From NCBI GenBank assembly GCA_963516705.1, contig CAUQBM010000001.1, forward strand, positions 4,183-68,182: 64,000 nt of DNA, given 5' to 3'. Origin of the DNA: an uncultured Candidatus Saccharibacteria bacterium (GTDB lineage: Bacteria > Patescibacteriota > Saccharimonadia > Saccharimonadales > Saccharimonadaceae). Under the pieces are notes generated by a model. The model saw only the letters and a list, made by a program, of their open reading frames with translations, had not been told where the DNA came from and did not search any database. Positions 1 through 64,000 of this stretch are shown here, piece by piece (the stretch's first letter is position 1; the number at the start of each line of letters is the position of its first letter). The translations under genes and the position numbers were made by a program.

Positions 1-1723
1 TTTTAAGCCCCGGTAACATCTGTCCCATAGATCCGCTTGCAAAGAACGCTGCCGCTCCAACGCCAAGTGCATCACCCAAATCCTTATACTGAGCATTATT
101 TGATGTAAGCATACTTACTGCTAATTCTTTGAGGACTCTCTTTACGGTATCGCCAACGGCATACTTAAGTAGTTCTGTGGTTACTGTGGCTAATGTCTTT
201 TTTGCAATCCAGTTTGCTAATGATGTTAATCCAAAACTGGCTGCCCCAGTAGCTTCTACTGCTAGGTCTACTAATTGAGAAGTATACATAGCAACTGGAC
301 TTAGTATATAATTGCACACTGGTTCGCTAGCCTCTTCGGCGGAATTGAGAGTGCGAACTATAGGATTCGTAGCTACTGAATATCCAGGAACGTAGTTTTT
401 TGCAATTCCAGGCTTGTCGTTATTTACGCCCATTGCTGCTAGTAAATACGGAGAATCTAATGCCGATCCTTCGGCGTTATCGGACCCTTTCATCTTTCCT
501 CTTTCGGTTAACATAGTGCCGATGGTTTCCATCGTTTCTTGAGAGAATCCACTGTCATTAGAGTCGAGTCCAGAAGCCTTAGCTTGTGAACCAGGAGATA
601 ATATTACATCCATAACTAGCCCTAATAAAGGTACTAACTGAATCGCTGCTACTCCTGATGCGATGATGTTGGGAAGTTTTAGTGCAAGGCATATTCCTGC
701 TGCCGCGACGTATACTAGCCCGCCTTTTTTTAGTTTCTCTGTTGATTTTGTGACTCTTTCATTGATTCCACCGATAGCCTTGTCGTCGTTAAAGCCTGGT
801 AATTTTTCTTTAAGTTTATTTGCCCTTTCTTTTACTCCGAGTTTTTTGTCAATTTTTGAAATTGCACTATTTCTTTTAAGACCAAATTTCTTGTAAAGCT
901 TACTTATATGTTTCCCTGTCCAGGCGCGGAAACGCATTTTAAATAAGCCAGTTCTGCCATAGACTTTACTGGCAATTTTACGATTCTCTTTCTTTAGCAA
1001 TTCGTCTTTTAATTTCGACGACTCAATAGGTTTTCCATCGTTTAATCCTTCCACCTTCCAGTGTGTTGGTTTTTTTTCTGGATAACCAGTTTTCTTCAGC
1101 TTCATTTCATTGCCATCAGCATCGACTGGAATAATTCCCGATTTCTTGAATTTCGTTAGTGCTTTATAGGACAATTTTCCTGTTCTACATCGTATCTTCT
1201 TACTGCTATTAGCACAGATTCCTGGACTATCTTTAGAATCCAGGAATCCGTTCATAGCCTGTTTGATTCTGGATATTTTAGCGGGTGTGGCGGAGTCGTT
1301 TTTCCAGGTTAAGCTTTCCATTATATTTTGCAACATTGTTGCTGGACTAAGGAATATTCCCAGAATTCCACCGCCCAGTCCCAATATTCCAGCAATAGCT
1401 GCAATCGGTCCGCGTTTTTTCAGCAAAGATTTGAATGTTACTGGACTTTTCTTTTTCCCTGCAGATGGATGATAAAAACCGTTGCCTGGAACAGAAGATT
1501 CCTGGTCATTAACGGCGGCGCTGGCGGAATCATTTTGTCTAGGATTCAAGTCCGAATCTTTATTATCAAACTGAGATTCAAGGTCGTTTATAGCATCCTT
1601 TTCGCGATCACTTAACTCTGACCCGCTGTCATAACCAGCCGAGATTTGATCAAACTTAGCCTGCTCAGCAGGATTTAATCTGCTGTCGGTTTCGGAATCT
1701 GTCGTATAATCAACTCGTGCCAT
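1..1723 (-). CDS. Large membrane-anchored protein of the T4SS-like locus (partial, runs off the left edge)
   Basis: Not in the ORF track. Manual translation from ATG at 1723 gives MARVDYTTDSETDSRLNPAEQAKFDQI...KKRGPIAAIAGILGLGGGILGIFLSPATML (TM helix). The same frame reads ...AAAFFASGSMGQMLPGLK at the window edge. Lies 17 bp downstream of virB4. Confidence 0.8.
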   Translation of the reverse strand, partial: MARVDYTTDSETDSRLNPAEQAKFDQISAGYDSGSELSDREKDAINDLESQFDNKDSDLNPRQNDSASAAVNDQESSVPGNGFYHPSAGKKKSPVTFKSLLKKRGPIAAIAGILGLGGGILGIFLSPATMLQNIMESLTWKNDSATPAKISRIKQAMNGFLDSKDSPGICANSSKKIRCRTGKLSYKALTKFKKSGIIPVDADGNEMKLKKTGYPEKKPTHWKVEGLNDGKPIESSKLKDELLKKENRKIASKVYGRTGLFKMRFRAWTGKHISKLYKKFGLKRNSAISKIDKKLGVKERANKLKEKLPGFNDDKAIGGINERVTKSTEKLKKGGLVYVAAAGICLALKLPNIIASGVAAIQLVPLLGLVMDVILSPGSQAKASGLDSNDSGFSQETMETIGTMLTERGKMKGSDNAEGSALDSPYLLAAMGVNNDKPGIAKNYVPGYSVATNPIVRTLNSAEEASEPVCNYILSPVAMYTSQLVDLAVEATGAASFGLTSLANWIAKKTLATVTTELLKYAVGDTVKRVLKELAVSMLTSNNAQYKDLGDALGVGAAAFFASGSMGQMLPGLK

Positions 1724-1740
1724 ATTTTCTCGCTATTTTT

Positions 1741-3600
1741 CTACACCGCTCCGTAGCCGCCGATTGGTGAATCTGACGGTTTTATTTGTTGCGATACGGG
1801 ATTTGTATTGATCAAATTATATTCGGTATCGCTAGCCTGAATCTGAATGTGAACATGATTTTGTCCAGCAAAGAATAATCCTTGCCCAACTGGGAAATTG
1901 GCTAATCGTTTCTGCTCTTCATCTGTCAATTTGAACACTTGCGCCAAAACGTCAACGGCGCTGGCGGACTGTTTCAAAAGTAGCTGCATTGAGGAGTTGG
2001 AAACGATTGCTCGCCCCATTTTACTTCCGACGAAGTCTTCCACGTCTTGCGTGATAGTTGTTAATCCTAATTGATATTTGCGGGCGCGCTTGGCCAACGA
2101 GAATAAGAAATTGGCAGAATCGTCATATTTCATCAATTGCCAAGCCTCGTCAACAATCAACATACGTTTCCTCTGGTCGGTACGCGTAATATTCCAGATG
2201 TGGTTCAGAACAATATACATCGCCGTTGGTCGCAGTTCATCTTCCAAGTCGCGAATGTTAAAGACAACCATATTATTATTAATATCAATGTTACTCTGTT
2301 GTGAAAATATTCCCGCAAACGTTCCAGAGGTAAATTTGCGAAGTCGCTGAGCCAGACTTGGACCAGTTCCGCCCATGTGAAGCAAAGTGTCGTATAGGTC
2401 GGAAATCGTCGGTGGCGTGGAATTGTGTGTTAGTGGATCCGAAGTAATACCAACGCGTGCGTAGGTGTCGATTAACGCTTGGTCAATATCAGCTTCTTCT
2501 GCTGGCGATAATCCTGCTACTACTTGCCCGCCGGCCCCTACTCCTGCGCCGCCCAGCATTTGCCTGAGTAGTCCGTGTAGAGTAACTAAGTTAGCTCGCA
2601 GTGCGTCATCTGCTTCATCAGTGTCAATAACACGCGGCAAATCAAACGGATTGATCCTCGTGTCGCTACTTAAACTTAATCGAATATAACTGCCACCAAC
2701 CGCGTCGCATAGTTTTTGGTACTCGTTTTCTGGGTCGATAATCACAATATCAGCCCCGACCATCATACTTCTTAAAGCCTCCAATTTAACGGTAAATGAT
2801 TTACCGGCACCAGACTTAGCGAACACGACCATATTGGCGTTTTCCAGAGAGAATCTGTCAAAAATCACCAAGCCATTATTATGCATATTAATTCCGTAAA
2901 GCACGCCCTTATTGTCCGTCAAATCGGCTGAAGTGAATGGAAAGCTGGTTGAAATTGCGCCAGTGTTCATGTTGCGGCGAATCTGTAGTTCATCAGTCAA
3001 TTGTGGAATAGAGCTATTCAATCCCTGTTCCTGCTGACTGGAAGCCACTTTTGAGAACACCAATTGCTGACCAAAAATAGTTTCAATTTTATGCTGGATG
3101 AAATTTAGCTCGTCCAAGCTGTCGGCGTAAAGCGTAATATATAAGCCGTAGCGGAAGAACTTTTCGGCGCCAATCTGCAATTGGTCACGCAATTCTTCGG
3201 CGTCTTGTAAAGCCGCTTCCAAGCCTGGATCGCGCACCTTTCCCTTTTCCATGTTTATATTCATGGTTGCTTCCAGCTGGGTAACTTTTTTACGCAGGTT
3301 ATTCAGGACAATTTGCGTATCGACTGGATAAATAAACATACTAATATCCAGTACTTCATCGATGTTAATAATTGAGCTAAGCCAGCCGGTGTAGATTTGA
3401 CGAGGATAGCCATAAACATACATTGTGCGACCATATTTTGAGCCAAGTCGAAAATGGTCAGAATGAAGCTCAATACTACTTGGCGCAATAAAATCACGCA
3501 AAGTTCGAACACCGGTTAAGAAGGCCTGTTCGACTTCGGCTTGCTCCCTTGCTCGTTGTTGAGCAGCAATATCAACGGCATCTAATTTCTTCTTTGCCAT
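1741..3600 (-). CDS. virB4: VirB4/TraE-like T4SS ATPase
   Basis: Walker A AKSGAGKS, IIDPENEY, INPFD, Walker B LIVDEAW and RARKY...ITQ motifs; downstream of prgI. Confidence 0.9.
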   Translation of the reverse strand: MAKKKLDAVDIAAQQRAREQAEVEQAFLTGVRTLRDFIAPSSIELHSDHFRLGSKYGRTMYVYGYPRQIYTGWLSSIINIDEVLDISMFIYPVDTQIVLNNLRKKVTQLEATMNINMEKGKVRDPGLEAALQDAEELRDQLQIGAEKFFRYGLYITLYADSLDELNFIQHKIETIFGQQLVFSKVASSQQEQGLNSSIPQLTDELQIRRNMNTGAISTSFPFTSADLTDNKGVLYGINMHNNGLVIFDRFSLENANMVVFAKSGAGKSFTVKLEALRSMMVGADIVIIDPENEYQKLCDAVGGSYIRLSLSSDTRINPFDLPRVIDTDEADDALRANLVTLHGLLRQMLGGAGVGAGGQVVAGLSPAEEADIDQALIDTYARVGITSDPLTHNSTPPTISDLYDTLLHMGGTGPSLAQRLRKFTSGTFAGIFSQQSNIDINNNMVVFNIRDLEDELRPTAMYIVLNHIWNITRTDQRKRMLIVDEAWQLMKYDDSANFLFSLAKRARKYQLGLTTITQDVEDFVGSKMGRAIVSNSSMQLLLKQSASAVDVLAQVFKLTDEEQKRLANFPVGQGLFFAGQNHVHIQIQASDTEYNLINTNPVSQQIKPSDSPIGGYGAV

Positions 3601-4475
3601 TATGACCTTCCTCCTCTCGGTGACGGACCAGTCCCCTTAGTTACGTAAGTGGTCGTAAGCTCGCTCGGGTCAATGTCCTCTAGCGATTCACGTGACGACG
3701 TGTCGGGATTATATGAGGTGTAGAATAATTCACCCAGTTGTCTGGTATTTAATTGCCAGCTTTTTACGCCCATTTGGAATAGACCATTCATAACCGAATC
3801 GATGCGGTTTTTAATTTCATCTTTAGCTTTGGTGTAGGTGACTTGGTCAATTTTTGTTACAGTTGCCTCTTTTTTCCCACTGAAGAAACTATTGAACAAT
3901 CCCTTAGTTTGCTGTTTGAAGGCATTTTCCTCGCCGGCTGGATAATATGGAACGACAACATAAAAACTCTTATCCATAATGTTTGCCTCTTGTGCCAGAA
4001 TATCAATAAAATCCATATAATCGTCCATTAGGACGTTGAGAAGCATATTGTCTTGATTGCGGCGAATTTCAGCCAATCTGTCCAGATATGGGCCAATGTC
4101 CACGCGGCGTGAACGGATAAGAACTTGAATTGGGAAATATAGAGAATTAATGAAGTTTTGATAACTGAACTCAATTCCCTCTCTTTCGCGTGAACTCATC
4201 AGGTCAAAGTTGATCGATTCACATTCCACTACCGCCCGAAAACTGCCGTCGCTCATAATGATCATATTTTCACGCATCTCAGAGAAAAGCAGCGTATTCT
4301 GGGTGCTAATTGGTCCTTTTTGCTTTTTGTCGTCAGGGGTTTTATCTGGAGCTGGTGTGGCTGGATTTGGTCCCGAACCAATTGCTGCTGATGGCTGCTG
4401 AGAGACACCAGGAAGAGCCGCATTGGTTTGCGGAACCTGCTGATAAGATTGTTGATTTTGTAACTCTGGTTGCAT
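3600..4475 (-). CDS. T4SS accessory protein (TraC/VirB4 N-terminal-like, conserved CPR type)
   Basis: STQNTL...SINFDLMS..E.E.I...YQNFINSL.FPIQVLIRSR motif; translationally coupled to virB4; alternative GTG start at 4484. Confidence 0.7.
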   Translation of the reverse strand: MQPELQNQQSYQQVPQTNAALPGVSQQPSAAIGSGPNPATPAPDKTPDDKKQKGPISTQNTLLFSEMRENMIIMSDGSFRAVVECESINFDLMSSREREGIEFSYQNFINSLYFPIQVLIRSRRVDIGPYLDRLAEIRRNQDNMLLNVLMDDYMDFIDILAQEANIMDKSFYVVVPYYPAGEENAFKQQTKGLFNSFFSGKKEATVTKIDQVTYTKAKDEIKNRIDSVMNGLFQMGVKSWQLNTRQLGELFYTSYNPDTSSRESLEDIDPSELTTTYVTKGTGPSPRGGRS

Positions 4476-4484
4476 AAACCCCAC

Positions 4485-5396
4485 CTAACGTAGTGAAATC
4501 ACCACTTCCTCATCTGATAATTTATTTTCTTGTTGAATTCGATTTGCCTCACGCGCAATCGTTTCAATCGAGAGGTCGCGGTTATTTGCCAGTTCTATTA
4601 TAGCAGGTGGCACCTCGTTTACGCTAGCTTGCGGCGTGGTTGTAGGCTGAGTTTGAGCTGGAGCGTTCGCGGCAGGCCGTCCGGACACTGGATTTAATAC
4701 GGATTGACGCATTGTTGGGTACGGATTCATTTGTAGTGGTGTGGCTGGAGCAGGATTATCTGGCTGAGATGATTGAGGTGGTTGCGCGGGAGGCGGCGTA
4801 GCAGATTGCCCTGTTTGCATTTTTTGGATAACTTCTTGTCGCCTACGAACATCGGACTGATTTATTAAGTGATTGATATTTTGTGCTGTAGTGCTATTTT
4901 CATCCAATATGTCGTTAGCTGCCTGTCCTTCGTTGAATAAATCAGCACGCATCGAGCTATTCGGATTATTGACGCCACGAATTGACCAACCCTGACTATC
5001 TACCAAATTCGCCAAATATGACAATCTTCGCTGGACTTCGGCTTGATCGTAATTATTACCGTAAGTCTTCTCCTCGACTTTTGGCGCGATAACTTCGACT
5101 AATCTTTCAATTCCATCAGGCTGCCATAGACGCTTTTTTGGTTTTAGCATAAAAGAAATGACTGCTGCCAAATAAACTTCCATCGGTTGATCTTTTTTAA
5201 GCGGTAAAGCTAGCGCTCCAAAGAATAAAATTATCGGCACAGGAATTATTGCCAAAGGTAGTAAAATTGTACTCAAACCGTACGCAATAGCGATTCCGAT
5301 AACAGCTATAATTAAGAACACAAACTGTCGGAAGCTAAACGGCCCGAGCAGTTTGTCCTCCGCCTCGACATCTTGAGGAACTTTATACACCGACAT
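4485..5396 (-). CDS. prgI: PrgI family protein (VirB3-like) with Pro/Gln-rich C-terminal tail
   Basis: N-terminal YKVPQDVEAEDKLLGPFSFRQF plus two TM helices. Confidence 0.85.
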   Translation of the reverse strand: MSVYKVPQDVEAEDKLLGPFSFRQFVFLIIAVIGIAIAYGLSTILLPLAIIPVPIILFFGALALPLKKDQPMEVYLAAVISFMLKPKKRLWQPDGIERLVEVIAPKVEEKTYGNNYDQAEVQRRLSYLANLVDSQGWSIRGVNNPNSSMRADLFNEGQAANDILDENSTTAQNINHLINQSDVRRRQEVIQKMQTGQSATPPPAQPPQSSQPDNPAPATPLQMNPYPTMRQSVLNPVSGRPAANAPAQTQPTTTPQASVNEVPPAIIELANNRDLSIETIAREANRIQQENKLSDEEVVISLR

Positions 5397-5425
5397 ACTG
5401 CTTATATTATATCAAAATATGGAGA

Positions 5426-7960
5426 TTATAGCATGTTGCGGAAAATTTCAAATTGCTCTTTAGCTGCATCAGTTGCATTAGCTGACAACCTCTTATCAGT
5501 AAGAATTGTGTTGATGACTTTCTTAAGATCTTGACGTTTCTTATCAGTAATAACAGAGGTATTCTTAACAGCTTCTATCAACAACTTAACGGCATCAGCA
5601 TCCGTAGACGCTAAGGTTTCAGGCCTGTACTTACCACCCTCTAGCCATTCGGCGAAGTGATTCATGAGGTCTCCCCTGTTATTAATATCGCCCTTCAGCA
5701 TATCATCGATGAGCTTACCTCCCATAAAGGACGCCTTATTCCTTACGCCAGATTCCGCTAGCGCTGAAGCTGCAGAAGAATAGAATTCTGGCGGCAATTC
5801 ACTAAGAAGCTCGGCGACTTCCGTTGCGGTACCGTATTTAATCTGCTCCTCAATTGCGGCTTCACGTATAAATATGTTATTGCTATCCAGTACTGTTCCA
5901 TCTGAAAGCGCCACGGAATTGCCTAAAGATATCTTTTGTCTTTGCTCAGCGCTCAGCTTATAATGCTTCATAATCTGACGAGCTTCATCAACAGACTTGG
6001 CGTATTCACTACGGCTGGTTGCTATGGCTGAAGCTAAGGCTGCATTTGCACCAATCAAATTGCCATTTGCATCTTTGAATACATTGCCGCCAGCCTTCTC
6101 TTGAAGTTCCTTGCTGTTTATCAATTGCTCTGCAAATTCACTATGCTGCTGGCGTTGAGCGTTATTCTTAATTAGTCCAGACACTGCAATTTCGGTTTCT
6201 AGGTCTTTAATATCATTCATGAATGCAGTTTGCTGCTGATGAGCTTTCAAATCTCGTCGAGTTGCATAGGTAGCTGACACGGTTCGTAGAGCACGATCGT
6301 ACAGAGGTCTCTTCCCATACGTATCAGTTGGTGCATGACCCAGTGTAGCTTCGGTGTAGCGATTATCATCTTGTGCGGATAACAGATCTGCACGCCTGGA
6401 AGCCTGTCTGGCATACAAGTCCGACTTCTTATACTTGGCTGTATTTCTAAATGAATTCTCGGCATCTTTCTGTGAAGTTTCCAGATCTTTTTTACGTAAT
6501 CTACTGTTATGATCTGCCCAACGGCGTAAACGATTTGGGTTGAATCGCGCCATATTGGGGTTGGCCAACTTCTTGTTTTTAATAGTTTCGCGGCGATCTT
6601 TAGCCCAGTTCTTAGACCTGTCGTATAAGCCCTTGTTTTTGTCGTTGACAATTCCAGCAAATTTGCCCAATACTCCGCCACTTAACTTCATAATTAGAGG
6701 AGTTATAGCCAAAGGTATTATTTGAACTAGCATGCCTAGTATATGCATTATTGCGCCATTTGAGCCAGAGGCATTTTGTATAATTATTATTCCCGCCAGT
6801 TGAGCTCCACCGAATACTACAGCAAATGCTGGGAAAAATACTAGCATTGTTAAGAATGAATCTCGCCATTTTTTAAACCACTTTTCTGTTCCGGGCAGCA
6901 AGTAGCAAACAAATGCTAAAGGTGAAATGATTATTAATATAATAATAAGTGCTTGACGAGCCGCCATAATTAGGAGTATGAAGAGTAAAGTTAAGCCAGC
7001 TAATGTCGCGGCAGGTACTAGCATCGGTAATAATTCCGTAGTAAGTGCTAGTGATACGGCGTATCCTGCTCCTACCGCCAGCGCTCCATTCGACAGCGCT
7101 GTACTGATAACTTCCGACCACGTCCATGTACTTGTATTTTCCCCTACGGTGGATATTGTGTTTTTAATCCCCATGAAGGCGTCTTGGAAAGCGTAGCCGG
7201 CTATGTTTGATAAATCCAGTAATATAGCACAAATCGTAAATGATAAGTTGACCAACACTGCCGCAATTACTAACCTAGGGAGCATTTTTTTAACGCCGTA
7301 ATTGCTAATTCCTACGGAGGTTAATTGTGAGTAGATAATCACCAAAAACGCCACGATAAACGCCACGTTGCTAATGTTCCGCATAATGACCCACGCCAGA
7401 TAAATTCCACTGTTTTGATTGGTTGTTTCTAAAGGTTTAGTTTTTAAGAATTCCTGAAGTGCGCTGTACATATAATCTATGCCATCAGCTAACCAATTGG
7501 AGAGTGGACAGATGATCCACCCTATTCCCTGTACGTCACAGGAAGTACCTGTTGAATTTTCCGAGGGAGATTCAATTGAAATAGTTGAAGTGCTGGTTTG
7601 TTCGTAGGTGTTCGGTGGTGTAAATGAATAAACCGCGTAGGTTGCCGAGCTTAGCGAAGATATTTCGCTTGATGGGAAATAAATAATCTTGGTTTCTTTT
7701 TTATTCTTATCTTCATTAACATAAACAAGCGAATTATCAGGTAGGTTAAATTGTTTAATCTTTTTATCATCACTTACCTTTGTATATTTTTCTTTATTAT
7801 AGGTTAAATTATGGCCGCTCCATTCTGCGTCTACGGCGTAAACAGAAGTCGAGTACGTTAAGGTATTAAGAAAAATGCCCACCAGCATCCCTGCTATCAG
7901 CAATATAAACCATCGCAACGTCACAATGAGAGGTTGCTTGCGTGAGATTAACCACTCCAT
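5426..7960 (-). CDS. VirB6/TrbL-like polytopic membrane protein, paralogue 1
   Basis: Signal peptide, extracellular N-domain, GWIICP motif, multi-TM core (GISNYGVKKMLPRLVIAAVLVNLS...LLPGTEKWFKKW), long soluble C-terminus. Confidence 0.7.
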   Translation of the reverse strand: MEWLISRKQPLIVTLRWFILLIAGMLVGIFLNTLTYSTSVYAVDAEWSGHNLTYNKEKYTKVSDDKKIKQFNLPDNSLVYVNEDKNKKETKIIYFPSSEISSLSSATYAVYSFTPPNTYEQTSTSTISIESPSENSTGTSCDVQGIGWIICPLSNWLADGIDYMYSALQEFLKTKPLETTNQNSGIYLAWVIMRNISNVAFIVAFLVIIYSQLTSVGISNYGVKKMLPRLVIAAVLVNLSFTICAILLDLSNIAGYAFQDAFMGIKNTISTVGENTSTWTWSEVISTALSNGALAVGAGYAVSLALTTELLPMLVPAATLAGLTLLFILLIMAARQALIIILIIISPLAFVCYLLPGTEKWFKKWRDSFLTMLVFFPAFAVVFGGAQLAGIIIIQNASGSNGAIMHILGMLVQIIPLAITPLIMKLSGGVLGKFAGIVNDKNKGLYDRSKNWAKDRRETIKNKKLANPNMARFNPNRLRRWADHNSRLRKKDLETSQKDAENSFRNTAKYKKSDLYARQASRRADLLSAQDDNRYTEATLGHAPTDTYGKRPLYDRALRTVSATYATRRDLKAHQQQTAFMNDIKDLETEIAVSGLIKNNAQRQQHSEFAEQLINSKELQEKAGGNVFKDANGNLIGANAALASAIATSRSEYAKSVDEARQIMKHYKLSAEQRQKISLGNSVALSDGTVLDSNNIFIREAAIEEQIKYGTATEVAELLSELPPEFYSSAASALAESGVRNKASFMGGKLIDDMLKGDINNRGDLMNHFAEWLEGGKYRPETLASTDADAVKLLIEAVKNTSVITDKKRQDLKKVINTILTDKRLSANATDAAKEQFEIFRNML

Positions 7961-8029
7961 CTGAGGTTATATTAGCATTTTTGATGGAAAAAGTCAAGAG
8001 AGAGTGTATGAAGCATGCGTCTAGCTACC

Positions 8030-10987
8030 TCATCGTCTAGAATCCTCTAATGCCTTTCTTGTGTCTTCTTGAGATGTAGCGATAATTATTTTCTCCCCAG
8101 AACTACTATTATTCTCATTATTATTCTTATTATTAGCAATTTTATTTAATGCTTGAATGACTTCTGGGTCAAGCTTAGCAAAAGTTGATCCTGATGGGTT
8201 TATTGCACTTGTCGCTTGGTCACTGCTTATACCGCCACCGTTAATCCTATCAAGCTGGGAACTTTTTGTCATACCAGTAAATTTATCTAGGGAAATAGAC
8301 TCTCTCGCTGCCGCATTATGAGCACCATCTATAGTTGAGTCTTGTCCGCTTGCCCATTTTAGTAAGCCAGGGTCCTTATCGAATACACTGCTATTAGACT
8401 CTTGAATATTGCTTCTAAGTTTCGCACTCATGTCGTCGCTCATGTAGCTTTCAGATTCACTAATCGCCTGATTATGTGCGTCAATACCCCCTGGACCTCG
8501 ACCAGACAAGAGTATGTTTTGTGCGGCTCGAGCTTTTACATCGTCTCCGTTTTTGATGGCATCAGATAAGGCAGATTTCAATTCTTGTATGGAAGCATTT
8601 CCGAAACTTATTTGTGCGTTTTTAACTTCTGTAGAAATTAATGAATGAGTCATCTCTTGAATTCGCGCCTTTGATCCAGGCAATTCTAAGCTACGCAGTC
8701 TGCTATCATATTTTCCAGAGGCAAGAGATTCTTTGAACCCTCTATCTGCGTATGCTTCATAGTTTGCTTGATCAATTTGACGAAGTTTTTTATTGTCATT
8801 GAACCGCTTCATGGCTTTATGGGCGCCGATAGTGAATGGATTTTTTCGTCCACCTGGACCCTTACTTAAAAACTCTGCCTTCCTAGATGACATCATGCCT
8901 GAAGCTGTATTTGACACTAATCCGCCAAGCCGTGAAACACCCAATTTATTAGCAAAGCCACCAATGCCACCTACGATTTTGCCCATGATTGAGTTGGATT
9001 TTATAGCTATAACAGCTACCATAAATGTTCCAATAAATAGTGCAGCTAAAGCCATGAGTCTCTGTATACTATTAGACTTCCCTTCTCCTAGCGTGAGTGA
9101 AGCTGCAAACTTTAGTCCGCCATAATATATAGATGCTAGAGGATAAAGAAAAACCAATCCAGTAAACATGCTTTTCCATTTGTCAAATAGTTTTTGAGTA
9201 TTTGGCAATACCCAAGCCACTAAAGCTACAGGAGAAAAAATAGCCAATATAGGAATAAGCATAGATCTTACTTGTAGTGCTAACAGGCCCGCTATAATTC
9301 CAATAATTGCTGGGATGATCATGGCGCCCAAGAACAATATTATGGCAGGCCAACCCAATACTGCACCAGCCGCTAAGGTGACTCCAACACTACCAAAAAC
9401 AGTAGCAGAAAGAAGTATAGAATCTAATAATACAGACCATCCATTTGCTGCTTTAAGCCCAGAGTATGATTCAAATCCACTAAATATACCGTCTATACTT
9501 TTACCGGTGATATTAGCAATATCAATTATCACCTGCATGAGATAGTAAGATATATTAATAGCTACCGCCACAATAACAAGTCTTGGTAGCATTTTTTTGA
9601 TACCGTAATTGGATATTCCAATGTTTGATACCTGAGATATAACAATTCCTAAAAATATAACGACTAATATAGCGTTAGCTAAATCGCGCACCTTTGTCCA
9701 CGAGTCGTAATAGGCTCCACTTCTATCAAGGGGGTTGTTGATTAGAAGAAATTCAAAAATAGACCAAGCCCCATCCGCAAAACCAATAGCGACGTTTATC
9801 GCTGGACATATAAAATATCCCAATAGTCTGCTATCCAGCACGTCCATGCAGTCCTTTTTATCTTCTTTGTCTGACGCGTCAGGATTCTCCACCTTTGCAG
9901 ACTGACCTTGCTTACAGGCGTTTAGTTTTTTGTCGTCACTCTTGTATTTTGTTTTGCAGTATTCAGAATCACCCTTATGTTCTATTCCGTCTTTACAGGC
10001 CTCTAGCTCTTCCCCCGCCAGCCCCGCGCATGCAGTGTCTGTGGCTGACTGTTTTAGAGCTTCTTGATACTTTGGCGCTGACTCCACTAGGCGCTGGTAT
10101 ATATTCATACACTGCCATTCAGAAATTTTTGCGTCATAGTGTTTCTGTGGCCATTCACGGTTATTTGATCCGCCCACATTATAACCCTGTCCGTCGCCAG
10201 GTAGGTAATATGAGTTAGTTAAGTTTCCATTACTATCTACATCTTGTATTTCCCAATCTTTCGAGTCATGTCGTTGAGGTTGAGGATTGTTGTCTTTTAT
10301 GCATCCTCTTATCATGGACCTTGAGACAAGATATTTTATGCTAGGATCGGAGTTTTCTATACCATTTTTATAACCTGATAAATTTGTTAGTACTTCAAAT
10401 ATCTTCCCTTTTGAATATATGTTAACGTCGTCTTGTCTATCATCTTTTCCTCCTGCAGACTTCTTTTTTTTACCAAATGCACCACTTCCATTTATACATT
10501 CGTCTTCGGACAGGGTGTAGTTAGTGCCTCTCCTGTATCCTATTTTGCAAAGCAATACCTCTACAGCGGAGGATCTTCCTTGTGGCTGTATATTGAATTG
10601 ACTAACAGCTGTACTCATAAGTTCAGCTGAGTTGCAATCAAAATATCCTCCCGAGTTATTGTATCCTGTAAAGCCTGGAAAAGTTCCTACGTAAGCTCCG
10701 TCGCCAACGTTATTAAATATTTTTCCCTTTTTCAGCTCCTCTACGTTGCTGTTGGGCGCCTTACTTCCCGCACGGACAAAACATGTATCTAATGCGCGCG
10801 CATAAACATAGAACTTATATTTTTCTTGAGTACTGAGACCGTCAAAATACCCAGCGGCAAATGCAGGTAAAGAGGTTAATAGCGTAGAAATTGGTAATAT
10901 AAATAAGGCGCTTACGCACAAATATAAAACTATATTCTTAAAGACGTTTCTACGATCGTACCCACTCATAAACATAATCACCTTCAT
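8030..10987 (-). CDS. VirB6/TrbL-like polytopic membrane protein, paralogue 2 with Cys-rich ectodomain
   Basis: Same core motifs as 5426-7960 (GYFICP, GISNYGIKKMLPRLVIVAVAINIS, VLPNTQKLFDKW); larger Cys-rich N-domain; start codon uncertain. Confidence 0.7.
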   Translation of the reverse strand: MKVIMFMSGYDRRNVFKNIVLYLCVSALFILPISTLLTSLPAFAAGYFDGLSTQEKYKFYVYARALDTCFVRAGSKAPNSNVEELKKGKIFNNVGDGAYVGTFPGFTGYNNSGGYFDCNSAELMSTAVSQFNIQPQGRSSAVEVLLCKIGYRRGTNYTLSEDECINGSGAFGKKKKSAGGKDDRQDDVNIYSKGKIFEVLTNLSGYKNGIENSDPSIKYLVSRSMIRGCIKDNNPQPQRHDSKDWEIQDVDSNGNLTNSYYLPGDGQGYNVGGSNNREWPQKHYDAKISEWQCMNIYQRLVESAPKYQEALKQSATDTACAGLAGEELEACKDGIEHKGDSEYCKTKYKSDDKKLNACKQGQSAKVENPDASDKEDKKDCMDVLDSRLLGYFICPAINVAIGFADGAWSIFEFLLINNPLDRSGAYYDSWTKVRDLANAILVVIFLGIVISQVSNIGISNYGIKKMLPRLVIVAVAINISYYLMQVIIDIANITGKSIDGIFSGFESYSGLKAANGWSVLLDSILLSATVFGSVGVTLAAGAVLGWPAIILFLGAMIIPAIIGIIAGLLALQVRSMLIPILAIFSPVALVAWVLPNTQKLFDKWKSMFTGLVFLYPLASIYYGGLKFAASLTLGEGKSNSIQRLMALAALFIGTFMVAVIAIKSNSIMGKIVGGIGGFANKLGVSRLGGLVSNTASGMMSSRKAEFLSKGPGGRKNPFTIGAHKAMKRFNDNKKLRQIDQANYEAYADRGFKESLASGKYDSRLRSLELPGSKARIQEMTHSLISTEVKNAQISFGNASIQELKSALSDAIKNGDDVKARAAQNILLSGRGPGGIDAHNQAISESESYMSDDMSAKLRSNIQESNSSVFDKDPGLLKWASGQDSTIDGAHNAAARESISLDKFTGMTKSSQLDRINGGGISSDQATSAINPSGSTFAKLDPEVIQALNKIANNKNNNENNSSSGEKIIIATSQEDTRKALEDSRR

Positions 10988-11037
10988 TTAATCATATATG
11001 AAGGTGATTATGCAAATAATTATACAAAATAAGTACT

Positions 11038-12099
11038 TTATTGATCTTGGACTTTTATTGTCGTCTCTTTGCCGTCTTCATTGTAGTTGAATTCGGAGCT
11101 GTTCTCCATGTGTATTATCCATGCGCCTTCGCCTAGATTTGCATTGGTGCTATGGCTATTGTCGCCATATAGATTATCGCCTTTTTTGTGGTGAGTAACC
11201 AGTGCCTTAAGTAAACTGTCTGGTTCAACATCTCCTGAATAATTGTTGAACCCATCAAGCTGATAAAAATTAGTACCAAAAATTCCGTACCTATCGATTT
11301 GCACATCTCCAGCACCGGTCCCATAGGGATTCCTCAAGTCTTTGCCGTGATACCATGCTCCGTAGCACCCCCCCTCACTAGCTTTTGCCTGTAAAACGGC
11401 AGAAGCTTGAGTTCCTGGAACAGGAGCAGGAACGGGATAGTCATCATCTGGATGATCTAGGTTATATCCTATAGATTTTCCAAGGTAATACATGGAATCC
11501 TTAAAACCTTGACGATAATCCTCGTCTACAAAAGTTTCTGCCATAGAATCGGTAATAGTATTTACTGATGTTTTGTCAAGACCATATTCTGGGTTTTGCA
11601 ACATACTTGTCACAGCAATTACTGACCCTACTTGAGAGCCTAATTTATCTGCAGCATCTTTTTTTTCAACTGAAATACAATTCTGAAGTGTATAGATTTT
11701 TTCGTCTATATGCGGAAATGGAAAGCCTTGTTTTTTAATAAATTCTGTTAATGTTTCTAACGGTTCTTCACCTCTATTTAGCTTATCTGCCGTTTCGTCA
11801 ACATCTACGGGTTTTTGAGGCATAACTTCTCTGTATTCTTGTCGTACCTGCTCTGGGGTTTTTAATAGTGATGGAGAGCTTGTCTCTTCTACTGAAGGTG
11901 TAGGATCTTGAGTTTCTTGCGACGTGGATGTTGTATCTGGAGTTGGCTCACTGTAGCTTTCACCACAGGCTGACAGTGGAGCTACTGCAGCTAACAATGC
12001 TGCTGCTGTAGCGATGCCCTTTAAGGCCTTTTCTTTAAGTGAAGTTGAAAGTTGTATCTCTGAATCACTTGGGTTAAATTGTTCACGATTTCGAACCAT
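11038..12099 (-). CDS. Putative lipoprotein of unknown function
   Basis: Hydrophobic stretch ending in lipobox LSAC, followed by an S/T/P-rich linker. Confidence 0.7.
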   Translation of the reverse strand: MVRNREQFNPSDSEIQLSTSLKEKALKGIATAAALLAAVAPLSACGESYSEPTPDTTSTSQETQDPTPSVEETSSPSLLKTPEQVRQEYREVMPQKPVDVDETADKLNRGEEPLETLTEFIKKQGFPFPHIDEKIYTLQNCISVEKKDAADKLGSQVGSVIAVTSMLQNPEYGLDKTSVNTITDSMAETFVDEDYRQGFKDSMYYLGKSIGYNLDHPDDDYPVPAPVPGTQASAVLQAKASEGGCYGAWYHGKDLRNPYGTGAGDVQIDRYGIFGTNFYQLDGFNNYSGDVEPDSLLKALVTHHKKGDNLYGDNSHSTNANLGEGAWIIHMENSSEFNYNEDGKETTIKVQDQ

Positions 12100-12261
12100 A
12101 ACGCTTGGGATCCTTCCTCTGACATTGTCAGATATTTTATTATAAAAATTCCTTAGACCTTCCAGTCCAATTGGCTATATAATAACATAAATTGTACAGA
12201 AATGCAATAAAAATGGTATATTTTCCATAAAAAAACACCCTATCAAGGGGTGAATTATCTG

Positions 12262-12339
12262 TGGCGCGCTCGACCGGATTCGAACCGGCGATCTCCTCCG
12301 TGACAGGGAGGCGTGATAGGCCAACTTCACTACGAGCGC
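12262..12339 (-). tRNA. tRNA-Asp(GTC)
   Basis: Acceptor GCGCTCG/CGAGCGC, anticodon arm CCTCC-CTGTCAC-GGAGG, GTTCGAATC T-loop, encoded CCA. Confidence 0.97.
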
Positions 12340-12392
12340 ATATCAATATCCCTTATATTATCAGATTACTTCTGTCTTTTCAAGGAAAATGT

Positions 12393-12421
12393 TTGCTTTT
12401 TTCGCTTGACTATTTTACAAT
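12393..12421 (+). promoter_or_regulatory. Sigma70-type promoter for the pilin array
   Basis: TTGCTT-17bp-TACAAT upstream of the first pilin. Confidence 0.5.
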
Positions 12422-12442
12422 TTAGGTATAAGAGAAAATTTT

Positions 12443-12814
12443 ATGACAAAAAGAAATATTGTAATCAGTATATTCATCGCAACAGTAATCGCAGGAAGTG
12501 TTTTTATACCCAGAATAGCTTTAGCTGCCAGCTGCGGCGGCGCGGAAACTTCTGTTATTTCTTGTGAAGGCGAAGGCAGCACGGCAATTATCAACATAAT
12601 AAAGCAAGTTATTAAAATTTTAACCGCTGGAGTTTTGGTCGCGGCGGTTGGTGCTGTTATATATGGCGCATTCTTATACACTACTTCTGAGGGTAGTCCA
12701 GATAAGATAAAAAAAGCGCGTGAAGTCTGGACCAATACTGTCATTGGAATAATAATGTTTGCGTTTATGGTGGCAATTACTAACTTTATTATTCCAGGAG
12801 GAGTTTTCGATTAA
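12443..12814 (+). CDS. VirB2/TrbC-like pilin 1
   Basis: Signal peptide plus two hydrophobic helices flanking YTTSEGSPDKIKKARE. Confidence 0.85.
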   Translation: MTKRNIVISIFIATVIAGSVFIPRIALAASCGGAETSVISCEGEGSTAIINIIKQVIKILTAGVLVAAVGAVIYGAFLYTTSEGSPDKIKKAREVWTNTVIGIIMFAFMVAITNFIIPGGVFD

Positions 12815-13245
12815 TGAAAAAGATTATAATAGCGATGTCTTTAGTGATTATAGGGTCGTTTGGGGCGAGTATGGCTTTCCCAAGTACTTCTTTTGCTGAA
12901 AGTAATGAATGTGATAAAAAAGGCAGAATTTTGACATTGAAGCCGTGGTATGACGGATTGACGAAAGGTGACTGTTCTATTAAAGATATTGGTTCGGACG
13001 CTGACTCACAGGCAAATTTTATCTGGAGAGTCGTGCTTAATATCGTTGATGATTTGTTGCAGCTTATTGGCTACACGACTGTTGGATATATCATGTACGG
13101 TGGTTTCTTGATGATGACCAGTAATGGTGCTCCAGATAAGGCCGCTCATGGACGAAAAACTATTATGAGCGCAGCGATTGGCTTGGTTATCGCCTTAGCT
13201 TCTGTTGCGTTGGTTAACTTTATATCATCAAATATAGGAGTATAA
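12814..13245 (+). CDS. VirB2/TrbC-like pilin 2
   Basis: GGFLMMTSNGAPDKAAHGRKTIMSAAIGL motif; N-terminal C...PWY...C segment. Confidence 0.85.
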   Translation: MKKIIIAMSLVIIGSFGASMAFPSTSFAESNECDKKGRILTLKPWYDGLTKGDCSIKDIGSDADSQANFIWRVVLNIVDDLLQLIGYTTVGYIMYGGFLMMTSNGAPDKAAHGRKTIMSAAIGLVIALASVALVNFISSNIGV

Positions 13246-13246
13246 A

Positions 13247-13531
13247 ATGAGATATATGGAATTTTTTGCTGGATTGTTGGGGAGTGCTGATAGTCTTGGT
13301 GTGCCGAAGGATAATGGTGTAGATATTATGAAGTTTGTTAATTTAGCATTTTGGGTGGCTGGTGTCGTAGCCGTTATTATTGTTATTATTGCTGGAATAA
13401 ACTATTCCCTGTCCTCTGGTGATCCAGCTAAGACGGCTAGCGCAAAGAATACTATTCTATATTCAGTTATTGGTTTGGTTATTATTGCTAGTGCGATTGC
13501 TATAACAGGTTATATTATAGGAAAGGTTTAA
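13247..13531 (+). CDS. VirB2/TrbC-like pilin 3 (short, no obvious signal peptide)
   Basis: AGINYSLSSGDPAKTASAKNTILYSVIGL motif. Confidence 0.85.
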   Translation: MRYMEFFAGLLGSADSLGVPKDNGVDIMKFVNLAFWVAGVVAVIIVIIAGINYSLSSGDPAKTASAKNTILYSVIGLVIIASAIAITGYIIGKV

Positions 13532-13532
13532 G

Positions 13533-13913
13533 ATGAAGATTTTTACAAAAATCCTGACGGCTGGAATACTAATGATTGGGCTTCTTGGAGTGTTTACTCC
13601 GGCGGTATCTGCAGCTAACGGTATTGATATTTGCTCAAATGGAAATGAAAACTCTGTCTATTGTAAAAATAAGGGCAGTGGCGAAACTCAAGTGAACGGT
13701 ATTATAAAAACTATCGTTGAAGTTCTACTTACGGCCGTTGGTGCTATTTCGATTATTATGATAGTTATTGGCGGTATTATGTTTGCACTTTCCAGTGGTG
13801 ACGCCCAGAAAGCTGCAAAAGCCAGGAATACTGTTTTATATGCGGTAGTCGGTTTGGCTGTATCGTTATTCGCATCGGCAATTGTTAATTTTGTATTTAA
13901 TAGGTTTAATTAG
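13533..13913 (+). CDS. VirB2/TrbC-like pilin 4
   Basis: Signal peptide (AVSA); GGIMFALSSGDAQKAAKARNTVLYAVVGL. Confidence 0.85.
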   Translation: MKIFTKILTAGILMIGLLGVFTPAVSAANGIDICSNGNENSVYCKNKGSGETQVNGIIKTIVEVLLTAVGAISIIMIVIGGIMFALSSGDAQKAAKARNTVLYAVVGLAVSLFASAIVNFVFNRFN

Positions 13914-13921
13914 GAGAAAAT

Positions 13922-14299
13922 ATGAAAAAATCAATAATATCAATAGCAATTATGACATGTGCGGTGTTTGGAGCATCGGTTTTGTCTACCGCTTCCCTGT
14001 CGGGCAGTGTTTCTGCTCAGGTATCTAAAGGAATTGATACGGCTACAACATCGGAAATGAAAGGTAAAAGTATTGACGGTGATGGCGGTCTAATAAAAAC
14101 AGTAGTTAATGTTTTGCTTTGGGCTGTGGGTATTTTGTCTGTTATTATGATTATTTTTAGCGGATTTCGCTATATTACCTCGGCTGGCGACGCTTCAAAG
14201 ACAAAATCTGCTCAGAGTACGCTCATTTATTCAGTGGTTGGGCTAATTGTGGCTATTATGGCATACGCGATCGTTAATATGGTTACAAATCGACTATAA
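13922..14299 (+). CDS. VirB2/TrbC-like pilin 5
   Basis: GFRYITSAGDASKTKSAQSTLIYSVVGL; AGGAG RBS. Confidence 0.85.
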   Translation: MKKSIISIAIMTCAVFGASVLSTASLSGSVSAQVSKGIDTATTSEMKGKSIDGDGGLIKTVVNVLLWAVGILSVIMIIFSGFRYITSAGDASKTKSAQSTLIYSVVGLIVAIMAYAIVNMVTNRL

Positions 14300-14315
14300 T
14301 AAATCCATAATTAGT

Positions 14316-14344
14316 TTTACAAATAACAGATAAAAATGTATAAT
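14316..14344 (+). promoter_or_regulatory. Internal promoter for pilin 6
   Basis: TTTACA-17bp-TATAAT, followed by an AAGGAG RBS. Confidence 0.65.
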
Positions 14345-14375
14345 AGTAATATCATTAAACAAGGAGAAAATAACA

Positions 14376-14753
14376 ATGAATAAATTAAAATTAATCTTGG
14401 CGGGACTACTGGTAGTACCAACTGTTGCTTTGGCTGTAGCTCCAGCGGCAAGTGCCGAAGGTGATTTTACCTTAACTAATGGCGTAAATAGTGCAAGAGG
14501 AGAAGGTGTGAGTGAAACCGCTTCAGATCCTCAAACTTTGGTTAAGCAATTTGTAAATATATTCTTGTTTGCTGTTGGTGCATTAAGCGTTATTATGCTT
14601 ATCTGGGGTGGTATCCGTTACACCACTTCAGCTGGTGATAGCAATAAGGTTACTGCAGCTAAGAACACAGTTTTGTATGCAATTGTCGGTTTGGTGGTTG
14701 CAATCTTGGCATACGCAATCGTCAATATGGTTATCGATAAGTTTAAGGGTTAA
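14376..14753 (+). CDS. VirB2/TrbC-like pilin 6 (candidate major pilin)
   Basis: Signal peptide (AASA); GGIRYTTSAGDSNKVTAAKNTVLYAIVGL; own promoter, RBS and terminator. Confidence 0.88.
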   Translation: MNKLKLILAGLLVVPTVALAVAPAASAEGDFTLTNGVNSARGEGVSETASDPQTLVKQFVNIFLFAVGALSVIMLIWGGIRYTTSAGDSNKVTAAKNTVLYAIVGLVVAILAYAIVNMVIDKFKG

Positions 14754-14766
14754 TCTACTCTACCGG

Positions 14767-14838
14767 TAAAAAAGAGCCTCGCTGATGAGGTTCTTTTTTT
14801 ATGGCTAAAAAAATACCGCCAACTTGTGACGGTATTTT
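14767..14838. terminator. Two intrinsic terminators between the convergent pilin 6 and hsp20
   Basis: AAAAAAGAGCCTC-loop-GAGGTTCTTTTTTT and AAAAATACCG-loop-CGGTATTTT. Confidence 0.75.
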
Positions 14839-14852
14839 CTGTGAAATGGTTT

Positions 14853-15347
14853 TTACAGAACTTGAATCTTCTTTGCTTTTTCTTGCTTTATCTTTTCAAA
14901 AGTAATTGTCAAAACGCCATCTTTTAATTCTGCCTTAACACCTTCTTCATTTACAGCGGTTGGCAATGCTAATGTACGGCTGAATTCACCCCAGTAACAT
15001 TCTTGGATGTGCCATTGGCGAACATCTGCTTCGTCACCGCTAGACAGTGTGCCGCTAATTGTTAAGATGCCGTCAGAAATGCTTACGTCTAGGTCGTTTC
15101 GATCTACGCCGGCAGTACGAGCTTTGATAACTAGGTTATTTTCTGTCTCAAAAACGTCAACAGCCAATTGACCCATTGCATCATCAGCTTCATCTTCCCA
15201 ATTGTCGTCGGATCGTGTTGTTGATGTACTGTTGCTTCTACTGTTGTCGTCGTCAAAACCAGGTAGCAGATCGTCGTTATCATCGTCAATAAACGCCGCA
15301 GCCAATTCCTGTTCTGTTAGTAATGTATCATCTTGCTTTCGGGCCAT
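14853..15347 (-). CDS. Hsp20/alpha-crystallin small heat-shock protein
   Basis: VDVFET...GV...DGILTISG...EC.WGEFSRTLALP...AELKDGVLTI; ATG at 15347 with GGAGG RBS. Confidence 0.93.
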   Translation of the reverse strand: MARKQDDTLLTEQELAAAFIDDDNDDLLPGFDDDNSRSNSTSTTRSDDNWEDEADDAMGQLAVDVFETENNLVIKARTAGVDRNDLDVSISDGILTISGTLSSGDEADVRQWHIQECYWGEFSRTLALPTAVNEEGVKAELKDGVLTITFEKIKQEKAKKIQVL

Positions 15348-15451
15348 AATTTCCTCCACTTTTATAATAGGCTCATTGACAAAGTCTTTATTAGTATAAC
15401 TGTAATGTGCGTTATAATCAACAGAGAAAGGCTTAAAACGTAAAAATTACA

Positions 15452-16126
15452 ATGTTTGACACGCTATTATCAATCATCGCTCCTCACCACTGTTATAAGT
15501 GTGGTAAAACGGGTGGTATTTTATGCTTAGATTGTAAAAAATACATCATGAGTCGGAAGTATGATATGTGTGTATTATGTGGTGATTTATTGGAGAATGG
15601 CAACTTATGTAAAAAACATAAGCTCCCCTGTGATATGATCTGGTGCTTTTCGCGACGTACAGGTGTTGTTGCAAAAATAATTGATGATTATAAGTTTAAC
15701 CGTGTTCAGGCGGCGGCTGGATTGCTAAGTGAGTTCTTAGACGAAGCTCTGCCTGAATTGCCGTCAGGTACAGTAATCGTACCGATTCCTACAATTTCTA
15801 AGAATATTCGGCGTCGTGGATTTGATCATATCCGAAAAATTGCTATTAAACTATCTCGACGTAGAAAAATAGAGTGTTGTTCCCTGCTCCGGCGCAGAAA
15901 TAACGTCACTCAGCACTTTACGAAATCTTCCGCCCAGAGAAAACGTCAAGCAAAGGAGTTTTTTGAAATTGCGGGTAAAGCTGATAAAAATAAGCGATAT
16001 ATCATTATTGACGATATTTTTACGACTGGCTCAACTGTGTTGGCGGCGACGGAATGTTTGAGAAAAAATGGCGCCAAACATGTGGAAATTGCGGTTATTG
16101 CCAGACATGGGCGTCCGAAATTATGA
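15452..16126 (+). CDS. comF: ComF family protein (zinc ribbon plus phosphoribosyltransferase domain)
   Basis: CxxC pairs, PIP...RRRGFD, IIIDDIFTTGST. Confidence 0.88.
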   Translation: MFDTLLSIIAPHHCYKCGKTGGILCLDCKKYIMSRKYDMCVLCGDLLENGNLCKKHKLPCDMIWCFSRRTGVVAKIIDDYKFNRVQAAAGLLSEFLDEALPELPSGTVIVPIPTISKNIRRRGFDHIRKIAIKLSRRRKIECCSLLRRRNNVTQHFTKSSAQRKRQAKEFFEIAGKADKNKRYIIIDDIFTTGSTVLAATECLRKNGAKHVEIAVIARHGRPKL

Positions 16127-16573
16127 ATGATGATAATGACTGCCGCGATGGATTTCTTGGGCGCGGTATAATTGCTCAGCTAAAATAAGACGAACTAATT
16201 GGTGCGGAAATACTAAGTTAGATAATGACCAGACGATGTTGGATTTTTGACGCAAGTCGCTAGTAACTCCGTAAGCACCACCAATGATGAAGACGATATG
16301 CTTGTCGATATGTTCGGTTATTAAGTTAGATAATTCCGGTGATGATAGGTTTTTGCCGCGCTCATCGAGCAAAATAACGAAATCGTCCGAATTAAGGCGT
16401 GAAAAAATACGCTCAGACTCTTCCTGGCGCGCTCTGTCGTCTTCAAAGCTTGAATGCGGTAGAATAATCATTTCCGCAGCGAAAGGCGCCCGTAGACGCT
16501 CTAAAAAACGAGAAACGCCTGGTTGAACCCAGGCTTCATGCTTTTTTCCGATTGTTATAATGGTGATTTTCAT
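16121..16573 (-). CDS. rlmH: 23S rRNA m3Psi1915 methyltransferase RlmH
   Basis: MKITIITIGK start, LDERGK, FIIGGAYG, FPHQLVRLILAEQLYRA...YHH; the ORF-track start lies inside the tRNA. Confidence 0.95.
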   Translation of the reverse strand: MKITIITIGKKHEAWVQPGVSRFLERLRAPFAAEMIILPHSSFEDDRARQEESERIFSRLNSDDFVILLDERGKNLSSPELSNLITEHIDKHIVFIIGGAYGVTSDLRQKSNIVWSLSNLVFPHQLVRLILAEQLYRAQEIHRGSHYHHS

Positions 16574-16581
16574 AATATCTA

Positions 16582-16669
16582 TGGCGGAGAGAGAGGGATT
16601 CGAACCCTCGATGAGTTGCCCCATACCGCTTTTCGAGAGCGGCCAGTTCAACCACTCCTGCACCTCTCC
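16582..16669 (-). tRNA. tRNA-Ser(CGA)
   Basis: Anticodon arm CCGCT-CTCGAAA-AGCGG, long variable arm, GCCA end. Confidence 0.96.
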
Positions 16670-16690
16670 GTATCTAACTAATTCGGGAAA

Positions 16691-16924
16691 TTATTTTTTA
16701 TCAGTCTTCTTTGAGTCTTTGGCTACTATAGTGCCGATAATACTCCAGACGATACATAGAGCTAGACCGACGCCGCCTAATTGACAAAACTTAACCATCC
16801 ACTTACTGGCTTCATTCCAAGTTATCAATTCAAAGAACTCTGCGCCAGCTAAAATTGCTATAGCAGTTGAACAGATTGCAACAATTCCTAATCCTGAATA
16901 TTTTACGTACTTAATAAAATTCAT
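16691..16924 (-). CDS. Small 2-TM membrane protein between two tRNAs
   Basis: 77 aa starting MNFIKYVKYSGLG, AAGGAGG RBS, two hydrophobic helices. Confidence 0.65.
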   Translation of the reverse strand: MNFIKYVKYSGLGIVAICSTAIAILAGAEFFELITWNEASKWMVKFCQLGGVGLALCIVWSIIGTIVAKDSKKTDKK

Positions 16925-16942
16925 ACCCCTCCTTAGGTTAAT

Positions 16943-17019
16943 TGGTACACCCGGCAAGATTCGAACTTACGACCTCTGGCTCCGCAAGCCAGCGCTCTAT
17001 CCAGCTGAGCTACGGGTGC
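16943..17019 (-). tRNA. tRNA-Arg(GCG)
   Basis: GCACCCGTAGCTCAGCTGGATAGAGC; anticodon arm CTGGC-TTGCGGA-GCCAG; GTTCGAATC; ACCA end. Confidence 0.95.
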
Positions 17020-17120
17020 ATACAGCCTTTCGAAAAGGCTATAACAAAAATATAAGGTACCTTCATTGCTATAAAGCACTGAACTTTTGTATTCTACCAC
17101 ATAAAATATAGTCAATCAAG

Positions 17121-17639
17121 CTATAGCTTTATCAGCCGAATAAACTTCTCTAAGGCGTCTGGTTTAATTTCTTGCATTGGTAGGCGCGCTCCGAGCATAT
17201 CAACAATTCTCTCGCCCTCTGCTTCGGAAAAGTAAATAGTTAAACCTGGTGAGAATCGTTTTACTGGCAATAATAGAATCGAATGTTGGTTATTTTCGTG
17301 AATTAATCCAAATGCGCGAAATTCGCTAAAATCGTGTAAAACATCGGCGATGTAAATACCTTTGGGGCTAATCGCGTAGTTTATTATTTGAGGGGTTTTG
17401 TTTGATAGTACAAACAAGGCTACAGCCATAATTGGCAATAAAACTGCGAAAGTCCAGTTTTTAAACACCAAAATTGCCAAAGCCATTAATCCTATCAACA
17501 CAATGACAAAAAACACGTACCACAATTTACCGCGTTGAACTTGCACGCCTTCTGGTGCGTTCCAGGCTATTGGCTCAGTTAAATCAATCCTGTCAGATGA
17601 TGGCGTTTCAAAGTCTTGGTTTTCTGGACTATCGTTCAT
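17121..17639 (-). CDS. Conserved hypothetical membrane protein (2 TM plus PH-like beta domain)
   Basis: W.APE...W, TM hairpin, then YAISPKGI motif; a type common in CPR. Confidence 0.75.
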   Translation of the reverse strand: MNDSPENQDFETPSSDRIDLTEPIAWNAPEGVQVQRGKLWYVFFVIVLIGLMALAILVFKNWTFAVLLPIMAVALFVLSNKTPQIINYAISPKGIYIADVLHDFSEFRAFGLIHENNQHSILLLPVKRFSPGLTIYFSEAEGERIVDMLGARLPMQEIKPDALEKFIRLIKL

Positions 17640-17674
17640 GACGTTAGTATATCACGATGAGAATTAGTGAACAA

Positions 17675-18082
17675 TTAAACGTTAGTGGTTGATCCGCCAC
17701 TTAAAGCTGCGCCAAGGATAAAGTTGATTATGGCGTAAGCAAAGACCGCGATTAGTAGACCGATGATTGCGTATAAAATTGTGTTTTTGGCGTTTGTGAC
17801 AGATTCTTTTTTACCGCCAGATATTACGTAGCGGAAACCGCCGAAGATTAGCATAACGACGCTTAAGACGCCGACGCCGAATAGCATAATGTTGATGGCG
17901 CGCCTTACGATTGATGAATCACCATTAGCTAAGTTGGATGGCGTATTGTCGCCGCGTGCTGCGTTAATTCCGGCTGGCGCACCGCCTTCGCCTAATGCAG
18001 AAACTGGAGCCGTCACCAAAGCTACGCCGAATCCGATTGTAAGTAATCCTATTATAATTTTAGAAATATATCCTTTTACCAT
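17675..18082 (-). CDS. VirB2/TrbC-like pilin 7 (detached copy)
   Basis: GGFRYVISGGKKESVTNAKNTILYAIIGL; GINAARG resembles GVNSARG in pilin 6. Confidence 0.85.
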   Translation of the reverse strand: MVKGYISKIIIGLLTIGFGVALVTAPVSALGEGGAPAGINAARGDNTPSNLANGDSSIVRRAINIMLFGVGVLSVVMLIFGGFRYVISGGKKESVTNAKNTILYAIIGLLIAVFAYAIINFILGAALSGGSTTNV

Positions 18083-18154
18083 AATTCTATTATACTCTAT
18101 TTACGACAAAGCTATCAATAATTGCACTTATATGGTACACTAAATAGTGAATTT

Positions 18155-18247
18155 GGAGGAGTACCCAAGTGGCTGAAGGGGACGGTTTGCTAAATCGTTA
18201 GTATGGAGAGATCTGTAGCGGGGGTTCGAATCCCCCCTCCTCCGCCA
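18155..18247 (+). tRNA. tRNA-Ser(GCT)
   Basis: GGAGGAG acceptor, ACGGT-TTGCTAA-ATCGT anticodon arm, long variable arm, GCCA. Confidence 0.96.
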
Positions 18248-18264
18248 AAATTCAGAGATAGTAC

Positions 18265-18354
18265 GGAAGGGTGACCGAGTGGTTGAAGGTACCGGTCTTG
18301 AAAACCGGCGTGCGGTAAAACGTACCGAGGGTTCGAATCCCTCCCCTTCCGCCA
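18265..18354 (+). tRNA. tRNA-Ser(TGA)
   Basis: GGAAGGG acceptor, CCGGT-CTTGAAA-ACCGG anticodon arm, GCCA. Confidence 0.96.
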
Positions 18355-18374
18355 AAATAGTGCTATTGAATTTG

Positions 18375-18410
18375 AAAAAATAGGAGATCCATGTGAGTCT
18401 CCTATTTTTA
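18375..18410. terminator. Bidirectional intrinsic terminator
   Basis: AAAAAATAGGAGA-loop-TCTCCTATTTTT between the tRNAs and vanZ. Confidence 0.75.
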
Positions 18411-18429
18411 TTGGTTATGATGGAGATTT

Positions 18430-19512
18430 TTATTTATCTTGTTTGACTTGAATCGTACTTTCGTAACTTGCGCCAGATAGACGATCAAACATAAAACGTC
18501 GGTTAAATAACGCTACGGCAATTGTAATTAATACGAATAATATGAATGCTAAGAATGTAATTGCGAATAGACAGAGAAATAATAGCGAATTCGCTTCCTT
18601 ATTCAATTCATCCGCGAGGTAAAACAAGCCTGCGGGAATGATGCGAAAATATATCGTGAGTAAGATTCCTCTGAAAATTGTGCGAATCCATTTTTTATTT
18701 TCAAATGTTAGTCCAAACTTTAATAATGCGCTACCAAAAGTTTTACCATTCAGTAGAGGAATTAGGCTGAAATAGAGGGCTAAAAATAGCGAAAACGGAA
18801 GTTGGGTTTTTGACAAGGTGTAAAGAATGCGGACGATAACAGCGTCGATTATTAGAGATAAACTAACACGAATTCCAGAAACTCGTGAGCCGGCCTCAAG
18901 GGATTTTTCATCTATTTCTTCCCTGGATGGAAGTAGCCACATCGCAAACCAGCCCAGAAAGTAACCGACGCATCCGCCTATCGTGTTCTGGATGATATCA
19001 TCGACGTCGGCTAATCGGTAAGGTCCTGAATAGATGAAATAAAGTCCAGATAATTGAGTTAGCTCAAAGAATAAACTTAAAATAGCTGTCAATAACAACG
19101 TCTTTTTAAGGTTACATTTGAAATAGTAGCGCAGGTAAATTCCGAACGGAATGAGCATTAAAACGTTGAAAGCAGGAACGTAAAAAGTGGGATGTTTCAT
19201 CGCCGTAATCCAAGTTGAACTATTTGTTAATACAAGTGGACTATTCTTTATAAAATCTGCGACGAATGAAAACGGAATTAAATTTAGATTTTCTGCGTAA
19301 GTTGTGTGAACGGATTCTGGATTTGGTAGCGGTAAAATAACTAAGAAATATACGGTTAATAAATACAGAATAAAGGAATAGAAAATCAAAGTCCGCAGCT
19401 TATTGACGGAGCCGTATTTTCGATAGTTCGCAATCATATACGGCAACGTGATAAGAAAAGCCAAGATTGGAAAAAGGATTAGTGCGACCTTAATAGAAAT
19501 TAGATATCCCAT
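18430..19512 (-). CDS. VanZ family protein with C-terminal RDD-like domain
   Basis: NLIPF, NVLMLIPFGIYL, ELTQL, DVDDIIQNTIG (VanZ); R..SLIID...GKTFG...FDRLSG (RDD-like). Confidence 0.85.
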   Translation of the reverse strand: MGYLISIKVALILFPILAFLITLPYMIANYRKYGSVNKLRTLIFYSFILYLLTVYFLVILPLPNPESVHTTYAENLNLIPFSFVADFIKNSPLVLTNSSTWITAMKHPTFYVPAFNVLMLIPFGIYLRYYFKCNLKKTLLLTAILSLFFELTQLSGLYFIYSGPYRLADVDDIIQNTIGGCVGYFLGWFAMWLLPSREEIDEKSLEAGSRVSGIRVSLSLIIDAVIVRILYTLSKTQLPFSLFLALYFSLIPLLNGKTFGSALLKFGLTFENKKWIRTIFRGILLTIYFRIIPAGLFYLADELNKEANSLLFLCLFAITFLAFILFVLITIAVALFNRRFMFDRLSGASYESTIQVKQDK

Positions 19513-19653
19513 AAACTCCATTATACTAAACATTTTCTCTGTAAAATTCAGGATGACTATTTCTATGCTGGGAAATATACTTGACAAAAAACAAAGCTTA
19601 TGCTAACATTGTAATCAGTATTCTAAAAATAGATACAAAAAGAAAGAATAAAA

Positions 19654-19995
19654 ATGAATTTAGTACAACAGTTTTTCACCGTTACAACCATGTTTGTCAG
19701 TTTGAATGTAGCGTTTGGTGTGCTGCTGCACGATACCAACGTCGATAAAGCGTTTTTGTCATCTTGGAAAACATATAGCGTTCAAAGTAACGTTGAGGAT
19801 GAAATAAAAATGCCAGAAACAAAGCCCCATACTCATCCAGAACACGCTCAATTGTCAAATGTGTTGAAAGAAGGTTCAGCGCGACCACGAACTACGCCTC
19901 GTAACAACGATAAGAAGCGATTGCGTCAAAAATATGCCGCCCGTGGTCAACATACTTTTGACGGATATCACCTTGATTTTGAAGGTATGGTCTAG
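19654..19995 (+). CDS. Hypothetical protein (N-terminal hydrophobic segment, basic C-terminus)
   Basis: 113-aa ORF with an upstream TTGACA-17bp-TAACAT promoter. Confidence 0.7.
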   Translation: MNLVQQFFTVTTMFVSLNVAFGVLLHDTNVDKAFLSSWKTYSVQSNVEDEIKMPETKPHTHPEHAQLSNVLKEGSARPRTTPRNNDKKRLRQKYAARGQHTFDGYHLDFEGMV

Positions 19996-19996
19996 G

Positions 19997-22552
19997 TTAT
20001 TTTAAGCTAATTACTTCCAGTTCCGAAACAAGCCGAGTAATGATTTTTTCTTGCTCGGCCAATTGCTCGCGAGTTTCCTCAACAAGGTGGGCTGGCGCCT
20101 TCTCAACGTAAGTCGGATTTTCCAGGCGTTTCTTTAATCCCGCCAATTTCTGACGTGCTTCGGCTAGGCGCATTTCCAGATTTTCCTGATGTTGATACAG
20201 AGTTTCGCTATCAATATCTAGCCATGCTTCCCTGTTTGCAGCCGCTAATCTCAGTCCGCGCGGTTGATCCGTGTGCTCAATTGCCTCAAGCCGCATAAGA
20301 TGCTTAATTGTGTCTTGATTGTCAGTGATAAGACTGTCGTTGCCGTATAGTAAGCGATATTTCTTATTTCCTGGCAGTTCAGCAATCACCCAGCGACCTT
20401 CGGCGACCAGAATCTTAAGTTGCTCGAATTGCTCGGCGGCAATCGGATCGAACTTTTCTGGAGTCGGCCAAGCTTCACGCATCAAAATGCCGTCGGTGTA
20501 ATTAAGCGTTTGCCAAATTGTTTCCGTAACGAACGGCGCAAACGGATGAGCGATTTTCAAAGAAGTCGCCAAAACCCAGGATAACAACGGACGATTGATC
20601 GCGGTTTTAGACGATTCAATGTACCAGTCGGCCACATCGTCCCAGATGGTGTGATAAACAGTTTCTGATGCCTCTGAGAAGCGATATTGCTCTATTCTAA
20701 CAGCAATGTTGTTGGCGGCGTCGTTCAATTGGCGAATAATCCAGTGATCGGCCGGAGTTTGCGGCTCTAAGTCAACAATTTGGTGATTATCGCCAATTTG
20801 CGCCTCGACAAACCTGGCAATATTCCATAGCTTATTGCAGAAATTACGTGCCGCAATGACTGATCCCTTGTTGAAAGCTTGGCTTTGAGCTGGCGCTCGC
20901 CCAGAAATAACTCCTATGCGCGTTGCGTCAGATCCGAATTCCGCAACCAATTCCATTGGATTGATAACGTTACCCTTAGACTTAGACATTTTTTGATTGT
21001 GTTCATCGTTGACCATTCCGTGTAGATAAACTTCTTTGAACGGCACCTTCCCTGTTCGGTATAGGCTAAGCATGATCATTCGAGAAACCCATGCGCGCAT
21101 AATATCCATACCGGTTTCCATCATGTCAGTTGGGAAATAATTAGCTAAATCGCCGCCAGTTAAGTAATCTGTTACGATGTATGGCCATTGACCAGATGAG
21201 AACCAAGTGTCAAAAGTATCTTCTTCCCTGATATATGTTGTGCCATTTACAACAATGCTCTGCTCGTTAGTGCGAGTGTCGAATATCCAATCCTTAGGGT
21301 CGTTTTCATTTACAAACGCAGGAATTGGTATTCCCCATGGAATCTGTCGTGAAATATTCCAGTCTTTCAATTGCTCAAGATATGCGATGAGTTCTTTGCG
21401 CTTGGATGCTGGATAAAAAGTAATCTCTTCTTTTTTAAGCGCGTCAATTGCTGGCTGTGCGAGTGATTGTGTTTTAATAAACCACTGCTCTTTAATCATT
21501 GGCTCAATTACGCTGCCACACTTATAGCAATGTCCAACAGCGTGTTCAATTTCAGTCTCACCGCGACGTAGCTCCAGTGCTTCCAGTGCTTCCAAAACTC
21601 GATCGCGAGCTTCTATTGGCGTTAATCCTAAGAACTGCGCTGGCACGTTTATCATCTTCCCTTCTGGACTGATGATTGACTCTATAGGCAAATCGTGGCG
21701 TTTCGCAATTTCAAAGTCGTTCGGGTCGTGTGCTGGCGTAATCTTAACCGCACCGGTGCCGTAGCTCATGTCGACGTATTCGTCCGCGATGATAGGAATT
21801 TCCTTATCGACAATCGGCAGTAAAATGCGAGTTCCAATCAATTTTTTGTATCGCTCGTCGTCTGGATGAACCGCCACGGCAACGTCACCGAGCATAGTTT
21901 CTGGGCGCGTAGTAGCTACGATAATCTCGCCAATTTTATCTAATGTCGGGTAAGCTATTTTCCACAACTTCCCTTTCTCGTTCTTATGTTCTACCTCGAT
22001 GTCGGCAAAGCTGGTTTGGTGTTTGGTACAGTAATTAACAATCCTTTCACCCCTGTAAACCAAGTTGTCGTCCCACATTTTCTTAAACGTATTGTATACA
22101 GTGTTGATGACTTTATCGTCCAGAGTGAACGTCAAATGCTTCCATGATGCACTAACACCTAACGCGCGCAATTGCAGCTCCATATTGCCGCGTTTTTCTT
22201 GTACGAAATTCCAAACTTGACTATACAATTGGTCACGTGAAAAATCGAAGCGACTCTTCCCTTGCTTCGTCAATTCTCTTTCATACACAACCCAAGTTTC
22301 AAACCCAGCGTGGTCGGCGCCTGGAATAAATACGGCGTCGTCACCCTTCATTCGGTGATAGCGAATCAGAATATCCTTTAGGTTCATATCGAGTGCGTGC
22401 CCGATATGCAGATTGCCGTTCGCGTTAGGTGGCGGCATAATGATTGAATATGGCTTACCTACTCCTGTCGGCTCTAATGCGCCACTGGTTTCCCATAGGG
22501 CGTAAATATTCGGTTCGTAATCGTTTGGTATGTATTGTTTAGCTAGCTGCAT
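19997..22552 (-). CDS. valS: Valine--tRNA ligase
   Basis: PPPNANGNLHIGH, ATTRPET editing domain, KMSKS, C-terminal coiled coil. Confidence 0.97.
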   Translation of the reverse strand: MQLAKQYIPNDYEPNIYALWETSGALEPTGVGKPYSIIMPPPNANGNLHIGHALDMNLKDILIRYHRMKGDDAVFIPGADHAGFETWVVYERELTKQGKSRFDFSRDQLYSQVWNFVQEKRGNMELQLRALGVSASWKHLTFTLDDKVINTVYNTFKKMWDDNLVYRGERIVNYCTKHQTSFADIEVEHKNEKGKLWKIAYPTLDKIGEIIVATTRPETMLGDVAVAVHPDDERYKKLIGTRILLPIVDKEIPIIADEYVDMSYGTGAVKITPAHDPNDFEIAKRHDLPIESIISPEGKMINVPAQFLGLTPIEARDRVLEALEALELRRGETEIEHAVGHCYKCGSVIEPMIKEQWFIKTQSLAQPAIDALKKEEITFYPASKRKELIAYLEQLKDWNISRQIPWGIPIPAFVNENDPKDWIFDTRTNEQSIVVNGTTYIREEDTFDTWFSSGQWPYIVTDYLTGGDLANYFPTDMMETGMDIMRAWVSRMIMLSLYRTGKVPFKEVYLHGMVNDEHNQKMSKSKGNVINPMELVAEFGSDATRIGVISGRAPAQSQAFNKGSVIAARNFCNKLWNIARFVEAQIGDNHQIVDLEPQTPADHWIIRQLNDAANNIAVRIEQYRFSEASETVYHTIWDDVADWYIESSKTAINRPLLSWVLATSLKIAHPFAPFVTETIWQTLNYTDGILMREAWPTPEKFDPIAAEQFEQLKILVAEGRWVIAELPGNKKYRLLYGNDSLITDNQDTIKHLMRLEAIEHTDQPRGLRLAAANREAWLDIDSETLYQHQENLEMRLAEARQKLAGLKKRLENPTYVEKAPAHLVEETREQLAEQEKIITRLVSELEVISLK

Positions 22553-22713
22553 AAGTTATTCCATGGTTTTTTCATGTGAAAAAAGACAAAAGAAAACAAA
22601 GTAGCTTTTCACGTGCAAAAGCCCTTAAATATGTAATCTTCTAATTTCTCCACATGTTTATATTACATCTTAATTATACCACAAATTTATGCGGCGGGAT
22701 GGGTGAAATAAGG

Positions 22714-23640
22714 TTATTTTCTAATCGTTTGATACGCTCGATATAGCCAATATTGAAGTGGCTTTAAGGGAAGTTCCCAAGTTGACCCAGAATAAATATC
22801 TTCGCCGCCGAACGATCGCTTGAACTTCGTAAAGCCAGCCCATGGGTGATTTTTTGGTGCGTTTTCAGGCGCAATTCCGTATAAATCGACTTTCTCCATT
22901 TGACGATGTTTTGCATCGATTATCGCTTCGGTGAGCAGGGCGGTTCCAGCGTTAAGCTTGCGATATTCTGGCGTAGAATTTGCTGCTGCATGCGCGTAAA
23001 TTCGAGTTGTTTTTGAGTCGAAAAATAGGGCAGAAGCAATTACTTTATTATCGTATGTTACATACCAAAATGAAGCATCTTTGGATGGAAGTAGGGAACC
23101 AGCTTGCTTATGAAAATATGAATCTGGGTGCGGCGACATGCCAGTTCGCTTGGCAACTTCGTGTATCAATTTTAGGAAATATTTAATATCATCTGGGTTT
23201 TGAGATTGATGAACCGTTACGCCTTTTTTGTGATAATTCCTATAACAATTCCTTACAGGTTGCGCCATGCTTGCTATAATTTCTTCCTCTGGCTGCTGGA
23301 GATTGATAACGTGCGTATGTTCTGGTTGTAAATGGACGTAAGTGGCTTTCTTCCAATGCTCATCAGATAGCACCTTAGAAAAGGTGGGTTTAATTGGTCC
23401 GACTCTAAGGAAAGTTACGCCAAGTTTTTTACCTAGATCAGCAAGATCTTTTAATGCCAACTGCAAATTTTTCTCATTAGTGGCGGTTGGGCCAAAAGGG
23501 CAGTATAAGCGAGAATTGCCTGTGCCGTGCTCTAATATTGCGAAATACTCCCATCCTTCACCTCTGTTGTGGAAGACCTTTCGGCCGAGCGATTGTTGAA
23601 ATTTTTCCCAGGCTGATGATTGTAGAAAATGCTGATTCAT
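22714..23640 (-). CDS. FemAB/FemX family aminoacyl-tRNA-dependent peptidoglycan transferase
   Basis: HFLQSSAW, YCPFGP, DLYGI, GFTKFKRSFGG. Confidence 0.88.
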   Translation of the reverse strand: MNQHFLQSSAWEKFQQSLGRKVFHNRGEGWEYFAILEHGTGNSRLYCPFGPTATNEKNLQLALKDLADLGKKLGVTFLRVGPIKPTFSKVLSDEHWKKATYVHLQPEHTHVINLQQPEEEIIASMAQPVRNCYRNYHKKGVTVHQSQNPDDIKYFLKLIHEVAKRTGMSPHPDSYFHKQAGSLLPSKDASFWYVTYDNKVIASALFFDSKTTRIYAHAAANSTPEYRKLNAGTALLTEAIIDAKHRQMEKVDLYGIAPENAPKNHPWAGFTKFKRSFGGEDIYSGSTWELPLKPLQYWLYRAYQTIRK

Positions 23641-23658
23641 GTTGTAATCCTCACAACG

Positions 23659-24729
23659 TTATATTGCTGTCATTGATAAACTTGGCTGAACTTCTAAATC
23701 ATATGGATCTGTTGGTTCGTCAATTTGAGATCTGAAATAACCGAGAGTGGCAATCATCGCGGCGTTATCTGTACAGAGTTGGATAGGGGCGTATTCGATG
23801 TCAATTGGCAAAGCTTCGCGTAATTGACGGCGCAATTCTTGATTGGCTGCGACTCCGCCAGCGATTACGACGGAAGCTGGCTGGAAATTGTCAAACGCCT
23901 TCTTGGTTTTATTTACGAGAGTTTTTATGGCTGTATACTGGAAACTCGCTGCCATATTACGTCGTAATTCGTCATCTACGAGCGCTGGAAGCTCATGAGA
24001 GGGAAAAGTGAAGTCTTTACCGACTTCGTGCTGAACAGCTCTCAAAACGGCTGTCTTAAGTCCAGAGAAGGAAAAATCGTATTCGCCGGATAGTTTGGCG
24101 ATAGGTAAGTGGAATGCGTGTGGATCGCCAAGTTCAGCGACTTTAGCAATGGCTGGGCCGCCAGGATATGGTAAACCGATGATTTTAGCAACTTTATCAA
24201 ACGCTTCGCCAACCGCGTCGTCTTGAGTTTGTCCAATAAGTTGATAATCACCGTGATTTTTGAATAGGACAAGTTGTGAATGCCCGCCTGAAACGATCAA
24301 CGAAAGCATAGGGAATGACGGCTGTTGTTTCGGCAATGTTAGAGATAAATTGTCAGCCTGCTTGTTGATAAAATTGGCGTACACGTGAGCTTCTACGTGA
24401 TGAATCTTAAAGAGCGGCCTATTGTGAATAATAGCGAGAGTTCTAGCGGCGAGAGTGCCGATTAATAGCGAGCCAATAAGCCCCGGCGCGTAAGTAACGG
24501 CGATGGCGTCGATATCGTCCCAAGTACAATTTGAGTCAGACAAAGCTTTTTTAATGACGGGATTTACAACTTCCAAATGACTACGAGCGGCAATTTCTGG
24601 AATAACTCCGCCGTATTCTGCATGAATATCAATTTGTGAATTGACGACATTTGAAAGCAAGCGTTCGCCATCTTCAACTATTGACGCCGCTGTTTCGTCG
24701 CAACTGGATTCAATTCCCAAAATCCTCAT
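23659..24729 (-). CDS. tsaD: tRNA t6A threonylcarbamoyltransferase TsaD
   Basis: LGIESSCDET, HHVEAH, SGGHSQ, DDAVGEAFDK, CTDNAAMI. Confidence 0.97.
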   Translation of the reverse strand: MRILGIESSCDETAASIVEDGERLLSNVVNSQIDIHAEYGGVIPEIAARSHLEVVNPVIKKALSDSNCTWDDIDAIAVTYAPGLIGSLLIGTLAARTLAIIHNRPLFKIHHVEAHVYANFINKQADNLSLTLPKQQPSFPMLSLIVSGGHSQLVLFKNHGDYQLIGQTQDDAVGEAFDKVAKIIGLPYPGGPAIAKVAELGDPHAFHLPIAKLSGEYDFSFSGLKTAVLRAVQHEVGKDFTFPSHELPALVDDELRRNMAASFQYTAIKTLVNKTKKAFDNFQPASVVIAGGVAANQELRRQLREALPIDIEYAPIQLCTDNAAMIATLGYFRSQIDEPTDPYDLEVQPSLSMTAI

Positions 24730-24770
24730 TTGTTTTTATTATAGCAAATATAAGTGGTAAAATGGGTACT

Positions 24771-26087
24771 ATGAAAAACGAGTTGGTAAAAATTGCTAGA
24801 AAAACGCTGCCTCAAGGAGCTTTGGAAAAAACCGAAAACGCCTATAGAGTTGCGCGCACGAAGATGATTAGCCTAAGATATGGCAATCCAGCTCGTGGCT
24901 TGAGAATTATCGCAGTAACAGGGACGAACGGGAAAACTACGACCGCTTGTTATATCAATGAGATCTTGAAAGAGGCTGGCTTTAAGACTGCATTATTTAC
25001 GACGGCGGTGATTGAAATTGCTGGCAAGGAAAAGATAAATGATTTGAATGCGACGGTTCCGACCGTGGCAAGGCTGTTTAGCTTTTTCCAGACAGCTCAG
25101 CGCGAAGGTGTAGAATATGTGATTTTAGAGGCAACAAGTCACGCTCTGTCGCAGCATAAATTTGACGGCGTGCCAATTGAGGCGGCGGTGATGACTAATT
25201 TGACTCAAGACCATTTGGATTATCACAAAACGATGGAAGCTTACGCGGCGGCCAAGGCTAAATTGTTTGAAAAAAAGCCGAAATATATCGTACTGAATCG
25301 TGATGACGAGTGGTTTGACTATTTTGACAAGTTTACAGCTTCTGGCGAGAAAATGACTTACGGAACGAATCCAGAAGCCGAAGCTCACTTAACGCACGTT
25401 AAGTTGTATAAAAAGGGAACAGAGGCGAGTTTATTGATTGATCATCAAACTCATTTGGAGCTGGCGACTAATTTGCCTGGCGAATTTAACGTGATGAATA
25501 TGTCGGCTGCGGTGTCGTTGGCGTATTTGTTGGGGATAAAGTTGGAAGACATCCAAGAGGGCGTGGCGAATTTGGAAGCGATTCCTGGAAGATTCGAGCG
25601 AGTAGAAAATAAGCTTGGAATTGATATTATTGTGGATTATGCTCACACACCAGACGCGCTGGAAAAATTGCTAAAAACCACTCATAAAATTACCAAGGGG
25701 CGATTAACTTTGGTATTTGGTGCGTGTGGTGACAGAGATAAGACAAAGCGACCGATTATGGGTGAGCTGGCGGCTAATTTGGCAGATAGGATTTTCCTAA
25801 CTGACGAGGAAAGCTATAACGAAAATCCAGATGAAATTCGGGCAATGATTCGTCAGGGAATTGAGCGAACGAAAAAAGCTCATAAAATGACGGAAATTGC
25901 TGATCGAAAACAGGCGATTTATCAAGCTCTGAGGTCGGCTGTTCGTGGCGATACGGTTCTGATTACGGGCATGGGTCATGAGCAGTACCGAATTGTGAAT
26001 GGCAAGCGAATTCCGTGGAATGACAAGAAGGTTGTTCAGGAAATTATTTCTGAGATTGAGAAAAAGAGTCGTAAAATTTCGCTTTAA
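24771..26087 (+). CDS. murE: UDP-MurNAc-tripeptide synthetase (MurE-type Mur ligase)
   Basis: VTGTNGKTT, TNLTQDHLDYH, VDYAHTPDA, FGACGDRD.TKRP.MG; start reassigned to 24771. Confidence 0.92.
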   Translation: MKNELVKIARKTLPQGALEKTENAYRVARTKMISLRYGNPARGLRIIAVTGTNGKTTTACYINEILKEAGFKTALFTTAVIEIAGKEKINDLNATVPTVARLFSFFQTAQREGVEYVILEATSHALSQHKFDGVPIEAAVMTNLTQDHLDYHKTMEAYAAAKAKLFEKKPKYIVLNRDDEWFDYFDKFTASGEKMTYGTNPEAEAHLTHVKLYKKGTEASLLIDHQTHLELATNLPGEFNVMNMSAAVSLAYLLGIKLEDIQEGVANLEAIPGRFERVENKLGIDIIVDYAHTPDALEKLLKTTHKITKGRLTLVFGACGDRDKTKRPIMGELAANLADRIFLTDEESYNENPDEIRAMIRQGIERTKKAHKMTEIADRKQAIYQALRSAVRGDTVLITGMGHEQYRIVNGKRIPWNDKKVVQEIISEIEKKSRKISL

Positions 26088-27333
26088 TCTGTTTCCAGTT
26101 TTGTGATTGGCGAACTAATTTTTCTGCATCGCTTGGGTCGAGTAGTAATTTTTTCACAGCGTCTTCAAGGTAAATGCCGCCCTGCGAGCCTTTGAATAGA
26201 ATTGTTGTATCTTTAATGTCGCTATTTTTCAGAAACTCTCCAGCTTCAAGTGCCGTGTCAAAAGAAATTACTTTACAGCCATTTTTTTCAGCGATTGGCG
26301 CGAGGTGTTTCTTGGCCATTTTACCGACGGTGATGAGCAATTCTAGCTGTTCAGGGTCACAAATTTCGCCGATTTTTTTATGTTCTGATTCGGACGTTTC
26401 GCCCAGTTCGTTCATATCGCCCAATACGGCAACTTTATGATTGGCAGAGATGGAATAGAGTGTTTTTAGCGAATTTTCCACGGCAATAGGACTGGCGTTG
26501 TAAGTGTCGTCCAGTAATGTGCAGCCACGTATGCCGAGTAAAATATTCATTCTACCTGAAACTGGTTTGATTTTTGTTAAAGCCGCCGCAACTTCTTCAA
26601 TATTCATTCCGCAAGCCAATCCCGCCGCCGCCGCGCCAGTGATTGAGCGAATATTATGCTTGCCCAATACAGAAATATTAATATCCTGAGAAGTTCCCTC
26701 GGAGTGTTTTAAATTGACAATACAACCAGTGTCTGTAGTCTTTTTAATTTCCAGGAAAACATCAGCGGATTCGTCACCGTAACTCACGCGATTTCCAACT
26801 ATGAGATTATGATATTTTTCGTCGATATCGTGAAGATTGAAGACGGTTTTTTTAGCGACTTGACTAATTGACAATTCCTCATGAGCTACCGTATCCATAT
26901 TTTTGAAAAACTCCATATGCTCAGGAGCAACAGAGGTAATTATGGCAATGTCGGGCTGAACATAGCGCATAAAAGTAGCCATTTCACCAGGGCAATCAAT
27001 GCCGCATTCTTGAATAATTATATCTGGCGATTCGGGGTTTTTTATGCTGGCATGTGCGGCGGAGAAGACTTTTAGCCAGGCTAGGGGAGATTTGGCGTTT
27101 TTTGGTCCGTCTACTCCTAAGATTTCCAGCGGCGCACTTAAGGTCGTGTTCAAATTGCCACGACTATGGCGCACGGTGAATTTTTCTGATAGAACAGTGG
27201 CGGTTGCTGATTTTACGCTAGTTTTACCAACACTGCCGACTACGGCAATTAGCTTGGTGTCAGGATGAGATTTAAGATATTTTTTTACATAAGAACCGAG
27301 AATTGTTTCTAAGAGATGTTTGAATAATTGCAT
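26044..27333 (-). CDS. murF: MurF-type Mur ligase
   Basis: VGSVGKTS, DDTYNASP, LGDMNELG, FKGSQ; 3' end overlaps murE by 44 bp. Confidence 0.88.
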   Translation of the reverse strand: MQLFKHLLETILGSYVKKYLKSHPDTKLIAVVGSVGKTSVKSATATVLSEKFTVRHSRGNLNTTLSAPLEILGVDGPKNAKSPLAWLKVFSAAHASIKNPESPDIIIQECGIDCPGEMATFMRYVQPDIAIITSVAPEHMEFFKNMDTVAHEELSISQVAKKTVFNLHDIDEKYHNLIVGNRVSYGDESADVFLEIKKTTDTGCIVNLKHSEGTSQDINISVLGKHNIRSITGAAAAGLACGMNIEEVAAALTKIKPVSGRMNILLGIRGCTLLDDTYNASPIAVENSLKTLYSISANHKVAVLGDMNELGETSESEHKKIGEICDPEQLELLITVGKMAKKHLAPIAEKNGCKVISFDTALEAGEFLKNSDIKDTTILFKGSQGGIYLEDAVKKLLLDPSDAEKLVRQSQNWKQIKAKFYDSFSQSQK

Positions 27334-27416
27334 GAAGATATTATAACAGATTGAGGAATAGTAGGGAGAAGGGTGTGGGGTTGCTTTTTTATTGATTTTA
27401 TGGTATTATAGCAGTT

Positions 27417-28301
27417 ATGAATACAAGCAGATCCAATAGGGAGCGAATGAGATTGAGTGAGACTGCTGCTGAGGTCATGAGATCTTCTGAGTATATGGAA
27501 GCACAAGATCATATACGCTCAAAGATACGCCAAAAGCTAGGCGAGACGGCATTAGAAATGGTATGGGCAAAGCGGTTTGCTGTGTCTGAAGCTATAGATA
27601 TTCAGCGTAGTAAACAAGAAAGTCGATATGAAACAGACGAAGACAGAACTCGGAAATTCCTACAAATTATGCCGCATTGGCTTAATGCTCAGTATAAGCT
27701 TGATAAGCATAATAGTGATATGTCTCGCGAAGAGATAAAAAAGTGTAAAGAAACAGTTACGACATTCAATAAAATCATACGTACTATGATAGATGAAGAG
27801 CAGTGTAGTAGTATGAAGGAAACTATGGATTCTATCAATGAGGTTATGTTAATGCTTAATTATACTCGCTCGGAGATTGAGTACGCTAGTCAGTCGTTTT
27901 ATGCTGTGATTCAGGGAATGCGCCATGAAATTGCTGCTGAAAGTGCCTTAAACTGGACTCCGGGGGTTGAACTTGCTGAAATGACTAGTATTGAAGATGA
28001 TCTTAATGGAGGAGATATTCATGTTTGCTATGTTGATGATCAAGGCGAAAGGTTTGAATTTAACATTGATATAAAAGCGACTAAAATTTCTGCTTATAAG
28101 GCAAATGAAAGGAATCGTAGACCGGGTTATTATGCAATCTGTTCGGGATTTGATGATGATGATTTTTGTGGTAGAGTGCTTCCTGAAGACAGAACTATCA
28201 AGAGTAAATGTTCTTACTATGAGAAAAAAATTAAGGAAATAGTTGCCATTGAAAGGCAAAGGCGTAGCAAAGCTCAAAGAACGCTGAGAAGTGCAGCTTA
28301 G
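27417..28301 (+). CDS. Hypothetical protein with a C-terminal PD-(D/E)XK nuclease-like motif
   Basis: HEIAA...EDDLNGGDI...IDIKA. Confidence 0.6.
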   Translation: MNTSRSNRERMRLSETAAEVMRSSEYMEAQDHIRSKIRQKLGETALEMVWAKRFAVSEAIDIQRSKQESRYETDEDRTRKFLQIMPHWLNAQYKLDKHNSDMSREEIKKCKETVTTFNKIIRTMIDEEQCSSMKETMDSINEVMLMLNYTRSEIEYASQSFYAVIQGMRHEIAAESALNWTPGVELAEMTSIEDDLNGGDIHVCYVDDQGERFEFNIDIKATKISAYKANERNRRPGYYAICSGFDDDDFCGRVLPEDRTIKSKCSYYEKKIKEIVAIERQRRSKAQRTLRSAA

Positions 28302-28308
28302 GTAGAGT

Positions 28309-28638
28309 ATGGAAGTTTATGAAGTTACTAACCCAGCTACTCTTCAGGAGCTTGATGCTGCATTGCGCATTAATCCGTTTGGCTCAGGATTTCCAATGAC
28401 AATTAAGAAGAATCTTGCTGGTAATGATATTGCAAAAAGAAGAGGTGTTGTTCCTGAGGAAGAGGAAGTTATCTTTTCACCTACTTCTATTGATGTTGGA
28501 AAGAGCAGTGAAAATACCAGAATTATTATGATAATGGGGGAAGTTGCTATTAAGGGGGTTGTTTTTATGGGAAGAATCTCTGCATCGGAAAAAGGTGATA
28601 ATGGTGATGATAATTTCCCTGAGCTACTAATCGTATAA
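28309..28638 (+). CDS. Hypothetical protein
   Basis: 109-aa ORF 7 bp downstream of the previous gene. Confidence 0.55.
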   Translation: MEVYEVTNPATLQELDAALRINPFGSGFPMTIKKNLAGNDIAKRRGVVPEEEEVIFSPTSIDVGKSSENTRIIMIMGEVAIKGVVFMGRISASEKGDNGDDNFPELLIV

Positions 28639-28659
28639 TACTGAATAGTATCTAGATAG

Positions 28660-28686
28660 TTAGCACTCACACTTGACGAGTGCTAA
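28660..28686 (+). promoter_or_regulatory. CIRCE element (HrcA operator) overlapping the groES promoter
   Basis: Perfect TTAGCACTC-N9-GAGTGCTAA; contains -35-like TTGACG, with TACAAT at 28697. Confidence 0.95.
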
Positions 28687-28732
28687 ATTGGTGCGTTACA
28701 ATAGATACGTTGTTAACGAAATGGAGGATAAC

Positions 28733-29002
28733 GTGAGTACACCTATTAAGCCTCTTGGCGACCGTGTTGTAGCGGTGCGTGAAGAAGCAAAGACTCAGAC
28801 AGCGAGCGGAATTTACTTGCCTGATAACGCTAAAGAAAAGCCAGTAGTTGCGGAAGTTAAAGCAGTTGGCGGCGATGTGAAGAACGTCAAAGTCGGTGAT
28901 CGGATTGTCTATAAGGAATATTCGACTACGGATTTGAAAATTGACGGCACGGAATATTTGATCGTCCGCGAAGAAGATATTTTAGCAACGGTTGTTGGAT
29001 AA
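28733..29002 (+). CDS. groES: Co-chaperonin GroES
   Basis: IKPLGDRV, TASGIYLPD.AKEKP; GTG start with GGAGG RBS. Confidence 0.97.
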   Translation: MSTPIKPLGDRVVAVREEAKTQTASGIYLPDNAKEKPVVAEVKAVGGDVKNVKVGDRIVYKEYSTTDLKIDGTEYLIVREEDILATVVG

Positions 29003-29018
29003 AAAGGGGAGTTTAATT

Positions 29019-30662
29019 ATGGCAAAAAAAGTTTTTTATGATGACGATGCGCGAAATCGCGTGCTTGGCGGAGCTAAATCGCTATATGACGCAGTTAAGG
29101 TGACTTACGGTCCGAAGGGTCGCAATGTTGTGATCGCGAAGGGTTTTGGCGGTCCAACTGTTACTCATGACGGTGTAACTGTGGCTGAAGGAATTGAATT
29201 GCCAGAAAACGATGACGAAACGCTGGGCTATAAAGTTGGTGCCGATTTAATCAAGCAGGCTGCTAAGAACTTGAACAAGCAAGCAGGCGACGGCACGACG
29301 ACTGTAACGGTGTTGACATACTCGATTTTGAAAGAGGCGAATCGATTGATTGCGGCTGGACATAATCCGATGGAACTTAGGAAAGGAATCGAGCAAGCTG
29401 GTGCGGAAATTGTTAAAGAATTGAACAAATTGGCTGAGCCGATTGAAGGCAAGTCTGACCGCGTGGCTGAAGTTGCTACGATCTCGGCGGGAGATGCGGA
29501 AATTGGTAAATTGATCGCTGGCGTGATTGAGAAAGTCGGTAAAGACGGCGTGGTTACCGTTGAGGCTGGTCAAGGCTTGGAGTTAGAAGCCGAAGTTGTC
29601 GAAGGTTTTAGTTTGGACAAGGGTTGGGTGAGTCCGTTCTTTGTTACTGACGCGGGTCGCCAGGAAGCTGTGTACGAAAAGCCAGCAATTCTAATCACCG
29701 ATAAGAAGATTTCTAGCGTGCAAGAATTCTTGCCAATGTTGGAAAAATTGGCACAAAGCGGCAAAAAAGACGTTGTTCTGATTGCTGATGAAGTTGAAGG
29801 CGAAGCATTGAGTATTTTGGTACTGAACAAGCTGAAGGGCGTATTCAACACCGTAGCCGTTAAGGCGCCAAGTTTCGGTGATCGCCGTAAAGATGTTCTT
29901 CGTGACATCGCCGTGCTGACTGGTGCGACTGTGATTTCTGAAGATCACGGATTGACATTCGAAAACGCTGGCTTGGAAGTTTTAGGATCGGCACGTAAGG
30001 TGATTGTTGGAAAAGACGAAACGACAATTATCGAAGGCGCGGGCAAACCTTCAGGTGTGAAGGAGCGAATTGCCGAGATTAAATCGCTTTCAGAAAATGC
30101 TTCTAGCGAATATGAAAAAGAGCAATTCGACAAGCGTGCCGCAGCGCTATCTGGCAAGGTTGCGGTTATTAAGGTTGGTGGCGCGACTGAGACTGAAATT
30201 GACGAGAAGAAATTCCGCGTTGATGATGCAGTGGCGGCTACTAAGGCGGCTTTGGCTGAGGGAATTGTCGCTGGTGGTGGCGTAACTTTGGTCAATTTGG
30301 CTGGCAATCTAAAAGTTAGCGGCGCGGATAGTTTGTCAGTTGGTCGACAAATCTTGAAGGATGCCCTGAAGCAACCGTTCTTGCAGATTATGAAAAATGC
30401 TGGGTTGAATGCCGATGCGCTGCTTGCTCAAGTTGAATCTGGCAAACCTGGATTCGGCGTTAACGTTATGAAGCCAGAAGATGGTCTGATTGACGTGAAG
30501 AAGGCTGGCGTTATTGATCCAGCTCGCGTGACTAAAGAAGCTGTTCAAAATGCAGTGTCAATTGCGTCAACTGCGGCAACTATGGGCGCTTTGGTGGTTG
30601 ATATCCCAGAGGCTGAAGTTGCAGCTGCTCCTGGTGGTATGCCGGGAATGGGTATGATGTAA
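29019..30662 (+). CDS. groEL: Chaperonin GroEL
   Basis: GPKGRNV, AGDGTTT, GGMPGMGMM tail. Confidence 0.98.
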   Translation: MAKKVFYDDDARNRVLGGAKSLYDAVKVTYGPKGRNVVIAKGFGGPTVTHDGVTVAEGIELPENDDETLGYKVGADLIKQAAKNLNKQAGDGTTTVTVLTYSILKEANRLIAAGHNPMELRKGIEQAGAEIVKELNKLAEPIEGKSDRVAEVATISAGDAEIGKLIAGVIEKVGKDGVVTVEAGQGLELEAEVVEGFSLDKGWVSPFFVTDAGRQEAVYEKPAILITDKKISSVQEFLPMLEKLAQSGKKDVVLIADEVEGEALSILVLNKLKGVFNTVAVKAPSFGDRRKDVLRDIAVLTGATVISEDHGLTFENAGLEVLGSARKVIVGKDETTIIEGAGKPSGVKERIAEIKSLSENASSEYEKEQFDKRAAALSGKVAVIKVGGATETEIDEKKFRVDDAVAATKAALAEGIVAGGGVTLVNLAGNLKVSGADSLSVGRQILKDALKQPFLQIMKNAGLNADALLAQVESGKPGFGVNVMKPEDGLIDVKKAGVIDPARVTKEAVQNAVSIASTAATMGALVVDIPEAEVAAAPGGMPGMGMM

Positions 30663-30676
30663 ATCTGCCCCGAGCA

Positions 30677-30710
30677 ATAAAAATCCCGCCGAAAATGGCG
30701 GGTTTTTATT
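30677..30710. terminator. Intrinsic terminator after groEL (bidirectional)
   Basis: CCCGCC-loop-GGCGGG flanked by A and T runs. Confidence 0.8.
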
Positions 30711-30723
30711 TTGGAGGAATGAC

Positions 30724-31239
30724 TTAACGAGGATTTGAGAAATAGTCGATTTCTTTAATGATATCCAGTAGAGCCTGAGCACGACGAGCTTCGTCAACAA
30801 TAGCTACGGCAGCGTCGTGTGCTGGCGCGATCAGAGTTTTATCGTCCGTAGAACGAAGAAGTAATAGGTAAGTGTCAAACTTTTCTTCTGGAGAAACGTC
30901 CAGCTTGTCGACTAATGGACGCAACTCGTTCAAGGCAGTTTGCTTAATCGTATCAAGCGCAGGATCTGTGGCTGCAGTTGGAGTTGGAGCTGGTGTGCTA
31001 ACTGCCGGAGTTGGCATAACTGGCTCTGGAGTAGTGGACTTCGTTATGTCAGTAGCAGGCTCATCGTTCTGGTCTGTAGCGACAGGATCCGGTGAGATGG
31101 TTGCAGGATTAATTACAGGTGAAGCTGTAGCATTTGTCTCTTCGAATTGTAAATTATTGTCTGTACCTTGTGACACGCCAGCTAATACCTTAGCCAGTTC
31201 TTGGTCGTCACTGAATGATTGATTAGCTTGAGAATCCAT
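30724..31239 (-). CDS. Hypothetical protein (P/T-rich linker, helical C-terminal domain)
   Basis: 171-aa ORF with coding-like composition. Confidence 0.75.
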   Translation of the reverse strand: MDSQANQSFSDDQELAKVLAGVSQGTDNNLQFEETNATASPVINPATISPDPVATDQNDEPATDITKSTTPEPVMPTPAVSTPAPTPTAATDPALDTIKQTALNELRPLVDKLDVSPEEKFDTYLLLLRSTDDKTLIAPAHDAAVAIVDEARRAQALLDIIKEIDYFSNPR

Positions 31240-31316
31240 TATAACCCACCTTATATATTAAATTGTTTAAGCTTATATATGCTACACTATAACATGAGTT
31301 AATCAAGGAGCGCAAG

Positions 31317-32357
31317 ATGTTAGATGATATGAATGTAATAAAACAATATGATCCAGGCGACGTTTTAAGCGGCGTTTTGAATATTCCAGAACAAGCTCGA
31401 TATGAAGTGTCGATTCACGAAGGTGCGAATCAGCGTCGAGATTTTAAGAATATCGTGATCGCGGGAATGGGCGGTTCGGCTTTAGCGGCTGATATGGTTC
31501 GAGTTTTGACCGCGGGCTGGTTGCATATTCCACTTGAAGTGGTGAAGGGTTATGATTTGCCGGGATTTGTGGGCGAGGAAACGTTGGTTATTGCGGTTAG
31601 TCATTCGGGCAATACTGAGGAGACTCTGAGTTGTTATCAGCAAGCATTGGAGAAGAAGGCGTGTTTAGCAGCTATGTCGACTGGCGGAGCATTGATTGAG
31701 CGAGCGAAGAATGACAATGTAACTTACGCCCAAGTTCCAGCTGGCGCGCAGCCACGAATGTCGACGGTTTATCATCTGCGAGGATTGTTGAAATTATTAC
31801 AACATTTTTGGGTGATTGATAATGATTTGTATGATCAGGTGAAAAATAGCGCTGATTGGTTGGCGGGCGAAATATCTAATTGGACAGCTAAAACGCCAGA
31901 AGTTGATAATTTGGCGAAGCAAATTGCGAAATTAACAATTGGCAAGACGTTGGTTGTTTTTGGTGGTGAATTGACTTGGCCGCTGGCGTATAAGTGGAAA
32001 ATTAGCTGGAATGAATCGGCGAAGAATTTGGCGTTCTCGAATCAATATCCAGAATTTAATCATAACGAGTTCATTGGTTGGTCGTCGCATCCAATAGAAA
32101 AGCCATTTACGGTTTTTGATATTCGTAGCAATTTGGAGCGAGACAGAATCCGCGAGCGAATGGAGCTTAGCGACCGATTGTTAAGTGGCAAGCGACCAAA
32201 GGCGCACGTGTTGGAGCTTCGAGGGAAGACGCTTATGGAGCAATTACTGTGGGGTTTGGTGCTGGCTGACGCGGCTAGTATTTACACAGCTATTCTTAAT
32301 GGAGTCAATCCTGGTCCAGTTCAGTTGGTTGAAAAATTGAAAGCGGAACTTAGTTAA
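31317..32357 (+). CDS. Bifunctional phosphoglucose/phosphomannose isomerase (SIS domain)
   Basis: GMGGS, SHSGNTEET, QPR, NESAK, PEFNHNE. Confidence 0.9.
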   Translation: MLDDMNVIKQYDPGDVLSGVLNIPEQARYEVSIHEGANQRRDFKNIVIAGMGGSALAADMVRVLTAGWLHIPLEVVKGYDLPGFVGEETLVIAVSHSGNTEETLSCYQQALEKKACLAAMSTGGALIERAKNDNVTYAQVPAGAQPRMSTVYHLRGLLKLLQHFWVIDNDLYDQVKNSADWLAGEISNWTAKTPEVDNLAKQIAKLTIGKTLVVFGGELTWPLAYKWKISWNESAKNLAFSNQYPEFNHNEFIGWSSHPIEKPFTVFDIRSNLERDRIRERMELSDRLLSGKRPKAHVLELRGKTLMEQLLWGLVLADAASIYTAILNGVNPGPVQLVEKLKAELS

Positions 32358-32358
32358 T

Positions 32359-33570
32359 TTAATATCGTAGAGATTCGATTGGGTCGCGTCTAGTGGCGCG
32401 GGCTGCTGGATATACGCCAGAAATTACGCCGATGATTATGGATAATCCAATTGATAAGACGGCTGTTTGCCAATAAATATAAGGCGTGAGTGGCAAGTAT
32501 AAGCTGGTAACATAAGCTCCCGCCAAGCCTAAGCCGTAGCCCAATATTCCGCCGAGGAATCCGATGATCGCTGCCTCGATTAAGAATTGATTGATGATAT
32601 CCCAGCCCGTGGCGCCGACAGCTCGTCTGACGCCGACTTCACGCTGGCGCTCGGCAACATTGACAAGCATCACGTTCATAACGCCTATTCCACCGATTAA
32701 CAGAGAAATAATGCCGATGACAGTTAAGATTATCGAGAGAAACCTCGCGACATTAGACTTCTTTTCATTTATCTCTTCGCCAGAAACGATTCGATAATTC
32801 TTATCGCTATCATGATTCTTCTTCAGAATATCGTCAGCCGATTTTATGACTGAATTGAGATTTTTATGATCTTTGGTAGTTACGATGATTTGCTGAATTT
32901 GCGGCGTTCCTTGAGTGAATTTTTTAATCACAGACAATGGAATAATGGCGGCGTTATTAAAGTTCACGTCCAAATAGCTGGCTGGATTTTCAATATTTTT
33001 CAACACGCCAACAACGGTCAATGGTTGATTTCGGATGTAAATAACGTTTCCGATAGACCTTTCGGTGCCGAACAAATCGACCGACAATTGCTGACCGACG
33101 ACAACTCCGCCGATGTCGTTAATAAATTGTCCAGTGGCAATTTGCAAATTAGCGACGTCTTTTAGCGATTCCGTACTGCCGATTAACGCGGCGTTTTGGA
33201 TATCGATTTTACCTTCGCGGGCGCGCAGTTCGGCGTGCAGGAAGGCAATTGGCGCGGCTTTCGTATTGGCAATTTTTCCTATATCTCTGGCGTCCGTTTC
33301 AGTCAATGTGTTGACCGTCGTCGTGTTGTCGGATTCGGTCAGCAGATTCGGGACGGCTTTTTGATTGCCAGACTTAACAATGGCGACAGGAGTGTCTGAT
33401 TGATTGGAATTGTCGCCGAATAGGTGATTAAATCCGCCAGTTAAAGATAGAACCATGGTGATGCTGGCGATGCCAATAGCTACGCCTACGATTGTCAAAA
33501 ATGTTCGTCCACGATTAGCTCGTAGCGCCTGAGTGGCGTTTTCAAAATGATTTTTTACTAATATTTTCAC
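32359..33570 (-). CDS. ABC transporter permease (MacB/FtsX family)
   Basis: RTFLTIVGVAIG, GGIGVMNVMLV.V.ER.REVG.RRAVGA, PAARA...DPIESLRY. Confidence 0.92.
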   Translation of the reverse strand: MKILVKNHFENATQALRANRGRTFLTIVGVAIGIASITMVLSLTGGFNHLFGDNSNQSDTPVAIVKSGNQKAVPNLLTESDNTTTVNTLTETDARDIGKIANTKAAPIAFLHAELRAREGKIDIQNAALIGSTESLKDVANLQIATGQFINDIGGVVVGQQLSVDLFGTERSIGNVIYIRNQPLTVVGVLKNIENPASYLDVNFNNAAIIPLSVIKKFTQGTPQIQQIIVTTKDHKNLNSVIKSADDILKKNHDSDKNYRIVSGEEINEKKSNVARFLSIILTVIGIISLLIGGIGVMNVMLVNVAERQREVGVRRAVGATGWDIINQFLIEAAIIGFLGGILGYGLGLAGAYVTSLYLPLTPYIYWQTAVLSIGLSIIIGVISGVYPAARATRRDPIESLRY

Positions 33571-34361
33571 GATTTTTTCGCCCTCGATTTCTTTGAAGAT
33601 TTTTGCTTCTTAGGTTTTTCTTCTTTTTCATCGTCTACAATTAACTTCTTAGTGAACTTGCGCTTTTCCTTGTGTTCATCAGTGTCAATCTTTCCATCCA
33701 ACATAGTGATGACGCGACTGGCATAATGGGTCAATTCTGGGTTGTGAGTAACCATAATTATAGTGTTGCCGCGACGATGTAGGTCGGACAATTCTTCCAT
33801 AATGAGATGACTCGATTTGCTATCCAAATTTCCTGTTGGTTCGTCGGCTAAGATAATTGACGGACTATTAACCAACGCTCTGGCAATTGCTACGCGCTGA
33901 ACCTGACCGCCAGATAATTGATGCGGCATGTAATATTCGCGCTGTCCCAGATGGAAAGTTTTCAGAATGCGGCTAGCTTCCTGGAGTCGTTTAACTTTCC
34001 CGAGTCCTTTATACGTTAGCGGCAGCGCCACGTTTTCAATTACAGTCAGGCGAGGGATAAGATTGAAATTTTGGAAAACGAAGCCGATGTGCTTGGAGCG
34101 AATTTTGGCGCGTCGTCGCGAACTCAGATTGTCGACAGCGACGTCGTCCAAGTAATATTCGCCTTCTGATGGCTGGTCTAATAGTCCAAGGGTGTTTAAT
34201 AAAGTAGTTTTTCCGCAGCCGCTTGGTCCCATAATAGCGATAAACTCACCCTTTTTAACGGTTAAATCGACGTTATCTAAGGCGCGAATCTCAGCGTCAC
34301 CAAAGCCAAATTTTTTGGTGACATTAACAAGCCTAATGCGTGGTGGAATAGTTTCTTTCAT
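33567..34361 (-). CDS. ABC transporter ATP-binding protein (MacB/LolD type)
   Basis: GPSGCGKT, LSGGQ, ILADEPTGNLD; true start MKETIPP at 34361. Confidence 0.93.
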   Translation of the reverse strand: MKETIPPRIRLVNVTKKFGFGDAEIRALDNVDLTVKKGEFIAIMGPSGCGKTTLLNTLGLLDQPSEGEYYLDDVAVDNLSSRRRAKIRSKHIGFVFQNFNLIPRLTVIENVALPLTYKGLGKVKRLQEASRILKTFHLGQREYYMPHQLSGGQVQRVAIARALVNSPSIILADEPTGNLDSKSSHLIMEELSDLHRRGNTIIMVTHNPELTHYASRVITMLDGKIDTDEHKEKRKFTKKLIVDDEKEEKPKKQKSSKKSRAKKS

Positions 34362-34439
34362 CTTTGACTTATTATAGAGAATGAATGTTATTAAGTGCAA
34401 CCATAAGAGGCAATAAAGTTGTGGTATAATTATCAACAA

Positions 34440-34529
34440 GGAAGGGTGCAGGAGTGGTTGAACTGGCACGCCTGGAACGCGTGTAACGGAGCAATCTGTT
34501 CGAGGGTTCGAATCCCTCTCCTTCCGCCA
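34440..34529 (+). tRNA. tRNA-Ser(GGA)
   Basis: CACGC-CTGGAAC-GCGTG anticodon arm, long variable arm, GCCA; TGGTATAAT just upstream. Confidence 0.96.
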
Positions 34530-34540
34530 AGAGAATAATA

Positions 34541-34575
34541 AACCGACAGAACTTAGAGCTTGTCGGTATTTTTTG
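34541..34575 (+). terminator. Terminator after tRNA-Ser(GGA)
   Basis: ACCGACA-loop-TGTCGGT followed by ATTTTTT. Confidence 0.7.
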
Positions 34576-34652
34576 TTGAAAAATCGTAGACAGGGGCGGC
34601 TCATCTGGTCGTGAAATAAATAGGTTGTAATTTTTACTAAATAGCTTGCAAA

Positions 34653-34701
34653 ACACTAGATATAGCGGCTATAGTTATTATTGTACGCTATATATATAGC
34701 G
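34653..34701 (+). promoter_or_regulatory. Tandem NrdR-box-like operators upstream of nrdA
   Basis: ACACTAGATATAGCGG (34653) and ACGCTATATATATAGC (34685), 32 bp apart; resemble the consensus acaCwAtATaTwGtg, second box imperfect. Confidence 0.75.
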
Positions 34702-34795
34702 AGCCCATAAATAAACAAAAACACAAGCTACGAAGATAAGCCACCAGATGAGGTGTTGGTGGTTTGTTTTTAAGAGGGGAAATTAAGGAGGGTAT

Positions 34796-37198
34796 GTGAA
34801 AGAAATTAACGTAGTCAAACGTGACGGAACGAAAGAACCGTTTGATGCTAATAAAATTAACACGGCTATTTTAAAGGCGTGCGAAGGTTTGCCGGACCAA
34901 ATTTCTAAGGTCGTTCAGGTGGCGACTGAATTGCAATTGACGCTATTTGATGGAATTACAACCGAGCAATTGGACGAGGCGGTTATTCAAACAGTTCTCC
35001 AAAACGTTAAAGACGACCCAGACTATGATAAAATCGCGGCACGATTATTACTGAAAACTGTCTATAAGCAGATTTTGGGCGATTATGAAACGGCGGAAGA
35101 ATTGAAAAAGCTTCATGCGCGCGAATTTCCGAAATTTGTTAAGGCGGCGGTAAAAGAAGGTTTGCTGGATAAGCGTATGGCCGACGGTCGATTTGACTTG
35201 AAAAAGCTGGCGGCGGAACTTGATCCAGCGCGTGATGATTTGAGCAAGTATTTGGGCGTAGTGACTAATAAAAATCGTTATGCTCTTCGCAAGCAAAACG
35301 GTTCACCAATTGAAACGCCTCAGTTTACGCATATGCGTATTGCTATGGGGCTTAGTTATAACGAATCTGACCCAACAACTGCAGCGATTGAGTTTTATAA
35401 TCACATGAGCAATTTGGAGTACGTTCCAGGCGGCTCAACGCGAGTTAATGCTGGCGGTTCGTTCCCGCAACTCAGTAACTGCTTTTTGCTTAATGTCGAT
35501 GATGATATGGAATCAATTGCTAAGGCTGTTCGCGACACGATGTGGATTGCTAAAGGTACGGGCGGAATTGGCATTGGCTTTACGAAGCTACGTGCAGCGG
35601 GCAGTCCAGTTAAAACCACCAACACTGAATCTACTGGCCCAATTCCATTTATGAAGATGATTGATACGGCGCTTTTTGCGGTTTCTCGTAAGGGAAAAAA
35701 GGCTGGTGCGGCTGCAATTTACATGGAAAACTGGCATCTGAATTTTGATCAATTTGTCGACCTTCGTCAAAACTCTGGCGACCCATATCTAAGAACCAGA
35801 TTTGCAAATACCGCGGTATTTATCTCTGACGAATTTATGAAGCGAGTAGAAAAAGACCAAGATTGGTATTTGTTTGATCCAGCGGAAACTCCAGATTTGA
35901 CGGAATTATATGGCGAGGCGTTTTCGGCGCGATATAAAGAATATATCAAGATGGCGGAAGCTGGGAAATTGCGAACATTTGATAAAGTTCCAGCCCGTCA
36001 GCAATTTAAGCGCATTTTGACCAGTTTGCAGGCGACATCGCATCCGTGGCTAACTTGGAAAGACACGATTAACGTGCGAGCATTGAATAACAATACGGGC
36101 ACAATTCACCTCAGTAACTTGTGTACGGAAATTACATTGCCGCAGGATAAAAACAATATTGCGACGTGTAATTTGGTGAGTATCAATTTGTCGGCATTTC
36201 TCAGTGAAGATAAGACTTGGGATTGGGATAGATTGAAAGAAGCGGCTCGTGCGGCAGTGCGACAATTGGACAATTTGTGTGATATCACTCAAACTCCAAT
36301 TCCAGAAGCAATGCACTCTAATCAGCAAACTCGAGCAATTGGTCTGGGGATTATGGGTCTTTCTGACGTGTTGGAAAAGTTGGGTTATTGCTACGAATCG
36401 AAAGAAGCGTACGATTTGGTTGATCAATTGACGGAGTTCATTAGCTATCACGCCATTGACCAATCGGCTGACTTGGCAAAAGAATTGGGCAGCTATCCAA
36501 CATTTGCGGGCAGTGGCTGGAGTAAGGGAATTCTTCCAATTGATACGGTTGATAAATTGTCGAAAGATCGTGGCGTGAAGGTGAAAATAGACCAAAAGAC
36601 GCGACTGGACTGGGACAGTTTGCGAAAGAAGGTGAAGAAGGGAATGCGAAATGCGACTCTTATGGCAATTGCGCCGACGGCTAATATTGGTCACGTGGCG
36701 GGAACTACTCCTGGAATTGATCCGCAATTTGCGCAGATTTTCAGTCGCTCGACTTTGAGTGGTAAGTTTTTGGAAGTGAACCATAATTTAGTTCGAGATT
36801 TGAAGAAACTTGGATTGTGGGACAATTTGAAAGATGAGATTTTTGCGGCGCAAGGCGATATTCAAGATATTGACGGCATTCCTCAGAATATCAAGGACGT
36901 TTATAAAACAAGTTTCCAGCTCAGTCCGTACGCGTTTATTGAGGTGGCAGCCAGGGCCCAGAAGTGGGTTGATCAAGCGATTTCTCGAAATATGTATCTG
37001 GAGACGCGTGATATTGACGAATATGTGAAGATTTATTCAGAAGCGTGGAAGCGTGGCTTGAAAACGACATATTATCTACACGTTAAACCGCGTCATCAGT
37101 CGGAGCAGACAACAGTTTCAGTTGATAAGATTGCAGAACAAAAAGTCCGCACAAATAGTAAAGTGCGCGGATTTGGATTTGCGAAAATTAATAAATAA
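34796..37198 (+). CDS. nrdA: Class I ribonucleotide reductase alpha subunit with ATP cone; lacks C-terminal Cys pair
   Basis: VVKRDG ATP cone, QLSNCF, SNLCTEI, ATCNL, AIAPTA, LKTTYY. Confidence 0.97.
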   Translation: MKEINVVKRDGTKEPFDANKINTAILKACEGLPDQISKVVQVATELQLTLFDGITTEQLDEAVIQTVLQNVKDDPDYDKIAARLLLKTVYKQILGDYETAEELKKLHAREFPKFVKAAVKEGLLDKRMADGRFDLKKLAAELDPARDDLSKYLGVVTNKNRYALRKQNGSPIETPQFTHMRIAMGLSYNESDPTTAAIEFYNHMSNLEYVPGGSTRVNAGGSFPQLSNCFLLNVDDDMESIAKAVRDTMWIAKGTGGIGIGFTKLRAAGSPVKTTNTESTGPIPFMKMIDTALFAVSRKGKKAGAAAIYMENWHLNFDQFVDLRQNSGDPYLRTRFANTAVFISDEFMKRVEKDQDWYLFDPAETPDLTELYGEAFSARYKEYIKMAEAGKLRTFDKVPARQQFKRILTSLQATSHPWLTWKDTINVRALNNNTGTIHLSNLCTEITLPQDKNNIATCNLVSINLSAFLSEDKTWDWDRLKEAARAAVRQLDNLCDITQTPIPEAMHSNQQTRAIGLGIMGLSDVLEKLGYCYESKEAYDLVDQLTEFISYHAIDQSADLAKELGSYPTFAGSGWSKGILPIDTVDKLSKDRGVKVKIDQKTRLDWDSLRKKVKKGMRNATLMAIAPTANIGHVAGTTPGIDPQFAQIFSRSTLSGKFLEVNHNLVRDLKKLGLWDNLKDEIFAAQGDIQDIDGIPQNIKDVYKTSFQLSPYAFIEVAARAQKWVDQAISRNMYLETRDIDEYVKIYSEAWKRGLKTTYYLHVKPRHQSEQTTVSVDKIAEQKVRTNSKVRGFGFAKINK

Positions 37199-37211
37199 GG
37201 AGGAAATTAAG

Positions 37212-38189
37212 ATGGGAATTTTAGGTTCAGGATTACGCGATGGATTATCACTCCACCCAATTCGTTACCCTTGGGCGTATGATCTTTATAATCAAGCGGT
37301 GGCTAACACGTGGTTTCCAAACGAAGTTCAATTAGTGCAAGATTTGGCGGATTTTGAAAAATTGTCAGATGATGAAAAGCATGCATTGAAAACGGTTATT
37401 AGCTATTTGAACCCAAACGAGTTATTGATTAATAAATCATTGGCGTTCGGTATTTATCCATATGTGAACGCGGCGGAAGCTCAACTATATTTGTCAAAAC
37501 AGATGTGGGAAGAAGCTAATCACTTCATGACATTTGAATACATTATTGAGACGTTTCCGTTTGATCGCGAGGAAATTTACGCTGCGGGATTTGGTAAAAA
37601 ATCATTGGCTGACAAGGCTGACTTCCAGAATAAGCATTTGGATGTGATGCTTGATCCGAATTTGGATATTTATTCGCTGGAAGGCAAGAAGGACTTTGTT
37701 AGGTCTTTGGTGGCGTATAACATCGTGCTTGAGGGAATTTGGTTCTATTCAGGCTTTATGGTTGGTATGAGTTTCCGTCAGCGTAATTTGTTGCGCAATG
37801 TTGGCTCACTACTAGACTGGATTACTCGCGATGAAAATCTTCATTTGACGTTTGGTATCAATCTGCTTTTGACGATTTTGGACGAGAACCCAGAATTGCA
37901 AACGCAGGAATTTGCCGAGGAAATCCGTGGCTTGATTCTGCAGGCAGTGGAGCTTGAGAAGGCTTATAACAAAGATATGCTACCAAAGGGAATTTTGGGA
38001 TTGAACGCTGATTATGTGAACCAATACGTTATGCATATGACCGACCGACGCTTGCAGGAATTAGGTTTTGAGCCTGAATATAACGTGCCAAATCCAGCCA
38101 AATGGATGGCAGCCGCCAATGATACGCTGGAATTGGTGAATTTCTTTGAAAGCACAAACACTAGTTACGAAGTTAATACCACGAAGTAA
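37212..38189 (+). CDS. nrdB: Ribonucleotide reductase beta subunit, class Ic (R2c, Mn/Fe)-like
   Basis: NPNELL (Glu first ligand), EEANHFMTF (Phe at the radical-Tyr position), LEGIWFYSGF, RDENLH, C-terminal FFE...SY. Confidence 0.93.
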   Translation: MGILGSGLRDGLSLHPIRYPWAYDLYNQAVANTWFPNEVQLVQDLADFEKLSDDEKHALKTVISYLNPNELLINKSLAFGIYPYVNAAEAQLYLSKQMWEEANHFMTFEYIIETFPFDREEIYAAGFGKKSLADKADFQNKHLDVMLDPNLDIYSLEGKKDFVRSLVAYNIVLEGIWFYSGFMVGMSFRQRNLLRNVGSLLDWITRDENLHLTFGINLLLTILDENPELQTQEFAEEIRGLILQAVELEKAYNKDMLPKGILGLNADYVNQYVMHMTDRRLQELGFEPEYNVPNPAKWMAAANDTLELVNFFESTNTSYEVNTTK

Positions 38190-38203
38190 TGGGAGTTGAT
38201 GAT

Positions 38204-38599
38204 ATGAACGAATTAGCGAAAGAAATATTAGATACAGTCGAAGTTGGTGCGTTGGCGACGGTGAATGTTGATAGAACTCCTTTGGTGACGCCGCTGCACT
38301 TTGCACGATTGGGTGATTCTATAATTTGGATATCAGAGCCGACTGCGCGCCATTCAGAAAATGCGTTTCGAAACGGTAAAGCGGAATTTGTGGTTTGGGA
38401 TGATAAAAAGCGAGCAGTTTTCTTAAAAACTAACGTGACTGAACTCCCAGAATCTGAGAAAGAGGCGGCAATGGCGGCTTATAAAGAGAAGTTGGCTGAT
38501 TTTATGCCACGTTGTCAAAATCCGCAAATATACGTTGCGCCAATTGGTGAACTTGATGAAAAAACTACAACGGGCAATTGGCTGCATTTTATTGCATAA
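38204..38599 (+). CDS. Pyridoxamine 5'-phosphate oxidase-like (split-barrel flavin-binding) protein
   Basis: GALATV..D.TP.VTPLHF...WIS...ARHSEN; alternative start at 38189 coupled to the nrdB stop. Confidence 0.78.
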   Translation: MNELAKEILDTVEVGALATVNVDRTPLVTPLHFARLGDSIIWISEPTARHSENAFRNGKAEFVVWDDKKRAVFLKTNVTELPESEKEAAMAAYKEKLADFMPRCQNPQIYVAPIGELDEKTTTGNWLHFIA

Positions 38600-38647
38600 G
38601 CACTATATCTAGCGTAAAATTAGTTAAGTAACTACTAAATATAGGGG
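38592..38647 (+). promoter_or_regulatory. Promoter with tandem NrdR-box-like operators for the 59-aa CxxC ORF
   Basis: TTGCAT-17bp-TAAAAT; boxes GCACTATATCTAGCGT (38600) and CTACTAAATATAGGGG (38632), 32 bp apart. Confidence 0.78.
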
Positions 38648-38650
38648 AAA

Positions 38651-38830
38651 ATGAAAATGAACGCAAATCAGATTATTACTGATGACATGACTTTGGAAGA
38701 AAAATTGAGTGCCATTGACGCAGCTCTTAAAGCGGCGCAAGAAGCGGCTGATGATCAAGCAAAGTCGAACGGCACTGTTGCGGCACCAGTTGACCCAGCA
38801 AGTTTGACTATTTGTGACGGTTGCGAATAA
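38651..38830 (+). CDS. Small protein with C-terminal CxxC (candidate stand-alone RNR redox tail)
   Basis: Manual translation MKMNANQIITDDMTLEEKLSAIDAALKAAQEAADDQAKSNGTVAAPVDPASLTICDGCE*; 59 aa, below the track cutoff; has an RBS-like AGGGG and a promoter. Confidence 0.8.
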   Translation: MKMNANQIITDDMTLEEKLSAIDAALKAAQEAADDQAKSNGTVAAPVDPASLTICDGCE

Positions 38831-38892
38831 GGTCCATCAGCAGATATGATTATTGACAATATAGGGTTTTATATTGTATAATCAAGAGTATC

Positions 38893-39792
38893 GTGAAAGC
38901 AATTGAGACTTTTTCAGGATCTAAGGCTATAGAAGAGATTAAACAGTGCGCTAAAAAGGGTGCATCTGAAGGTCTGTATGATCCGAGCCCAAGAAGACTG
39001 CGCATTCCTCTTGAGTTGGCTACTGGTTTGCTTGGTAATGTGGATGTTGTTGTTGAGGGGGCTTGTAATCTTTTGGAGACAACTAAGAAAACCGAGGAGA
39101 ACGAGGGTATTATATTTGCTACGAGTCACCTAACAGACGTTGATGTTTCGACTGTTGCTAGCGTAGCTTCTGAGCTTAGACGTATAGGCATGACAGTAGC
39201 CTCCACTAATATGGATCTTTGGCATCAGAGGATACCATATGAACTTGTTGGGATGGATAACTTTTTTCAGGTTCCGTATGGAAGAGATCCGTCTGCGGAA
39301 AAAGGTGCCATTGATAATAAGTACGCGTTACCGTTTAATGGTGACGATTACTTAGGTCTGCAAGAAAAAATAACAGATAGTGGACTTTCTGTTATTACTG
39401 CAGCGCATAACCCGATGAGCAATATTGGGATAAAAAATGACGGTGAACTGCCAGAAAAGGCGGGTAAATTAGCTCCTCATCTAAGCCTGGCGACGGGTGC
39501 CACCATAATTCCTGTACTTATGCAGGTTGAGGGTCAGAAGAGAAATCCTAATCAACTCAATGACAATGCGATACATCTAAAGTGGCTTTTGGGTAAAAAA
39601 GTTGTGCGACTGGTATTTGGTGAGACTATTAAGCCTAATCCTGATGAAGTTGAAGCTTATGCCAATGTTTCGCATGAAGCGTCTTACTCAAAGGCGGCTC
39701 GTGAAGAGCAGTGTCGCATATTGGAGGCGTTTGGTGTGAAGGCGATATTGGGGTATATGCGTGATAAATATGATATGGTATTGGCTGCGTAA
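38893..39792 (+). CDS. Divergent PlsC/LPLAT-like acyltransferase, paralogue 1
   Basis: IIFATSHLTDVDV (HxxxxD), GATIIPV, VRLVFGETI; TTGACA-18bp-TATAAT promoter. Confidence 0.65.
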   Translation: MKAIETFSGSKAIEEIKQCAKKGASEGLYDPSPRRLRIPLELATGLLGNVDVVVEGACNLLETTKKTEENEGIIFATSHLTDVDVSTVASVASELRRIGMTVASTNMDLWHQRIPYELVGMDNFFQVPYGRDPSAEKGAIDNKYALPFNGDDYLGLQEKITDSGLSVITAAHNPMSNIGIKNDGELPEKAGKLAPHLSLATGATIIPVLMQVEGQKRNPNQLNDNAIHLKWLLGKKVVRLVFGETIKPNPDEVEAYANVSHEASYSKAAREEQCRILEAFGVKAILGYMRDKYDMVLAA

Positions 39793-39810
39793 TAAGGAGA
39801 GATAGTTAAA

Positions 39811-40833
39811 ATGACTGCAGGAATAGATAAATTTGCTCCAACCCCAGAAGAACAAAAATTGTTCGATGGAGTCTTCCATCCAGGCATCGCTGAAGAGTCT
39901 GATATTGACGTAAAAGAAACTGAGCCACAGAGAGAGGGTTTTTCTCTGTCGGTTGCGCTTGGTTCTCTTAAGAAATGGGTGCGTGGTAGACGAGAAAAGC
40001 ACAGCAAACCTTTTGGACTAACTAACAATTCGGCGGTAGAAAAACTTGAGGCAGCTGGAGAAGAATTGGGACTGCCAGAAACAGACGTTCGGCTTTCCTC
40101 TGGACTTAAGCTATTGATGGGCTTAATGCATGGCAAAAAGGAAGTTGAAATAATTGGCGAAGATATCTTAATTGAAGCCGCCAAAAAAGCCAAAGAAGAA
40201 GGCAAGGGAAGTGTTATAGCGCCAACACATTTCAATGGAGAGGATGTTCCTACAGCTAGTTATTTGGCGTCTCTGTTGAACAAAATTAATATTGGCGTAG
40301 CGTCGACTAATAGAGATTGGATTAAGAAGGGCGTTGGCGGAATCAACCTAGAGGCTATACAGTATCTTGCGTTTGGCGCTAAAAACTTTTTTGGTGTGCC
40401 ATATGAATGGGTAGATAAAAAGAGTAAAAAACCAGTTCACTTTTCAACAGACCATTATGAAGAAGCGGTTAAATTTGTTGAGGATGGTGGATCCTTGGTT
40501 TTGGCTGGATATTCAGCGGATGACTCAGTAGGTTCAAAGCCTCGCAGTGAAATGGGCTCTGCAGCGATTCATACGGCATTGAAATCTGGCGCAGACCTGA
40601 TATTTGTTTACGTATCGTCAGAGGACAAGAAACTTACTATTAGGGTCATGGAAGATGAAGACGGTATGTTTGCGGCGTTTAGCAATTCATATAGAAAGGC
40701 ACTAGAGATGAAGGATTCTGATGCATCCGAGCGTTTATTATCGTCATGCAAAGAGTACTTAAAAGACAGCGAAATAGGTAGAATTATAGCAGAAGAATAT
40801 AAGCGCCGATCGGACAAAAATAAAGCCAAGTAA
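39811..40833 (+). CDS. Divergent PlsC/LPLAT-like acyltransferase, paralogue 2
   Basis: VIAPTHFNGEDV (HxxxxD); GVASTN and NFFGVPY shared with paralogue 1. Confidence 0.6.
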   Translation: MTAGIDKFAPTPEEQKLFDGVFHPGIAEESDIDVKETEPQREGFSLSVALGSLKKWVRGRREKHSKPFGLTNNSAVEKLEAAGEELGLPETDVRLSSGLKLLMGLMHGKKEVEIIGEDILIEAAKKAKEEGKGSVIAPTHFNGEDVPTASYLASLLNKINIGVASTNRDWIKKGVGGINLEAIQYLAFGAKNFFGVPYEWVDKKSKKPVHFSTDHYEEAVKFVEDGGSLVLAGYSADDSVGSKPRSEMGSAAIHTALKSGADLIFVYVSSEDKKLTIRVMEDEDGMFAAFSNSYRKALEMKDSDASERLLSSCKEYLKDSEIGRIIAEEYKRRSDKNKAK

Positions 40834-40919
40834 GTGGTCGCAAGGTTATAGTTATTGACAAATCAAAAATAATGTGATATCATTTTACTGTATAAAAAAT
40901 TAAAACAAAAAGGAATAAA

Positions 40920-41078
40920 ATGGCTGAAGAAAAAGATATTCACGGACTTACCGAAGGCGTATTGAGCCGAGATGATATGTCGGCGTTGACTTATGTATTG
41001 CAACACGTGAAAGGATCTAGTCCAAGTTCGGCGACGAAATTAAGTCTGGAACTGGAAGAGCTTGACGAAACAGCGTAG
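40920..41078 (+). CDS. Small acidic hypothetical protein (52 aa)
   Basis: MAEEKDIHGLTEGVLSRDDMSALTYVLQHVKGSSPSSATKLSLELEELDETA*; TTGACA-17bp-TATCAT promoter at 40855-40883 and AAGGA RBS. Confidence 0.55.
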   Translation: MAEEKDIHGLTEGVLSRDDMSALTYVLQHVKGSSPSSATKLSLELEELDETA

Positions 41079-41123
41079 GGATTTAGCTAGATAATAATCC
41101 ACCTCTGTTGTATACTGGACAGT

Positions 41124-42755
41124 ATGGAACAGATTATTTCTCAAGTAGTGAAGCAACTTTTTGATCAAGATATATCGGTACAATCGACGCGTCCTGATCC
41201 GAAGTTTGGTGACTTTGCTACAAATGTGGCGTTGCAATTAGCTAAGCCGCTAGGGAAGAATCCGCGTGAAATTGCGGAGATGATTGCTGAGAATCTGCGT
41301 AAAGAAGAAGAGTTTAGCGAAGTAAGCGTGGCTGGTCCAGGTTTTATCAATGTAAAACTGAGCGATCAATCCGTTCTAAATTCTTTGAAAAAAGAGCCGA
41401 CGACGAAGCGCGCTGGTCAGACGGTTGTGATTGAAACCAATTGTCCGAATCCATTTAAGGCTATGCATATCGGACACGCTTTGAATGCGATTTTGGCGGA
41501 CACGATGGCTAATTTGCTGGCGGTTGATGGCGCAATTGTGCATCGAGTGAGTTATCACGGTGATGTCGGAACGCATGTCGGCAAAAGTATGTGGGCGATT
41601 TTGCGTGAGATTGACGGCGATGTGAATAAATTGAACGAAATCTCAGCCGATAAGCGAAATGAATTTATGAGTCGCATGTACGTTGAAGGTGCGCGTGCGG
41701 CGAAAGAATCTCCAGAGGCAAAGGCAGAAATTGATGAACTAGCCAAGCAGTCATTCGTTCTGGATGATCCGCTATATAAACAAGTTTACGAAATCTGTAA
41801 AAGTTGGAGTTTTGACGAAATCGATTCTAATGTTGGGCGACTTGGAAACGTGCCGATTGAGCGACGTTACGTTGAGAGCGAAACTGAAGAATTGGGCAAA
41901 TCTCTGATTAAAGAAAAAACTCCAGAGGTGTTCACCAAATCTGACGGCGCATACGTCTTTAAGGGCAGCAAATATGGCGCGTTTGATAACGTGTTTATTG
42001 GATCTCATGGCAATGGTCTTTATGGGGCGCATGATATGGGATTGATTCAGCTGAAGTATAAGGATTACCCAGATTTGAACTTGTCAATTACAGTAAACGC
42101 CGAGGAGCAAGCAGCATATTTCCGTGGCGTGATTGCGGCTAGTGAATTGTCGATTCCGGCTTTGAAGGGAAAATTGTTCAATTACGCGACTGGCTTTGTT
42201 AAATTGGCAACTGGAAAGATGAGTTCGCGAACGGGTGAGGTTGTTACAATTGGCTGGCTGTTTGACGAGTTTAAGAAGGCAATTGAAAATGCTGGTGGTG
42301 AACCAACTGACGACGTGATCGCTGGCGCGCTTCGTTATCAATTCTTGAAAGTGAAGATCGGCGGCGACGTCATATTTGATATTAACGACGCGGTAAGTTT
42401 GACTGGAAATACGGGAAGCTACTTGCAATACGCCCATGCTCGAGCGCGAGGTATTTTAGCTAAATCCGATAAAGAAATTGCCTTTCCGACAGAGTTGTTT
42501 GACGAGGATAAGATGCTGGTCAGAAAGTTGAGTGAGTACGTGGACGTGGTTGACCGCGCCAAAGAAAGTTTGGAGCCTCATCACATTTGTACTTATCTGT
42601 TTGAATTGGCGCAGGAATTTAATCGATATTACGAGAAAAATCAGGTTATTGGTAGCGACAAAGAGGTACATCGTGTAGGAATCGTGGCAATTTATGCCGA
42701 TATTCTTAAGGCTGGATTGGCTATTTTGGGAATCGTGGCGCCAGAACGGTTGTAA
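41124..42755 (+). CDS. argS: Arginine--tRNA ligase
   Basis: FGDFATN, AGPGFIN, PNPFKAMHIGH, KMSSRTG, YLQYAHAR. Confidence 0.96.
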   Translation: MEQIISQVVKQLFDQDISVQSTRPDPKFGDFATNVALQLAKPLGKNPREIAEMIAENLRKEEEFSEVSVAGPGFINVKLSDQSVLNSLKKEPTTKRAGQTVVIETNCPNPFKAMHIGHALNAILADTMANLLAVDGAIVHRVSYHGDVGTHVGKSMWAILREIDGDVNKLNEISADKRNEFMSRMYVEGARAAKESPEAKAEIDELAKQSFVLDDPLYKQVYEICKSWSFDEIDSNVGRLGNVPIERRYVESETEELGKSLIKEKTPEVFTKSDGAYVFKGSKYGAFDNVFIGSHGNGLYGAHDMGLIQLKYKDYPDLNLSITVNAEEQAAYFRGVIAASELSIPALKGKLFNYATGFVKLATGKMSSRTGEVVTIGWLFDEFKKAIENAGGEPTDDVIAGALRYQFLKVKIGGDVIFDINDAVSLTGNTGSYLQYAHARARGILAKSDKEIAFPTELFDEDKMLVRKLSEYVDVVDRAKESLEPHHICTYLFELAQEFNRYYEKNQVIGSDKEVHRVGIVAIYADILKAGLAILGIVAPERL

Positions 42756-42786
42756 AATATACTATATTAGTATATAATATGCCTTT

Positions 42787-42940
42787 ATGAATGAGCGAGG
42801 CGGGCAGTCGGATAAACGTCAAGATAGATGCGATCAATACTTATCATCGCAATTATTAACTCCGAGAAGTGATATAGCAGAGAAAAGGTCGCAGCTGGTA
42901 TTGCAGATGAGATTATGGAAGTCTTAGCAAATTGTAACGT
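42787..42940 (+). pseudogene. Probable 5' fragment of an interrupted gene
   Basis: TATAAT-8bp-ATG start, then the short ORF MNERGGQSDKRQ... ending just before the inserted cassette. Confidence 0.4.
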
Positions 42941-42955
42941 CGTTCTAGCATAATG

Positions 42956-42984
42956 GGTGACCTGAGTAAGTCGTTAAACTGCTC
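42956..42984 (+). ncRNA. Candidate compact H-type pseudoknot in a 5' leader
   Basis: GGTGAC/GTCGTT stem 1; loop GAGTA pairs with downstream TGCTC after an AAAC linker; precedes an AAGGAAGGAG RBS. Confidence 0.45.
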
Positions 42985-43010
42985 TGCCTAATAAAAAGGA
43001 AGGAGTAATT

Positions 43011-43262
43011 ATGAACCACGAAGACGAAATTAATAACCAAATTGCACGACTACTGAAGATTGGAGACTATGCAGATAATGCATTATTCTGCATGTTCGTA
43101 ATGACTTTACTGTTAGGAATCTTCGGACTTCTAACAATATCTAACATCTGTATATCCGCTGTATTAATAATTCTAAGTGTCATTGTCAGAACTAGATGTA
43201 GCATAAAGATAGCACGACTAATGTATGAATCATCAGACTATCGTGATGAAGAGAATCTATAA
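43011..43262 (+). CDS. Small 2-TM membrane protein, likely foreign
   Basis: 83 aa, strong RBS, CTA/ATA-rich codons unlike neighbours. Confidence 0.65.
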   Translation: MNHEDEINNQIARLLKIGDYADNALFCMFVMTLLLGIFGLLTISNICISAVLIILSVIVRTRCSIKIARLMYESSDYRDEENL

Positions 43263-44233
43263 CAGTAAAATCTGTTGCAGAGCTTGTTCGTGAAACACTT
43301 TATTTTAGGTCTACAGATAGTAGCTCGCGAGAATTTAACGCAGAGAATATCGCTAAATATGAAGTTGCTAACTGTTACGGGCATACAATCGTTGCGTCAG
43401 AATGCTTAGAAAAATTAGGAATTGAACATTTCATTAGTTATGTAAATCAACACACGTTCATCACGCTATTTGATCGTAGTAGTGATAGATTGTTTATAAT
43501 AGATGTTTTGACAGAGGAGTTGCGCTGTGAAATGACTGACGCCATTGGCTTTGATGGAATAGATCCAGTTGAGCAGTTGTATTATGGTGAACTCAGAGCT
43601 AATAGTACTTTATATACAGATTTATTATTGCAGAAATTGCCCTCGTCCGTTAATAGAAGTGATTTTATAGCTCGACGGGAATGGTTGATGTTCTCGGATG
43701 GTATGAAATATCGAGATGGCTACGGAAGAAATGCACGACTACAGATGCTTACTCTGCCGTCCATTTCAGGTAGATTATTATTGCTAGATGAATATAATGC
43801 TCGAATTGATCAGTTGAATGGGCGATATAAAGAGGCTGCGGATAAAATAGTAGACTTGTCTGGTATATATTTGGATGTTGATTCTCGGAATGATTTGAAA
43901 GAAGCGGATAAATTATGTAGAGAATTAATAAAACAAGGCAGTGGTGATTTGGCTGTTCAAGTAGCGTCCGTGGTAAATGATAGTTTGTTGTCGGGAGATC
44001 CTTCAAAGAACAGGCTGTTTCTGCCTGATGTTATACGTAAAGTAGCTAAACATGATAGGGATATTAACTTATTAAATGAGGCAATTAGGTTGTATAAGGA
44101 AATTATCAATAGTAAACCTAAGTATGATAGCTTGGCTGTGGGGAAGTTAAGGGCTGCCGAAAAGTTACTGAGGTCTATGAAGGCTGCTGGTGCGATTGTG
44201 TGCGATGCTACCTGTGATAAAATTAGTGAATAA
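43250..44233 (+). pseudogene. Transglutaminase-like cysteine-protease domain protein, 5'-truncated
   Basis: The frame of the 43490 ORF stays open back to 43250 with no ATG/GTG/TTG and reads ANCYGHTIVASECLEKLGIEHFISYVNQHTFITLFD...LFIID (Cys-His-Asp). Confidence 0.6.
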
Positions 44234-44254
44234 ATATCTAATAAAAGGAGTTTT

Positions 44255-44731
44255 ATGGTAGCGAAATCTACTGAGTCAAAAAAACCAACAAATAAGGACG
44301 TAAAAGCAGCGAAAACATCAGCTAAAAAACTAACTGCTAATAGTATTAAAACAGTCACGAAAGTTGCCGCCATCAAAGAAAAGAAAATTGTAAGTGCAGC
44401 TATAAAAGATACTCATATGGGTGGGTTTGTAAACTTTATTCGCGAGCAAGGTGTTGTTGGTTTGGCTGTAGGTTTGGCAATTGGTACTGCAGCTGGTGAT
44501 ACGGTTAAAAAGTTAGTGACGGCATTTATTGACCCGTTAGTGCAGTTGATCGTTGGCTCTCAACAAGGATTGCAATCAGCTTCATTTACGGTTGAAGTTG
44601 CTGGACGTAAAGGCGAATTTTTATACGGCGCGTTCGTTAGTTCGTTAATTACGTTGATAGCCGTTGCATTTGTTGTATATGCAATCGTTCACTTCTTTAA
44701 ACTCGATAAATTAGACAAGAAAAAGGACTAA
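44255..44731 (+). CDS. mscL: MscL family mechanosensitive channel with Lys-rich N-terminal extension
   Basis: F..FIREQGVVGLAVGLAIG...LV..FIDPLV...YGAFVSSLI. Confidence 0.85.
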   Translation: MVAKSTESKKPTNKDVKAAKTSAKKLTANSIKTVTKVAAIKEKKIVSAAIKDTHMGGFVNFIREQGVVGLAVGLAIGTAAGDTVKKLVTAFIDPLVQLIVGSQQGLQSASFTVEVAGRKGEFLYGAFVSSLITLIAVAFVVYAIVHFFKLDKLDKKKD

Positions 44732-44734
44732 ACC

Positions 44735-45439
44735 TTAACTAATAAGTGTGCCTACTGATTCTCCGCGGGTTGCGCGGAGAATATTTCCGTCTGTAAGCAA
44801 ATCGCAAATTACAACTGGAATATGCTCATCCATAGCTAGTCCAATTGCCGCCTTATCCATAACGGCAATGTTAGGATTTGTTAGGGCTTCTTGGTAAGAT
44901 AAATGGTCAATTTTTACAGCGTCAGGGAATTTCATAGGATCTTTATCGTAAACTCCGTCGACTTTCGTTGTTTTAACCACGGCGTCACACTGCATTTCCA
45001 ATGCTAGATTTAACGCTGCAGTATCAGTGGTCAGAAATGGTCTACCGGTGCCGCACGCTACGATTACAATGCGGTTTTTCTTAATATGGCTAATGGCGCG
45101 TCGGAAAGTGTAGTGATCAATAAATTGATTCACTTCGACCGTGGACAATGCGCGAGTTGGAAGTCCTGCGTCGTTTAATACGTCAGCTAGGGCAATGGCA
45201 TTCATTAGCGTAGAAAGCATCCCGATGTTATGAGCGGAAACAGGTTGGATTCCGTGACCGATGATTTGGTTACCGCGGACGTAGTTGCCGCCGCCAACCA
45301 TAATTACAATCTCAGCCCCGTCGTCCAGCGCTGGTCGAATTTGCTCAGCAATCCAGCGAGCGCGTTTTGGGTCAAAGCCGCTGGCGAATTCGCCTTGAAG
45401 TTGTTCACCTGATAATTTGAGTAGGATGCGTTTTGTCAT
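44735..45439 (-). CDS. pyrH: UMP kinase
   Basis: RILLKLSGE, VGGGN, GTGRPFLTTDTAA, VDGVYDKDP. Confidence 0.96.
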   Translation of the reverse strand: MTKRILLKLSGEQLQGEFASGFDPKRARWIAEQIRPALDDGAEIVIMVGGGNYVRGNQIIGHGIQPVSAHNIGMLSTLMNAIALADVLNDAGLPTRALSTVEVNQFIDHYTFRRAISHIKKNRIVIVACGTGRPFLTTDTAALNLALEMQCDAVVKTTKVDGVYDKDPMKFPDAVKIDHLSYQEALTNPNIAVMDKAAIGLAMDEHIPVVICDLLTDGNILRATRGESVGTLIS

Positions 45440-45634
45440 GACACCAGTGTATCATAGCGCACTTGAAAAATAACATAAATGCAAAAGGGAGGCGGCAGTG
45501 TAATACGAATTGCGATTTGCTATACAAATATTCGTTTTTTAAGTTAGACAAACTAGACAAGAAAAAGCTAAGACGCTTACGTTTGCTATTTTACTTTCTC
45601 CTATCTACAATGTGAGTATAAAGGAGAGAGTAGT

Positions 45635-48181
45635 GTGAAAGATGGAGTTCGGCGTCCGAGCTATTTACGTAGATCGCAAGAATCTAGCAGTAGTCATTTA
45701 TTGAGTCGAAATATTGAAAGACCCAGTCAACCGTCGTATAGTTATGGTGAACCGCCCGAACAGAGGCGACAGCGTTTAAAAGAATTGCGGGAACGGTACA
45801 GTAAACTACCGGAAACTCCTTTTGCTGACTATGATCTTGGTGACAAAAAACTACCTGCATATAAGCACAAAGCAGAGATATTAGACACATTATCGGAAAG
45901 TAAAATATCCTGGCTGTGCGGACCGACGGGTAGTGGTAAAACGACACAAACCGCTCAGTATGCACTGGAGCGGTTTGATCGTGTCGTGGTGTTGATGCCG
46001 CGGCGGGTTATCGTCGATAATGTTACTGAATATGTCGAGAAGAGTTTGCGTGAACAGCTTGGCGAACAATATCCTAATCACTTGGTGGGCAAGATTCACG
46101 GACGTGCCACTGAAGCGACGCCGGACACTAGGCTCTGTTTCATGACTCCAGCAACGTTTACGAAAAAGCTGGAACAATTTTCTAGCGACTGGCAGGACGA
46201 GAAGACGCTTATCCTGGTTGATGAAATACATGAAGCCAATTTGGAGATGGAATTTGCTACCGCTCTGGCGGCAAAATCGATAGAGAATACCGGCAAATGG
46301 CATATGGCTTTTTCTAGTGCCACGCCTGATACAGAAGCTTCTCAGGCGATGTACGAAGATATTAATGGGTCAGAACTACCAGTCGTAACCATTAAGGGTC
46401 GGCCGCATGATATCGACATTACAGAAGATAAGGTGAATACGATATCTGAAGCGTATCTCGAATATGGTAAGGACTCGAAAAAATCACTGGTCTTTGTTGA
46501 AGGTGTGAGAAGTATCGAGGAGACTATTGCGTCAATCAAGCGTCATACTCGCCATCAATCCGGGAAAATACGATTTTTCAAACTACATTCTGGCATATCA
46601 GAAGCTGCGCGCCGAGAGATTTTTACTGCCAAACCAGCAGAAGATGAGTCGTTTGTCATCGTTTCGACCTCGGCTGGACAGTCTGGAATCACTATCCCTG
46701 AGGTTGATTTGGTGCTATCGAATGGACTGACGAAGAGTAAGGAGATTGGCGAAGAGGGCACGGAGGGGTTGCCACCTCGATTGTGCACTCAAGCAGAGCT
46801 GATGCAGCAGGCGGGGCGGGGCGGTCGTGATATTGATGGCGCTAAGTTTGTATTGGCTCGTCCGATATCTTACGATAAGATTTATTTGCCAGATGAGCTG
46901 AAAGGATTTTATGATATTGCGTCCCGTGAACAGCATATTCCACCGGAGATATATCACACGAATATTGTGCGCAACGTTTTGTCGGCTATCCATCTGAATG
47001 GTGATTTTGAGGATCTGAACCGATACCTGATGCATCCTGTTACTAGTAAAAAAGTTATTCAAGAGTCGTACGATTTGCTGGAAACCCTGGAAGCAATTGA
47101 TGGAGAGGGGCAGATCACAAAAATTGGTGAGTTTATGGATAGTTTACCATTGTCGCCAGAACTTTCTCGGTCATTAGCGGAAATGATTAAGAATGGGGGA
47201 AGCTTACGTGAAGTGTTGGCATTATCGGCCATGGCAGCCTCCGTCTCGGGTGGTGGCTTTGCTGCCTGGCATCAACCAAAGGAATTGTTTCAGGAATTTG
47301 TCAGCCCCGATACAACAGATGACTTTTTTGCCGAATACGATGCTTTTTTGAAAACCAGAGAGATTTATGACGGCTGTCGTACTGACAATGACGTCTACCT
47401 GACTAATGGTATTGATCCCAATAAGGCGGATAATATTCACTATCAATTTAGTAAAATATGTCGGCGCCTGTCGGTTAATCCAAACGATATCGACATGGGT
47501 GAACTAAACAGCGAGGAAAAACACAATATATCGGTGGCTTTGGTGCGCGGGTTTCAGGAATTATTGTATACCAAAGCTGGTAGTCGGCGCATTGGACGAA
47601 CAACAGTCAACCAATACACGAACATTCACACCGGCGAACGTGGTATTTCTGAGTATGAAATTAGTTCGCACAGCTTAGTGCGACGTATGGGCTCGGAGGC
47701 GCTGAAGTTGGCCCTGGCTTTACCGTGGTGGTATGATACGCGTGATGGTCGTCGATACACACTCAACACAATTTTACCAGTAACCAAGAATCAAGTTGCT
47801 CAAGCCTTGAGTAGCAGCGCTGTGTCTGAATCCCTTGGTGATAGAGTTGCTCCTAATGGTGACTTGGTTCGTGTGACGCGGCCGAAAGTCGGCTCGCTGA
47901 TACTCGGTCCAGAGCGGCAGCAAAAAATCCCCGCCATAACAGATGAGCAAATCGCGCTGATAGTAGACGCAATGAAAAACAAGGCTAATAAACAAGTAAG
48001 AGTATTGTTTGATTTACAACATCAGCGAGTTATCACCAAGGGTCAATTGCATCAGGTCCTAGACGGGTCTGCGGTAAATAGTCACAATGTCCATGAGGCG
48101 GAGGCTAAGGTTTGGGCTGAAGTGCAGAATGTGTTAACGAGCGAGCAGCAAGAAGCTTTTTATGGTCAGATAAACAGATAA
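45635..48181 (+). CDS. DEAH/RHA-family (HrpA-like) SF2 helicase, divergent
   Basis: LPAY, GPTGSGKTTQ, PRRV, DEIHE, SAT, LHS, SGITIP, QQAGRGGR. Confidence 0.85.
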   Translation: MKDGVRRPSYLRRSQESSSSHLLSRNIERPSQPSYSYGEPPEQRRQRLKELRERYSKLPETPFADYDLGDKKLPAYKHKAEILDTLSESKISWLCGPTGSGKTTQTAQYALERFDRVVVLMPRRVIVDNVTEYVEKSLREQLGEQYPNHLVGKIHGRATEATPDTRLCFMTPATFTKKLEQFSSDWQDEKTLILVDEIHEANLEMEFATALAAKSIENTGKWHMAFSSATPDTEASQAMYEDINGSELPVVTIKGRPHDIDITEDKVNTISEAYLEYGKDSKKSLVFVEGVRSIEETIASIKRHTRHQSGKIRFFKLHSGISEAARREIFTAKPAEDESFVIVSTSAGQSGITIPEVDLVLSNGLTKSKEIGEEGTEGLPPRLCTQAELMQQAGRGGRDIDGAKFVLARPISYDKIYLPDELKGFYDIASREQHIPPEIYHTNIVRNVLSAIHLNGDFEDLNRYLMHPVTSKKVIQESYDLLETLEAIDGEGQITKIGEFMDSLPLSPELSRSLAEMIKNGGSLREVLALSAMAASVSGGGFAAWHQPKELFQEFVSPDTTDDFFAEYDAFLKTREIYDGCRTDNDVYLTNGIDPNKADNIHYQFSKICRRLSVNPNDIDMGELNSEEKHNISVALVRGFQELLYTKAGSRRIGRTTVNQYTNIHTGERGISEYEISSHSLVRRMGSEALKLALALPWWYDTRDGRRYTLNTILPVTKNQVAQALSSSAVSESLGDRVAPNGDLVRVTRPKVGSLILGPERQQKIPAITDEQIALIVDAMKNKANKQVRVLFDLQHQRVITKGQLHQVLDGSAVNSHNVHEAEAKVWAEVQNVLTSEQQEAFYGQINR

Positions 48182-48200
48182 CGAGTGTATAATAGATAGT

Positions 48201-48268
48201 ATGAGTAAGGCAAAAAAATATTATGGATCGACCTGGAGATGACTGGACTAGATCCAGTGCGCGATGAG
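48201..48268 (+). pseudogene. Truncated, frameshifted 5' remnant of orn
   Basis: MSKAKK/(frameshift in an A7 run)/ILWIDLEMTGLDPVRDE matches intact Orn KKILWVDLEMTGLDPVRDE; own TATAAT-7bp-ATG. Confidence 0.85.
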
Positions 48269-48317
48269 AGGACTTCTTTGATTGACTTTTTAAATTGTTT
48301 ATGTTATAATAGTAATT

Positions 48318-49394
48318 ATGGAAAAATTAAGCCCGACTCCGAGTGATATAGAGGCGAAGATGTATCAGCCTCGCGCTTTGCAAGTTCTTGATAGCGGCGA
48401 GCGCCGCGTAGAATTTGAGGGAATTAGTTGCCAGCTGAAATATTATGATTGCGAGCAGCCTGGCAACCCGGAAGCTTGCTGCAATGAAATATATGAATAT
48501 AAATTACCTGCCGATGCTATTGAGCGGGCTAATTTGGGTTTTGATCTAGACGAACTACCGTCATTTATTGGTGTAAAGGGTGGGGCGGCTCGTCAGGTTT
48601 TGGAGTCTCTAGTTCATAGCAACCGCCAGTTACCGCCTCCTCGCGATGTCGATTTGGTAATTTTAGAAGAAGTTATTGCTAGTGGCGATTATGATCCAGA
48701 TGAGATTCGGGCGGTAGCGAGCGATCTTTCAATGCGTTTTTCGCCACGTGATGCAATGAATGGCTATGGCGCGGAGTATGTACAATCTACTGCCGAGTTT
48801 ATGAGGCGGCATGATTTTACAATCAATCAAGTGCTCATACACAAGAACAACGGTGCTTGGAGGCTATTGGCTAGCACTCAAGCAGTGTTGGATACTACTG
48901 AGCATATTATTAGACCGACAGTTTTTGAACACGACATTGATTATGGCTATCGAATTGGCAATAAATTAGCCCTCAAGGCAGTGAGGCTTCTGTCTGATAT
49001 GCAAGTTCAGGGGATTGACTATGCAACCATCAAGAGTGTTCAATTGCCAGATGATATTTATGGTGATCCAAGGGGTGCTTATTTCATGCAAGCGCTACAG
49101 CTAGATAAGACGTTAGAAGTCAGCGACGAATTGGCCGAACGCTATGTGGAAAATCTAAAGTTTTATGGAATGATACCGTATGGTTGTGAAGATATGAGTG
49201 CTATTGAGATGTATTATTATCTAGTGAATGAGACGGATTTTGTCCCGTCTGATGGCGTGCTTGAATCCCTTCGGATTGAAAGAGAAAATCGCCTGAAGCT
49301 TGGTGGTGCGGCAAAGTTTGATGACGTCGTTGAAAGGCTATTAAGACAGGTGTCAGAGCGGTTTTCTCGAGATTACTACGATGCCAAAAAGTAG
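48318..49394 (+). CDS. Divergent CCA-adding enzyme/poly(A) polymerase-like nucleotidyltransferase
   Basis: VKGGAAR...PRDVDLV and RRHDFTINQ head-domain motifs; TTGACT-17bp-TATAAT promoter. Confidence 0.7.
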   Translation: MEKLSPTPSDIEAKMYQPRALQVLDSGERRVEFEGISCQLKYYDCEQPGNPEACCNEIYEYKLPADAIERANLGFDLDELPSFIGVKGGAARQVLESLVHSNRQLPPPRDVDLVILEEVIASGDYDPDEIRAVASDLSMRFSPRDAMNGYGAEYVQSTAEFMRRHDFTINQVLIHKNNGAWRLLASTQAVLDTTEHIIRPTVFEHDIDYGYRIGNKLALKAVRLLSDMQVQGIDYATIKSVQLPDDIYGDPRGAYFMQALQLDKTLEVSDELAERYVENLKFYGMIPYGCEDMSAIEMYYYLVNETDFVPSDGVLESLRIERENRLKLGGAAKFDDVVERLLRQVSERFSRDYYDAKK

Positions 49395-49406
49395 TATAAT
49401 AGAGAT

Positions 49407-49958
49407 ATGAAAGCAAGTTTTAAGCCAAAAAAGATTTTGTGGGTGGATTTGGAGATGACAGGATTAGATCCAGTACGTGATGAGATTTTGGAAGTAGCGG
49501 CAATTGCGACGGATTGGGATTTTAAGGAAATTGCGACGTACGAAGGAATTGTGCGCCACGATTCGGAAAAGCTGGCTAAGTTGTTGGACCGAAATGCTGG
49601 TTTTTGGAATGAGCATCCGGAAGCGCGACGCGGGCTGGAGGAGCAGAATGAATCGGGCAAGCCTTTGGCGGAAATAGAACGCGAATTGTTGGCGTTTTGT
49701 GATGAGCATTTTGCAGGCGAGACGAAGATTTTGTTAGCAGGCAATTCAATACATCAGGATCGTCGATTCATTGACCAATGGTGGCCAACGTTGTCAAAAA
49801 GACTACATTATCGTGTGTTGGACGTGAGTGCATGGAAGGTGGTGTTTGAAGGTAAATACGGTAAGAAATTCGCCAAGCCAGAAGATCATCGAGCACTGGA
49901 AGACATCCGCGGTAGCATTATGGAACTTGAATATTATTTGAAAAAGGTGAAAGTATGA
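49407..49958 (+). CDS. orn: Oligoribonuclease
   Basis: WVDLEMTGLD, LAGNSIHQDR, LHYRVLDVS, HRALEDI. Confidence 0.96.
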   Translation: MKASFKPKKILWVDLEMTGLDPVRDEILEVAAIATDWDFKEIATYEGIVRHDSEKLAKLLDRNAGFWNEHPEARRGLEEQNESGKPLAEIERELLAFCDEHFAGETKILLAGNSIHQDRRFIDQWWPTLSKRLHYRVLDVSAWKVVFEGKYGKKFAKPEDHRALEDIRGSIMELEYYLKKVKV

Positions 49959-50293
49959 CGCATAAACAATTTGAAGAATTTATCCTGAGTTTGCCGGGCG
50001 TATGGCTGGATTATCCATTTGGCGAGGATATTGCGGTGTATAAATTTGGTCGAGATAATGACGGCGCAGGGAAAATGGTAGCGTTGGTAGCGGAAGGTTC
50101 GAAGCCGCTCAGAGTAAGCCTAAAATGTGATCCGTTGTTGGCGCAGAATTTACGAGAAAAATACGAAACGGTTTTACCAGGCTATCACTTAAATAAGAAG
50201 CATTGGAATACAATTATTTGTTCAGGTCAATTGACTGACGAAGAGGTCTTTGATTTGGCGAGGTTGAGCTATCGATTAGTCTCGGAAGCTTAA
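49955..50293 (+). CDS. MmcQ/YjbR family DNA-binding protein
   Basis: YPFG, SLKCDP, PGYHLNKKHWNTI, SYRLV. Confidence 0.92.
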   Translation: MTHKQFEEFILSLPGVWLDYPFGEDIAVYKFGRDNDGAGKMVALVAEGSKPLRVSLKCDPLLAQNLREKYETVLPGYHLNKKHWNTIICSGQLTDEEVFDLARLSYRLVSEA

Positions 50294-50901
50294 TCTGCTT
50301 TAATGATTTGATTGATTTGTTTCTGAATATTCTCTAAATCGCCAGCAGTTTTTACTAGCCATTCGCGCATCTTTTTTGACTTGGTGGACTTGTATACCTT
50401 TTTCATCATATTGATCGTATCTGTTATTTGCACATTCATCTCATGGGCATAGGTAATATCCAATTGCGTGTTTAGAAGAGCTTCGTCCAATTTTTTCTCT
50501 AATTTTTCTGACGGATCTAGAGCGAGGATATCCTTCTGTTTTTCCTTATAATTGATGCCGGTTGCTTGAAGCGCTTCGCCCATTGAGGCGTCTGCGGTGG
50601 TTAGCACTGCAACCAGAGAACTGTTGGTGGTTTGCAAGCTGGTTGAGCGGAATTTATTATTGTATTTTTTGGAAATAGTGAGTAATTTATTAACACGTGA
50701 TGCAACTTGAGACGGACTAGCATTTGGCATAGAATCTTGTGAAAAAACGAATATCGCAATTAGGGTTATCAAGCCGATAAAACTCAAAATAGCGATGATG
50801 ATTTTGGTTTTTTTATCAAAACCTTCCGCTGGCGGAGGTGTGGCAATTTGATTCAGATAATCGATACCTTGAGGTTGGTTGTTCAAATTGTCAGGATACA
50901 T
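50290..50901 (-). CDS. Hypothetical single-TM membrane protein
   Basis: DYLNQIA motif, TM helix, helical ectodomain; start set at MYPDN. Confidence 0.75.
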   Translation of the reverse strand: MYPDNLNNQPQGIDYLNQIATPPPAEGFDKKTKIIIAILSFIGLITLIAIFVFSQDSMPNASPSQVASRVNKLLTISKKYNNKFRSTSLQTTNSSLVAVLTTADASMGEALQATGINYKEKQKDILALDPSEKLEKKLDEALLNTQLDITYAHEMNVQITDTINMMKKVYKSTKSKKMREWLVKTAGDLENIQKQINQIIKAD

Positions 50902-50954
50902 ATTTCTATTTAACCACAAACAATAACAGAGGTAAAGAGTGATATAATAAAAAT

Positions 50955-52688
50955 ATGAATGATGCCAAAGAAGAAGTGCGGGCGCGACTGAACATCGAGG
51001 ATGTGATTGGTGAGTATGTTCAGTTGAAGCGAGCGGGTCGCAACTTGAAGGGTTTAAGTCCGTTTACCGACGAGCGAACTCCAAGCTTTATGGTCAGTCC
51101 AGAAAAGCAGATTTGGCACGATTTTTCTTCTGGAAAAGGTGGCGATATTTTTACGTTTGTGATGATGGTGGAAGGAATGGATTTTCGTCAATCGCTGGAG
51201 CATTTGGCTCGGAAAGCGGGCGTCGATCTGACTTTGTTTTCTAATGGCGACGGACGAACAGTCAAGCGCCGCGCCAGAGCCAGGGAAGCGCTGAAGCTGG
51301 CCGCCAATTTTTATCAGCAGAATTTGGTGAAAAATTCGACAGCGTTAAATTATGTGGTTAAAAAACGGCGATTAAATCGTCAAACGATTGGTGATTTTCT
51401 GATTGGCTATGCGCCGGAGAATGGCGACACGTTGACGAAAGCATTGGAAAAAAGAGGATTTTCTAGGCAGGAATTGGCGGATGCTGGCTTGTCGAATCGG
51501 TTTGGTGGCGATTTGTTTCGCGGGCGAATGATGGTAGCTTTGAGTGACGGCAACGGCGAAGTTGTGGGATTTACGGGCAGAATTATTCGTGACGATCCGC
51601 GTGCTCCAAAATACCTGAACACGCCGCAAACGCTGTTGTTTGATAAATCGCGATATATTTTTGGTTTGCATCAAGCCAAGGAAGCGATTCGAAAAAGCGA
51701 TGTGGCGGTGATTGTTGAGGGCAATTTGGATGTGATTAGTAGTCATCAAGCGGGCGTCAAAAACGTGGTTGCGACATCTGGAACGGCGATGACGACGCAA
51801 CATTTGAAGTCGCTTAGTCGATTGGCAGGGCGGATTCGCTTGGCGTTTGATGGCGATCGAGCGGGAGTTAACGCAACGGAGCGGGCAATTAACTTGGCTC
51901 AGGAAGTCGGCGTGGAGTTGGAAGTGGTGAGCTTGCCTGATGGCGTTAAAGATCCAGACGAATTGATCCAAAAAGATCCAGCGCTTTGGCAAGCGGCGAT
52001 TGACCAATCTCAGCCGGCGGTGGATTGGGTGATTGCTAGGTACGCGGAAATGGAGAATTTGAAGTCGGCGGAAGGCAAGCGGCGATTTTCGACCATTGCA
52101 CTGAGGATTGTCCGAGGCTTGAAAGATCCGGTGGAACAAGAGCATTATCTGTCGGTAATTTCTGAAAAAACTGGCGCGTCAATTACCGCACTGAAGGCGA
52201 AATTGTCGAATGAAAAAGTCGCTGAACATCAATTGAAAAAGGCGAAAATTGAAAAAGAAAAACCGACTCCGGTTCAGGATGAAACTGAGGATATGCTGGC
52301 GGGGTTGGCGGCGAGTGAAAAATCTGTGCGGCGTTGGTTGGCGGCGGTTTCTGGCGAAATGTTGGATGATGACAACGCGCGGCAGTTGATTGGCTATTTG
52401 CGGAAGAATCCAGACGCGGATTTGGGCGAGGTTCCGCTGGACTTGCAAAAAATCGAACAGTATGTGAAAATAGTACAGTTGAAAAGTGAAAGTCGTTACG
52501 CCAATTGGGAGCAAAAAAGCTTGGACGAAGAGATGGCTCGGCTAGTCAGACAGATAACAATCAAACATCGCGAAAACAAAAAGAATCAATTATTAACGCA
52601 GCTTAGAGAGGCCGAGGCGTCGGGCGATGAGGTTTTGTCTCAGAATTTACGCCAGAGCTTAAATAATCTGATTAAGGAGAAAATGTGA
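50955..52688 (+). CDS. dnaG: DNA primase
   Basis: GLSPF..ERTPSF, PKYLNTP, VEGNLDV, FDGDRAG, KDPDE. Confidence 0.97.
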
Positions 52689-53647
52689 GCGACGATATCA
52701 CGACGAAGCCAGTAAACTTAAACGAAGATGATGATTTTGATCCAACGCTTATAGACGAAGAAGAATCGGAAGATTTGGATTCGTTGACAACTGGACAATA
52801 TTTGGACGACGTGTCGGATGACTCGGTCAGGTTGTATCTGCGGGAAATCGGTAAAATTCCACTACTTAGCGCTGAAGAAGAAATGGACTTGGCGCGCCGA
52901 ATTGTTGAAGGCGATAAAAAGGCCAAGGATAAGATGGCTGAGGCGAATATGCGTTTGGTGGTGTCAATTGCTAAGCGTTATTCTGGTCGTGGTTTGGACT
53001 TTTTGGATCTGATTCAAGAGGGAAATACTGGACTTTTGCGTGCGGTTGAAAAGTTTGATCCAGATAAGGGATTTAAGTTTTCGACTTATGCGACTTGGTG
53101 GATTCGTCAGGCAATTACGCGTGCGATTGCTGATCAGGCGCGAACGATTCGTATTCCAGTTCACATGGTGGAAACGATCAATAAATTGCTGCGTACTCAG
53201 CGACGAATGACACAGGAATTGAACCGTGAGCCGACAATTGAAGAATTGTCTAAAGAGCTGGATATGGAACCAGAGAAAATTGAATATGTCATTAAGATTA
53301 AACAGGACATTTCTTCTTTGGACGCTGGCGTTGGTCGTGATGGTGAAGATGACGATTCTGTGCTGCAAGATTTTATCGTTGACGAAGATACGGTTTCACC
53401 AGAAGATTCCGCTTCAAATCAATTATTAAAAGAGCAAGTTCAGGAAATTCTATCAAGTTTGAGTGATCGCGAGCAGAAAATTGTTCGAATGCGTTTTGGT
53501 TTGGATAATGGGAAAAACCACACTTTGGAAGAAGTTGGCCAGGAATTTGCAGTTACGCGTGAGCGAATCCGCCAGATTGAAGCTAAGGCACTAGCAAAAC
53601 TTCGCAAGCACAAAGATGCGAAAAAACTTTACGAATATCTGGATTAA
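52685..53647 (+). CDS. rpoD: Primary RNA polymerase sigma factor (short, lacks region 1.1)
   Basis: [47 protein letters not shown]. Confidence 0.97.
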
Positions 53648-54235
53648 TTAACACTGTTCGGGCGATTTACAAAAATGGGCGTCGTGAGTTGCGGCGTCTA
53701 TTTTTTGGCGTAATTGCTCGAGGCTGCCGTCGTTAATGATGAAATAATCAGCAATAGCAATTGGTCCACCTTTTTCCAAATTCTCGATTTCTGACCAGTC
53801 GCGCTGATCAACTTCGTGCGGTTGCATTGGGCGCTCTATGCGCTTAGCCATTCGTTGATAACGGAGGTATTTCGGCGTAACAATAGCAATAACGACAACT
53901 TGTCCAGGAAATTCGTGCTTAAGGAATTTATATTCACTCCAAGTGTATAATCCGTCCAAAACGATTTTATTTTGCCCAGCGTTTATTAAATCGTGGATGT
54001 TTTTTATGACGCGTTTGATTACGAAATCTTTGCCTTCGCGGCGGCGAATCTCTTCCCGAAATTGTTGTTGATTGTCCCAAGTTTTTTCAATTCCAGCCTC
54101 GTCCATGGCTTTATAAATAACGCCACCGAAGTAAATTTTTGGAAATCCTTTTTCTGTCAAATATTCGACAGCTGAGCTTTTGCCGCTGCCCGCCAATCCA
54201 ACCAGGGCGATAATTTTTGCGTGTGGTTGTGTCAT
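53648..54235 (-). CDS. P-loop kinase (dephospho-CoA kinase/NMP kinase-like)
   Basis: GLAGSGKS, VLDG, ADYFIINDGS. Confidence 0.8.
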   Translation of the reverse strand: MTQPHAKIIALVGLAGSGKSSAVEYLTEKGFPKIYFGGVIYKAMDEAGIEKTWDNQQQFREEIRRREGKDFVIKRVIKNIHDLINAGQNKIVLDGLYTWSEYKFLKHEFPGQVVVIAIVTPKYLRYQRMAKRIERPMQPHEVDQRDWSEIENLEKGGPIAIADYFIINDGSLEQLRQKIDAATHDAHFCKSPEQC

Positions 54236-54297
54236 GTACTAATTTTAACAATTTGTTGACATTCTTCCAAATAGAGAGTATCTTTAAGCTACACACT

Positions 54298-54849
54298 ATG
54301 GAAACACTTCATGGACATGTTGAAGAGTTACCTCAGAATTCTCCTTCTGACCTTGATATTAAGGGTCAAGAAAATTCGATAGATAATGATAAGATAACGG
54401 CTCAGATTAAAGAGCTGGAATCAAAATTCGATCATAATCCAGACGGTAGCGAGAAATGGCAGAGGTTTGTTGGTAAGCCTATCGAGGATCAATATGGGCA
54501 GCGTTGGATGATTTGGGAAAATCCTGCCACTTCATCATCTAATCCAAAGGATCGATATCAAATATATAAGATACTCAAGAATGAAGATGAGTTTAGATAT
54601 GCTTTCATAAAAGAGCTTGAGGTTGATCGTTACCCTGGGCGCCATAAAACGTCTTACGAGTTTTTTGTTGGACCAGATGACGGTAGAGATGAGACTATAA
54701 CCGTGTTCTTTAATGACGATGGAGTGATTGAGTATGTTCATTGTTATAGCTATCTGGAGGAGCGCAAGAGATTGTACGAGAAGTACGAAAGAGCGCAGAA
54801 GAAACTTGCTGAGGCTTCAATAATCAACTCTCTGACGATAGCCGCTTAA
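54298..54849 (+). CDS. Hypothetical orphan protein
   Basis: Start METLHGH at 54298, downstream of TTGACA-17bp-TATCTT. Confidence 0.65.
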   Translation: METLHGHVEELPQNSPSDLDIKGQENSIDNDKITAQIKELESKFDHNPDGSEKWQRFVGKPIEDQYGQRWMIWENPATSSSNPKDRYQIYKILKNEDEFRYAFIKELEVDRYPGRHKTSYEFFVGPDDGRDETITVFFNDDGVIEYVHCYSYLEERKRLYEKYERAQKKLAEASIINSLTIAA

Positions 54850-54865
54850 ATGCTACAATAGAGTT

Positions 54866-57403
54866 ATGAAGCGTCTAGTGGTTATTGATGGAAAGTCGGT
54901 GTTTTACCGAGGTTATTATGCTATGCCGGGATTGTCGATGGCTGACGGAACTCCGACTGGTGGAGTGTACGGATTTGTCAGTTTGGCAATTGAGTTAATT
55001 AAGAAATTGGAGCCGGATTATGTGGCGGTAGCTTGGGATAAGCGCGGTACAAATATTCGCAAGCGGCGGGAATTGTATCCAGAATATAAAGCTGGTCGCA
55101 AGCCAGCGCCAGATGACTTTTACCAGCAAATTCCGATTTTACACGAGCTGCTCGATGCATTTGGCTGGCCGCTTTATGAAATTGATGATTACGAGGCGGA
55201 CGACATTCTGGGCGCGTTTGCCAGGCAAGCGGAATCTCGCGGAATTGAAACGTGCTTGATAACGTCGGATTTGGACGCATTGCAATTGATATCACCGATG
55301 ACCAAAGTTTACGCCATGAAAAATGGTTTAAGGAATATCGAAGAATTTACGGCGGAACACTTTGAAGAAAAATACGGAATTCGGACGGAACAATTTTTAG
55401 ATTTGAAGGCGCTAAAGGGTGATTCTAGTGATAATTTGCCGGGAGTGCCGGGAATTGGCGAGAAAACGGCGGTGAAATTATTGCAAGAATATGAAACTCT
55501 GGACGGAGTTTATGAACATCTGGACGAGCAAAAAGGCGCTTTGCGAACGAAGCTGGAAAATGGTCGCGAGTCGGCATATTTGACCAAGCAAGTGGCGGAA
55601 ATTTGGACGGACGCGCCGATTGAACTGGACTGGGATGTGGCGGACGTTAATGATTGTGATTTTGCGCGAGTAAAGGAAATTCTGCAGAAGTTGGAGTTTA
55701 ATTCGCTAATTGGACGACTGCCGCGAACGATGCAAGCGACGGAAAATGAGAAAAAAGAAGAGCCGAAGTTGGATATTCCACGAATTGAAAAATTGCCCGA
55801 TATGCCAATGTTTGAGTCGGAAAATATAATATATATCGATTCGTCGGAGCCTGACGTAATTTACATAAGCTCAAATCCTGAGTCAGTGTGGACGGCGAAA
55901 ATTAGCGAAATTAGTCAATCTGTGTGGCAATTACTGGCGCAGGGAACTGTGATCGCGGCGGACGTTAAGCAGTTGTATCATGCGCTGGATAATCATGGCG
56001 TGGCGGTGCGTTTTCATGAGGTTTGTGACGTTGGGCAGGCGGCGTTTTTGATTGATCCACTGAAGCGCGATCGTAGTTTGAATGCGCTGTCTGGTGATTT
56101 TTCTGATGACAATTCCGCGCCTTATCAATTGGCTCGCTTGCATAAAATTTATCGTGAACAAAAAGTTTACATGTCAAACAATTCGCAAATTGCGCGCGTG
56201 GCTTACGAGTTTGATTTTCCAGTAATTTGGGCGCTATTCCAGATGGAAAAACGCGGGATGAAGTTGGACGACACGCTATTAAAACAGATGGGCGATGAGC
56301 TGGCGGCGGAAGTTCGTGAGCTTGAACAACAAATGTATTCCATGGCTGGATATGAGTTTAACGCGTCTAGTCCAGCGCAACTTTCTGAGGTTTTGTTTAC
56401 CAAATTACAATTACCAACCGTGGGCATAAAAAAGGGAAAAACTGGATATTCAACAGGTCAAAAAGAGTTGGACAAATTACGTGGACAACATCCGATTATC
56501 GAGTTGATTGAGCGATATCGAGAATTGACCAAATTGATCAGCACGTACATTGAGGCGTTACCAAAATTGATGGCGACTGATGGGCGAATTCACACTACGT
56601 TTAATCAGGATGTAACCAGCACGGGGCGGCTGAGCAGTACAAATCCGAATTTACAGAATATTCCGGCGCGGACTGAACTGGGTAGGAAAATTCGCCAGGC
56701 GTTTGTTCCGAGTGATGGTAAAGTTTTTGTCGGCGCGGATTATTCACAATTTGAGCTGAGGCTGGCTGCTGTGCTGGCAGGCGACGAGAAATTGATTGAA
56801 GACTTTAATAGTGATGTTGATATTCACGCAAAAACGGCGGCGGAAACATACGGAATATCGATTGACGAAGTGAGCAAATCTCAGCGTCGAGCAGCGAAAG
56901 TGATCAATTTTGGTGTACTTTATGGAATGAGTCCGCACGGTTTGGCGGCGGCTACGGGAATGTCATTTACAGAGGCGAAAAAGTTTATTGATCATTATTT
57001 TGAGGTGCGAAAACCGATTCGTCAGTATTTGGATAAAATTTTAACTCAAGCGCGAGAACAGGGATTTGTTGAAACGTATTTTGGCAGGCGACGACCAACA
57101 CCTGATGTAAAATCGAGCAATTTTATGGTGCGATCTTCGGCGGAAAGAGCTGCGATGAATATGCCAATTCAAGGCACGGAAGCGGATTTGATGAAATTGG
57201 CAATGATTCGGCTGGAGGACAAGTTGTCGGGCTTGGCTGATGCGATTTTACAGGTTCATGATTCGATTTTGGTGGAATGCAAACCTGAAGACGTCCAGAA
57301 AGTCAGCGAGATTATGAAAGTGGAAATGGAAGGCGTTTGTCCGGAATTACCGATTAAATTGAAAGTAGATGTCGGTACGGGCGTAAATTGGGGTGAAGTG
57401 TAG
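54866..57403 (+). CDS. polA: DNA polymerase I
   Basis: 5'-3' exonuclease (YKAGR, EADD, GDSSDN.PGV), TGRLSS.NPNLQNIP, ADYSQFELR, QVHDS. Confidence 0.97.
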   Translation: MKRLVVIDGKSVFYRGYYAMPGLSMADGTPTGGVYGFVSLAIELIKKLEPDYVAVAWDKRGTNIRKRRELYPEYKAGRKPAPDDFYQQIPILHELLDAFGWPLYEIDDYEADDILGAFARQAESRGIETCLITSDLDALQLISPMTKVYAMKNGLRNIEEFTAEHFEEKYGIRTEQFLDLKALKGDSSDNLPGVPGIGEKTAVKLLQEYETLDGVYEHLDEQKGALRTKLENGRESAYLTKQVAEIWTDAPIELDWDVADVNDCDFARVKEILQKLEFNSLIGRLPRTMQATENEKKEEPKLDIPRIEKLPDMPMFESENIIYIDSSEPDVIYISSNPESVWTAKISEISQSVWQLLAQGTVIAADVKQLYHALDNHGVAVRFHEVCDVGQAAFLIDPLKRDRSLNALSGDFSDDNSAPYQLARLHKIYREQKVYMSNNSQIARVAYEFDFPVIWALFQMEKRGMKLDDTLLKQMGDELAAEVRELEQQMYSMAGYEFNASSPAQLSEVLFTKLQLPTVGIKKGKTGYSTGQKELDKLRGQHPIIELIERYRELTKLISTYIEALPKLMATDGRIHTTFNQDVTSTGRLSSTNPNLQNIPARTELGRKIRQAFVPSDGKVFVGADYSQFELRLAAVLAGDEKLIEDFNSDVDIHAKTAAETYGISIDEVSKSQRRAAKVINFGVLYGMSPHGLAAATGMSFTEAKKFIDHYFEVRKPIRQYLDKILTQAREQGFVETYFGRRRPTPDVKSSNFMVRSSAERAAMNMPIQGTEADLMKLAMIRLEDKLSGLADAILQVHDSILVECKPEDVQKVSEIMKVEMEGVCPELPIKLKVDVGTGVNWGEV

Positions 57404-57424
57404 AAAATATGGTATAATTACGCC

Positions 57425-58072
57425 ATGAAATACACTCAACGACGAAATTCATTTTCTCGATTTGTACCAATTTTGCTGGTTATTGTTATCACGGTTGTGG
57501 CGGTAGCAGCGGTTATTGCGATTGGTCGAGCATTATTTGGCAAAAACGATTCAGGTCAAACAACGGATCAAAATGTTAACGTAGGGCAAGTTGCTTTGTT
57601 GTCGACGGACGTGGGAAGCGCGGTTCGATTGACGGTGCGCGGGCCAATTGTAGCGAATGAGAATTTCCGCTCATATAGCATCACTATTTCGCCAGAATCT
57701 CGCGAAATGACGACGTACGAGGGATATTTGGATAAGCCGATTGCAGAAAAAAAATTGGATAATAACAGCAGGGCTTATACGGAGCTGGTTTATGCGCTTG
57801 ATAAGCGAAAAATGATGGAAGGTACGCCGCTAACTGAGCAGCAAAACGATTTGCGGGGAATTTGTGCTAGCGGTAAAATTTACAAATTCGAAACCTTGAA
57901 GGACAATTCCGTTGTGAAGAGTTTGTGGACGTCGGATTGTAGCGGCTCTAAAGGTTCGGCGCAAGCTAACGTAAACGAGATTTTGGATATGTTTTTGAAG
58001 CAAATTCCTGACGGCAAAAAAATGGCGGCTGGAATTGGTCTAAGTCAAGAAGAAGCTTTGTTTAAGCTGTAG
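57425..58072 (+). CDS. Hypothetical membrane-anchored protein
   Basis: N-terminal TM, VRGPIVANENFRSY, Cys pair. Confidence 0.75.
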   Translation: MKYTQRRNSFSRFVPILLVIVITVVAVAAVIAIGRALFGKNDSGQTTDQNVNVGQVALLSTDVGSAVRLTVRGPIVANENFRSYSITISPESREMTTYEGYLDKPIAEKKLDNNSRAYTELVYALDKRKMMEGTPLTEQQNDLRGICASGKIYKFETLKDNSVVKSLWTSDCSGSKGSAQANVNEILDMFLKQIPDGKKMAAGIGLSQEEALFKL

Positions 58073-58082
58073 GACTCGCCGA

Positions 58083-58961
58083 ATGCCCGAGCTACCCGAA
58101 GTTGAGACAGTTCGTCGCGGTTTGGCGGATTTATTGCCAGGTCAGGCTGTTGTGCGAGCGACGGTATTTGATTCGCCAAAGAGTTTTCCGAATTCACCCA
58201 CTGACGTTCAGCAATTTTTATATGGTGCGCACGTAACGGCGGTGCGACGTCGTGCAAAAGTATTGATGATTGATCTTGATACGCGTTATTCGCTGGTGAT
58301 ACATCTTAAGATGACTGGGCAATTGATTTTTCGTGGGGCTAATAGTTTTGCTGGCGGTCATCCGAATGATAGTTTGATTGGTGAATTGCCTGATAAATCG
58401 ACGCGCGTGCAAATTGATTTTACGGATGGTTCGCGCCTGTTTTTCAATGATCAGCGTAAGTTTGGCTGGATGAAATTGATGCCGACTGATGAGATAGAAA
58501 ATTTGCCGTTTATGCAGAAAGTTGGGCCGGAACCGCTCGATAAAAAAACTGAGGCGAGTGACTTTATTAAACGAATTCGTCGTCGGCAAAATTCGATGAT
58601 AAAGCCGGCGTTTCTTGATCAGTCGGTGATCGCTGGAGTTGGTAATATTTATGCTGATGAAGCTCTGTGGGCTGCGAAAATTCACCCTCAGACGCGCGTT
58701 AGGAATGTTAGTGATGACCAATTGGAAGATTTGTTTAACGAACTGCGCCAGATTTTGCAATTGAGCATTGATCAGGGCGGCTCGACGGATAAAAATTACG
58801 TTGACGCTGAAGGCAGGAAAGGTAATTATCTGTCGTTTGCGCACGTATTTCGTCGGGAAGGTCAGCCGTGCCATCGGCATCCTGACCAAGAGATTGTAAA
58901 GATGAAAGTTTCTGGACGCGGTACGCATATTTGCCCAGTTTGCCAAGTGGAGGCGAAGTGA
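58083..58961 (+). CDS. mutM: Formamidopyrimidine-DNA glycosylase
   Basis: MPELPEVE, HLKMTG, GVGNIYADE, C-terminal zinc finger. Confidence 0.97.
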   Translation: MPELPEVETVRRGLADLLPGQAVVRATVFDSPKSFPNSPTDVQQFLYGAHVTAVRRRAKVLMIDLDTRYSLVIHLKMTGQLIFRGANSFAGGHPNDSLIGELPDKSTRVQIDFTDGSRLFFNDQRKFGWMKLMPTDEIENLPFMQKVGPEPLDKKTEASDFIKRIRRRQNSMIKPAFLDQSVIAGVGNIYADEALWAAKIHPQTRVRNVSDDQLEDLFNELRQILQLSIDQGGSTDKNYVDAEGRKGNYLSFAHVFRREGQPCHRHPDQEIVKMKVSGRGTHICPVCQVEAK

Positions 58962-59860
58962 TCTATCTTTTTTACGGCGAAAATGAATTCGAGAAACGGC
59001 AAGCAATTGCTAAGCTGATCGGCAATGAAAAAGCGGCGCGACATGATGGCGAAGATTTGACGCTGGCTGGAATGCAGGAAATAGCAATTGGGCAGACGCT
59101 GTTTATGAACTCGTCGGTGTATTTGATTTCAAAATTGAGCGAAAATTCTGAGGTCTGGTCGCAACTTCCAGATATGAAGTTTGATGATGACAGGACGATT
59201 GTTCTGGTGGAAGATAAAATTGATAAGCGAGCAAAAACGTATAAGTGGCTGCAGAAAAATACCAAAGTTCAGGAATTTTCACCGCTTAGCGATCGCCAAA
59301 AACCGCAACTTTTAAAATGGTGCGTGGCGGAGGCGAAGGTTCGCGAGTGTGAATTAACGAATCATCAAGCAGAGATAATTGTTGATCGTTTGGGATTTGA
59401 TCAGTTGCGACTGAGTAATTTTTTAGATCAATTGTCGCTGGCGGAAAAAGTGACGGATGATTTAATTGACAACTTCATACCTCTGGCGAGGACGGAGAAT
59501 GTGTTTGATTTGTTCGTTTCGGCGCTGGCGGGTGATTATGATAAGGTTCACGATATAATTAGCTATTTGGAGTCGGAAAGTGGCGTTGATGGAGCTTACC
59601 AGACAATGGGGTTGCTTGCTTCGCAGGCTACTAACTTGACGGCGTTGGTTTTAGCTGACGGCGACAGTAAGTTGGTGGCTTCGGATTTTTCGGCTAATCC
59701 GTATGTTTTACGAAAAATGGCGTCTTCAGCAAAAGGTGTCGATAAGGAAAAACTGAAGAGGATAAATGATGCGCTACTTCGGGCGGACTTGCAAATGAAA
59801 ACAACCTCTGTAAACCCGTGGCTGCTTGTGGAGGCGGCGCTGGTTGGAATTGGAAAATAA
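58958..59860 (+). CDS. holA: DNA polymerase III subunit delta
   Basis: IYLFYGENEF start, TLF motif, DLQMKT near the C-terminus; next to rpsT. Confidence 0.82.
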   Translation: MIYLFYGENEFEKRQAIAKLIGNEKAARHDGEDLTLAGMQEIAIGQTLFMNSSVYLISKLSENSEVWSQLPDMKFDDDRTIVLVEDKIDKRAKTYKWLQKNTKVQEFSPLSDRQKPQLLKWCVAEAKVRECELTNHQAEIIVDRLGFDQLRLSNFLDQLSLAEKVTDDLIDNFIPLARTENVFDLFVSALAGDYDKVHDIISYLESESGVDGAYQTMGLLASQATNLTALVLADGDSKLVASDFSANPYVLRKMASSAKGVDKEKLKRINDALLRADLQMKTTSVNPWLLVEAALVGIGK

Positions 59861-59889
59861 AAATACCCCAGTTAATTCCGGGGTATTTT
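59860..59889. terminator. Bidirectional terminator between holA and rpsT
   Basis: AAAATACCCC-loop-GGGGTATTTT. Confidence 0.8.
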
Positions 59890-59906
59890 CTAGTAATCTT
59901 TACAGA

Positions 59907-60254
59907 TTATTTTTCAGCTTTCTTAGTAGCTGGCTTCTTTGCTGGAGCTTTTTTAGCGGCAGTTTTCTTAGCTGCTGGCTTTGCAGCTGGCTTTTTAGTA
60001 GCCTCTAATGTAACACCTGCTTTTTTAGCAATTTTGCTCAATGCGCTCTTTCGGCGAGCAGCGGTGTTTTTCTTAATCAAGCCTTTTTTAACAGCGGTGT
60101 CGATTTCGCTTTGTGCTGCAGCAAGAGTTTTTGCGCTTGGTTCTGCAGAGAAAGCTTTAACAGCAGTCTTAATGTCTTTTTTAATGCTGATGTTTCGCTC
60201 GCGGCGCTTTAAGGTTTGTTTAGCACGCTTGATGGCGGATTTGATGATTGGCAT
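59907..60254 (-). CDS. rpsT: 30S ribosomal protein S20 with K/A/P-rich C-terminal extension
   Basis: MPIIKSAIKR, IDTAVKKG.IKKNTAARRKS. Confidence 0.95.
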   Translation of the reverse strand: MPIIKSAIKRAKQTLKRRERNISIKKDIKTAVKAFSAEPSAKTLAAAQSEIDTAVKKGLIKKNTAARRKSALSKIAKKAGVTLEATKKPAAKPAAKKTAAKKAPAKKPATKKAEK

Positions 60255-60413
60255 GTTTCTCCTTTACCTCTATAGATTTGTATCGCTAATCAGGAAGAAT
60301 TATACAGAAAATAGCATAAATTGTAAAGAGGCGGCTTAGATATTGACTTTATGGTACTGCTTATGGTATAGTGATGCCAAGCGTAATTACAAAAAACAAA
60401 CATAGGAAAAATC

Positions 60414-62108
60414 ATGTCAAACGGATCAGCAAAGCAAAAAGTAATCCAGAGCATCAAGGATGTAACTAATATTTTAGTGACGGTGAGTTCTAGCCCGTCG
60501 GTCGACGAATTGTCGGCAGCATTAGGATTGACGATTTTCCTCAATAAACTAGGGAAGCACGCTACGGCTGTGTTTAGCGGCGACATTCCGCCAGCAATTA
60601 CGTTTTTGAATCCTGATAAGACGTTTGAGCAGACCGCAGATTCTTTACGTGATTTTATTATTGCCTTGGATAAAGAGAAGGCTGACCATTTGCGCTATAA
60701 AGTTGTTGACGACGCCGTAAAGATTTTCATTACGCCATATCGCACGACAATTACCGATAAAGACTTGGAATTTTCACAGGGCGATTATAACGTTGAGCTA
60801 GTTTTGGCGCTAAATGTTGAAAATAGTGAAAGTATTGACACGGCTTTGACTGCGCACGGTAAGATTTTGCATGACGCTACGGTTGTGGCTATAACAGCGG
60901 GCGACGTAAAGAGTGGTCTGGGTTCTGTTGATTGGCACGAATCTAATGCTAGTGGTGTGAGTGAAATGGTTGTTGAGCTTCTTGATGATCTGAAGACTCC
61001 GAAGGTTACCTTGGATGAGCAGATGGCGACAGCTTTGCTTACGGGAATTGTTGCAGTGACTGACCGATTTAGTAATGGAAATACATCATCAAAGGTTATG
61101 ACCACGGCCGCAGAACTTATGGCAGCTGGCGCAAATCAGCAATTGGTGGTTTCGAAGATTGCAGAGAGCGAAGTAGAGGATGAGCCGCAGAAGATTGAAA
61201 AGATCGAAGAAAAATCTCCAGAAAAAGAAGAAGCTTCAGAGGATAAGGCTGAAGAAGTAGAGAAAGATGAGGAAACTGTACACGCGGACGGAACTTTGTC
61301 GATTAGTCACGAAAAGAAGGGCGATGTTGATGAAGTGGCTGAACAAACAGCGAAGGAAAAGCAAGAAGAATCTGCTAGGATTGCTGAAGAGAAATTGGCT
61401 AAAATTGAGCCGATAGAGGAAGAGCCACAAGTCGAGGAGGAAAAGCCGAGTGAAAAAATAGTTTCAAAGGGCGAACTTTCTTTTGAGGAAACTCCGCTGA
61501 TGGGTGGCACTCTGAACGCAACGACTACACAGGCTGCCGAGGATAAGATTAGGGAATTGGCTAGCGATCAAAATAAAACCATCTTAACGCACGGTAAATA
61601 TGTGGGTGATAACACGCCGTCGTTTGGCGATACCCCATTAAATGCGGCTATGGGCGCGTCTGATGAACCACCAAAGATTGATCCGTTCGCGACAACTAAC
61701 GCCGCTGAGCAAAAATTGTCGACGATACCTGTTGCGCCGCAATCTGAAGAGTCGATTATTTCGGCAATTACCAACGACACAAATCAATTGAATAATCCAG
61801 TAGCGCCAGCTCCGAGTCAGCCGATTGCGCCAATTGAGCCAGCAATAACAAATCCTGAAAATAGCATTCCGGGCTTCGATTTACCAATGCCGCCAGCAAT
61901 GCCGGATTTCGGCGCTTTGCCACCAATGCCGCCAGCGCCTACAGGTGTTGATGTAAATGGACTGCCACAGATTGCACCGCTAGGGGTGGCGCCTGAGCCA
62001 GTAGCCGCTCCGCAAGCTCCAGCGCCTGCGCCGATCACCGCGATGCCAACTCAGCCAGCTCAAAACGCAGACTTCAATCCAGCGCAATTCCACATCCCAG
62101 GACAATAG
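60414..62108 (+). CDS. DHH/NrnA-like domain protein with degenerate motifs and a long acidic/Pro-rich tail
   Basis: PSVDELSAALGL, ATALLTGIVAVTDRF, AAELMAAGA; no DHH triad. Confidence 0.75.
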   Translation: MSNGSAKQKVIQSIKDVTNILVTVSSSPSVDELSAALGLTIFLNKLGKHATAVFSGDIPPAITFLNPDKTFEQTADSLRDFIIALDKEKADHLRYKVVDDAVKIFITPYRTTITDKDLEFSQGDYNVELVLALNVENSESIDTALTAHGKILHDATVVAITAGDVKSGLGSVDWHESNASGVSEMVVELLDDLKTPKVTLDEQMATALLTGIVAVTDRFSNGNTSSKVMTTAAELMAAGANQQLVVSKIAESEVEDEPQKIEKIEEKSPEKEEASEDKAEEVEKDEETVHADGTLSISHEKKGDVDEVAEQTAKEKQEESARIAEEKLAKIEPIEEEPQVEEEKPSEKIVSKGELSFEETPLMGGTLNATTTQAAEDKIRELASDQNKTILTHGKYVGDNTPSFGDTPLNAAMGASDEPPKIDPFATTNAAEQKLSTIPVAPQSEESIISAITNDTNQLNNPVAPAPSQPIAPIEPAITNPENSIPGFDLPMPPAMPDFGALPPMPPAPTGVDVNGLPQIAPLGVAPEPVAAPQAPAPAPITAMPTQPAQNADFNPAQFHIPGQ

Positions 62109-62111
62109 TTG

Positions 62112-62768
62112 ATGGACGAAGTGATTCTCATAGACAAACCTCAGGGAATGACTAGCTTTGGGGTGGTAGCGCGCTTGCGACGAGTTTTATCTAATCAGGC
62201 AGGAAAGAAGATAAAGGTTGGTCACACGGGTACGCTTGATCCGTTTGCTACTGGGCTAATGATTATTGTGACTGGAAAGAAATGTCGCGAAGCTGAAACT
62301 TTCACCAAGTTAGATAAGTGGTACGAGGCAGAAATTATTCTGGGCAAGAATAGTTCGACAGGCGATCCAGAAGGTGAAATTACTGATGTTTCTGATTGTG
62401 AGCCAAGCTTGGAAGAAGTTCAGCGGGTGATTAGTCAATTTGTGGGAAAAATTGAGCAGACGCCGCCGATTTTTAGCGCAATAAAAATTAACGGCGAAAG
62501 AGCGTATAAATTGGCGCGCGAAGGTAAACAAGTTGAGATTCCTAAGCGTGTGATAGAAATTTACTCGTTGGAGTTATTGGCATACGAATATCCCAAATTA
62601 AAGATCAGAACTCACGTTTCAAGTGGAACTTATATCCGAACGTTAGCGGTGGATATTGGCGAGAAACTAGGGACGGGCGCGTATTGTGAGAATTTGCGCC
62701 GAACGAAAATTGCCGACTATTCTATTGACCAGGCAAAGACTCTGGCGGATTTTGGAATTACTAGCTAA
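62112..62768 (+). CDS. truB: tRNA pseudouridine(55) synthase
   Basis: DKPQGMTS, KVGHTGTLDPFATG, SSGTYIRTL. Confidence 0.96.
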   Translation: MDEVILIDKPQGMTSFGVVARLRRVLSNQAGKKIKVGHTGTLDPFATGLMIIVTGKKCREAETFTKLDKWYEAEIILGKNSSTGDPEGEITDVSDCEPSLEEVQRVISQFVGKIEQTPPIFSAIKINGERAYKLAREGKQVEIPKRVIEIYSLELLAYEYPKLKIRTHVSSGTYIRTLAVDIGEKLGTGAYCENLRRTKIADYSIDQAKTLADFGITS

Positions 62769-62806
62769 TTGCAAAAAACAGAGAAGCTTGGTATAATTAC
62801 AGGGCT

Positions 62807-63073
62807 ATGATTAGCAAAGAGAATAAAGCGAAAGCAATTGCTTTGACTCAGGTCAATAAAAACGACGTCGGTAGCCCACAAGCTCAGGTGTCAGTTTTGA
62901 CGGCTCGTATCAAAGAAGTCACGGAGCATTTGAAGGCGAATAAGCACGACTTCATGGCTCGTCGCGGCTTGATCCAAATGGTTGGTAAGCGCAAGCGTTT
63001 GCTGAAATATTTGGAACGAACTGATTTTGAGTCTTACAAAGCAGTTGTTGCCAAATTAGGTTTGCGTAAATAA
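62807..63073 (+). CDS. rpsO: 30S ribosomal protein S15
   Basis: DVGSPQAQV, HD..ARRGL..MVGKRKRLLKYL, LGLRK. Confidence 0.97.
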   Translation: MISKENKAKAIALTQVNKNDVGSPQAQVSVLTARIKEVTEHLKANKHDFMARRGLIQMVGKRKRLLKYLERTDFESYKAVVAKLGLRK

Positions 63074-63092
63074 TTTACGTTAAAAACTGCTT

Positions 63093-63122
63093 AAATCCCC
63101 TTTGACGAAAAGGGGATTTTTG
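63093..63122. terminator. Terminator between rpsO and the sortase
   Basis: AAATCCCCTTT-loop-AAAGGGGATTT. Confidence 0.8.
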
Positions 63123-63131
63123 TTGTTCTGA

Positions 63132-63740
63132 CTATTTTTTCAATTTGGCGATAATCACATCTCGTCCGTCGTTTGCGCCGCCCAAAGTGCAGGAATAAAG
63201 AGTTAATTGCGGCTGATCTGTGCGCTGTTCGATTTCCACGGCATCTGGTTTAACGCTTTGTTTTTCGCTGATGACGTAATTGTAACGCACGCCGTTATAG
63301 TCAATGATAATTTCATCGCCGACAGTCAATTTATCGATATTATAAAAAGGCGATTTTCTGAGTGTTTGCTGAGGAGTTAATCCCATAATAAAACGGTGTG
63401 CAGATAAGACAAAATTGCCGCCATCTTTTGGGTTGCCGTTTTCTGGTTTACGCCACCACGCACCATGTTCCATTGTTTCGGCGCCGCCAGTACTATAAGG
63501 CAAATTTATGTCGATTTTCGGTATATAAAGTCGATTTTCGGTAATTTTATTCTCGGTTTTAGTGATGAGCTGAGTGGTCTGGTTGTCTTTTGGATTGATG
63601 TTTTGCGACAAAATAAGGGGCGTGCTGATGAGAGCAAGCAAATAAACTCCGCCAAGAATCATTAAGATTGCGATTATAGTTAAGATATAGCTTTTCCAGC
63701 TTTTCTGGCGATTTTTTACTGAATCTAGCTGAAGTGACAT
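63132..63740 (-). CDS. Sortase family protein
   Basis: N-terminal TM, LYIPKI, GNFVLSAHR, LTLYSC, downstream Arg. Confidence 0.88.
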   Translation of the reverse strand: MSLQLDSVKNRQKSWKSYILTIIAILMILGGVYLLALISTPLILSQNINPKDNQTTQLITKTENKITENRLYIPKIDINLPYSTGGAETMEHGAWWRKPENGNPKDGGNFVLSAHRFIMGLTPQQTLRKSPFYNIDKLTVGDEIIIDYNGVRYNYVISEKQSVKPDAVEIEQRTDQPQLTLYSCTLGGANDGRDVIIAKLKK

Positions 63741-63844
63741 GAATAAATTATAGCATATTCATCTGTTAATAAGGTTATGTTAAGCGCGCTCGCGGCTGGC
63801 GTTTGGGCTGAGGTTTTAGTATAATATAAGGAGCAATTTGTAAC

Positions 63845-63905
63845 GCGGAAGTGATAGAGATGAGACGACTAAATTGCCAAGTAATTTCATCCCTGTTACT
63901 ACCGC
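63845..63905 (+). promoter_or_regulatory. Long hairpin in the pnp 5' leader
   Basis: GCGG-A-AGTGATAG-A-GATGAGA pairs with TTTCATC-C-CTGTTACT-A-CCGC; lies between TATAAT and the AAGGAG RBS. Confidence 0.6.
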
Positions 63906-63921
63906 AAGAAAGGAGCTCTTT

Positions 63922-64000
63922 ATGAGTATTATCAATCCAAGCGGCAAGGAGATTTTTAGTGTTACCACTGATTTTTGTGGTCGGCCGCTGACTTTAGAAG
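63922..64000 (+). CDS. pnp: Polyribonucleotide nucleotidyltransferase (partial, N-terminus)
   Basis: MSIINPSGKEIFSVTTDFCGRPLTLE resembles the PNPase N-terminus; lies near rpsO. Confidence 0.7.
   Translation, partial: MSIINPSGKEIFSVTTDFCGRPLTLE

Follow-up and report, generated by a model that had tools for sequence, protein, structure and literature searches.

The alpha chains of class I ribonucleotide reductases (RNRs) almost exclusively have a Cys pair, according to an excerpt of PMC9669993, and the role of the fused tail is described for Bacillus subtilis NrdE, with C695 and C698 and the consensus CXXC (excerpts of PMC6572854 and PMC11903788). In yeast RNR, the tail serves the adjacent subunit (PMC3618301, in the part consulted). 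The closest precedent for a separate tail is the split class II enzyme NrdJa/NrdJb of Pseudomonas aeruginosa, where NrdJa has no C-terminal cysteines (PMC4520616; PMC5704485) and NrdJb, a separate product binding near the NrdJa C-terminus, gives it dithiol exchange in trans (PMC4520616). NrdH, in the portion of the literature consulted, is NrdR-regulated and belongs to the nrdHIEF operon. A literature search recovered no paper on a split redox tail in class I RNR.

The locus described here lies in the window, i.e., the whole analysed stretch of 64,000 nt from an uncultured Candidatus Saccharibacteria bacterium. Its catalytic chain, like NrdJa, has no C-terminal cysteines, and a separate product for thiol-disulfide exchange is predicted here from the genes. 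Unlike NrdJa/NrdJb, which is B12-dependent and has no beta subunit, the enzyme belongs to class I, with an adjacent nrdB and class I profiles as the best matches. Whereas NrdJb is a folded zinc domain with six Cys, the small protein has 57 aa, two Cys, and a predicted helix only, and its gene is often unlinked and carried alone by phages. It resembles the fused class I tail in its terminal CxxC followed by one residue, but its gene stands apart, with a start codon and NrdR boxes, and the protein has an extra helix at the N-terminus and no covalent tether. With thioredoxin, glutaredoxin, and NrdH it shares the (here predicted) function of a small CxxC protein for RNR; those proteins have an N-terminal CxxC and the thioredoxin fold, while here CxxC is at the extreme end and the model has no beta sheet. 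In Aeromonas phage Aeh1, a class I alpha chain is reportedly split through the catalytic barrel into nrdA-a and nrdA-b by a homing endonuclease gene; two polypeptides would make up the alpha chain here too, but the barrel is intact, and the apparent detachment is confined to the redox tail.

Genome organization of the locus

Table 1. Features of the nrdA locus, in coordinates of the window
Feature	Position	Strand	Basis
Sigma-70-like nrdA promoter, TTGCAA-18-TATAGT	34646..34675	+	consensus scan, 9/12 matches
Tandem NrdR-box-like sites upstream of nrdA (34653-34668 and 34685-34700, 32 bp apart)	34653..34700	+	
nrdA, class I RNR alpha, 800 aa, one ATP cone	34796..37198	+	profile searches
GFGF motif near NrdA end (G792-F795)	37169..37180	+	invariant in 26/26 aligned clade members
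nrdB, class Ic-like beta subunit, Phe at radical Tyr position	37212..38189	+	
PNPOx-like flavin-binding protein gene, between nrdB and tail gene	38204..38599	+	Pfam PF01243, E=2e-8
Possible weak tail-gene promoter, TTGCAT-17-TAAAAT	38593..38621	+	by eye, 8/12
Tandem NrdR-box-like sites upstream of tail gene (38600-38615 and 38632-38647, 32 bp apart)	38600..38647	+	
Putative detached tail gene, 57 aa: N-terminal helix, linker, PxDP-x5-CxxCE end	38657..38830	+	
Terminal CxxC (C53, C56)	38813..38824	+	invariant in alignment

NrdA scored 1323 bits against NCBIfam PRK06539 (cut-off 988), with the match ending at profile position 788 of 822, and has the barrel with the thiyl Cys, the reducing Cys pair, and the YY dyad of a class I alpha chain. 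Its cysteines are at residues 29, 229, 443, 458, 495, and 532. The initial annotation, made from the sequence, had described an NrdA with active-site Cys motifs and a TYY pair but a Cys-less end, and this was borne out by C229, C443, C458, and Y759-Y760; no C-terminal Cys pair was found on the chain, which has no Cys beyond residue 532. A sequencing error as the cause of this end is excluded, since the length of 800 aa is common to 119 of the 120 close relatives listed. A GF motif is also found upstream of the tail in fused relatives, and GFGF is a candidate docking site for the tail protein.

The best PDB match of the nrdB product is 1syy, the Chlamydia R2c, with E at the first-ligand site and F at the radical site in the alignment. 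With Glu as the first ligand and Phe in place of the radical Tyr, as in class Ic, the beta subunit is class Ic-like by sequence. The PNPOx-like gene is outside the conserved unit and absent at that place in most relatives. The tail gene starts 1.45 kb beyond the nrdA stop, behind these two genes.

The consensus scan returned 12 promoter-like sites against a shuffle mean of 10, so that it is its position that argues for the nrdA promoter. The -35/-10 promoter proposed earlier for the small gene fell below the scan threshold, but a weak one with nrdA-like layout can be seen by eye. The two NrdR-box-like sites claimed for this gene were located, as 16-mers starting at 38600 and 38632, in the same layout as those at 34653 and 34685; the consensus used in the scan is presumed to represent the NrdR box. 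The second box of the tail gene overlaps the ribosome-binding site, and at least one NrdR-like box is upstream of the tail gene in all nine genus orthologues (9/9). The known geometry of the NrdR regulon is two 16-bp boxes with 15-16 bp between them (excerpt of PMC13584703). Box pairs of this geometry and an nrdR gene above the family cut-off in a profile search are both present in the genome, and NrdR binding is predicted. Among tail genes apart from nrdA, NrdR core boxes were upstream in 10/13, 8/26, and 26/44 loci (1-2.5% in shuffles); adjacent and fused tail loci had none. The tail gene is apparently co-regulated with nrdA.

The small protein

The ORF at 38651-38830 is present as initially annotated and its product ends with ICDGCE, but translation probably starts at the second ATG, 38657 (57 aa), rather than at 38651, because of conservation and the Shine-Dalgarno spacing. 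Only D46, P47, C53, and C56 are invariant in 44 host and phage copies. Codons differing between the window copy and seven genus orthologues comprise 162 synonymous and 83 non-synonymous ones, and 202 of the 307 base differences are at third positions. The predicted structure is a single long helix without beta sheet. The earlier view that this is not a thioredoxin or NrdH fold is upheld, with no redoxin match in Pfam and NCBIfam and the CxxC at the extreme end of a helix-only model. Profile searches of Pfam, NCBIfam, and PHROGs gave no named family; the best PHROGs match was weak (the helix against phrog_14482, E=0.0018), and ESM Atlas matches were hypothetical-protein clusters only. Clustering at 50% identity divides the small-protein family (E up to 0.001) into 276 clusters. 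Contigs of two RNA runs come from a related strain with many differences; one contig per run spans 34695-38831, and such contigs cannot show transcription.

Homology to fused NrdA tails

The motif PxDP-x5-CxxC[QE] is the fused C-terminus of same-clade NrdA in 17 of 80 GTDB loci and 19 of the 80 have it as a free gene that immediately follows a Cys-less nrdA, both counted with a pattern that omits CTN leucine codons. Fused carriers of the full motif are Parcubacteria, Gammaproteobacteria MAGs, Mumia, Demequina, Jiangella, and Nakamurella. When a profile built from these 17 tails was run on all stop-to-stop ORFs of the genome (27,304), the window ORF came first (E=0.0028, against 1.8 for the second), a partly circular comparison, as the tails were originally found with a peptide-derived pattern. 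Alignment to NrdA C-terminal tails, which had been suggested as a check, showed the small protein to be homologous to tails still fused to NrdA in its clade. The fold predicted for the Mumia NrdA, in which the tail is naturally fused, was poor and uninformative: with an alignment of 16 rows, mean pLDDT was 58, and below 50 in the tail.

It could be argued that the small gene encodes a general mini thiol or metal-binding protein, e.g., one that serves in oxidative stress or supplies the beta subunit with its putative Mn/Fe cofactor, and is tail-like only by resemblance: a terminal CxxC is generally able to bind metal, the beta subunit is class Ic-like, and many copies are solitary or in mobile contexts. 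We consider this very unlikely, because the full PxDP-x5-CxxCQ, beyond CxxC alone, is a fused alpha tail in the same clade, and several loci have the gene at the nrdA stop with overlapping stop and start codons. Overlapping frames in some relatives where the gene abuts nrdA might also suggest that full-length NrdA is restored by readthrough or ribosomal frameshift, or that a sequencing frameshift separated the two. Such an artefact or recoding is hardly credible given the nearly constant NrdA length and the junctions of 24 loci, where frames vary (0, 1, and 2) and most tail genes have their own start codon; in the window itself, gene order refutes it.

The reading as a detached NrdA tail is supported by sequence comparison, because of the homology to fused tails, the co-occurrence with tail-less NrdA (32/32), the position behind the nrdA stop (19/32), and the NrdR boxes when the genes are apart.

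Distribution in Saccharibacteria and phages

In the class sample of 201 genomes, which are kin so that counts are not independent, the NrdA type of the window was found in 32; all 32 are tail-less and all 32 carry the tail gene, directly behind the nrdA stop in 19. Among the 106 genomes outside both NrdA groups, 2 carry it. The expected co-occurrence holds in the clade of the window, but the anticorrelation of fused tail and free peptide is not strict, as a free peptide was also present in 5 of the 25 genomes whose fused tail is intact. A phylum-wide pattern scan matched 3 of 301 genomes, i.e., the window and two fused tails, which is an undercount, as the pattern does not allow for leucine codons of the form CTN and four known positives escaped it.

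Further tail splits were seen in a second NrdA clade. There, a free peptide of 41 aa matches the final 23 positions of the NrdA profile PRK07207 (E=0.014), and the sister enzyme in the tree keeps its tail fused. For 14 of 35 tail-less NrdAs of this clade, no peptide was found by profile and pattern searches; these include all seven of one family, in which several genomes are 92-98% complete. In family f30, peptide patterns were at control level and profiles negative, and NrdR boxes were only at nrdA, save one site in genome G032. A loose pattern gave chance-level matches only in five f20 genomes. Tail-less NrdAs of this kind may use another reduction route, or their peptide may be too divergent to detect.

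The assumption that the peptide would not occur independently of tail-less NrdA failed, since 23 phage records carry it without an RNR alpha gene. No NrdA of more than 60% identity was among the 5000 matches listed from the annotated phage collection. NrdR control of the phage copies is unsupported, as boxes were near 2 of 23 only and far upstream.

Proposed function

The initial annotation had proposed a split-off, co-regulated redox shuttle acting in trans. The split is supported by homology, co-occurrence, position, and boxes, while the chemistry is modelled on fused tails. Comparison of sequences suggests that in the ancestral NrdA of the clade a flexible linker led to a C-terminal (C)P[VI]DP-x5-CxxCQ tail, and that a stop and restart made the tail its own gene. 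After each reduction, the NrdA C229-C458 disulfide would be reduced by the terminal CxxC of the free protein, itself re-reduced by thioredoxin or an NrdH-like protein, with electrons from NADPH via TrxR; the genome has genes for Trx and for TrxR-like and Grx/NrdH-like proteins. The added N-terminal helix probably docks on NrdA in place of the covalent tether, perhaps at the GFGF end. Having moved away from nrdA, the tail gene would have gained NrdR boxes and so stayed in the RNR regulon. By analogy, the free tail likely works in trans as a dithiol relay that links thioredoxin or NrdH to the disulfide in the NrdA active site.

Alternatively, the peptide may be a tail-derived accessory or regulator, in which case thioredoxin, NrdH, or a small thiol would re-reduce NrdA directly, while the peptide would only boost activity or, by mimicking the tail, compete for the active site. 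The 14 second-clade enzymes without a detected peptide and the five genomes with both forms are compatible with this, phage carriage without RNR could be modulation, and DTT-type small reductants can reduce RNR active sites directly (PMC5704485; PMC4520616). Nevertheless, an accessory role is rather improbable: the gene is retained throughout the clade of the window despite reduced genomes, CxxC is invariant, a protein under NrdR-type control would be produced at low dNTP levels, in keeping with a positive role, and the Cys pair is nearly universal in class I RNRs (PMC9669993, excerpt). For the dithiol relay, the phage copies would serve to boost turnover of the host RNR.

More broadly, and tentatively, at somewhat less than even chance, repeated release of class I tails may have produced a third, separately regulated subunit, a minimal redoxin without thioredoxin fold. 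The Saccharibacteria form would have its own docking helix and its amount would set dNTP output, while RNR-less phages would capture only the gene of 50-66 residues, among the smallest auxiliary metabolic genes, speeding the host enzyme outside NrdR control. Fused tails are hard to study, being tethered and disordered, but a tail that is free by nature lends itself to titration, mutation, and trapping on its own, so that re-reduction, rate, and the partner redoxin become directly testable. The proposed role would give a function to an unannotated small-protein family, explain how the seemingly defective nrdA of oral Saccharibacteria could work, and suggest a new phage strategy for dNTP supply.

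Tail-less NrdA and the Small Gene

The NrdA of the window scored 1323 bits against PRK06539 in a profile search (cut-off 988), with the alignment breaking off at 788 of 822 profile positions. Its final cysteine is residue 532, in agreement with the initial annotation, which described an NrdA lacking the C-terminal Cys pair. A sequencing frameshift had been considered as the cause of this end, but 119 of the 120 closest relatives among the matches listed also have a length of 800 aa, which excludes an error as the source of the Cys-less end. The small ORF proposed as the detached tail of NrdA is a real, conserved gene, because it has 353 close homologues, its homologues form 276 clusters at 50% identity, and synonymous changes are in excess among its orthologues. 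It was annotated as 59 aa, but its start is likely at 38657, giving 57 aa. One homologue, from Candidatus Nanosynbacter, is 81% identical, and the CxxC end is present in 130 of the best 150 of the 276 clusters. The AlphaFold2 model (mean pLDDT 77) has a single helix (13-38), with L17, A19, I20, and A23 nearly invariant, and a short turn ahead of the cysteines. Neighboring genes and other features are listed in the table.

Features in the window, elsewhere in its genome (G000, contigs C7, C9, and C12), and in two phage records (L175 and L177)
Location	Feature	Remarks
34440-34529	tRNA-Ser(GGA)	upstream of nrdA
34796-37198	nrdA
37212-38189	nrdB	class Ic-like, Phe at radical site; best match 1syy
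38204-38599	PNPOx-like gene
38657-38830	small gene	CxxC end
38853-38882	sigma-70 promoter	12/12 matches; precedes the next two ORFs
38893-39792	ORF	no Pfam match; HxxxxD motif
39811-40833	ORF	no Pfam match; HxxxxD motif
G000 C7:38499-41314	708-aa ATP-cone protein and radical-SAM activase, preceded by tandem NrdR boxes	apparently nrdDG
G000 C9:7160-7642	second, divergent NrdR-like gene
G000 C12:20065-21602	glutaredoxin next to ssb	contig phage-like or foreign
L175:6004-6308	tandem pair of unlike tail peptides	one helix-type, the other with Microbacteriaceae-type-like end
L177:176-477	tandem pair of unlike tail peptides	one helix-type, the other with Microbacteriaceae-type-like end

Related strains have 1.4-2.4 kb of additional DNA between the tRNA gene and nrdA, which suggests an insertion hot spot. 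Contigs of related strains cover the two ORFs behind the small gene barely or not at all, and both ORFs carry a motif that we take to be reminiscent of acyltransferases.

Homology to Fused Tails

A scan of GTDB genomes with the pattern P[IVL]DP-x5-C[DE]xC[QE]-stop gave at least 120 stretches, 80 of them with flanks. At 17 of these 80 loci the motif forms the C-terminal end of an NrdA that shares 53-64% identity with the window enzyme. In 19 others, mainly from Microbacteriaceae and Saccharibacteria, it lies in a separate ORF directly after a Cys-less nrdA. The remaining 44 have it away from nrdA, a number that includes L227 (likely a chance match) and L250 (probably a fused, interrupted gene). 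At L250, stops interrupt a distant nrdA just ahead of the tail motif, and this organism possibly recodes TGA. Stop and start frequently overlap at the Microbacteriaceae junctions of nrdA and peptide, and reading frames differ among the 24 junctions listed. A free 41-aa peptide of the distant NrdA clade matches the PRK07207 profile over its final 23 positions, and it also matches the tails that remain fused in related genomes.

A quickly built, midpoint-rooted tree of 86 NrdA cores (no clade test) requires at least five changes between fused and tail-less states, and fused actinobacterial enzymes separate the split forms of Saccharibacteria from those of Microbacteriaceae. Accordingly, the tail underwent several losses, or splitting followed by re-fusion. 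Stand-alone tail peptides were also seen in Leifsonia and Clavibacter, where their surroundings resemble mobile elements, and on a phage-like contig (L204, L215, L233, L217).

Co-occurrence in the Class and in Phages

NrdA and peptide profiles were searched in 201 genomes of the class, which are kin, so that co-occurrence counts are not independent. NrdA of the window type (67-100% identity) is present in 32 genomes; all 32 enzymes end without cysteine, and all 32 genomes carry the small gene, which follows the nrdA stop by no more than 400 nt in 19 and lies farther off in 13. The predicted co-occurrence is complete in this clade and partial in the distant one. The latter (about 36-44% identity) comprises 63 genomes in our own grouping from the listed NrdA matches, with 40 weaker matches outside it. 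Among the matches listed, 25 of these enzymes have a fused tail, 35 are tail-less, one has a degenerate tail with the last Cys gone, and two ends were not seen. Of the 35 tail-less genomes listed, 21 have a free peptide of 32-51 aa whose gene is not linked to nrdA, as do the degenerate-tail genome and 5 of the 25 fused-tail genomes; the expected absence where the tail is kept is not strict. No peptide was detected in the other 14 listed tail-less genomes (seven of family f30, two of f29, and five of f20), some of which are fragmented, yet repeated searches of f30 (G032, G036, G048, G087, G120, G171, and G186) found none even in genomes 97-98% complete. Among the 106 genomes that remain in this grouping, two have the peptide, each of them fragmented and from f20; one further weak match contains stops and lacks the motif.

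Intermediate states were observed. L135 (G093) has a fused tail minus its last Cys plus a free peptide, and in L349 and L350 (G020 and G051) the fused tail is intact and a free peptide with an NrdR box lies elsewhere in the genome. Distant-clade NrdA of L066, L068-L070, L073, and L074 has a CxPC motif near residue 745, where the window NrdA has a loop without cysteine. This motif occurs in tail-less f30 and f20 enzymes and in one fused f24 enzyme, and is a candidate alternative relay.

The helix-type peptide was found in 23 IMG/VR records, twice as two tandem copies, and three phage copies are 81-82% identical to the small protein of the window. No RNR barrel domain occurs in any of the 23, among them 12 that are at least 90% complete; here the peptide does occur without nrdA. 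An accessory or regulatory role of the small protein is an unlikely reading; the phage records could fit it as modulation, and the 32 of 32 genomes of the window clade speak against it.

NrdR Boxes

As annotated initially, NrdR-like pairs 32 bp apart are present at both nrdA and the small gene; the -35/-10 promoter assigned to the latter scores below the threshold of a consensus promoter scan. The genome has 13 loose tandem pairs, of which those of the small gene and of a class III nrdD-like operon share the top score of 30, followed by a pair on C4 (29.5; 33 bp, away from nrd genes) and the nrdA pair (29). With the core-box consensus that we presume for NrdR, an upstream box was found at 10 of 13 window-clade small genes apart from nrdA, at 8 of 26 such distant-clade peptide genes, and at 26 of 44 such GTDB loci (one match inside the ORF, some loci near-duplicates). 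The rate in shuffled sequence was 1-2.5%, and the box is absent from all adjacent or fused loci in the same interval. Boxes at genes apart from nrdA are a second link between stand-alone peptides and RNR that does not depend on the protein motif. Box geometry is treated in PMC13584703.

Known Systems and Proposed Function

Among known systems the split class II NrdJa/NrdJb comes closest (PMC4520616, PMC5704485); NrdJb supplies dithiol exchange there, and the small protein would work alike. The window enzyme is not a member, as it is class I and its detached part is a two-Cys mini-protein. According to surveys, class I RNRs carry the Cys pair almost without exception (PMC9669993, PMC9531940, bioRxiv 2022.04.23.489257), and their tables might list such detached-tail sequences. 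In the literature searched, mostly outside subscription journals, no paper describing a detached tail for a class I enzyme was found. New are the helix-bearing form of Saccharibacteria, the separate splits in the second NrdA clade, where some genomes have both forms as intermediates, the connection of stand-alone peptides to NrdR, and the f30 exception of tail-less NrdA with no detectable peptide.

A fused tail enters the active site, reduces the disulfide, and is then reduced by thioredoxin (PMC6572854 and PMC11903788); it is also able to act on the neighboring subunit (PMC3618301). The free protein would act in trans in the same way, with its helix docking on NrdA in place of the covalent tether; an unrelated thiol or metal role is very improbable. 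Trx, TrxR-like, and Grx/NrdH-like genes are present in the genome, the TrxR match being slightly below the family cut-off. Gene structure, tail homology, co-occurrence, and NrdR boxes are direct observations and the detached-tail arrangement is real; judged from sequence, the small protein probably serves as a trans relay for NrdA.
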